53,729 nucleotides of DNA from Octopus sinensis. Lineage: Eukaryota. Below the pieces are notes generated by a model that saw only the letters and a list, made by a program, of their open reading frames with translations, searched no databases and was not told the origin of the DNA. The DNA lies in the NCBI RefSeq assembly GCF_006345805.1, contig NW_021835179.1, forward strand, positions 1 through 53,729, in the 5' to 3' direction. Position numbers and translations under genes: made by a program. Of the stretch, positions 1-53,729 are shown in pieces (positions within the stretch are counted from its first letter, which is position 1; each line of letters opens with the position of its first letter).

Positions 1-210
1 GTACATAAGTATTGACGTAGGCAAGCAAAAATGATATCACGCTAATACAGACGTACACATAAATGCAGAAATACACAACGGCCTATACACACATACACAC
101 ACACACATATACATATATATATATACATATATACATACGTATATACATACACATATATATATGTATATCTATCTATATATATATTCATACATACATGTAT
201 GTATATATAT

Positions 211-254
<44 letters not shown>

Positions 255-396
255 TATATATTATATATATATATCCATGCATATGTTTTGATGATTATAT
301 AGTTATATATGTATATACATACGCTTCTAAAAATGATGAAAGGAAATGCGAAATGCGAAATTCGCACGAAATACGAACTGTACCCTATATATATAT

Positions 397-429
<33 letters not shown>

Positions 430-482
430 TGTGTGTGTGTTTGTGTGTGTTTGTGTGTGTGTGTGTGTGTATGTATGTTATT

Positions 483-680
483 TGACAGAATCGTCAATAG
501 GCCGGGCAAAGTGCGTAGCGGTATTTTGTCTGTCTCTACGTTCTGAGTTCATGTTCCACCTGAGGTCGACTTTGCCTTTCATTCTTTCGCGTCTACAAAA
601 TACGTATCAGTCGAACAATGGGGGGCCGATTTAACCATCTCCCACCAAATTGCTGGCCTTGTGCCGAAATTTGAAACCAA
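483..680 (+). mobile_element. SINE copy (family A, tRNA-like head, GAGGTCGACTTTGCCTTTCA core)
   Basis: Matches the GCCGGGCAAA..GTTCTGAGTTCA..GAGGTCGACTTTGCCTTTCAT consensus that recurs about 10 times in the window. Confidence 0.75.
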
Positions 681-1156
681 TACATGTGTGTTTGCGTGTG
701 TGTATACATACGGATTTATATTAAAAGTTTCGATATTATTTTAATTGGCCTACACTCTTATGCCTAGCATTTATTGTACTGCATTTTGCCTCAAACTGGT
801 ACAACAGACAGCAACGTTTAAAAACAGCGCATTGTTGACAAATAATCTTCGCTTAATATTTCATTGGGAACAAAACAGAACAACGGAAGCGTTCCCATCA
901 AGAAAGTTTGTACTAATGTTCCATTTTATTCAGAATGAAATATATAATAAGGAGTTATTACAAAGATAAAATGAGAAAAAACAACATAGAAAACAACCTT
1001 CAAGGCGTTAGTATTATATTCTGTACACATGCTGAAATATTTCACTATTCTTAGTAATATATTTTTTTCCAATTATATATTCCCACTACGAGAATGAAGA
1101 AAATGTCCATTCCCTTCCGGCTGTTCGCATACTTATAAGAATACATACGTAAGTCC

Positions 1157-1322
1157 ATACATACATACATACATACATACATACATACATACATACATAC
1201 ATACATACATACATACATACATTTATACATACATACATACATACATACATGCATGCATACATACATACATACATGCATACATACATACATACATACATAC
1301 ATGCATACATATTTATACATAC
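1157..1322. repeat. (TACA)n microsatellite
   Basis: Direct reading of the sequence. Confidence 0.95.
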
Positions 1323-1609
1323 ATCTACACATGCGTGCATGCATATGGACGTAATATATATATGTACAAATAAAAACTAAAAATTTACATAAAATATGAA
1401 TCGTACTGTATGTGTGAGTATGTGCACGTGTGCTTATATATATATATATATATATACATATTTATATAAGACATATATAAGTATACATATTACATATGCA
1501 TATAATACATATATGTTTATATACATACTTATATATGAATATATATGTTATATATACATGCATATGATATATATATGTATACACACATACATTTACGTAT
1601 GTCTGTATG

Positions 1610-1646
<37 letters not shown>

Positions 1647-3285
1647 GCATGTAAGTGTGTATGAATGTGTGTATATATATGTGTGTATATATATATGTAT
1701 AAATATAAAAACATACATATAGATGTATGTATGTATACACATGTATGTATGCATACACATATAGATGTATGTATGCATACACATATATGTATATATACAT
1801 ACATATATATACACACACAAACACGCCCACACACACACACACACGCCCACACACATACATACACACACATATATATATTCACACATATTTCGCACCTCAT
1901 ATTTCATGTGAAATTCTATGTCGATTCCATTTTTATTTGATATTTTCATCTTTGATCATTTTCTCTCCTTTCGCTTTGTGTGCTAGAAATATTTACAGTT
2001 GTCTTTTATTTACTACTTAAACATTATAATAATACAAATTTGTCCAGGATTAATAAAAATAGTTTTTGAATATTTCGAGAGATGAAACGGTGACGAAATA
2101 CCAAGAAAAGAAATACGTGGATTGTACTGTGTGTATTTATTACTCACCAATATAACAAGTGTATAATTTACTACGTGTATTGAATATCGTGATACGTACG
2201 TACGTACATACATACAAAGAATATTAATGGATTACAGGGAACAGTGGTGAAACACTAGGAATACTGGTGGAATACCCCAGTAACAGTTTCTCAACCACAT
2301 TTACAAACACCGGGAACTCTCTTAATTCAAAAAGTCTTGTCGCTTTGTTATCGACAGGCTTGAACTCTCTCAAGAAAAACTTAAATAAAACTCTAAGAAA
2401 AATCACATGTGTGTGTGTGTGTGTGTGTGTGCATCAGAGGCCACTCCAGATCATCAGCGTCATTCGGGCTCATCACAGATTTCGCATGACACATGCCTGT
2501 TCGAAGAATTTCACGTTTTCCTGCAATATTTTTAGCCCCAAATAGCATTTAAAAATATATATATATATCTAGCACTATGTCTTTCTCTGTTTCTAAGTTA
2601 AGGGTAAAAATAAAGTAACCCTGCAAAACACAGCTGAGCTTTACACACAGACGCACAGAATAACAGCAATCAAAAAGCGACAGCGGAGTGCACAACAAAC
2701 ATCAGCGATCTGACTGTCACCTGTACTCTTGAGAAGATATACCAGTTAGATTTTTACACCTACCGGGCTCGTCACATAGTAGCCCGAGTTGCGGTATAAT
2801 TTTTCGTTCCTTTAAGAATATTGTAGAACAGAAACTTTTCATAGATTGGAATTTAAATCCTAATCTCTAAAGAAATTTATTGTTTCAAGAAAACGTTGAA
2901 TTGGAATTATTTTTACATTTTACGATTATAGATAACAACACGGGTTGTAACTACTGAGTCCAAGTCAGGCGCGTGTGAACGATGTTGAGAGAATGTCTGC
3001 TACGAATGATATTTTTTGACAGAGGGCACCTCTAAGACAACCGCCAGACGCTGAACGAAAATAAGTAAACAGTAACCAGGCTCAATAAAAGGTGCCTGAG
3101 TTGTTGACAGAAATTACACGCTTGAAGTCAGTGTTGGCAGAAATGAAATCAGCTTGTAAATATACGTTCACTTTACTAAATTTATGCGCGGGCTCAGCCC
3201 GAACAACCTGAGTACCGGAGTCACACACACACACGGCGATTTTTTTCCCTCTGTCTTCCCTTCTCTGGATCTTTCCTTCTCCTAT

Positions 3286-3320
3286 GTTTCCGACGAAGAG
3301 ATCTGCTCGAAACGTTAAAC
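3286..3320 (+). ncRNA. Minimal type I hammerhead ribozyme motif, core variant CCGACGA
   Basis: gttt-CCGACGA-agagatctgctc-GAAA-cg-TT-aaac. Stem I is gttt/aaac. Same repeat family as 28558-28592. Confidence 0.5.
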
Positions 3321-3488
3321 CCTCCTTCTTTCCTTCTTTCCTGAGCATCCAATAATACTATATTTGTTCCACGTTCTCGCGTTGTTGTGTTTTTTTGTGC
3401 TTTCTTGTTTGGATTAACTATATATATTTATATAAATATATATATATGTATATAAATATATATATATATATGTATAATATATGTATAG

Positions 3489-3550
<62 letters not shown>

Positions 3551-3789
3551 CTATATATATATATATATAAAATATGTGTGTCATGTATGCACCAACCTTT
3601 GCCATCGATTCCTGGCTCTGGTCATGGCTGTACATTCAGTCAAAGGTCTCTCTGTCATTCTTTGGTCACGTCCTACAATGTCATGCTGGTCTCCTTTCTC
3701 GTTTCCAATAGACTATTTTCTCTAGGATGCGAGTGCTCAGTTTCTGGGATCTGATGATATGCCCAAAATACTGCAGCTTTCCTTTCATT

Positions 3790-4090
3790 GGTATTAGAAT
3801 CAGGGAAATTAGGAGCCCAGAAATTGAGGCTGGTGAAATCGTAGAAATTTCCTGACAATTACTTCTGACTCTTTCCAGAGGTACATGGTAAGAACCCTAA
3901 TCCTGCAGCCACATATGGCCTTCCAGTCGCAGTCCTCTCCAACATCACATAACCGCCTGTATTGAGCTAAATGCCATGTTCAAAGATATGGGCGGCATAA
4001 TGTCACCCTCCCTGGATACACGGCCAAAGACCATCACAGACAGGGAGAATTTGGTTTTCAATGTGTTGTACTCGCATGAAACCTTAATAC
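3790..4090 (-). pseudogene. Decayed DD37D/maT-like (Tc1/mariner superfamily) transposase fragment
   Basis: Minus strand reads KTKFSLSVMVFGRVSREGDIMPP and NFYDFTSLNFWAPNFPDSN, resembling the SVMV..G.VS.EG..MPP and WPPNSPD motifs. Frameshifts and stops are present. Confidence 0.6.
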
Positions 4091-4576
4091 GCCAGAAGCT
4101 ACCTGCACTATATATATATATATATATATAAAAGTATCATTAGAGACAGAAATCCCCCTAAAATTCATCAAAGCAGAATATAAATTCAACCATGTCATAG
4201 AATATTATATTTAATACTTACTATTCATGTTCAAAGTTGTCGACTACACGTGTTTCATGAGGTTGTATACTATGTTCTTAAGACATCCAGTCTCTTACAG
4301 AACCTCTCTTTATATACAATCCCAATCTTCAGGTCCACTTATCCTCCATTTATAATTTTATCTATCATTATATATTTCAACTTACAGGTATATCAAACTA
4401 CACAGATGTATAAATTTCTGGCATGTCAAAACATATAGGTGTGTAAATAAATTCATTGAACTCTACAGTTTATGTATGTATGTATGTATGTATGTAATTA
4501 TGTATGTATGTATGTATGTATGTATGTATGTATGTATGTATGTATGTATTATGTATGTATATATGTATATATATAT

Positions 4577-4620
<44 letters not shown>

Positions 4621-4769
4621 GGTGAATGAATTATCCTATGTTTATCGTCAGCATGGAAAATTCGTTTAACCGAAACCTGGGTAGCTGTCTTCGAAACATA
4701 TGTCGAGAGTAAAGGAATTTTGCTAACATCTTCGTTTGACTCCATTCTTTCATTTATATATATATGTAT

Positions 4770-5111
4770 GTATGGCTCAGTGGTTAGAGCGTCGAGCTTT
4801 CGATCGTGAGGTTGTGAGCTCGAATCCCGGACCGGACTGCGTGTTGTGTTCTTGAGCAAGACACTTTATTTCACGTTGCTCCAGTTCCCTCAGCTGTAGA
4901 AATGAGTTGCGACGTCACTGATGCCAAGCTGTATCGACCTTTGTCTATCCCTTGGATAACACTGGTGGCGTGGAGAGGGGAGGCTGGTATGCATGGGCGA
5001 CTGCTGGCCTTCCATAAACAACCTTGCCCGGACTTGTGTCTAGGAGGGTAACTTTCTAAGTGCAATCCCATGGTCATTCATGACCGAAGGGGGTCTTTAC
5101 CCTTTACCCTT
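4770..5111 (+). mobile_element. tRNA-derived SINE (family B)
   Basis: A box TGGCTCAGTGG, B-box-like GCTCGAATCC, CORE-like GTTCTTGAGCAAGACACTT, and a (CTTTACC)n tail. Confidence 0.8.
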
Positions 5112-5221
5112 TATATTTACATATAGGGAGAGTTACAAAAAAACAAAAAACAAAAGACGAAAACAGGTGGTGTACAAAACAAGCAGATGTATTAGTATAA
5201 CGCTCAGGAATAGAAAAAGTA

Positions 5222-5256
5222 TTTTATGTTTCGAGCCTACGCTCTTCTACAGAAAG
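5222..5256 (-). ncRNA. Degenerate minimal hammerhead motif (CUGUAGA core)
   Basis: cttt-CTGTAGA-a-gagc-gtag-gctc-GAAA-ca-TA-aaa. Same family as 30318-30353. Confidence 0.4.
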
Positions 5257-6058
5257 GGACAGAGAAAAAACAAGGAGAGATACAGGAAAGTTTAGAAAGT
5301 ATAAAAATGAATTTAAAAATAATGTAATGACAATAATAACAGTTTTACGTAAAGTTCTTGACGTCGTGGTGTGTTGCAAGGATTTCTCATCAAGAGTAGA
5401 GTCCACTGTGATCCGTAGGTAGGAGAGGTGCAGCCGGAGGGTAAGTATCCAAACGAGAATCCGTGTGCTTATGCACGTACACAAGATGTTGATTTAAAAA
5501 GATTGAGGGACACACATTACATGTACACACACATATACGTACGTACAACAACCATACGTATCTTCGTACACACACAAACAATCACGATCGCATGAGTACA
5601 AATGGATATGTACTAAATTTAGGGTACATTACTTAATTTAGAACTGTATACTGCACTGTAGTCCTTGATGCATCCATTCTAGTTACTTTTCCAGATCCCA
5701 AATTGCTGCCCTTTATTATTTATGTATGGCAGGTAAAATATTTCGCAGTTTCAGGTTCTTCGTTTATCTTCGCGAGATTTGTTTTAGCTGCATCATGTGA
5801 ATTGTAAAATTCACCACACACACATGCACACACACGCATGAACATACATGCACACACGTACACATTATGTATACCTGTATGTATGCTTCTCTATGTGTGA
5901 TTACGAATATATATATATATATATATCCTACTTGTACGCACATACAATGTGAGTATATATTTATGGTGAGGAAAAATCGATGCGCACAACAGTGTAACCA
6001 ATATATATATATATCTACATCTGTGTGTGTATGCATATACTATGTCTCCATGTATGTA

Positions 6059-6099
<41 letters not shown>

Positions 6100-6197
6100 G
6101 TATATACATATATATATTTACATACATATATATAATATGCTGTTATATATGTTCAGGTATGTATATATGTGTGTATACATATACATATATATACATG

Positions 6198-6271
<74 letters not shown>

Positions 6272-6480
6272 GTATTATATATATATATACGTATATATAC
6301 ACATATGTATATATGCATAATATATATGTTCATGCATGTATATATATATATAATATATATATATATATACATGTATAACGTATATACACATACGTATATG
6401 TATATATGCATATATATATGTTCATGCATGTATGTATATATATATATATATGTATACATATATATATATATATATATATA

Positions 6481-6517
<37 letters not shown>

Positions 6518-8026
6518 TATATATATACGTATATACACGTACGTATATGTATATACGCATGTATATATGTTCATGCATGTATGTATGTATATATATATAC
6601 ATATAAAGTGTGAAAAATATCTAAAACGAATAAACTTGTGAAACATTAGAAAAGAAAAAAACAAACAAACGAGTAAACTATAAACAAACTGCCTCCCAGA
6701 AAGAGAAGTAAAACAAAACAAGACAATCTGTTTGTGTTGTTTATGTATGAATATCTGAGCAGAACGAAACGGAATTCAAACACACGCACATGCACACACT
6801 CGCTTACACACAAGCACACACACACTCTCATATACATGCATATATATATGAATTTATACCCCCGGATTTTTTTTAAAAAAGGGGGAAAAAATATCCACTG
6901 CAGATCACGCGATCAGAAGCGTGAAGATATATTTGCGGTTTTGCGAGACTTTTCACTATTGATAGCTCATCCTTATTTATCGAACATAAAATCTAACAGT
7001 CCAATGAAACAATAGAAGAATAAGAACCACCATTTTTGTCCTTCAGAAACATCTCCCCAGGAATTTTTTTTTTGCTGAAATTATCAAAAAAATATCAACC
7101 ATCATTCATCTCGTTTAACGTTTTTGTGTGTATATGACATATCTTAGAGTGAACGATTTTGCGACGAATGCAAAACATTTCTTATTTTTTCTGTTAACGA
7201 CGATGGTTTAAAATTTATTTTTCATAGTTTATTAGAAAGAAAAAAAGGGTCAATGCACGTATCCCTTCTTCGGATTGATGATAAAGTTATTTTTCCTACA
7301 CAGCCTTAGTCGGAGTTGGTTTAAACAATATATGTACACATAAACACGAAGACACGTACTTACATTTACCAGAGAGGGAGCCCCACTAAGCTAATCCAAG
7401 GACGAGGTGGTTGTACTAAACCAGGATGTAGATTACTTGTGCCACCGTAAGACAGGAATAATCCCCCTAATGTTCTACCTCACACTTTCCGTTTACTAAA
7501 TTTTACTTACAATGCTTTGGCCGCTCAAACGATAGGACAGAAGACACTTATCCATGATGCACCTGTAAAAATTTCTGTGGAATTGGTTGGCTAGGAGCTT
7601 ATTTCTTTCATGGCTGTATCCCCCAAGCAAACAGAATAAAGATCTTAAATGAAATATAGGAGATGAGGAAAATGTGGAAAGCCTGTGCCGGCAGTTAAAA
7701 ATAATTAGTGTAATTTTGCAAAAAACTCATGTTTCTAAATAGGTTTTCATTTGATAGTGATCTAGTTTAGATCCAGGTCGGGCCGGATCAGATAAATTAT
7801 GGGCAAAAGTGATGATGTCATGGCCTTCCATCTTTTTGTTGTCAAACATTTATGTATATGTTTTTCTTCTTTTATGTATATGCTTTTTCCTCTTTTTTTC
7901 TTTAAAAAAGGTAAGGTGTGATTTGTGAAAGATTTGGTTACTGTGTCTAGGCATTTGAACTTGGTTATTTCTTATGAGGACAAAATAGTGGGGTCCGTAT
8001 AAACGACAATAGTAAATAAATAGACT

Positions 8027-8580
<554 letters not shown>

Positions 8581-8693
8581 ACTTCTGTAATGTGATGCCC
8601 AGGATGGCCACAGATTATTGACTGAAGCCAATAACAGAATAAAGATGTATATTGGGACCATGTAAATGTCTTGTCTTTATTCTAGCCAGAATA

Positions 8694-9739
8694 CGAGTAG
8701 GTACCCCAAAGTAACAGGAAACGTTCTCCGAGGGACAAGCCCATTGTAGTTCAGACTTCCGCTGCTAGAAGCCACTTGATGCAATCCTCAGGCATCAGTC
8801 TGCCAACCGGCGTCGTATAGTGAAGTTATACTGCCACGTGGTGCGTCTTTGTTTTGCAGTGCTTCTCCCTTGATTGTCGATTTTTGCGATGGCTGAAACG
8901 AAGGATCTGCGTGCTTCCGTAAAATTCTGTTTTCTGCCGGGGAACACAGCAGCCGAAACAGTTGTCAGGCTTCAAAAAACTTACAAGGACGCTACCATGA
9001 GTAAAACACAAGTTTACGTGTGGTTTTCACACTTTAGGAATGGTCACATGTCACTTGAAGATCAATCTCGTTCAGGGCGACCATAGACCTCCCGAACGAA
9101 TGAAAGCATCACGAAAATTCATGAACTGATCTTGGAAGACCGCCGCCAAACAATTGGCGAACTTGTTGATATGACTGGTTTGTCCTGGAGCTCCTGCCAA
9201 CGAATTTTGAGCAAGGAATTGCAGCAAAATGTGTGCCTCTCTTGCTCACGGAAGATCAAAAAAGGTCACGACTGAATGCATGCATATCGTGAACTGAGAG
9301 AACAGCTGAACGTTGATCCGGACCTTTTTCGAAGGTCATCCCTGGAAAAGAAAGATGTGAGACTTGTGGCAAAGTGGAGAGTGGTGGTTTCATCTCGACA
9401 ATGCATCTGTGCACACCACCTTGAGTGTGACCAAAAGTGATATGACCCCCGATCTTGCTCCCTGCGACTTTTTTTCTTTTTGTTTCCCCGAATGGGAAAA
9501 TTCCTCAAAGGAAAACATTTTGCAGATGTGGAAGAGGTGAAGAAAAAAAAAACGATGGTGGTGTTAAAAGGAATCACTTCGCAAGAGTTTCAGGGTTGCT
9601 TCGAACAGTGGAAAACGCGTCTGGACCGATGCATTGCTTCAAATGGAGAATACTTTGAAGGCAATAAAAGTGTAAACATGTAAAACTAAGTGAATAAAAT
9701 AATATCGCAAAATTCTGTTTTCTTTTGGGCACCCACTCG
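8694..9739 (+). mobile_element. Mariner DNA transposon, internally deleted, with pseudogenised transposase
   Basis: TA|CGAGTAGGTACCCCAAAG ... CTTTTGGGCACCCACTCG|TA imperfect TIRs with TA TSD. N-terminus LRASVKFCF..GNTAAET..LEDQSRSGRP; C-terminus LKGKHF..WKTRLDRCIASNGEYFE. Confidence 0.9.
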
Positions 9740-9927
9740 TACAGGAGCAAAATGCTTATAATGAACCTGAATTCATGGAAACAGACGGCAGTTTTGCACC
9801 AATTTAGCCTAGCTAGCAAACAGCAAATTACTTATTCAAACAACGATTAAACATGATTTGAGGGAGATTTGGCTACCGGAAACAATATGCCCTACCATTT
9901 TAAATAATGAAAGCAAACAATAGATAA

Positions 9928-10270
9928 TTACTTACTTAAGCCCTTCGCCCTCGAAGGAGCAAAATCCAGCAACGGCTTTTCTCCACTTTTCTTGACACTA
10001 TGCTGCCTCTTGATTCTCTCCCGTTGGATACCTGCTTCGTAAGCTGTGTTTCCTTGAGGGAAGGCATTCCTCTCCCAGGTCTTGGTTTTGGATTGTCATC
10101 GATGTTTTTTTCCAAAGTAGAGATGTTTGCCCGACAAACCCACTTTTACCTCTTGGATGAGATGGTCCATGTTAGTCTGGCCTCTATCCTTTGGGCTGCC
10201 CAACAAAGGTGGCTCTACCAGGAGCTTGCACTCTGTATAATTCTCTTGAGCAACACAAGCCACTTAACAA
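9928..10270 (-). mobile_element. RTE-like LINE 3' end fragment
   Basis: Minus strand ends QEKWRKAVAGFCSFEGEGLK* followed by a (TAAG)n tail, as is typical of RTE C-termini. Confidence 0.45.
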
Positions 10271-10838
10271 GGATTGGACCTTGTGGTAGAAATAATAGAT
10301 AAGACAGGATGGTCATAGATATAACACCTTTGTATTGTTAGCCTACGAACAGAAATGGCCAGGAGTAAAGCAACAGCAACATAATAGTGAAGCAACGAAG
10401 GATCCTTCGAGTGATCGCACGACCTGCTAATAATGGAAGCCGTATCTGCTTTAAATCACACACAACCATTTAAAAAGAAACGTAGGTTGAATAATGTCCT
10501 GAGTTCCCTGCTATTAGAAAAAAAGCTACGATGGTGACGACTGGAATGCATCTTACCCTAGGTTTGATCAATGTGGGCTGCTCTTTCTCCACCAACTAGT
10601 CAATAAATGAAACAAAAAAGAATTACCGTGTCTATTCAATATGTCCTTCATTAATTTTCAAACAATAGGATTGAGATCTGAAAGACATTTGGATGATATT
10701 TCTAGCAGGTCGATCAACCACATTATAGCCCCTTCATTGAATATATTTGAGATGGTGCTGAAGTGGCTCATTCTAAGGATGATTTCCAATAACACGGGAC
10801 CAAAAAAAAAACCGTATAGTAAAAAGCGAATATTAATA

Positions 10839-10963
10839 TTAAACAAAAATGGCCAAGCAAGACTTTAGGTTTACTGAGCTGAAGAAGGTTGCCGCAGAAG
10901 TGAGAAAAGAAGTATTAGAAGCCATTCCGGCTTTTGTGAAATCTGTCCTTATCTTTGGAGATA
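10839..10963 (-). CDS. Candidate terminal exon of an unidentified minus-strand gene
   Basis: Strong acceptor TTTTTGTTTTCCTCAACAG. One frame gives SPKIRTDFTKAGMASNTSFLTSAATFFSSVNLKSCLAIFV*; the true frame is uncertain. Confidence 0.35.
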
Positions 10964-11131
10964 CTGTTGAGGAAAACAAAAATGGATTTGTAGTAAAGAA
11001 GGGAGAGTAAATTGGTTTAGCATTTGTATTTTTACAACTTGAATCAAAATGTCCAATGAAACAACAGCGGAAACAGTAACGAAAACAAAATCAATTATAC
11101 GGATTATTCGCTTTAGAATACATCATACTGT

Positions 11132-11176
11132 TACTACTACTACTACTGCTGCTGCGACTACTACTACTACTACTAC

Positions 11177-11228
<52 letters not shown>

Positions 11229-11234
11229 CACCAT

Positions 11235-11269
<35 letters not shown>

Positions 11270-11279
11270 GCACCACCAT

Positions 11280-11320
<41 letters not shown>
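11132..11320. repeat. (TAC)n/(CAC)n microsatellite
   Basis: Direct reading of the sequence. Confidence 0.95.
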
Positions 11321-11523
11321 AATATTAAAATAGAAAAAAAGATGTAGATGATAATAGTTATCAATCAATATGATTTTATGGAAGTGCGTGTTTATCTTTT
11401 GTTTTTCTTGTTAATGTTATGCTTTTCATAGATTACTGGATTTAGCTAAAATTTCGATTGCTGCCTAATCTGCCACTGTCTACTTAACATGTATCTATAT
11501 ATGCATATATATATATATGTATG

Positions 11524-11556
<33 letters not shown>

Positions 11557-12120
11557 ATATATATATATATGCATATATATATATGTATATATATATGTAT
11601 ATATATATATATGTAATGAATTAGCTTTATATACACACACTTATATGTATGTACGTACATGTATATATATAGGAAGAAAGAGCTTTTCTTTCAGTCATGT
11701 ATCAAAAACAAGAATGTTCTAGTTTTATCTTATTTTTTCCTCAAGTTACTTTTTTTTCTTTTTTTCCATATTTTAGTAAGTATTCCTTGTAGGTTGTATG
11801 GAACGGTGAAGTTTCTAAATCCAACAACAACAACAAAAACAACATTTTTAGGCCTTCATAATCTCATCATCAGTTTAAAGTGATGCTGACATATGTTGTT
11901 ACCTCTTTATAGGAAGCGGGTTCATTCGGTTTGGTGTAAATAACACAGACGGAACATGTATTTTGATGATTACATGTATACGTCATCAGTCAGGTATTAC
12001 ATCTGTTTGTGACTAATGTATATTTATTTTAGTATTGCGTGGGGTTACGAGTATTCCATGGAATAACACAAACATTAATGAACAACGAATTATCTGAACA
12101 ACTAATAGACAAAGGAATAG

Positions 12121-12534
12121 GGATCTTTTCGGTTTGAACGGCAGTTTTTTTCTAGTGGTGTTATGTGAAATTGTCACCCATAATTATGACCCTAGTATCA
12201 ATCTATTGCATTTCAATCTGTTTTAGGGTTAGGGGTGGGGGAAGGGTATCTTTTTTTCTTCACAAATATAAATAAACCCAATCTGTTTCTTAAACGAGGA
12301 ACATATTCATACGGCACAGAATGTTTTTTTTACCTCAATAGACGTCATTGATTGGTTGAAATTGCAGAAATTGAAGAAAAAAAACAACAAATATCTTATA
12401 AACTATAGAAATTTCTCAATAAAGCCAAGAGAAAAAGATGTTTTATAAACATATTCTACCAGTATACGAAGTTTAAAAGTGTTTAGTTACGTGGAAATTA
12501 TTTTAAAAAACTGCCGTTCAAACCGAAAAGATCC
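12121..12534. mobile_element. MITE with perfect 30-bp TIRs, probably Merlin superfamily
   Basis: GGATCTTTTCGGTTTGAACGGCAGTTTTTT at 12121-12150 and its exact reverse complement at 12505-12534. Flanks AGGAATAG/AGGTATAG form an 8-bp TSD with one mismatch. GG termini. Confidence 0.8.
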
Positions 12535-12857
12535 AGGTATAGAACAATACAAAGACGAATAGGACGAAACAAATACATCACACACCACATTTATTAAAAT
12601 TATACAAGCGATACGTAAATTGAAATATATGAATCGAATGCGTACGAATTATAGAATAGATAATGAACACGTTATCAAAATCTCATAAAACTGAACGTAA
12701 AATGCATTATACTAAACCAGAAACTAACACTAATCACATACTACAAATTCCTAAAATTATAAGCCTTTCATTTATCATAAACCGCAGAATGTAATTCCGC
12801 AAACCAACTACTAATAACCGATTTAATTTATAAATCGTACTTTAGTAAACGTCACGA

Positions 12858-12931
12858 TCTAATAATTATATTGGCCATTCAAATATGAAACCTCCCCGTT
12901 TCATATTTGAATGGCCAATATAATTATTAGA
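12858..12931. repeat. Perfect 34-bp inverted repeat with 6-nt loop
   Basis: TCTAATAATTATATTGGCCATTCAAATATGAAAC-ctcccc-exact reverse complement. Confidence 0.95.
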
Positions 12932-13185
12932 ACGTGTATTTGGACATTATTTAAACAACAATTGCAATGCACGACGCCATAAAGCATTTCTCAGATTTTG
13001 ATATGAAAATATTACCGGACAACGCATGTATATTTTATAGAACATTCCACATAAAAAGATGATTACTGATACAATTAATATTCATAACATAAGACATTAT
13101 TAAAATAAATCCACTGCTTAAAATCAAAGCAAAATATCTGAATGATAAGGTCTAAAAGCTTAGAATTTCGGTGGTGGCATCTACT

Positions 13186-13299
13186 CCAGGCATGGGCAAC
13201 CGTTATCGAAAAGCGGGCCGTGGCGCACTACTAAAAAAAAATTAAAGATAATTTTTCGTTGGCCTGTCTTTCAGAAAGTCCCGCAGGCTGCGATTTGCC
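13186..13299. mobile_element. Possible hAT-type MITE remnant
   Basis: CAGGCATGGGCAAC start, GCGGGCCG subterminal motif, and a GCTGCGATTTGCC end truncated by a SINE. Confidence 0.35.
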
Positions 13300-13300
13300 A

Positions 13301-13489
13301 GAGAGGACAAACAAGGACAGACAAACGGATTAAGTCGATTATATCGACCCCAGTTCGTAACTGGAACTTAATTTATCGACCCCGAAAGGATGGAAGGCAA
13401 AGTCGACCTCGGCGGAATTTGAAGGTAACGGCAGACGAAATACGGCTACGGATTTCGCCCGGCGTGCTAACGTTTCTGCCAGCTCGCCG
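13301..13489 (-). mobile_element. SINE family A
   Basis: GGCAAAGTCGACCTCGGCGGAATTTGAA..TTCTGCCAGCTCGCC consensus. Confidence 0.85.
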
Positions 13490-14404
13490 TCTTCAGAAAC
13501 ATTGATGGTATATTTAGAAGAAATTTCACTGTTCCAAGCAGCAAAAGAAACCAACAAACACATAAACAAAAAAACAAGAAACTATAAAATTCCTCGATAA
13601 AAAGATTAAACAGGTGTGTGTGTGTGTGTGTTTGTTATGCGCACGCGCATGTGTGGGTGTGTAGAGGGATAGAGATTGATAAATAAATAAATATAAAACC
13701 AAAATTCTCTGTTTCTCGCAAAAAGGAGCAAAGAAAAATCTTGCTCAACAAGAGAGCAAAAGTACATCCTTTAATCCTTTGCGAAGACATACGTGTTCGC
13801 CGTGTTTTCAAACACCTTTTATGAAACTACAGACATATTTCCGAAAGACATCACATAGAACCGATGTATTTCTGAGGATATGAAATTATTCCACCAAAAA
13901 CACTATCACTACCAGCGCCACCACCCCCAACCCCCAGCAGTTGCTTCACCGCATCCTCATCGTCAGCAGTCGTCGCCACCATCATCTAGATGGAATACTT
14001 TGGTAAATAAGACATTTTATTGTTCGTTGTAATATTGTCTGCTTTATGTTTTTTTTGTTTCATTTCTGTTTTTATTGTGATTCTTTGTGTCCTTATTTTG
14101 ATTGCTATTTGACGTCTGTGTTCCGTAGGCTATTGATGGCAAGACATTTTTCAAATTAACTTGAGGTTACGAACCCATGACAGGAATAATGATACACATT
14201 TTGGGTCTTTTTCATATTTTTCATGTGATATACTTTTGATAAACACGTTGCCTTGCCTGTCACTAGTTATTAATATGTTCTTACATTACTGGCATTCTGT
14301 GGTAGCACGAATGATTGGCAGCATGAATAGATCTACTGTTAAATTTCTTTAGCACATCCGGCGTTATGAGTTCGAATTTTAACTAGAACTTCAACCTATT
14401 TCTT

Positions 14405-14846
14405 TACTACCCACAAGGAGCTAAACACAGAGAGGACAAACAAGGACAGAAAAAACAGATCAAGTCGATTATATGGACCCCAGTGCGTAACTGGTACTTA
14501 TTTAATCGACCCCGAAAGGATGAAAGGCAAAGTCGACCTCGGCAGAATTTGAACTCAGAACGTAGCGGCAGACAAAATAACGCTAAGCATTTTGCCCGGC
14601 GTGGTAACGTTTCTATTTCTTTACTGCCCACAAGGGGCTAAACACAGAGAGGACAAACAAGGACAGAAAAAACGGATTAAGTCGATTATATCGACTCCAG
14701 TGCGCAATTGGTAGTTATTTAATCGACTCCGAAAGGATGAAAGGCAAAGTCGACCTCGGCAGAATTTGAACTCGGAACGTAGCAGCAAACGAAATAACGC
14801 TAAGCATTTTGCCCGGCGTGGTAACGTTTCTGCCAGCTCGCCGCCT
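14405..14846 (-). mobile_element. Tandem pair of family A SINEs
   Basis: Two ~215-bp near-identical head-to-tail copies starting at about 14405 and 14620. Confidence 0.85.
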
Positions 14847-15118
14847 TTCTAGAACTTCAACCTATTTGCTTTTCCATTACTCTTTGTCAGACATCGTGAA
14901 TGGCTGAATCAGAAGAGCGGTAGATAAAAAGAAATCATGCACTATTTTACTCACAACCATTTAAGCCACGTGTTCAAATCTCGCCATCGTCAGCTTTTAT
15001 CTGTAATTTAAAAAAAAAATTCTATTTGGTTTGACGTGATTGAAATTGAATTATATTTGGCTGAACTTGTTTACCTGTGCAGCAATCTGGAGGTAAAAGA
15101 AGAACAAAAAATACTTAC

Positions 15119-15197
15119 GAAGACTCGCATTTGCAATGCAGTTTCCTTACACAAATCAGAGCCATGATTTAAGTTGCTCATTGCAACTTTCTCTCCA
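15119..15197 (-). CDS. Candidate internal exon (xGEKVAMSNLNHGSDLCKETALQMRVF)
   Basis: CTAAC branch-like site, TATAG acceptor, GTAAGT donor. Only one frame is open (phase 2 in, phase 0 out), and it joins the 23376-23482 candidate in frame. Confidence 0.5.
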
Positions 15198-15487
15198 CTA
15201 TAACAGTTAGATAATAAAAAAAACGGCAAAGCCATAAATTTAAATAGTTTTTCTATTCAAAATGTTACTTTTAACATAAAATATATTCAGTTAAGAACAA
15301 AGAGTCTTTGAAAGAATTAGAAAATTATTACCTTTAGCTATAATTTAATTTACAGAAAAATAGATTTTATACTAAGTGCTTTTTAATTGGCTTAAATTAC
15401 TGAAAGTTAGATTGTCTTCCTCAGTTGAGGCTTAGATAGTCTTTTCAGCTTGTTTAATTGAAAGCATTAATTCAAAAATATTTACAG

Positions 15488-15766
15488 TTCGACAAAAGTA
15501 ACCGATAAATTAAGTACTAGGCTTGCAAAGAATAAATCTTAGGGTTGATTTCTTCGACTAAAACCCTTTAAGGCGGTGCTCCGGCATGGCCACAGTCAAA
15601 TGACTGAAACAAGTAAAAGAATAAAAGTGCTCTGCAAACTTAGTATAATGTCTCTGAAAGGATGAATGTCAAAGTCGACCTCGGTGGAATTTGAACTCAG
15701 AACGTAAAAATGGATATAATGCCGCTAAGTATTTTGTCTGGCACGCCAACAATTTCTGCCAGCTCC
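15488..15766. mobile_element. SINE fragments (family C 3' end on +, family A 5' end on -)
   Basis: Matches to the other in-window copies. Confidence 0.75.
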
Positions 15767-15769
15767 TGG

Positions 15770-16400
15770 CATAAAGAGTGCCGTAAGGCCCTCCTACTAT
15801 TCCGGCGCTCGGACAACGCCAGCGGTGGGGGTTCTACACGAATTTTATATAGTGGGTTAGTAGAATCTGATTGTGACGATGGCCTGGGGGCGACTCTTGG
15901 TCTCGAGTATATTCAACTGGACAGCCTGTTCCATCGTTCATTCGGGTTGAGAACGTTGGACAACTTCCAAAAGTCCTTGACCTGGCAATGTTACAGAGGT
16001 GCCTTGCGCGTTTGGGATAAGCTCGCAAGACATGAAATGTGGGTTTATGCTGAACACCTGTTGTCCGGCGAAGGAAGAGTACGGCTGTCGACTGAGTCAA
16101 TTATAAAAATTGACCCACCGGAAGTTTTAACAATCGTAGGTAAAAATTATTTTCTCACAGTTGTAGCAATAGAGAAAGAGGCAGTATGGAAGACTAGGAT
16201 AAAAGGGATTGAGACAGGCAACTCTATCTCCGGCCACGATTTACGATCATTTTATACTTTTCATTTGAAAAGGAAGGTATGGTTGGGGAAGAGGTGTCTG
16301 TCGGAGAGTATGTTCAAAAAGAGATGAAAGCATTTTGCACGAGTGTTGTGCGTACAAGGAACCGTGTGAATAGGCTATAAAAGAATAACAAAAAAGGCAC
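15770..16400 (+). pseudogene. L1/Tx1-like LINE ORF2 C-terminal fragment
   Basis: LDNFQKSLTWQCYRGALRVWDKL resembles the zf-RVT-adjacent region of Tx1/L1 ORF2. The cysteine knuckle appears deleted. Confidence 0.55.
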
Positions 16401-16556
16401 CAGCGATAGATCGGGGCTTGTGGGGTCGGAGCGTGGCCTGATCATCGCTACATTTGTGTTGTCTCTGTATTGTTAATTTCATTCGATTTTTAAAATATTT
16501 TATATAATTTTTATATTCATATTTTATGTAAAATCATAACGTATTACCGATCCCAA

Positions 16557-16776
16557 TCAGTTGTTTTGTTCATTTCTCTGTTTGGCCCCCATGTGGGCAA
16601 TAAAGAAATTGGTATTTCGTCTGTGTTTACGTTGTGGGTTCAAATTCTGCCGAGGTCGACTTTGCCTTTTATTCTTTCGGAGTCGATAAATTAAGTACCA
16701 CTTGTGTACTGGGGTCGATCTAAATGTTCGCCCCCCACCCAAATTTTCGGGTCTTGTGCCTAGAGTAGAAAAGAAT
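16557..16776 (+). mobile_element. SINE family A fragments
   Basis: GTTCAAATTCTGCCGAGGTCGACTTTGCC core. Confidence 0.8.
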
Positions 16777-16789
16777 ATTATTTGCAGCA

Positions 16790-18225
16790 GTTTTTATTGC
16801 TTCCTATAGTAAATCCTTGTTTGGATATTGTTTGCCATTAGAATATACATCTTTTTTTTAATAATTGACCACAAATTCTCTATTGGGTTTAGATCTGGAG
16901 ATTTTTTTTTGGGGGGGGATTCCATTATCTTGTGTTCTTTGAAACCTTTCTTAGCTAAATGGTTAATAGTGAGTTTGGCCGAGTATGAAGGGGCATTATC
17001 ATGCATAAATATGCTCTTTAACTTGAGACTTCGCGATGTTGTCTTGTACCAATGGAAGAAGTTGTCATCTAAACACAGTTAAGTACAAGGGTCACTGGTC
17101 TTGATTAACTTCTCTGTAAATTATGAACCGTTATATATTTATAGATGGATATGTACAGATGTATATGTATTGATATCTATATGTAAACATGTATATTATA
17201 TATAAGGGTTTGTAGAGTTAAAGATTGGAATAAACATCTAAGTGATAAAAATATCTACCTATGTTACCACTAGCCATACACATGGAAGTATATTATATTC
17301 ATAGGTTACAGGCAATGACAGAGATAAACAATAATTTTCAGCATTTATTTTCATCTCATCAGCAAACTTAAATGAACCTATACTGTCTACTCCAACTATA
17401 CCAGCCCAAAACATGATTCCGTCACCACCCTGCTGTCTTTTTAATCGTGTTGGTTGACTTTTTCCATGTTAACACCCAGCCTCTTGTCCATCCGTCAGGT
17501 CCATCTAATGTTGCTCTTCACTCGTCATTAAAAATTACATTTGTAAAGTTTCTTCATAAATTATCTTTTTGCACACGTCACTCTTTTTTTCTTTGTGTAC
17601 TTTATTTAAAGGAAGTAATTTTACGAAATTTTTGACTTTGCCTATTTTTTTTTAGTATTGTTCAACGTTTGTTTTCCTTAGTATGTTAGAGATTCCTGCT
17701 TCTTCAAAGATGTTTGCTGGTTAACCCACATTGCTTGCACATAATTCTTTTGAGTTTTCTCTTATCTCTATTTGTGATTTTCTTGAAGCACGTTGTCTTC
17801 CTTATTCTTACTCTCTCAATGTTTTGTACCTGTTTTTCTATTGTTTTGTGTTCTCTATTTAGCCTTTTAGAAAATACAATCGCTGTATCCTCTTCTCCCA
17901 GTAGTTTCTTTATTTATTCCTTTGATGTTCTATCTTTGCATCGACCAATTTCTGTATTTTTTGTATCTGAAATTAAGAAAAAACATTTCAAAGTCACATA
18001 TCACATAGCGAAAAGCAGGATTTTGTTAACTTGCATAATAGAAAGAAACACCCTATAAACGTGTTGTTTTTCATATCCACTTTAAAAGTACACCGATTTA
18101 GACGAAAAGTACACGAAACATGGGATACATAGTCCTACATATCTCGTAAAAATTTTAAGAAAATCAGACAAGGGATTTTAATTTTATTGAGTAATAATTG
18201 ACCTGCATAATAAAAAGAAACAGTG
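16790..18225 (-). mobile_element. Decayed Tc1-like transposon (DDE), 3' end lost
   Basis: FNDE*RATLDGPDGW, RQQGGDGIMFWAGI, MHDNAPSY and SPDLNPIENLW. Left end TA|CACTGTT at 18225. An unrelated insertion occupies about 17080-17335. Confidence 0.85.
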
Positions 18226-18270
18226 TATACGTACGTATGTTTGTTGAATATATGTTTTGTCGTATATATG

Positions 18271-19800
18271 CACCAAGAACCATGCTAATAGCTTAGGAAT
18301 GAAATTTAGGTTTCTCGGTTTTCTGGGAATCAGCTGGTTTGCACACTATGGCAACACCATTGTTATGTTTTCATTATTCAGTGTGACGTCCTTTTTTTTT
18401 ATTATTTCAGATTCTTCACTTTTTGGGTGAACCGTGCTAATAGCGTCTCTCATCTCTAACAACAATGGAACGTGGAAAGGGCCTTAACGATGAAGAAAAT
18501 CTGTCATCATCAAGGAAAGTGCTAAAGACACCTTTCTTCATGTCATTGCGAAGAAATTAAGTCGTCATGTGGACACGGTTAGACGATTCCTGAATGACCC
18601 TTCGCCAAGGAAGAAACGATCCGATTGTGGGACCTCCAAAACTGTAACAGCTAGGGATTTAAGGAATATTGGCCACAAGTTACTTGGGAAACCTGGACAA
18701 ACAAGCAAAGCCATTTTCATCGCCTCCGGACTTCCTAGAAGCTATTAGAAATCCTAGTAGCTCCGGAAAGCTACTAGAAATCGCATCTTCAGGACCATGG
18801 CTTACGTGTGAGAAACCCCTGAAACTGTCTCCTTTATAGCCCCGTCACAAGAGTTTGAAGCTTCAATGGGTCTGAAAGTACATGACATTAGACATGAGTT
18901 CTGTTCACTGACGAAACCAGGGCGACCCTTGACGGACACGGTGGTTGGGCAAATGGTTGGATCTATTTTGGAGATGGGCACCACCAACGTTTACTACGTC
19001 AACAACAGGGTGGAGGAGTCATGTCGTGGGCTGGTATCATTGGGGACAGACTTGCTAGCTCAGTCAGGGTGCCTGAAGAGGTTAAAGCCGCCTGCTGCAA
19101 TCTCCTGAAGGCGGTCTTGGATCCTTGGTTAGATGACATACCACTGCCACTTCTAAGGAATCTCGTATTCATGCATGACAACGCTCCCTCCAACACTCCT
19201 AAGACTACCCAAACATTACTAGGGTCTTACAAGGTGAATGGTTGATGGTGTGGTCGTCAGCATCTCCGGATCTCAACCCTATCGAAAATCTTTGGTTCAT
19301 CATTAAACAAGATGTTTATGCCGATGGACGCCAATTTATGTCGAAAGATGTTTTATGGGCGACCACTAAAGCTGCAGCAGAGGCAGTCCAACCTACTATT
19401 ATTAAGAAATTCACAAATTCCATACTAATAAGGATTTTGAAGTTTTCCGTCGAAATGTCGGTTATGTAGCTAAATAATTCATTATGTCAATAAATGTTAT
19501 AATATTATTATGGTTTTCTGTTAAATATATACTCAATGTATGCTTAGTATGTATCACTACCCTTCATTTTCTGAAAAAGAAATGTCTAGATGGGCTATTT
19601 TCATCCAAAATTATTTACATCGTTCACTCAAAAACTGAAGAATCTGAAATAAAAAAGAAAGGACTTTACACGGAATAATGAAAACATAACAATGGTGATG
19701 CCATCGTGCGCACACCAGCTGAGAGAGGTTTTATCAAAATTGATTTCCAGAAAACCGAGAAATCCTAATTTCATTCCTAAGCTATAGCGTGATTCTGGTG
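18271..19800 (+). mobile_element. Full-length but frameshifted Tc1-like transposon with ~160-180 bp TIRs
   Basis: TIRs at 18271-18432 and 19622-19800 (CACC..GGTG|TA). Motifs VLFTDETRATLDG, RQQGGGVMSWAGI, FMHDNAPS and SPDLNPIENLW. Confidence 0.92.
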
Positions 19801-19875
<75 letters not shown>

Positions 19876-20137
19876 AGCAATTAAGGACAACTACTTAATA
19901 AGGAAAACTTAACAAGAAATTGTCAGGTAGATAGCGTAAAAACCTCATAAGAGAAAAAATTTCGAAAATAATTATTTCTTATTGAACATATTAATTTATA
20001 TATAGAGGGCATTATACATACATGCCAGAAGGCATTATACATACATGCCAAACGCTAAGAGGGACAATCAGTCATTTCTACCAAAAATTACTAATCCCAC
20101 CGAATGCAATTTTCAAAGTAAGACATTTAAAAATATA

Positions 20138-20183
20138 GACCTGTATCACAGTGATTTCATACTTACGTAATCATCAGCAGGCC
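20138..20183 (-). ncRNA. Minimal type I hammerhead ribozyme
   Basis: ggcctg-CTGATGA-ttacgtaagtat-GAAA-tcactgtga-TA-caggtc: 6-bp stem I, intact core, palindromic stem III. Confidence 0.75.
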
Positions 20184-20612
20184 TGATGTATTATAAATAA
20201 ACAACGACCCTGATCCCGCTTAAGCCGATCAGCTAACTGATCACATCAACGAAGCACATGGGTGAGTTTACTATATTACATCCGGGTAAATGGCAAACTT
20301 TTACGAATTGCATTTCGGGAGAGGAAAAGTTTTTTCGGAATAAAAATTTAGCAATTAAGGACAACTACTTAATAAGGAAAACTTAACAAGAAATTGTCAG
20401 GTAGATAGCGTAAAAATCTCATAAGAGAAAAAATTTCGAAAATAATTATTTCTTATTGAACATATTAATTTATATATAGAGGGCATTATACATACATGCC
20501 AGAAGGCATTATACATACATGCCAAACGCTAAGAGGGACAATCAGTCATTTCTACCAAAAATATTACTAATCCCACCGAATGCAATTTTCAAAGTAAGAC
20601 ATTAAAAATATA

Positions 20613-20658
20613 GACCTGTATCACAGTGATTTCATACTTACGTAATCATCAGCAGGCC
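20613..20658 (-). ncRNA. Minimal type I hammerhead ribozyme (copy 2)
   Basis: Identical to 20138-20183, 475 bp away. Confidence 0.75.
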
Positions 20659-20785
20659 TGAATGTATTATAAATAAACAACGACCCTGCCCCGCTTAAGC
20701 CGATCAGCTAACTGATCAATCAACGAAGCACATGGGTGAGTTACATATATTACATCCGGGTAATATATTATATTAAATACATTCA

Positions 20786-20831
20786 GGCCTGCTGATGATT
20801 ACGTAAGTATGAAATCACTGTGATACAGGTC
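20786..20831 (+). ncRNA. Minimal type I hammerhead ribozyme (inverted copy 3)
   Basis: GGCCTG CTGATGA TTACGTAAGTAT GAAA TCACTGTGA TA CAGGTC read directly on the + strand. Confidence 0.75.
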
Positions 20832-20973
20832 TATATTTTTAAATGTCGTACTTTGAAAAATTGCATTCGTGGGATAGTAATATTTTTGGTAGAAATGACT
20901 GATTGTCCCTCTTAGCGTTTGGCATGTATGTATAATGCCTTCTGGCAGTATGTATAATGCCCTCTATATATAA

Positions 20974-21010
<37 letters not shown>

Positions 21011-21089
21011 TCTTTCTTGTTTGATTTGCATAATAGTGGTTTTGTCTCTAATTATTATAATATATGTATATATATATATATGTATATGT

Positions 21090-21131
<42 letters not shown>

Positions 21132-21426
21132 ATGTATATGTATATATGTATATATATATATATGATATATATATATATGTATATATATATGTATATATGT
21201 ATGTATATATATAATATGTATATATGTATATATATATAATATATTTATAGAAATAATAAATATTAGGGAATAAATCCAAATTTACAGGGAAAAATCAGAT
21301 TTAGGATTAAATCGAGTTTTATAGTAAAATATTATAAATATTATTCGAGACAAAACCACTATTTTGCAAAACAAACAAGGAAAGACTTAATAATACATAA
21401 AATTTTAATAAATAGTAAAAAAAACG

Positions 21427-21470
21427 CCACTACAATCGTTTTCTTGTCTTGATCGACAATCTTCAGGTGG
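21427..21470 (-). ncRNA. Type I hammerhead ribozyme (left arm, one extra A after GAAA)
   Basis: Reverse complement of 21531-21573. Confidence 0.6.
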
Positions 21471-21530
21471 ACTTCCAATAATTCAGTGTCAAATTATGAA
21501 GTCATAATTTGACACTGAATTATTGGAAGT

Positions 21531-21573
21531 CCACCTGAAGATTGTCGATCAAGACAAGAAACGATTGTAGTGG
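21531..21573 (+). ncRNA. Type I hammerhead ribozyme
   Basis: ccac-CTGAAGA-ttgtc-gatcaa-gacaa-GAAA-cgattg-TA-gtgg. All three helices pair. Confidence 0.8.
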
Positions 21574-21814
21574 CGGTTTTTTGATATTTATTAAAATTTT
21601 ATGTATTAATTAAGTCTTTCCTTGTTTGTTTTGCAAAATAGTGGTTTTGTCTCGAATAATATTTTATAATATTTTATATATATAGTTATAATATATGTAT
21701 ATATTGTATATATGTTTATATATGTATGTATATATATATATGTACATATGTATATTTATATATTATATATATATATTATATATATATTTATATATATATG
21801 TATATATGTATATT

Positions 21815-21858
<44 letters not shown>

Positions 21859-21859
21859 T

Positions 21860-21892
<33 letters not shown>

Positions 21893-21934
21893 ATATTATT
21901 TTATATATATATTTATATATATATGTATAATGTA

Positions 21935-21989
<55 letters not shown>

Positions 21990-21991
<2 letters not shown>

Positions 21992-22704
21992 CTGCGCAGC
22001 ACAGGCATAGTAAAACATAATGCTTGCACAGATACACAAACACAGATATGCACCTGCTCTCAAACATGCAGACACACAAACGCAGTTATTTGAGGATGGG
22101 TAGATGGGTAGGACGACATACGTCTACGGATATGAATGCGTACATAATACATGAGCGCCTTCACACAAACACGCCCTCACACATATTTATGTATGACTGT
22201 ATATACATTTAAACGGCCATTCACACCTACGCATATCCAGCCGGAAGACTCTAACGAGTTCGTCTGAACAACCAGTTCTATTTATTCCGGTACCTCTTGG
22301 GGATGTAGATGATCTCCAGTATTAAGGTTCTGCTGCATCAAACAAAGAAGATTAATGGTTATCGTAAATGTATGCATGTATGTATATGTATGTATGTGTA
22401 TGTATGTATGTATGTATGTATGTATGTATGTATGTATGTATGTATGTATGTATGTATGTATGTATGTATGTGTTTATGTGGTGTATGTATATCTATCTAT
22501 ATATATATATATATACATATAAATACATATGACATATAGATGATGATGATGACATGTATATTTATATTACATATACATACCATATCTATATACATAATTC
22601 ACACACACACATATATATTCCCTTGTATGACTAAATATATTCATTTATCTATCAGTCCCTCTGTCAGTATATATATATATGTATGTGTGTGGTGTGTGTG
22701 TGTG

Positions 22705-22775
<71 letters not shown>

Positions 22776-22945
22776 GTATATATATATATGTATATACATA
22801 CATACATACACACACAAACGTATTGTAAGTGTAAATGAAACTATACAGATGTACACACCAACACACTCATATATATGTACACACAGTTGTATATATAAAT
22901 ACATAATTGCATATCAAACTTATAATGATGAATGCATGTTCATAC

Positions 22946-22995
<50 letters not shown>

Positions 22996-24081
22996 TTATA
23001 TATCTATATATATATTTTATATAATATATATATATTATTATATATATATTTATATATATGTGATATATGTATATTTATATAATATATATATATAATAATA
23101 TATATATATATATATATATATAATAAACTACTGCGCCCGACAGGCCACATAGTAAAACATAATGCTTTGCCACAGATACACAAACACAGATATGCACCTG
23201 CTCTCAAACATGCAGACACCACAAACGCCAGTTATTTGAGGATGGGTGGTGGGTGGGTAGGACGACCTACGTCTACGGATATGAATGCGTACATAATACA
23301 TGAGCGCCTTCACACAAACACGCCCTCACACATATTTATGTATGACTGTATATACATTTAAACGGCCATTCACACCTACGCATATCCAGCCGGAAGACTC
23401 TAACGAGTTCGTCTGAACAACCAGTTCTATTTATTCCGGTACCTCTTGGGGATGTAGATGATCTCCAGTATTTAAGGTTCTGCTGCATCAAACAAAGAAG
23501 ATTAATGGTTATCGTAAATGTATGCATGTATGTATGTATGTATGTATGTATGTATGTATGTATGTATGTATGTATGTATGTATGTATGTATGTATGTATG
23601 TATGTATGTATGTATGTGTGTTTATGTGTGTGTATGTATATCTATCTATATATATATATATATACATATAAATACATATGCATATATGATGATGATGATG
23701 ACATGTATATTTATATACATATACATACATATCTATATACATAATTCACACACACAAATATATATTCCCTTGTATGACAAATATATTCATTATCTATCAG
23801 TCCCTCTGTCAGTATATATATATATGTATGTGTGTGTGGGTGTGTGTTGTGTATGTATAATATATAATATAATATATATATTATATATATATATATATAT
23901 GTATATAATATATATGTATATATATATATGTATATACATACATACATACACACACAAACGTATGTAAGTGTAAATGAAACTATACAGATGTACACACCAA
24001 CACATCATATATGTACACACAGTTGTATATAAATACATAATTGCATATCAAAAATTATACTGAATGCATGTTCATACTATT
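21990..24081. repeat. ~1.1-kb tandem duplication (21990-22950 and 23130-24081)
   Basis: The same unique segments occur in the same order and differ mostly by 1-3 nt indels. Confidence 0.9.
23376..23482 (-). CDS. Candidate exon (QNLKYWRSSTSPRGTGINRTGCSDELVRVFRLDMR)
   Basis: CTTCTTTGTTTGATGCAG(CAG) acceptor and AG|GTGTGA donor on a GC-richer island among microsatellites. The duplicate near 22226-22331 has a 1-nt deletion. Confidence 0.4.
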
Positions 24082-25129
24082 GTATATATAATATATAATA
24101 TATATATATATATATATGTGTATGTTTGTGTAGTGTGTGTATGTGTGTGTGTGTGAGTTTCTATTTGTGTGTGAAAGCATCTGTTGCTGAGTAAGTTTTC
24201 AACGATAGATAATACAAAATTCTTTTCAAAGAGTTAGGCATGATTTATAAATATTACCAAAATACAAACACATGCTTCTTAAGTTTCATGGACAGGCGAT
24301 CATTTTTACTTTATATCAATACAAACTCATTTAGCTCTGTTCCATAATGCACAGCAAATATGGCCACGCTGACAGAACTAAAATTGTGCTACTACTCGTT
24401 ATATTTATTACTCGAACCAAATATATTTATGATAAGTAGCAGATTGTAATAGTGTTGATAGCGATGACGATAGAGTAATACATAGAGGGGGTATAAAAAT
24501 TAAAAATTAAAATTTAAGTGGCAATAAAGATAGAACAAAAAATGAGAGGATAGACAGATACACAAATTTCTAGATAGAAAGATAGACTGCAGTTAAAAAC
24601 CAAGTTAAATAAAATAAATGTTATAACATATATATAAATATGAGTAGATAAATAGCTATAAATAAATATATAAATGATGATGATGAAGGCGATGATGAGG
24701 ATAGTGGTGGTGGTGATGGTAATAATGATAATGATGATGACGATGATTATAGTATAAGTTGGATGTGTGTCGTGCTGATAACGGCTATTGAGTCAAAAAC
24801 ACATAACAACCGCCCTTTTATCTCCAGACAAGCCTGTTCTTTTCCTCAATGAAATTTCAACATTTTAGAGTTCTTGATTCTTAAGATTATCTCCCCTTCT
24901 CAGATGGAGCTAGTTTTAATTGCTATTTGTTATTCAAGACGCAACCTCTGAAGGCGGAAATAATTTTAATAAATCAAGAATCTATGCTTTACGATACTTG
25001 ATATACCTGTATTTTATTTATGTTGTTCAAATACATGCCATTGGTCACTGTGAGTTGTTTCTCTGAGTCATTTTTGTATGTATGCATGTATGTATGTATG
25101 TATTATATGTATATATATATATATATATA

Positions 25130-25172
<43 letters not shown>

Positions 25173-25194
25173 GTATGTATCTATGTATCTCTCT

Positions 25195-25285
<91 letters not shown>

Positions 25286-25301
25286 GAATTTCCAAAAGAA
25301 A

Positions 25302-25655
25302 ACAAAAGACGAAGACGGGTGTGTAAACAACAAACAGATGTATTATATATATAAAATTTCCAGGATTCAGCAAAATCAGGTACTTAAATAGTAAAAGCTC
25401 CATGGTTAGGTCGGTGATAACGCTATCTTGTACAAACAATCTACAGCGACAGATATGTACTTACTAAAGTAAACACGGATTTGTTCTCCAGTTATGCATG
25501 CACTCACAAATGGCTAACTGAGAAGTCCTTATTGGTAATTCTTACCTGCAGTTACTCGATGAAAACGGTCTTTTTTTGCATGCTGTAACACTTCTGTTCA
25601 TCAATAAAATAGTCTGAAACAGCTGTAGTGGACCACAATCAGTCCTTTGTTATTG

Positions 25656-25697
<42 letters not shown>

Positions 25698-26037
25698 ACG
25701 AAGACGGGTGTGTAAACAACAAACAGATGTATTATATATATAAAATTTCCAGGATTCAGCAAAATCAGGTACTTAAATAGTAAAAGCTCGGTGATAACGC
25801 TATCTTGTACAAACAATCTACAGCGACAGATATGTACTTACTAAAGTAAACACGGATTTGTTCTCCAGTTATGCATGCACTCACAAATGGCTAACTGAGA
25901 AGTCCTTATTGTAATTCTTACCTGCAGTTACTCGATGAAAACGGTCTTTTTTTGCATGCTTGTAACACTTCTGTTCATCAATAAAATAGTCTGAAACAGC
26001 TGTAGTGGACCACAATCAGTCCTTGTGTATTGTTTAC

Positions 26038-26040
<3 letters not shown>
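25302..26040. repeat. ~390-bp tandem duplication
   Basis: ACAAAAGACGAAGACGGG starts at about 25302 and 25691. The copies differ by a 12-nt indel and several 1-nt indels. Confidence 0.9.
25922..25990 (-). CDS. Candidate 69-nt symmetric exon (xYFIDEQKCYKHAKKDRFHRVTA)
   Basis: TGTTTCAG acceptor, CAG|GTAAGA donor, phase 1-1. The duplicate at 25546-25613 is 68 nt (frameshifted). Confidence 0.45.
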
Positions 26041-26094
<54 letters not shown>

Positions 26095-26331
26095 CACACA
26101 CACATGTATGTATGTATGTATGTATGTATGTATGTATATATATATGTATCTATGTATCTCTCTCTCTTTACATATATATATATGTGTGTGTGTGTGTTCT
26201 TTTATTTTCAAAATATTAACAAAAGCACAACAAACAGGACATTTTACAAAAATGAAACAGATGGAAAATTCGTAGATAATTCCTCATCGGTCAACATCTA
26301 AAAGATCATTACAATTTTGCGGCCTTAATGT

Positions 26332-26369
<38 letters not shown>

Positions 26370-26504
26370 AACAAAAGACGAAGACAGGTGTGACGCTCGG
26401 GTAGATTGGAAAAGTGTTTGACATTTCGAGCCTACGCTCATTGATAGAAAAGAGTGAGAGGAAAAAAATAGAGAGAAAAATGTGTAGGGAGTAACGGTTC
26501 AACA

Positions 26505-26565
<61 letters not shown>

Positions 26566-27224
26566 CTATATATATATTATATATATATATAATATATATA
26601 TATATATAATAACGGGAAGCTTTATGAAAATAGACAAAAGACGAAGGCAGGTGCAAAACAAACGAACAATTGTATTAGTATGGCGCTCAGGAAATATAAA
26701 TAAAACAAGTCTTTAACGTTTCGAGCATGGTGCATTCTGTTAAGAATGTAATAGAGGCCAGTCTAAAGCTCGTCCACCTACAGATCTCACCCTCTGCCAT
26801 CCAGTAGTAATATTATACGTACTTTCAGGTTTGCGTTTGGGCATCTGTCGTGTGTGAATAGATAATTGAAAAAATTGGAGTTAACAAGAAGGGGTACGGT
26901 TGAACATCTATTTTTTAATCACCACAATTGTATCCATGCAACGTTGTTCTCCAGGGGTGCAGGTACTTTATTATGCAACTGTTTCCCTGCATTATGATAC
27001 CTAGTTGTGTTTCCTCAGGCGATATGTAAAAATTGTCTCCGTAAGTTCAAAATTCTCGGCTTCAAGAACGTGCTATCTGTCTGACTTGGTCCGAATTTAG
27101 TAGTAGTCAGTGAGCTTATCAATGTGTGTTGTTACTGAAGAGCCGTTGGCAAACTCCTTTGAATGTGTAGATGCAGTGGAATAGTGATTCTGCTACTATT
27201 AAAGTGGGTGCTGTTTTTTATATA

Positions 27225-27268
<44 letters not shown>

Positions 27269-27317
27269 AACACACACATTACACACACACACACACACAC
27301 ACGCGCACGCACGCACG

Positions 27318-27361
<44 letters not shown>

Positions 27362-27363
<2 letters not shown>

Positions 27364-27574
27364 GTAATCCCTCGACTATCGCGGGTGCTACATTTCAAAA
27401 CCTCTCGCGATAGGTAAAAAATCCGCGACGTAGAAACACTACTGTACTGTATATATATATATTTTATTATTTTTATAATTTGTATATTTTTATTTTATCA
27501 TAAATGCAAAACACCACCACGGAGGAATCAACGTAAGCTTAAATAATAAACCGCGATATGGTGAGGGCTTACAG
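27362..27574. mobile_element. pogo/Tigger-like MITE
   Basis: TA|CAGTAATCCCTCGACTATCGCGG ... CCGCGATATGGTGAGGGCTTACAG|TA. Confidence 0.75.
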
Positions 27575-28557
27575 TATATTATATATATTATATATATATA
27601 TATATATATCTTCTCCTTTAGTGTATATATATAATATATATATCTTCTCCTTTAGTGTATATATATATATATATATATATTTCCCTTTAGTGTATATATA
27701 TATCTTCTCCTTTAGTGTGTATATATATATATTATATATATATATAATATATATATATATATATGTAAAAAATACAAACTGGGACAAGAACGCAAAACAT
27801 TTAGAAGACGATACAAGAAACACGGACGGGACATTCGAAGCCTTCAATCTTCAGTCAAGAACCGGATCATCCTCGCAATTTCGGCTGATTAATCTTGAGA
27901 TTGCTCCGACCTGGCCAGCCCCAAAGGAAAATCTATATATATATAAGGGTGACAAAATGACAGCGCTAAGGACAGGTAGAGAGAAGTGTAAGAAGAGGAA
28001 GAGAGAGAGAGAGAGAAGGGGAGAGAGGAGGAAGAGAGAGAGAGAGGAGAGAGAGATTGTATGCTGGAACTATATACGAGCCTCCTTTGTCCTTACTCAG
28101 TATCTCTTCCTTCTCCCCCTATGACACTTCATGCTACTCTCTTGCTGGTTCTTCCTACAACTTCTCAATTTTTCCAACTAACATCCTCTGCACTTGGTCT
28201 TATTCACTGTAAAAATGTGTCACATTTTATATGTCTTATTTTTGTTTGTTTGTTTGTTTGTTTGTTTGTTTAACTGTTTCTTTCTTTCTTTCTCTCCATC
28301 CTTTCCCACTATGTTCAATACATGTTTTAACCTCTACATCCTCCTGTCGCGCTTCCGACGAAACATCCCATGCGAAGATTTTTGACACACTCTCCTCAAT
28401 CATCCTCCAACAAATCTTCAAACCAGTAGCAGCAGCAGCAGCAGCAGCAGCACGACGACGATATATATAGTTAATCCAAACATGAAAACACAAAGTGCAA
28501 GGACGTGGAACAAGTATAGTGTTATTGGACGCTGAGGAAAGGAAGGAAAGAACGAGG

Positions 28558-28592
28558 ATTTAACGTTTCGAGCGGAGCTGTTCGTCAGAAAC
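28558..28592 (-). ncRNA. Minimal hammerhead motif
   Basis: gttt-CTGACGA-acagctccgctc-GAAA-cg-TT-aaat. The core is intact but the stem II closing pair is mutated. Confidence 0.55.
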
Positions 28593-28685
28593 ATAGGAAG
28601 AGGAAAGATACAAGGAAGGGAAGACGGAGGAAAAAATCGCCAACGGTACACAGGCGGTCACAATATATATATATATATATATATA

Positions 28686-29083
28686 CTAGCAGTATCGCCC
28701 GGCGTTGCTCGGGTTTGTAAGGGAAATAACTATATAAGCATTTTTAGAGAGTTATAGCCAAAAAATAGGAAAAAAATGCATTAAAAATGGAAAAAAAATT
28801 AAGGTAAATTTCTTTTTAAATCGTTGACACATCGTAGATATTTTTAGAGAGTTACTTCCCTTACATAATAGCAAAAAAAAATGCATTAAAATGGAAAAAT
28901 ATGATGGTAAATTTTTTTAAATCGTAGACTCATCGTAGACGCGCGCTAATACCCAGAAGGGCTCGATATGAATCACGACTATAAGATACCCGGTTTTAGT
29001 TACACTGCACCGCAAAATGTGGGAGTCGTTACGAATCTAAATCGTAGGAGACAGACACACAACTTCACTCTTATATATAAAGA
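28686..29083 (-). mobile_element. Non-autonomous Helitron
   Basis: Minus strand: A|TC start, 3' hairpin CCCGAGCAACGCCGGG, terminal CTAG|T, no TSD. Confidence 0.8.
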
Positions 29084-30152
29084 TATAAGTCACGTAGTTA
29101 TATACACATACTTTGTTATATACACATTCTTAAAAGAAAATGTTATTTTGAATACAACATTTATAAAGAATAAAATATGTTTTGGTTTTTCTTAACCCTT
29201 TCGTTACTATATTTCTGACCAAAATATACCCCTTATGTGTTTCAATTAATTTCTAACGTAATCATAAATTTAGTCTGGTTTCATTAAACAACTATAACTT
29301 TTTTATTTATCAATATATTAATCTGATTTTTGGAAGATAATTTAATGAATATTCTCAACCAATTCTACACTATAATTTTTGTCACAAAGTGATTCTAATT
29401 GCAGGTAGATACAGGTAAATTCAACAATATATAAAATTATTAAAATTTTGTTCAAACTTGCTATAGAAAATGGGTTATTAGCTAATATTCAATTGGGTAT
29501 ACAACAAAATTTTACGATAGAATTTGTTATTCTGGGTAACTTTCTGATACCCATAATAATATTTATGGCAAAATAGGCCTTAATTTAATTTAAGGTTGTG
29601 GGAAATAACAAACTATCCTTTCTTTCGCTTTGTTTACGTTTAGCGTAATGATTTCAAATAGGCTCATTCGAAAAAGTAAAAAGAAATAGTTTAAGGCTTT
29701 ATACTCTTCTGGGAAAGTCTGTGGCTTGGTGCAGTTCCTTCAGAAAAATCACTGAAAGAAACAGTTTTTAAATTTTCACTCCATTCAGGTACCAATTCAT
29801 TTTCTTAATCGCTGTCGGATTCACTGTTTTCACTTTAATAGCTGCAAACTTGCAAAGACAAAGGAGGAGAAGGGTGATAGCGTCAGTGAAACAGTCGCTC
29901 CCTTTGTGTGTGTGTGCGTTTGCGTGTGGTGTATCCCACATTAAGAAAAACATTTGACATATACACCAGAATGTGAGTTTTCTCTAAATTTTGCTTAATT
30001 GGGGTTGAAATTTTAAAAACCGGACCTGGCATGACCCGATGCATTCTACTCTTAAAAATGCTAGGTAAATTGTAATTGAAGAAATCCTATATTGTAGATT
30101 TCTAAGTTACAAAGGGAGGCAGATAAAATCTGCCTTTTATAATAAGATATAT

Positions 30153-30244
<92 letters not shown>

Positions 30245-30317
30245 TGAGTCAGATCGCAACGATAGATCGTTAGCTCCTATACGCATTTTTTCTCTCCTTG
30301 TTTTTTTTTCTGTGTAT

Positions 30318-30353
30318 CTTTCTGTCGAAGAGAGTAGGCTCGAAACATAAAAG
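30318..30353 (+). ncRNA. Degenerate minimal hammerhead motif (CUGUCGA core)
   Basis: cttt-CTGTCGA-agagagtaggctc-GAAA-ca-TA-aaag. Confidence 0.4.
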
Positions 30354-30448
30354 ACTTGTTCTATTTCTATTCCTGAGCGCCATACTAATACATTTGTGTT
30401 TGTACTCCACCTGCCTTCGTTTTTTGTTTATTTTCGTATACCTTCCCG

Positions 30449-30507
<59 letters not shown>

Positions 30508-31141
30508 CAACGAGAAAACAGTGAATGCCGTGAAAGTAGAGACAGTAGATCCAGTGGTAATCCGAGTGGAGTACTGGTATGTAGATGAGGAGAGGTGCTG
30601 AAAGTTCGAGAAGTGGTTCAGAAATGCAAGTCCAAAAAGTAGGAAGTTCGAGCAGGGGATCAAACTGGGGTAACCACGTGAGCGTATAATATTTAGTTGA
30701 AATTTATAGAAAAACAAAAGATGAAGGCAAGTGTATGAACAAGTAAGTGTATTAGTTCGACGCTCGGGAAAATCAAAAAGCCTTTTACTATCTCTCTCTT
30801 GTATCTTTTCTCTTTTCAAAGAAAATATTTCTTCTGCGTTCGCTCTTTTACCCTCTTTCTGGTCTAACGACTATCCATGTTTGTTTTCATCGGTTTCCTT
30901 GTATGTCTCCGCTGTCCTGCTTTTGTTCCCAATAATTCAAAAATATCGTTTATGGGAGCATCTGTCTTCGAAGACTAATATTGGCGTTGAATGCTCGAAA
31001 TGAGGAGTAGATAGGCAGCTGACAACTGTTTGCCATTTGTTTCTCTCGTTGTTTGCGTATTGAACTCATTTGTTTTCGTATTTCATGTTCTTTACTGTTG
31101 GTGACGCACCCATATATATGATGTATATGTATATTATATAT

Positions 31142-31176
<35 letters not shown>

Positions 31177-31179
31177 TTG

Positions 31180-32516
31180 TAAAATATGAAGTTCGAAAAT
31201 GCTGCTATATTATACAATTTTTGATTTTATATATACATTATAACATGTTTCAGTTCCTGAAATGAACCTTATCAAAAGAAGTTATATATAAAAAAAGATA
31301 GTTCATGCTATCAATCACAAGAAATTCATTTATAATACATAACGGTGTCAGACATCATAAAGTTCATAAATATATAGTTTGAAGTGAGTTCGTTCATGCT
31401 ATATGTTTAAAGTGCATGATGCAGCGGTTCACGGTGGTGACATGCATCCATTACAAAAAACAGATCAAAGCGGCGATATGTAGTCAATACAAAAAAACTG
31501 ATGTGTTCTGAAAGAAGAGAGAATTCATTTTTACCTTGAGCAACTGTGGTGTTCGCTGGATGATTCTGGCGAATCTTGTGAATTGTTCAGGTTTTATAAC
31601 ACTGGTCAGTCCAGCGTACGTGACGTCATCAACGTTTTGACCAATCGTTTCGTTAGGTGGCTTAGTCAAGCAGAACGGGACGTCATAAAAATTCTGACCA
31701 ATCACGACTTATAGCTGTATTAGATCTGCCCCTTGTCTGTACCTTTTAGGTGACTAGTCAAGCAGAAAAGGACGTCATCAATATTCTGACTAATCTCTGC
31801 CCCTTGTCTGTATCCTGTCCAGTCTAGCAGAATTAGACGTCATCAACGTGTTGACCAATCAGAATCGGGTCTGACCCTTAGCTGTATCGTATGTGGTCAG
31901 TCCATTAGGGTTAGATTTGTACGAAGAGATCTTTTATAAATTTTTTCCCCTTTTTTCCTAAAGCATATTTCCGTCAATGTGAGTGACTGTTTAAGGTAGC
32001 GGCTGTGGTGGAATTTTGCTTCTCCTTTTCGGAGGACCTATCTTTGTTTAATATTCCTGGCCCAAGGTGTTAAACTTGGTTTAAATTTTTTTATGAAATG
32101 CAGTTCTTTATTTTGGGTTGCGTGAAGGTTGCGTTGTCACTGAATTTATAGAGCGGGTTAGTTGTGAATTTCGGATTTACATTCCAGCACATCTATCTAT
32201 GTGTCCGCTGACCGGTATTTTCCGGTAATCAGGGTTTCTAATTTGTGATTATGCACCGCCATCCTGTTACGTAAGCTATTTTTGTATGGCCTATATACTG
32301 CCTATTGCAGCCTGCGCATGTTATGACGTAAATTAAGTTTTCTGATGCGCAGGTGAAGTTTGTTCTAATGGTGAACTGGTGGCCTTGTTCCAGTATAAAT
32401 TCTGATCCTTCTTTCAAGATGTCGCAGATTCCGCAGTTGGGCCTTCCACATTTTCTAACTGCTGGTTTTGTGGTTGATGTTGAGTGCAGTGTAGCTTGGG
32501 TTAAAATCCTTTTCAA
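31180..32516 (-). mobile_element. 5'-truncated Penelope-like element (Neptune-like): GIY-YIG endonuclease remnant plus 3' UTR
   Basis: CGRPNCGIC zinc linker and NLIYVITCAGCNRQYIGHT, with a frameshifted continuation to KELHFIKKFKPSL (~32065). A decayed HHR-like motif lies at about 31238-31280. Confidence 0.85.
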
Positions 32517-32526
32517 GGATATATAT

Positions 32527-32675
32527 ATACAAAATTTAGAGGCTTGACTACTAAAAGTGGACAGCCCGTATACTAGAAATAGACGTCAAAATCGCCATTT
32601 TCCACGGCGATTTTGGCGTCTATTTCTAGTATACAGGCTGTCTACTTTTAGTGGTCAATCCTATAAATTTTGTAT
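32527..32675. repeat. 70-bp-arm inverted repeat with 9-nt loop
   Basis: 32527-32596 versus 32606-32675, 6 mismatches. Confidence 0.9.
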
Positions 32676-32781
32676 GTAAAAAATTTTTAATCTTCAGATT
32701 TTTTAAGATATACTAGACCACTCGTTTTAATTGATTAATATCAATTTTTACCCTTAATTATATATATATATATATATATAT

Positions 32782-33567
32782 TGTTGTGTCTGGGGAGAGT
32801 TATTCTCTTCTAGTGCCTTATAATTTAACACATCTATCAGTAAAATATCCACTTACTTTCTTCGAAAAAGAAGAAATAAGCTATATCAAATCTCTGAGCG
32901 TGATGTTGCAACACGGAATCGTAACATATAATTGTCAGCCAACTGTGGCGTCCCATACGGGACAGTGCTTCTGGATAGTATCGATACCCCAGGACAGACA
33001 TACGACCCAGCTTTAACTGACCCTGTCTGATGTCCGTATTATTGTAACATAATTGTCAACCAAGCTTATTTCTCCTTTTTCCAGATCAGATGTCTTCCCG
33101 GGGCTATAAGCACCAGTAGCACTGTCCCGTATGGACCGCCATACTTGGTTGGCATTTATATGTTGCTATTCCGTGTTGCTACTGTTTAAATCGCGCTCAG
33201 AGATTTGATATAGCTTATTTCTTCTTCTTCGAGATCAGCGACGGTTCGTCGCTGGAAAAAGCATATAGTATTTCGTGAGAGGGGTGAGTTTTCATCATTA
33301 TCTGGCGATTAACACACGCTGAGGATGGGTAACAATCCAGAAACTCGAGTCCGTATGTATCCCGTAAGGGATGGGAGCGATGATCTCCCCTCGCTAATAC
33401 TAATCGGACACAGATTGTGTGTCATTAGCCAGCTGGAGGAGATGTCTTCCTGGGGCTATAAACGCCGGTAGCACTGTCTCGTATGGGACGCCGTACTTGG
33501 TTGGCAATTATATATTACGATTTCGTATTGCTACTGTTTACATCACGCTCAGAGATTTAATATAGCT
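32782..33567 (+). mobile_element. HHR-bearing element with direct (33088/33440) and inverted (32861-33001) repeats
   Basis: A ~130-145 bp block is repeated at ~352 bp spacing with an HHR between the copies. (TA)n flanks. Confidence 0.7.
33312..33358 (+). ncRNA. Type I hammerhead ribozyme with GUC cleavage site
   Basis: acacacg-CTGAGGA-tgggt-aaca-atcca-GAAA-ctcgag-TC-cgtatgt. Confidence 0.85.
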
Positions 33568-33572
33568 ACACG

Positions 33573-33629
<57 letters not shown>

Positions 33630-33723
33630 TGGTGTTGTGTGTGTGTGTGTGTGTGTATGTGTGTGTGGGTTAATACATACATATATATATATATGAATAC
33701 ATACATACATAATATATATGTAA

Positions 33724-33768
<45 letters not shown>

Positions 33769-33977
33769 TATACATATGTATATACATATGTATATATTTA
33801 CACACATATATATATATATATATGTAAATACTACAATATATATATAGGTAAATACATACATACATGTGTATGTATTTACACCACATATAGATATATATTA
33901 TATATATCTAATGTAAATACATCATATGTATATATGTAAATACATACATAATATGGTATATATATATATATAGATAC

Positions 33978-34008
<31 letters not shown>

Positions 34009-34396
34009 ATGTATATACGCACACCCACATACACACACACACACACATCTGATATACAGGTTTACAAACATTCAGAGCCATACGGTTGAAGTGATCGTTA
34101 AAGATGTTTGTTATGAAATACGTTCTGACATTTGATTCTTGTATTCATCGAAACATTTCATAAATATCGATTTATGATTCTTTTATTGATTTTTCAATCT
34201 TTCTTTCTCTTGCTGTTTGTCTCTCTCTTTTTCTCCCCCCTCTCTCTCTATTTCCTCTTTTGCTTCTCTCTTCATTTATTTGCTCCTCTCTCTCCACCTT
34301 TGCGTAATTTGTTGCTCTTGTTATTCTTGTTGTTATTGTTGATGTTGTTGTTGTTGTTTTGTTGTTGTTGTTCTTCTTCTTCTTCTTCTTCTTCTT

Positions 34397-34515
34397 CATA
34401 ATAATAATAATAATAATAGTAGTAGTAGTGGTAGTAGTAATAATAATTAATTCGTTTATTGGCCACAAGGGCTAAAATAATAATAACAATAATAATAATA
34501 ATAATTATAATAATG

Positions 34516-34585
<70 letters not shown>

Positions 34586-34866
34586 TAATAATAATCCTTT
34601 CTGCTAAAGGTATAAAGCCTGAAATTTTGAGGGAGGGGACCAGTCGAGTATATCAACCCCAGTGTTTCTCTTGTACTTAATTTATCGACCCCGAAAGGAG
34701 GAAAAGCAATGTCCACCTCAGTGGAATAATAATGATAATAATAATAATGATAATAATGATAATAATGATAACAATAATAATAATAATAATAATAATGATA
34801 ATAATGATAACAATAATAATAATAATAATAATGATAATAATAATAATGATAATAATGATAATAATG

Positions 34867-34906
<40 letters not shown>

Positions 34907-35065
34907 TAATAATGATAATAATGATAACAATAATAATAATAATAATAATGATAATAATAATAATAATGATAATAATAATAATAATAATAATATGCACATT
35001 TTTCAACGTAATTATCATTATCCATCATTTCGAACACCGCCATCACGCTCATCGTCGTCATCGAC

Positions 35066-35106
<41 letters not shown>
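34397..35106. repeat. (AAT)n/(GAT)n/(CAT)n microsatellite block with an embedded SINE A fragment (34597-34722, -)
   Basis: Direct reading of the sequence. Confidence 0.9.
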
Positions 35107-35729
35107 TAAAGTATGTCTCTTTTTATCTTTACCTCCTACGCTCAACTTCTTTAATGCGCGTTCCTCATGTCTCCTTCTTCGTCTTATCATCATTATCAGC
35201 ATCATTATCACCATCATCATCATCAGCAGCAGCTGCATCGCAACGATCTCCTATATTTCCCTCAGTCCTCTCCCCCCCTCTCTCTTCCTTCCACGACATT
35301 TTAGTGTCATTGTCTATGACACTGTACCTCAGGCCTTCCACTAATACATACACAAACACACCATACACACACACATACGCACTTTCTTTCATTTCCTTAA
35401 GTCACCTCCCACTCGATCCCCACTCACATAACCTCCTACTTCACTTTACAGTCTACTCTCTCTCTCTCTTTCTCTCTATCTTTCTTTCCACCTCCACATT
35501 CTTCTCTCTTGGTCTACCTCTATCGTCCTCTTTCTGTCTGCCTATCTATCTATCATTTATATAGATAGGAACTGTCTTTTTAATTAATTACCGGAATCGA
35601 CACTATCTCTGTATATTAGATTGAATGTTCGTTTGCCTAAATGAAAGTATATACGCGGATACGTGTCGTGAGTGTGTGTTATAATATAATTACATACATA
35701 CCATACATATATTATATATGTATATAAAT

Positions 35730-35782
<53 letters not shown>

Positions 35783-35878
35783 GTGTATATATATATATAT
35801 GTATATATATTATATATGTATATATATAATATATATGCACATTTGCACATGCATCGATATATATATTATATATAATAT

Positions 35879-35910
<32 letters not shown>

Positions 35911-35920
35911 GATAATATAT

Positions 35921-36332
35921 GTATAAAAGATCGTGGGTAAGGTCAAAAACAATGCGAAGTGTAAATGCAAGGTAAATCACAAGAAAACAAATATGTAATT
36001 AATGTAGACTTACCTTGTATTCAATATTTCGGGGTTATGGCCCCATTTCAAGAAATTGACGAATGTCACCAATGTACACCCATATCGGAAACATTCGCTA
36101 ATTTCTTGAAAATGGGGTCATAACCCCGAAATATTGAATACAAGGTAAGTCTACATTAATTCACATATTTGTTTTCTTGTGATTTACCTTGCATTTACTT
36201 CTCATTGCGTTGGCCTTACCCACGATCTTTTACACAATATATTCTACACAATTCTTCATAGTAATTAGGGTGGAAGGATACGCGTATATAAATATATATA
36301 TATATATATATATACGCATATCCTTCCACCCT
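35921..36332. mobile_element. Fold-back element (~150-bp arms) with a degenerate HHR-like motif
   Basis: 35921-36070 versus 36087-36235. ttc-TTGAAAA-t-gggg-tcataa-cccc-GAAA-ta-TT-gaa at 36103-36138. Confidence 0.7.
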
Positions 36333-37278
36333 TGTGCCATCAGGTCGACGAACGATTTATGGTAACAAGACGAATGACCCATGTCCTTGTCATATACGTT
36401 TTACAGGGTGATATTTGTTATAATATATATTTGGCGAATCAGTTATACTAAAGTACTAGTTTTATTTTCTTATCTATACACCCTCGTACCCCTAAAGAAA
36501 GATTAACCCACCAATTATTTTTGTAGATTATTCATTTGCTCATCGATTTCAAGTTTTACACTGCCAAATGGTATGATTCTAATTTATTAAGCCGTCTTTC
36601 TCATCTCAAGGCTCTGTTCTTTCCTTTTTCCTCTTCTCTTCTTTTATTTTATGTATTTGCCTTCACTCTTATGAAGCTCCAGGTACCAGATCGGATGTGC
36701 TATAAAATATGACTAATATTATTCTTATAATTTTCCTTGGCAGCGCCGACTGACAAAGGTAGTAGAAACAGCTGTTAGCCATGTTAAAGTTTTGTAATAA
36801 AAAAAATAATGACCGATGGTACTCAATTTGTTTGTTGATCAAAACTTTACTCCCTTTTCTGCTTAATTTATATATATATATAAAATTGGAAAAAAACCAC
36901 GTTTTATCAATTCAAAATGAACAATCAAATTACACCAGGTTGTTTTTTTTTTCTAATTTTTTATACATATATTATATTGTGTGAAATTTGACTTAGTATT
37001 TCTAAATTGAATCTTTTTCCCTGTAAGTTTGGATTTATATTCCCTCAAATAATAATAATCATATTTATATATTATTTATTATATCTATCTATCTATCTTT
37101 CTATATATATATATATATATATATTATATCTATATATATATATATGAATATATGTATATATATGGTGTATGTGTGTTGTTTGCATGTATCGCGTGTGTCT
37201 GTGTGTATATGCGTGTTTGCATATATGTATATATATATCTATATATGTAAGGCATGTACATGTATGTGTGTGTGTATA

Positions 37279-37328
<50 letters not shown>

Positions 37329-37986
37329 TGAAAAAATAAGTCGAAATAGAAAATGCTAAAATAATTTTATAAAGAACATTTCAGTACCAGTTTCAATCAT
37401 TTTGAGACTTTTTTAACTGTAACGATTAAATAATTAAATTTAGAAAACTTAAAAGAAATGTTTTTTTAAAGGAATATTTGTATAGTGTTCAAATATAAGT
37501 GGCATTTTCCTTGTTTCTGCCTTGCTCTGTCTCTCTTGTTCACACTTGTGGGTTCGAGGTTACACAATACATATATATATATACATATATATGCATACAT
37601 ACATATAAAGACACTCACGCATATATCAGTGACTGTGATAAACGAAAAGAAATGCACATAAAATATTAGAGCAAAATTATTTAACACTTGTAACTCATAG
37701 GTTTTCTTTTAATGGATGGAGATATTTATATGTTACGGATATGTACTTGCATAGCAAGTGACCTGATCTGAGATCGTGTGTGGAACGAAAACAATTGCAG
37801 CGTGGAAGGTGTTTATAAGCCATGTAAGAAACACAAGAAAACCGTTAGATTCACTTCAACATTTAAATTTAATTTGTCAAAATATTTTCGTCGCTTTGTG
37901 ACCTCGACCTGTTCACTGACAAAATTCCTGCTATTGATATATATATGATATGATGGAATAAAACATTATGTCTGTGTTGTGAATGT

Positions 37987-38029
<43 letters not shown>

Positions 38030-38049
38030 TATATAAATACTATATATAT

Positions 38050-38093
<44 letters not shown>

Positions 38094-38599
38094 TACATAC
38101 TTACATCTATACGTGTATAGATATATATGCACATGTGGGCACAGGACGTCACAAAAACGTGTACAACAAAAAATACGAAGTACGAGTCCATGGAATATGT
38201 ACTATTTTTTCGAACAACGGAAGACACAAATGGAAAACAAGACAAACATCACAAAGAATGACCCTTCTTCAGTTGTTGGCTGTTTTTCTACTTTCGTATT
38301 TCGTGCATTTAACAACAATATACGCTTTCGATAAAATAGTTGCTCCTGCAAAGCAAGTTAAATAAAATTTGGGATTCTTGCGGAGGGTCAAAATTGGGAA
38401 CACAAACAGGACAGTGAAAACAAACAGGAAGGGCTGCTAGGCCTAAACGTTGCTCCAGTATGGACGCAACCTTTGGCCTGAAGCGTATAGAAGAATATAT
38501 GTCTTGCTTCGAGACTTCAGCTTCTGACAGAATGTCTTGGACATTTTAAAACCTGACGATGCTCATACCTTTCCAATCCTGATCAGTGATAATATTAGT

Positions 38600-38763
38600 T
38601 TCGAATTTTAGGACAAGACCAATAAGTTCGAGGAAGGGGGCAAGTCGACTACATTGACCCCAGTGCTCAACTAACTGATATCTATTTTATCGACCCCGAA
38701 AAAATGAAAGGCAAAGTCGACGTCTGAGGAATTTGTACTCAGAACGTAAAAGCGGACGAAATG
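38600..38763 (-). mobile_element. SINE family A fragment
   Basis: ATCGACCCCGAA..GGCAAAGTCGAC..ACTCAGAACG. Confidence 0.75.
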
Positions 38764-38767
38764 ATAT

Positions 38768-38768
<1 letters not shown>

Positions 38769-38856
<88 letters not shown>

Positions 38857-38868
38857 GAGAGAGGAGAG
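38769..38868. repeat. (AG)n microsatellite
   Basis: Direct reading of the sequence. Confidence 0.95.
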
Positions 38869-38935
38869 AATGGATAAACGAACCAACCTAAGTGCTGGAT
38901 TTGTATTTTTATTTACCTAACCTGAAATGAAGTAA

Positions 38936-39338
38936 GCCGCAGGAGTGGCTGTGTGGTAAGACGCTTGCTTATCAACAACATGGTTCCGGGTTCAATCCCA
39001 CTGCGTGGCACCTTGGGCAAGTGTCTTCTACTATAGCCTCGGGCCGACCAAAGCCTTGTGAGTGGATTTGGTAGATGGAAACTGAAAGAAGATCGTCGTA
39101 TATAAGTATATGTATATATATATTTGTGTGTGTGTGTGTGTGTGTTTGCCCCCACCCAACATCGCTTGACAACCGATGCTGGTGTGTTTACGTCCCCGTA
39201 ACTTAGCGGTTCGGCAAAAGAAACCGATAGAATAAGTACTAGCCTTACAAAGAATAACTCCTGGGTTCGATTTGTTTGATTAAAGGCGATGGTCCAGCAT
39301 GGCTGCAGTAAAATGACTGAAACAAGTAAGAGAGTAAA
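38936..39338 (+). mobile_element. tRNA-derived SINE family C
   Basis: Colinear with 8027-8580; B box GGTTCAATCC. Confidence 0.85.
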
Positions 39339-39351
39339 GGCGAAATTGATA

Positions 39352-39512
39352 TTCCTTTCTACTCTACGCACAAGGCCCGAAATATTTGGGGAGGTGACCA
39401 GCCGATTAGATCGAATCCAGTACAGAACTTGTACTTAATTTATCGACCCCGAAAGGATGAAAGGCAAAGTCAACTTCAGCGGAATTTGAACTCAGAATGT
39501 AAAAGGACGAAA
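39352..39512 (-). mobile_element. SINE family A fragment
   Basis: Consensus match to other in-window copies. Confidence 0.75.
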
Positions 39513-41304
39513 TTGATATTGGCTGGATTCAGCGCACAGCGATACGGAACGAATATTGCTACGCATTTCATCAGACGCTGTAAAGAATCTTCTAGCTCCA
39601 CACCTTAAGTCTACACCTCCTCTCTCACGACCCACCTCCACATATACTTAAAATTATTCTTAACGATATAGGTGTACCGTTGTGCAAACCTGAACCAAGG
39701 AAATGAATATAGAAAAGAGAGTGAGAGAGAGAGAGAGAGAGCAATGAAAGCAAGAAAGACTTAATTATTTATCGAAAATGATTATGCGATATTTTTGGTA
39801 ATAACTCACAGGTTAGGAAATAAGCGTTTCATGGACTGAACAATAAACAGAAGGTTATATTATTTATGAGAGAGGTGAGGTCAGTTGCGCCGTTTAATCC
39901 GGAAATAACGTTAAGGGATTAAAAATAAAAATTGCTTAAAAATGGCTGGTAGTTATAAATAAAAGGCGATTAAAATTGGAAGGGATCACTTCGGGGGCTA
40001 AATATAAATGATATTTATTATTAATGGGATGCAAAATGTGGAAGTGTGAGAAAAACAAAGATTTAGGAGATGAAAGCTTGTTGGTGCAATTGAAAAGATA
40101 AGCGGTTAAGTATGTGAGTAAATAAACAGTACGGTATATAACTACGCATACCCCTAGACGCGCACACACATTCACACCATACACACACACAAATACGCAT
40201 ACGGATATATATATAATATACATGTATATAGATATATATACGTGTATATTATATATATATAGTAGTATATATATATATACGTATGTATAATATCATATAT
40301 ATCGTATATATAATATATATATACATACGTATATATATATATTATATATTATATATATATATTACGTAGTATATATATATATATATATATATATCGTTAT
40401 TATTTTTATATAATATTTTATATATTATATATATATATATATATATACGTATGTATATATATATATATACGTATGTATATATATATATACGTATGTATAT
40501 ATATATATCTACGTACATATATATATATATATATATACATCGTATATATATAATATAGATATATATATAATATATACGTATGTATATATATACGTATGTA
40601 TATATATATATATACGTACATATATATATATATTATATATATAATTATATATATACATACGTATATAATATATAATATATAAGATATATATTATACGTAT
40701 GTATATATATATATATATTGCATACGTATATATATATATTTATATACATATATTATATGCATATATACCTACGTGCATAAGTACATTATATACACACACA
40801 CCCACTCACACACTCACACACACATATATAAATATATATATATATATATATCGGTATTCATATATATACATACACACATACATGCATGCATACATACAAG
40901 TTTATATAAATGGATGTGTGTATTTTCCCCTTGTTTACAATTAACACGGAAGAAATTGAATAAACAGTTACCAAGGCAGCAAAAAAGATCACACCTGTAA
41001 TAAGGACGTAATACCATGTTTGTAAAGGTACAAACTCCGGGTTGATGTGAAATATTTAATTTAAAAAAAAAAAACCGTTAGTAAATATAACGTCAAAGGT
41101 AGCCTATAGAAAGAGAATGGGTAAAATAAAGAAATAAGCAGAAAACTAATAAAGGAGAAATATAGAGCGATGTGTGAATTAAAATAAAAGCTTAAAGGCT
41201 TGGAAATAGATATATCTAGTGGAAGTAAAAAGTAAGAAGAAAATCAATGTTCAAATTATATAGAATTGTAGAAATCACGTATATTAGCTAAAGGTATGTT
41301 TCTG

Positions 41305-41660
41305 CTAATGTTTACATCGATAAGCACGCTCTATAAACGTGTTTACAAGGGGATTCTTAGAAAAAAAAATATAAAGGAACTCACTATTACAGTGTTGGCA
41401 GAATTCTTTGCCTTCATCGTATGAGAATGAAGTGGAGAGAATCAACCAATCTAAATTAAATTGTTTATTATGATCTTTTAGATACCAAATTAATTTACTA
41501 AGCCCTGTACTGTTGCGCTTATTACTATCCCTAAATGTAGAATAATGATTAGAAATTATTTTAGATAACCGAGAAGAAGAACTACCTATATAAAAAAAGA
41601 CATCGGTACCGGAAGTAATTTTACACTGGTGTATAGAGTTTTTCATCTAAGAATTACTGC
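41305..41660 (-). pseudogene. Penelope-like element GIY-YIG endonuclease remnant (Naiad-like)
   Basis: YIGSS..NHYSTF..STGLSKLIWYLK..WLIL..Y..CQHCNSE fits the YIG..H..SF..T.LS..IW.LK..W.I..CxxC..E pattern. Confidence 0.75.
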
Positions 41661-42035
41661 ATATAAACTTAATTTTGTTGGAATTGACTTCAGAGACAAT
41701 AACATTGTTGTTAATATTACTACGGGGGTGGTTAGTATTAGCTAAATTAATGTTGGTATTTTCAGTAATTGGATTCTTATTTAACAGATTTAGAGATAAT
41801 TTGTGAAAGATTTTTTTGTGTTAGAAAAACTAATCCTAACCATGTGCGTGTTGATAATCGAGTAATACCTAGAATTCTTTGGAAAGTTCTTAATAAGAGT
41901 TTCACGGAACTGGAAAGGAACATTAGATTTAATTTGCCTTCCATAAGGAATAATCAACCAAAAAGTTTTGCTATTAGTTGAATGAAAAAAAAGGTCTTAA
42001 GTAACGGTTATCTCCCTTACGCTGATTATTCCTTT

Positions 42036-42125
42036 CTTTCTCTGATGAGAAGATTAGATTGTTTTACACCATTTTATTCCTTTTTGAATAATACCAATGT
42101 TGTCTTCGAAACATATGTCGCAAGT
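42036..42125 (+). ncRNA. Hammerhead motif with a long stem II loop
   Basis: CTGATGA-gaaga-(49 nt)-tcttc-GAAA-catatg-TC. Stem I is weak. The 3' half also occurs at about 4688-4709. Confidence 0.55.
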
Positions 42126-42702
42126 AAAAGAATTTGAATAAAACCTGGGTTTCACTACATTTATTTATTTACATAAAGTATATATCATCACACACAACAT
42201 GGACAAAATTTCTTCTTAAGAAAAAATATATATTCAACTAAGTAAAACATAATATCATGAATAACGATAGCGAAACCGGTCGATATATTAAAAATTATAT
42301 TAAAACTATGTAAGTGTGCATATTTTCCTTTTTTAAATTTCTTATATACATTACAACTCACCACGTGGGGATAATCGAAATTCCTCTTTTCTGTTACTAC
42401 TACTATATATATATATATAGACATATACATACACACACACACACACATATATATATAAGCAGTCATACACACACACACACACGCGCACACTTGTATGTAT
42501 GTATATATGGTGGGTTGGTATAAATTCCCTTCGTTTGTATTTCTAATAATTCGATGGGCTGTCAGCTATATGGCTATATATTAAGCGTTTATGCATGAAG
42601 AACATGCGACGTATTGCAACTGATACGTTAAGTTATGGAGTTACCATTTCTGTCTCGGAAGTGATTTACACTTTCAGAAGTGGAAAACTTGCGGGTATAT
42701 AG

Positions 42703-42873
42703 CTAAGAGAGTTTGATTTTCGAAATATCTAGGAAGCTATGGTATATAGGGAAATTTAAGGCAGAGTGAAATGAATTAATGTAAGGGATAAAGCTGTTGG
42801 GGGTACTGTCTAATAAGTGTCGTAACGACGATGCAGTCTTCAGTAAGCCTGACGTACTTCCTTGGAATGCATC
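42703..42873 (-). CDS. Candidate exon DAFQGSTSGLLKTASSLRHLL... (open to TAG; true 3' boundary unknown)
   Basis: Preceded by a TACTAAC branch point and TTCACAG acceptor. In frame with the upstream exon. Confidence 0.5.
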   Translation of the reverse strand, partial: DAFQGSTSGLLKTASSLRHLLDSTPNSFIPYINSFHSALNFPIYHSFLDISKIKLS

Positions 42874-42961
42874 CTGTGAAGTTAGTACAAATCAGTACTT
42901 CAATATGGCCGACAATGAAGTTTTGGTAACTTAAGCACATTGAGTTGCATTAAAAACTTAC

Positions 42962-43069
42962 CGAATTAAGAGACGCAATTGGAATTGAAGATGACTCCAG
43001 TTTAACAGAAGAGGGTGGTAGTGCCTGATTTGGTAGAGACGGTGTTCTAGGAAGTGCTGGATGGTTCAT
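42962..43069 (-). CDS. Candidate exon MNHPALPRTPSLPNQALPPSSVKLESSSIPIASLNS
   Basis: TCG|GTAAGT donor and an 88-nt intron (42874-42961). It starts either at ATG 43069 or at a weak acceptor at 43056. Confidence 0.5.
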
Positions 43070-43100
43070 AAGCCGTCGATGTGTTAATAAATTCAAAGAG

Positions 43101-43144
<44 letters not shown>

Positions 43145-43333
43145 AGCATGTATGTATGTATGTGTGTATGCATGTATGTATATGTATATATCTATATATA
43201 TATATAAGATATATATATATATATCTAATACCGGAGTAAAACACATAAATGTGAAACAAGGTGGAAAAAAGAGTACTCAATACCAGTGGTAGAGTAATAT
43301 GCTTATTTAAAGCAGCAGAAAATTCAACAAAAC

Positions 43334-43371
43334 CTGTTTCTCTGAGTTTCACGTTGCCGTTCATCGGACAG
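43334..43371 (-). ncRNA. Hammerhead motif (CCGAUGA variant) in a short fold-back
   Basis: ctgt-CCGATGA-acg-gcaa-cgt-GAAA-ctcagag-AA-acag. The inverted partial copy at 43381-43440 retains the TA cleavage dinucleotide. Confidence 0.5.
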
Positions 43372-43435
43372 TTTTTGCTAGCAACGTGAAACTCAGAGTA
43401 ACAGGTTTCGTTGAATTTTCTGCTGCTTAAATAAA

Positions 43436-43476
<41 letters not shown>

Positions 43477-43478
<2 letters not shown>

Positions 43479-43909
43479 GTAATGTTCGTGGCCACTTCAA
43501 CTAGCTGTCCGTTCGAACGGATTTTAACTCCAAGAGGATATTTTAGAACTAGCATTTTTGCCTGTTGCAAAATCAGCAATGTACGTCGTTTGAAATTATA
43601 TATATTGCGAGCAGAAGCGAGCTACTACCATCTCTAGAAGACGAGGTGTCCAGTATTGAAGAGAGGCAGAAATAGCCCAAAACCAGGCTTGCCTGCTGAT
43701 CCCGTCGCAAGAAGGTGGTAGGGGTTCGCTCTCTTGCTCGCAATATCGCTAAGCATCGTTAAGCAGCTAGAGATGTCCTCTTGGGGTAAACAAATCGCAG
43801 TTAAGCCCATTCGAACGGACAGCCACGTTGAAGTGAAGTGCCTACGAAGATTACTTGTTAGTACAACTACTTTGATCTCTTAGAGAGATTTTAGAACAAG
43901 CATTTTTGC
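43477..43909. mobile_element. Decayed relative of the 32782-33567 element
   Basis: Inverted ends at 43477-43530 and 43799-43856, a direct repeat at ~348 bp spacing, a shared GAGATGTC..TGGGG motif, and a decayed HHR at 43651-43698. Confidence 0.5.
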
Positions 43910-44536
43910 TTATATATATATATATATTTCACTTTTCATTTCATCTAGTTTCAGCTCACTAGCTGTGACAATGCTGGGGCACCGCCATTTGGTGTTGCTA
44001 CATGATTTTACTTCACGAATGCTTTTTAGCAATTGACACTTGGTGGAGAAGGTGTTAAAAATTCAAATTAGAATTTAATTTCCACATACGACCTTTTCAA
44101 ATGTTAATACAATCATGTAAGAAAAAAACTTTAATTATGATAATAATAATTAGAATAGTTATGTATTACCATTCTTGTCAGTGTAAAATAATTAAAGGAA
44201 AACATGAAAAAAGGTATTACCAAAAGAAAATTAGAAGGAAAAACAAAGAGGCTATGTCGGAGAAGCTGACCGGTTATTTGCAAATAAATTGTAAAATAGG
44301 AAAAAAAATAGATACAGGAACATGTTAATGTATTTTTGAGTCTGTCTGTTAAATTAGCTATAACAGTTCTGGCCAACGGATATTTTTAAATATAAGTAGG
44401 AAAAAAAACCGAGATAAAAAGTGTAAACAAAAAATCAACATACATAAATGCACGCTCTCTTACATAAAAAAAACTATATACACCTACACGCATATATACA
44501 TATATATATTTGAATACAAAGATAATACTATAATAA

Positions 44537-44586
<50 letters not shown>

Positions 44587-45129
44587 ACATGTATGATGCA
44601 TTATATGTATATCTATATATATATATATGTGGTGTGGGTGTGTGTGTGTGCATGTGTGGTGTGTATGTATGTATGATATATATTATATACACATATGTAT
44701 TAATCTCTACCATATTATTGAGATCTTTTCTCGATAGTTAACTTAAATGGATATATATATATATATATATAATATATATATATAGTATATATATGTGTGT
44801 GTGTGGGTGTGTGTGAGTGTGTAGGTGGATTTGTGCGTACGTGCACACGCGTGTATATATATTATATATAAAATTGACGGAAGTGACACAATGAAGTGAA
44901 ATCTCCGAAACACCGGTGTCTCAAAGCTCCCCTCCACGGCTGTGTCGAGTGCACCGTCATCCTTGTTTGAGAATCTTCAAACCAGCTCAAATGAATATTC
45001 TCGCGCTCACTAAATCTTCTAATTCCAATTGTAGTCACACTAACTCGCACGCTCAAGTATAATACGTGAATATTATATATATCCGATCTATAATGTTGAT
45101 GACTTGTTTCACAAATGTATATTATAGAA

Positions 45130-45343
45130 TTCTTTCTATTAAAGGCACACAGCGTGAAATTTGGCGGGAGGGGACTAATCGATTAAATCCACTGCAGTGT
45201 TTCACTGGTACTTAATTTGTCGACCTCGAAAGGATGAAAGGCAAAATCGACCTAGGGGAAATTTCAACTCACAAGGTATGAACGGACGAAATGCCGCTAA
45301 GCACTTTTCTCGGCGTGCTAACGATTCTGCCAGCTCGTCGCCT
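45130..45343 (-). mobile_element. SINE family A
   Basis: Consensus match including the 5' head GGCGACGAGCTGGCAGAA. Confidence 0.8.
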
Positions 45344-45453
45344 TACACACGTATATTATATAATAATAATGCATAATGTATAATGTTATATATAATGTAT
45401 ATTATATATATATATATATGTATATGATATATGTATCTTTCATATTATATGTA

Positions 45454-45643
45454 CGAAGGGGTGCTGAAAGGTTTCCCTCGCTTTGGGTAAAAGAAAATAG
45501 AATCATTCAACCTTCTCAGATTCATACACTTATTGCAATGGCCCTTCAGTTTTTCTAAGCTCTGTAAAGAACTCGGAAAGTTAGGCCTCCAGCCAGGCGT
45601 TTCGCGACACCCTCAAAGACAAGAACTTTTCAGCACTTTCTCG
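45454..45643. mobile_element. Mariner-derived MITE
   Basis: TA|CGAAGGGGTGCTGAAAGGTT ... AACTTTTCAGCACTTTCTCG imperfect TIRs. Confidence 0.6.
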
Positions 45644-45949
45644 TTTTATCAGTATCCATTAGATACGTCTCTCCTGCCACCTATTTACAGGAATAGAAGG
45701 AAGAAGAGAACTGGTTCCTTCGTCAGTGGCATGGTGGATTGAAACACAGACCTGGGAACAAAAGAAAGACCCATGTTCAACTCCCGCTGGAGATAGAATT
45801 TTGGGAAGCAGCTGGAGGACAGCTAGGAGTCATGACCCGTGTGGGCCCCGCTCCTGCAGAATGTCATGTATAAGGGCCGAAACACTTGTTGGTTGGGAGA
45901 TCTTCTGCTGCTGTGCGCTCGCCTTGCGGCGAGTTTTTGTTTATATATA

Positions 45950-46370
45950 TGTGAAAAGAAAATGGCGATATACAACTGTCAATTCAAAAATTAGAATTTA
46001 TTAACATAATATATATTCTTATAATAATATAATATAATATAACAAATAGTTAATATTAAATACAAATTACATACAATTGTTTCGATTCTTACCCATAATA
46101 AAATTAGAAAAATCCATGTTAGTGGGTAAGAATGTTTGATATATGAGGAGTTTCAAATCCAGGAAAAAGCTGAATTCAGTATTTTCACGGATCTGTATTG
46201 TATGTAACTTGTATTTAATATTTATTATATTATATATATTATAAGAATATTATAAGAATATAATAAAATATTATAATATAATATAATATAATATAATATA
46301 ATATAATATAATATTATGTTAATAAATTTAAATTTTTAAATTGTCAAATGTATATCACCATTTTCTTTTA
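45950..46370. repeat. AT-rich fold-back element
   Basis: About 45955-46040 is complementary to about 46275-46368. Internal ATTCTTACCCA/TGGGTAAGAAT stem. Confidence 0.6.
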
Positions 46371-47318
46371 ATTTTTATAAACTTAATATATAACCATGTG
46401 AATTGTAAAGTTTTTCTTTACTAAATTGAATATTAGACAATTAAGCTAGTGAAAAACTAAATGTTTTCATCCCTATAAAAGGAAATTATTTTTCATTGCA
46501 TTGAATTTTAATATATATATATATTATATATATAATATATACATTACATATATATGCAATGTATGTGTATATATATATACGTGGTAGTATATATATATGT
46601 ATGTATATATATATGTTATGTATGTAGATATATATTATATGTATGTATTATATTGATATATATATGTGTATGTTTATATATATATATTATATAATATATA
46701 TATATAATATATATATAATAATATATATATATATATATGTAAATAGATAGATAGATTCAGTAGGGTATATAATACCACTTGCTAAAATCAGTGCCAAAGC
46801 TCCAAAACCACCAGAAACACTTTAATGATACACACGAGCAATGCAAGGAACATATGAGAAATAGGCTTACCTTAGCGTTGAATACATCAGTAAGTATATA
46901 TACTGTACTATATGTATGTGTATGTGTGTGTCTATACAGAACACAAAATTATAACAACGCAGGGTAATGAAGTGAACTTGTTTCTCTCTGCGTGTGTGAT
47001 GTCTCTTATGCCTTTCTGTTTTGGGTCTTTGAAGTGGTTTACTGAAGCACGTAAGCTTTAAGTGAGAATCGAAAATACATCACAGTTGCTGAACCCACTA
47101 GAATATTTTCTCCGGTTGTTTCAGCAACTGTAGCAAGTAACGTATAAAACTAAAGGAAGAACGTATGAAGAAGAATTACATATCACATGAGTAGAAAATA
47201 AAACAGGAAAAAATTCGAAGAACGACAGGAGTTGAAGAACCTCATATTTTACTAACTAAAAAGAAAACCAATAAATATAGTTATAAATAAAATAAAAAGT
47301 AACACGAATTCATAAAAC

Positions 47319-47321
<3 letters not shown>

Positions 47322-47392
<71 letters not shown>
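47322..47392. repeat. (CA)n microsatellite
   Basis: Direct reading of the sequence. Confidence 0.95.
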
Positions 47393-47394
<2 letters not shown>

Positions 47395-49419
47395 TTGTTA
47401 TTTTTTCCAACTTGAGAAAGGCGATCGTAATGCTTCTATCTCACGCATCTGTTTTCACCAAATGGAGGTTTTCGTCTTATCTAACTTTATGTTTCTTTTC
47501 GTGACATTCTACCCTGAACTTTACAGTCAGGAATTTATCTTTTCAGTTATCATCCAAGTTAGTTAGTTAGTTAGTTTGTTTGTTTATTTAATTTTTTTTT
47601 TCTTATTTATGTGCGTTCTTCACTCTTGCCGATCCTTTCATCCGTTCGTTTCCTCTGATATTTGTATTTATTAATGATTTTTGTTTTCAAATTTTTATTT
47701 TGAAATCGTTCTTACGTTGTATTTTCTATAAATAACCGCATTTGATATATATACATTGATTCGCGAACACACACATATACTCATAAATGAACATGCATGG
47801 TTACATACACATACAGACAGACACACATACACACTCACACACATTCAGACACACTCAGACATACGCGCACACAAATATATTTATACGAGCAGCTTTGCAG
47901 ATCTACATGCATACATGGTCGTACGATCAATTCGGTGGGGAAGTTAACGTACGAAATCCATGGAAAACAAGGAAAATTTGGGAAAAACATTAAAAAACAT
48001 ACACAGAGAAAACAAAATGATTAACGAATTAACAATGAATGCAAATTAATTACCATCTAATAATGAACGAAAATTCTTAATTTTGTTGTTATTAATTCAT
48101 TTTCAGATGAATTAAACTAAAGCTCTTATTTCTCTCAATTAACTCCCTTGTTATACGCTAAGCACATTTTTCGTTTGTGACGTCCTGAGGATAGAAAGCT
48201 GAACACGCTCGCTACGAAATCTATTTATAATAATGTCGATCGAAGCAATATAGGTAGCTCTCCTTAGTTTAAGTTTTGTTCATGTCAGGCACTAAATAAA
48301 AAAATTGTGTGCACTAAAGAAAACACACAAAAGAGTTTTATCGTAAAGGCATCAGATTTAAAGAATGGTTCAAACAAATATATTCTGATTACAAGAATAA
48401 AGAAAAAAGAAAAATATATAAAAAAATGTATAAAAACGTTAAGATTCTCCGCATTGACTTTTGCATCTGGGCTTTCATAGGGGCTCCAGCATGTAAAAGT
48501 AAAGAAACAATAAAAATAAAATAAGAAAAATAATTTTAACGTAAACTGAATATTTTTTGAAAATCATTCAGTTACAGAAAATGATTTATCTATAACCCAT
48601 ATGATTTTCTTAACTCTCGCCAAGAGCTTTAATAACAGTAACAATCAGGATGTCAGAAAAGCCGCCGAGCCCCAACAGAGCCAGGCTCCACTGAATTTAA
48701 AAGTATTATATCAAATAGAGAAAATGACAAAGAAAGGAATGTGACGCATGGTGCTCTACTGCTTCTTCAGAATAATATCATTGAAACTGGAATAAATGCG
48801 TAATTTTGATACAATATAAATCAAATAAATTTGATCAGGAATCTAGGTTGATAGATTCAAAAGTGATTTAAACTTTATCCTAGGTTAACATTGATAAATG
48901 TCGAGCTTTAGATTATTCGTGTTGTGTGTCAAGGTATAGTAATATTTTATCTTTGAAAACTTGAGAAAGCCAACTCAGTTCACAAACTATGCGAGCGTTT
49001 CCTTCCGTCAACAGCCTACGATAGAGAGAAGGGACACTCGAACAAACGCAAAACACAAAACATCGGTTTTTGATCAAACAAAACATTGTACATAAGCAAC
49101 AATTGCGTGCAACAGACACTGCTTCTTCTTGAAAATTAGTATCCAAACAATATTTGCTCGACTAAAGGTGGTGCTCCAGCATAGCCACAGTCAAATGACT
49201 GAAACAAATAAAAAAGTATATATATATATATATATATATTATATCTATGGACTCTTATTTCCACCAGTGCTAGTACTCACTGCACCCTTCGTCCCTTTTT
49301 AGTGGTGGTGAATCATTTCGTTTTTGGTTTTGAATTGCGACCAGCCACCTTGTTGTTGTTGTTATTATTATCATTATATTATTATTATTATATATTTTAT
49401 TATTATTATTATTATTATA

Positions 49420-49977
49420 TTGAGTGAGAGAGCAGTGCATGCCATCAAAGTGGCACTGGGGTAAAATATACGAAGCCCATATACCAATCAGACTACCCGT
49501 CTGTGATAAGGGTACCAGCGCCACATGCATCACAACCATATGTGCGCGACATGGTGATCTCATATCAAGATAAACAGCACATGACCTTGCAGGTGGGGCC
49601 CAGTTAGAATTTTCTTCAGGTTGAGTAGCCCATCCTGCTCAAAAGGTCCCTGAATAAGGGTTGTTTAAGGATGTTAAAAGAACCACCCATGTTTCCAGAG
49701 GTGAATTATTCAAACCCCAAATAATCCCTCTCAACACATGGCTATGATGCTCCCCCACTACTTCTGCTCGTGATCAGAGATGCACATATCGTCAGCCACT
49801 AAGGGACATGCTCAACTGGTTAAGGTCAAACAACTGACAAGCAAATCTGTGGTATTGAGCAGAATATTTGCTGTAAGCCCATCTTTTATACAAGACAAAA
49901 CAATGTACATGATAACACTTCCAATCAGTTAAGATCAGAAGCCATGAGAGCCACTGCCTGGTACTGCATCAGGGCAT
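49420..49977. mobile_element. Probable interspersed repeat inserted in an (ATT)n tract
   Basis: GC-richer non-coding block sharply bounded by (ATT)n on both sides. Family not identified. Confidence 0.4.
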
Positions 49978-50018
49978 ATATTTTATATTATTATTATATT
50001 ATTATTATCATTATTATT

Positions 50019-50065
<47 letters not shown>

Positions 50066-50271
50066 GTTTTTGTTGTTGTTGTTGGTTTTCTTCTTTCTTC
50101 AAATTTTTTTCCATTTCTCGCCGAGTGTTTTCCGTACACCTAGGACAAAGAAGCTCATTGTATGCATTCCCAGATTACACACGCAAATTCACAGTTAAAA
50201 TATGTATTTAAAAAAATTAATAAATATTAATAAATAAATAAATAAATCAATGGATGGATGTTGTTTTCACA

Positions 50272-50307
<36 letters not shown>

Positions 50308-50869
50308 GTTGTTGTTGTTGTTGTTATTATACACACACACATACGCACGCATTATTACCGCAGATTATTTTGGACAGATAGTCAGTCGCCGATGAAATTT
50401 GAATAAAGATTGAAACTGATCCCTTTCTCTTTACACGCCGAGACTGTTGAAAAAAGACAATGGTTTACGATTGTCCAGCGTTTTAATTTCCACACGCATA
50501 GTTAACTGAAATATATAGGTTTATTCTGCAGTACATTAAAGTATAAAACACTCACTGAACTACAAATCTCTTGAAAAATCCTAGATAAAACCTATATAAA
50601 ATACTTTCACTATTTACATTTTGGTGATGTTATTTTGTCGCTAGTGTTTCTTTTAGTTTCAAAATTACTTGGCAAAGTCTGTACTTTTGTGTAAAGAGGG
50701 GGAAAAAAGCAAACCCCCGCAATATAAGAATTTGTCAATTACTAGACAACAAAACATGTATTTATTCTGGAAATTGTATCAGAATGTAATAAGTTTAAGC
50801 TAAGGTGTTTTTGATAGTTAATCTCGTGTCTCGCCTTCACTCAACCTTCCTTGAACAGAAGACAGTAAT

Positions 50870-51180
50870 TAATGATAATAATAATAATATATAATGATAA
50901 TAATAATAATAATAATAATAATATAACAATAATAATGATGATAATAATAATAATAATAAAAGATATAATAATAATAATAATAATAATGATGATAATGATA
51001 ATAATATAATAATAATCATAATAATAATTAATAATAATAATAATAACAACAATAATAATAATGCTGATAATAATAATAATAATAAAAGATATAATAATAA
51101 TAATAATGATGATGATGATAATAATAATAATAATAATATAATAATAATAACAACAACAATAGTAATAATGATGATGATAA
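50870..51180. repeat. (AAT)n-derived microsatellite
   Basis: Direct reading of the sequence. Confidence 0.9.
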
Positions 51181-51555
51181 TCCCAGACATGACACTCATC
51201 GTCTGTTCGCGGATTTCATCATTAAGTCGGCCTTTCGGTTTAATAATTGGGTTTCCTTATTGTTCTTCTTGTTGTCGGTGGTAGAGGTGGTGTTGATAGT
51301 GTTGGTGTGGTGGAGTAGTTAGTGGTGGTGTTGTTATTGTCGATAGTGAGAAAGAGAGGTGGGAAAAGAACAACGACGACAACAACAGCAACAAGAACAA
51401 AAATTAAACAAAGAAAAAAAAGTTAACTAAATTATTTTTATTTCTAAAGTTAATTTATTTTTCCATGTATGTATCACGAAAAACAAATAACAACCAAACA
51501 AAAAAAAAATGAAAAAGCAGTAACAGAACATGCGCACAAACACACACATACAACA

Positions 51556-51608
<53 letters not shown>

Positions 51609-51973
51609 TAAGAGACGCATTTAACAACAAAAAGAAATGTCAGATTATTTATTTAATTTCTCTTTGTATCTCGAAAAATCACCCACAGCTTTGTGTGTGT
51701 GTGTGTGTGTGTATGTGTGTGCATGTGTGTGTGTATGTGTGTGTGTATGTGTGTGCATGTATGTGTGTGTATGTGTGTGCATGTGTGTGTGTCTATGTGT
51801 GTGTATGTGTGTGTGTATGTGTGTGTATGTGTGTGTGTATGTGTGTGTATGTGTGTGCATGTGTGTGTGTATGTTTGTGCATGTGTGTGTGTATGCGTGT
51901 GTACATATTTAATACAGACTCATACTGATACATGTTTGTGTGGTTATATAGATTGTGGAATTTTATATATGCG

Positions 51974-52014
<41 letters not shown>

Positions 52015-52089
52015 ATGTATGTATATATTTGTAGTGAGTGTAATGAGTGCAGTGAGAAATGGAAAGAGGAAGAGAGAAGGGCGAAGAAG

Positions 52090-52120
<31 letters not shown>

Positions 52121-52677
52121 GTGAGAAGGTAAAGAAACAAGAAAGGATGGATACATATATTTAAGCAGGTACAAGTATACACAGAATCTCTGTCTTCTTA
52201 TACACCGACTCAGAGTTCGGCGCCAATGCAAATACAGACTCAAACACATCAATAACAACAACCACAATAACAACAGAACAATGGCCAAAGAAACCATTTC
52301 AAAGCGCACAGCCTATTCATCACTGGCTATTATTTTGTATCTAATATTGCCTTTCGTTTTCCTCTCTTTTTTTTCTCTCCTTCTCTTGCAACAATTTGTT
52401 TTCAGAACTCATGTGACAAGTTAATGGTAAAACAAACAACTAGCCGAAGTAGTTACCAATTTAATCAGACATTCAATGCAATATTTTCCTACCAAACTCA
52501 ATTGAGGCATCACAAGCATTTTGTAACGCTTCTTACTCATTTCAATTGTCAAACGCGCTACAATGTTGTTAAAAATAGGAAGTACGGAAGCACACGGAGA
52601 GCAGCTATATAAAACAGTAGAAGTTATGACAATGAATACCGTCTTGGACAAACATGCATGGATAGACTACACAACAG

Positions 52678-52703
52678 CGAGAGAGATTGTGAGAGTGAGA
52701 TAG

Positions 52704-52741
<38 letters not shown>

Positions 52742-52856
52742 GAGAGAGAAAGCGAGAGAGTGAGAGATAGATAGATAGAGATAGATAGATTGATAGATAG
52801 AGAGATAGATAGAGAGAGAGAGATTGAGAGAGAGAGAGATAGAGCTAGAGATAGAT

Positions 52857-52887
<31 letters not shown>

Positions 52888-53087
52888 TATAGAGAGAGGG
52901 AGAGCGAGAGAGTGAGAGATAGATAGATAGATAGAGATAGATAGATTGATAGATAGATAGAGAGAGAGAGATTGAGAGAGAAATAGAGAGAGATAGAGAT
53001 AGAGAGAGATAGTTAGATAGATAGATAGATAGATAGAGAGATAGAGAGATAGAGAGGAGATAGATAGATAGAAGTGATAGATGATAG

Positions 53088-53143
<56 letters not shown>

Positions 53144-53146
53144 AAG
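52678..53146. repeat. (GATA)n/(GA)n microsatellite
   Basis: Direct reading of the sequence. Confidence 0.95.
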
Positions 53147-53689
53147 ACTCATAGACAACTATATGGCCGCAGTCAAGTAAAAGAATAAAGGAATAAAACA
53201 GAGACAGACACGTAAACTCATATTCCTGTATTCCTGTATTTTTGTATTCTTGTATATTCCTTTATTGGCATCAGTCACAGGACTGCAGCCATGCTGGAGC
53301 ACCGTCTGTAAGGGTATCCAGTCGATCATATTGACATTTGTACTTATTTCTGCCTGTTACTTATTCTTTGATCAATATCTCTAGTGTCGAACCTCTATGT
53401 TTGCAGATATAAGGAACAGCAACAGTTTTACTTTGACATTGACTGGTGAAAGTGTTAATAAATACACACACGCAGACATACACAAATAGACGCATACATA
53501 TACACATATGTATATACTCACATATTACATACACATATATATGTAAACATTTATATATATATATATATATATCTATATATATATATATATACTTCTATAT
53601 ATATGCCTCTGTGTGTGTACGTATGAGTGTGTACATATGTATATATACATTTGTATGTGTATATGTCTGCGTATGTACGAATGTATGTA

Positions 53690-53729
<40 letters not shown>

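Follow-up and report, generated by a model that had tools for sequence, protein, structure and literature searches.

The stretch of DNA analysed here, referred to below as the window, comprises 53,729 nucleotides of the Octopus sinensis contig NW_021835179.1 and is animal-type DNA rich in simple repeats, with a GC content of 25-40% in 2-kb bins. Two (AT)n microsatellites, one on the left (32759-32781), which is the likely insertion target, and one on the right (33573-33627), enclose a set of related segments. The set opens with an end segment, or tail, of 80 bp (32782-32861, minus strand), supported by contig depth and contig continuations, which follows an inverted copy of a segment termed A (32862-33001, minus strand); the inverted copy ends at the equivalent of position 33232, where A joins the next segment in the direct orientation. 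Beyond its other end lies a weak extension (33003-33043, minus strand) resembling the end of segment B (33396-33436), with a score that 12 of 2,000 shuffles reach. Comparison of the repeats places at 33041-33089 a junction of two short copied pieces, 33041-33063 repeating 32918-32942 and 33063-33089 repeating 33212-33238, which from their sequence are likely to be template-switch scars. The plus strand then carries the first direct copy of A (33088-33232), segment B (33233-33439) and a second direct copy, A' (33440-33567), which stops 17 nt short of the end of A; both copies are delimited by repeat comparison. Segment B, seen in contigs and with a fold score of z = -2.3, is the hammerhead-bearing part of a monomer of about 352 bp and contains several short hairpins.

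The partial tandem A-B-A' and the inverted head that precedes it were already noticed in the sequence-only reading, which placed a hammerhead between two direct repeats with an inverted copy before them, and both repeats were found again by measurement. The direct repeats (33088-33215 and 33440-33567) are 86.7% identical over 128 nt, with 13 transitions and 4 transversions, and their spacing of 352 agrees with the period of about 352 bp proposed earlier. Over aligned columns, the identity of the inverted copy (33001-32862) to the direct ones is 83.3% and 80.2%. An assembly artefact is rejected, as the same reading had argued, with copies that differ by 13-20%. Private changes number 15 in the inverted copy and 7 and 9 in the direct copies; one insertion event does not predict this extra divergence, and the inverted copy may stem from a sister subfamily or from a second event. 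In all, the locus covers about 1.36 periods and has a single hammerhead: the second direct copy breaks off at 33567 and does not reach the ribozyme part. The monomer of 352 bp has a GC content of 46.6% and is non-coding: its longest stop-free stretch is 77 codons and no ORF lies within 32782-33567. A tRNA-derived unit is rejected, ARAGORN finding 0 tRNA genes in it. No target-site duplication is readable within the (AT)n flanks.

The hammerhead itself occupies 33312-33358 on the plus strand and is of type I, with cleavage predicted after 33351. The canonical CUGAGGA/GAAA/GUC core that had been described from the letters was found both by reading and by script, with CUGAGGA at 33319-33325, GAAA at 33340-33343 and the GUC ending at 33351, and the order of its elements (CUGANGA, GAAA, UH) is that of type I. 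The script also recovered all three of the helices first claimed. Stem II (33326-33330 with 33335-33339) has 5 bp, one of them G.U; helix III (33343-33350) has 2 bp, its CUCGAG (33344-33349) closing over a palindromic UCGA tetraloop, and the UC on its 3' side (33350-33351) sets the position of the predicted cut; stem I, or Ia (33312-33318 with 33352-33358), forms 6 of 7 pairs, with a C.A mismatch at 33315/33355. The core is in this way surrounded by helices of 6/7, 5 and 2 pairs in the window copy, and stem I reaches 7/7 in the family majority described below. Helix I also has a 2-nt bulge and stem II a loop of 4 nt, between which a loop 1-loop 2 tertiary contact might form in the one full sequence compared. 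The window motif has neither the short helix I nor the long helix II nor the reduced helix III that define the minimal hammerhead of Penelope-like elements (PLEs). Its helix I of 7 bp and helix III of 2 bp instead place it in the canonical type linked to retrozymes; judged from its sequence, it belongs with the canonical invertebrate hammerheads and not with the minimal Penelope ones.

A strict descriptor of the motif gives 1 match in the window, 1 in total across 300 block-shuffled windows and 0 in 5,000 dinucleotide shuffles of 32782-33567, shuffle figures that are somewhat flattering as the descriptor was composed after the motif was known. Rfam gives 0 matches at the gathering score across the whole window, and the 30 matches that it gives up to E=10 within 31400-33700 are chance ones of hairpin or miRNA type, with no hammerhead family among them. 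Nor is the active fold the one of lowest energy predicted for the window copy: pair probabilities are about 0.1 for stem I and about 0.001 for helix III, and z = -0.14. The window copy has lost 5 nt and several helix I pairs, the 5-nt loss creating a hairpin (33359-33372) that competes with helix I. These models predict little or no ribozyme activity for the window copy, and since it has decayed relative to its family it would be a poor substrate for a cleavage test. Taken as a circle, the monomer reaches a better fold than its shuffles do (z = -2.58), a modest signal in which 2 of 200 shuffles do as well. Two helix III strands pair with each other at -10.7 kcal/mol, and helix III of the monomer costs energy; the minimum of the dimer co-fold is not the hammerhead dimer.

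Words of the window stretch occur in sequencing runs of several organisms: among the 24 runs listed, the best holds 0.68 of them, three more hold 0.35-0.36 and 16 hold 0.04-0.18; none of the runs is listed as RNA. Four of the 24, with X19 as the one drawn from those 16, were used for the family comparison, by alignment to 32785-33568 at an identity of at least 80%, and all four consist of assembled contigs, which cannot show strand, ends, circles or expression level. Two are DNA runs, X1, which may be the window's own sample, with 2,643 aligned contigs, and X2, with 3,644; the other two, guessed to be RNA and possibly DNA, contributed 93 and 61. Most contigs are less than 95% alike (2,220 in X1 and 3,031 in X2), which makes this a diverged multi-copy family. 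None of the 61 contigs in the guessed-RNA run that shares the species label of X1 is at least 95% alike, a count that argues neither way.

Among the 40 of 119 difference rows listed, eight fall within 33296-33369, and six of the eight restore or improve pairs. The C.A of stem I is closed by A>G at 33355, in 11,209 of 11,736 depth in X1 and 6,668 of 7,017 in X2 (95% in both). C>T at 33306 (88% and 93%) together with C>A at 33362 (97% and 93%) turns a C.C opposition into U-A, and U>C at 33336 (78% and 83%) turns the G.U of stem II into G-C. The differences at 33298 and 33301 give letters that pair, as read by hand, with five letters that family contigs carry after 33369. The remaining two are one at 33334, in loop II, and U>C at 33326 (77% and 67%), which breaks the basal pair of stem II unless 33339 differs as well, a position absent from the rows listed; a mismatch at this basal pair is described for an axolotl motif (PMC7229834). 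In the same 40 of 119 rows no difference falls in the core or in 33344-33351. Copies lacking the core had been named beforehand as the observation that would count against the ribozyme reading, and over these rows the core is kept throughout.

With the family-majority letters, helix I extends over 33298-33369 on the plus strand. Beyond Ia lie a 2-nt bulge (33310-33311), helix Ib (33305-33309 with 33359-33363) and, across an internal loop, helix Ic, in which 33298-33302 pairs with 33369 and the 5 nt missing from the window copy; the family pairs of Ia, Ib and II were checked by script and those of Ic read by hand. On these letters the family helix I would comprise 7 + 5 + 5 pairs (about 17) interrupted by the bulge and the internal loop, and the window copy would have decayed from it. 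The majority letters pair better, so that the family looks like a better ribozyme than the window copy. At least 5 gap letters are present in 10 of the 10 pieces that cross 33369 among the 32 pieces listed (6,616 further). In the tabulated counts the 5-nt insertion after 33369 appears in only 3 + 3 contigs of X1, at less than 10% of depth, a low figure that probably comes from alignments breaking at 33369. Loose ends just before 33370 in 38 (X1) and 48 (X2) contigs keep the GUC and have CCGG where the window copy has UCGA, a two-letter change that preserves the palindrome; this consensus covers 30 letters, and 33344 lies outside it.

These pairings bear on the possibility that the hammerhead match is a chance arrangement in an unrelated repeat. 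The silence of Rfam on the motif and an active fold that is not of minimum energy are what such a coincidence would have in its favour. Against them stand the 0 of 5,000 shuffles and a family majority that pairs better at the very stems that the model predicts, and chance is largely refuted.

The contigs also bear on how the repeat is organized and spread. Both junctions, A-B and B-A, are crossed by contigs in the family, and one contig of 650 nt, common to X1 and X2, has the order B-end, A, B, A, repeating about every 353 nt. As both unit junctions recur, the family fits a head-to-tail non-LTR retrozyme of about 352-357 nt. Two complete hammerheads in one contig are not seen among the 32 pieces listed (6,616 further), in short-read contigs, which break in such repeats. 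Summed contig depth, which is not copy number, is 2-5 x 10^5 over 32785-32838 and 33406-33459 (3-5 x 10^5 over the first of them) and about 10^4 over the hammerhead region in both DNA runs, a ratio of 30-50 times, which suggests that these two segments also belong to a much commoner relative. The first 50 bp of the tail would be common to that relative. Contigs running past 32832 with letters resembling 32833-32862 number 81 and 95, from which we infer that the tail is joined to segment A in other copies as well, the junction itself being absent from the pieces listed. Similarity of the tail to the helix I strands, as a copy or as a complement, is weak: in four comparisons, each against 2,000 shuffles, the score is equalled or passed by 317, 26, 42 and 106 of them, and two of the comparisons used windows picked after inspection.

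A decayed window copy and a majority of contigs less than 95% alike are also what would be expected of a repeat, satellite-like or dispersed, that had multiplied by duplication of its DNA, through unequal crossover or fold-back, and in which the hammerhead would be a passive relic. Satellite-type amplification has been discussed for retrozymes of Xenopus, where 1 of 9 tested dimers cleaved (bioRxiv 10.64898/2026.07.22.740005). This explanation is nevertheless very unlikely here, as the two-sided changes between subfamilies that keep pairs or palindrome speak for selection on the structure of the RNA, at any rate while copies were being amplified, and an inverted head lying between (AT)n runs agrees with integration of PLE type.

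Remains of PLEs do occur close by. A broken, 5'-truncated endonuclease end runs on the minus strand from 32519 to about 32070 and is 55-65% identical to four proteins, which have weak C-terminal GIY-YIG matches in 4 of 4 cases and RVT_1 upstream in 2 of 4. The fragment bears a CX4CX2C linker, assigned in the literature to elements of Neptune/Nematis type (PMC8557442). DNA similarity of the unit to either of the two PLE fragments in the window is not detected, and the candidate membership of the Neptune-type fragment in the same element is rejected for now, no DNA being shared. A Neptune-type fragment without detectable DNA in common with the unit shows that PLEs inhabit the genome and does not identify the partner of this repeat.

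The surroundings of this fragment have features of their own. Frame-broken as it is, it extends with a long 3' region to about 31180 (minus strand), ending at an (AT)n run. Within that region four direct repeats of about 41 nt (31606-31860) each contain GACGTCA- and CCAAT-like words, which we assume may be promoter-like motifs. What may be a minimal hammerhead in decay can be made out by eye at about 31275-31240 (minus strand), its helix III a palindromic CAUG and its core mismatched at two places; a scan allowing one mismatch does not pick it up. Exactly at the truncation point of the PLE lies a near-perfect palindrome of 155 bp (32524-32678) with 73-nt arms, 90% alike, around a 9-nt spacer, a MITE-like or fold-back piece. 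Further away, at 41305-41646 (minus strand), a second and different GIY-YIG-like fragment resembles by eye a PLE endonuclease; it has no significant Pfam match and no match to the four Neptune-type proteins. A long inverted repeat in (AT)n at about 21300-21680 contains mirror hammerhead-like motifs at 21466 (minus) and 21535 (plus), with the core CUGAAGA/GAAA/UA, a 5-bp stem II and a stem I of 4-5 bp, unrelated in sequence to the motif at 33319; the region looks like head-to-head PLE ends with minimal hammerheads. Finally, a stop-free stretch at 18898-19245 (plus strand) resembles by eye what we take to be a Tc1/mariner transposase fragment.

The presence of PLE endonuclease fragments in the window, one of them 260 bp from the unit, gives some weight to an alternative in which the repeat is the terminal pseudo-LTR (pLTR) of an autonomous Penelope-like element, the locus consists of 5'-truncated ends, and the hammerhead serves the full-length element, with no independent short retrozyme. 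The layout is typical of truncated PLE insertions (PMC8557442), and the hammerheads in the pLTRs of PLEs are of type I, their helix III being in some cases small and palindromic (PMC4209133). Several observations speak the other way and make this alternative unlikely. Many family contigs cross the A-B junction at one fixed point, and loose ends do not cluster at 33233 in the 24 loose-end rows listed (742 further); joints left by random truncation at the 5' end would be ragged. The dimensions of helices I and III are not those of the minimal type of most animal PLEs, and the 3' end of the Neptune-type fragment next to the unit is a different one. The arrangement that marks an autonomous PLE, an ORF for reverse transcriptase (RT) and GIY-YIG between pLTRs, is not found at the unit, the neighbouring endonuclease fragment being on the opposite strand and without a sequence link.

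Taken together, the locus is best read as an aged copy of a many-copy, non-coding repeat of about 352 bp that contains a type I hammerhead in complete form and is likely to be a non-LTR retrozyme whose insertion was the work of Penelope-like enzymes, a reading to which we give a probability of about 0.72. The earlier suggestion of a partial-tandem retrozyme or mini-PLE fits well with a multi-copy repeat whose stop-free stretches span at most 77 codons, whose two junctions recur and whose layout is PLE-like. By analogy with described animal retrozymes, head-to-tail copies would be transcribed, and each hammerhead would cut after its GUC, probably with the help of two palindromic helix III strands that pair with each other. 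The resulting monomer of about 352-357 nt could then be closed into a circle by a host ligase, steps of multimer self-cleavage and monomer circularization for which the analogy is drawn from PMC7229834 and PMC4209133. A PLE reverse transcriptase with its GIY-YIG endonuclease might copy this circle into an (AT)n site for more than one full turn, and such copying would leave a partial tandem, an inverted truncated copy and short template-switch scars.

A much broader reading is distinctly speculative, its truth being rather improbable. The locus would lie at the edge of a very large undescribed retrozyme superfamily, whose subfamilies share the long interrupted helix I and swap UCGA and CCGG in step, and of which a sister subfamily would be tens of times more abundant. 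Every insertion would end in a fixed 80-bp segment resembling the strand just after the cleavage site and able to pair with the 5' arm of the ribozyme as a built-in switch, and the full Penelope insertion signature of inverted head, tail and (AT)n target would be kept. If true, it would tie animal retrozymes mechanistically to PLE enzymes and would point to plentiful circular RNA made by ribozymes.

Type I hammerhead retrozymes have already been described in many animals, corals, mussels and salamanders among them, and with such a wide distribution one more family is unsurprising. That PLE enzymes mobilize animal retrozymes is an open proposal, based on co-occurrence and on pLTR similarity (PMC7229834; bioRxiv 10.64898/2026.07.22.740005). 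A non-coding hammerhead unit surrounded by an inverted head, an end segment and a microsatellite target offers a direct test case for it, and the natural swap of the UCGA and CCGG palindromes provides a simple handle on dimeric cleavage. The literature found on hammerheads of octopus and other cephalopods contains no description of such a family, of which supplements and repeat libraries may hold one, and the family is likewise undescribed in the literature found on non-autonomous PLE hammerhead elements with inverted or microsatellite features, as well as in the available parts of PMC13282606 and PMC10886601; one of the two supplementary files of PMC4209133 has no match for the family terms. 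Pattern scans for relatives gave 0 metagenome loci and 0 genome contigs. Seventeen viral loci from these scans are chance matches, none with both stems, as is one viral locus in which only a 21-mer matched, inside an unrelated ORF-like stretch; a further scan gave 31 metagenome and 3 viral loci, again by chance, without hammerhead stems or similarity beyond the pattern.

Compared with known systems, the repeat is closest in several respects to the metazoan non-LTR retrozymes. Their described monomers measure 170-400 nt, with 350-390 bp in mussel and 330/350 bp in axolotl (PMC7229834), and the octopus unit resembles them in its non-coding monomer size and GC content below 50% (PMC7229834; bioRxiv 10.64898/2026.07.22.740005), in its type I hammerhead with a helix III of 2 bp and a tetraloop and its head-to-tail junctions (PMC7229834), and in being without LTR features in a genome where PLEs co-occur (PMC7229834; bioRxiv 10.64898/2026.07.22.740005). 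It departs from them in two ways. An active retrozyme is defined by two consecutive units with complete motifs (bioRxiv 10.64898/2026.07.22.740005), and the window locus falls outside this definition because it holds one hammerhead. The inverted head, the 80-bp end segment and the (AT)n flanks are, moreover, unmentioned in the available text of PMC7229834, in which the words 'inverted' and 'microsatellite' occur 0 times. With the hammerheads of PLE pLTRs it has in common the type I topology, the conserved core and, around helix III, palindromic positions suggestive of a dimeric mode of action (PMC4209133). The minimal PLE hammerhead, on the other hand, has a helix I of 4-5 bp, a helix II of 7-8 bp and little or no helix III (PMC4209133), whereas helix I of the octopus motif has 7 bp (about 17 in the family), helix II 4-5 bp and helix III 2 bp plus a tetraloop, and no ORF is attached. 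Naiad and Chlamys elements differ from it in being mostly without canonical hammerheads (PMC8557442). As for the manner of insertion, PLEs leave partial tandems, an adjacent inverted 5'-truncated copy and an extension of 30-40 bp at one end, and their bias for microsatellites hides target duplications (PMC8557442). The end segment of the octopus locus has about 80 bp instead of 30-40 bp, and homology of its 3' end to an autonomous family is not seen within the window. The locus resembles such insertions, among them those of MRC1 and other Chlamys elements that are putatively non-autonomous, in its partial tandem, its inverted truncated copy, its extension at one end and its microsatellites (PMC8557442).
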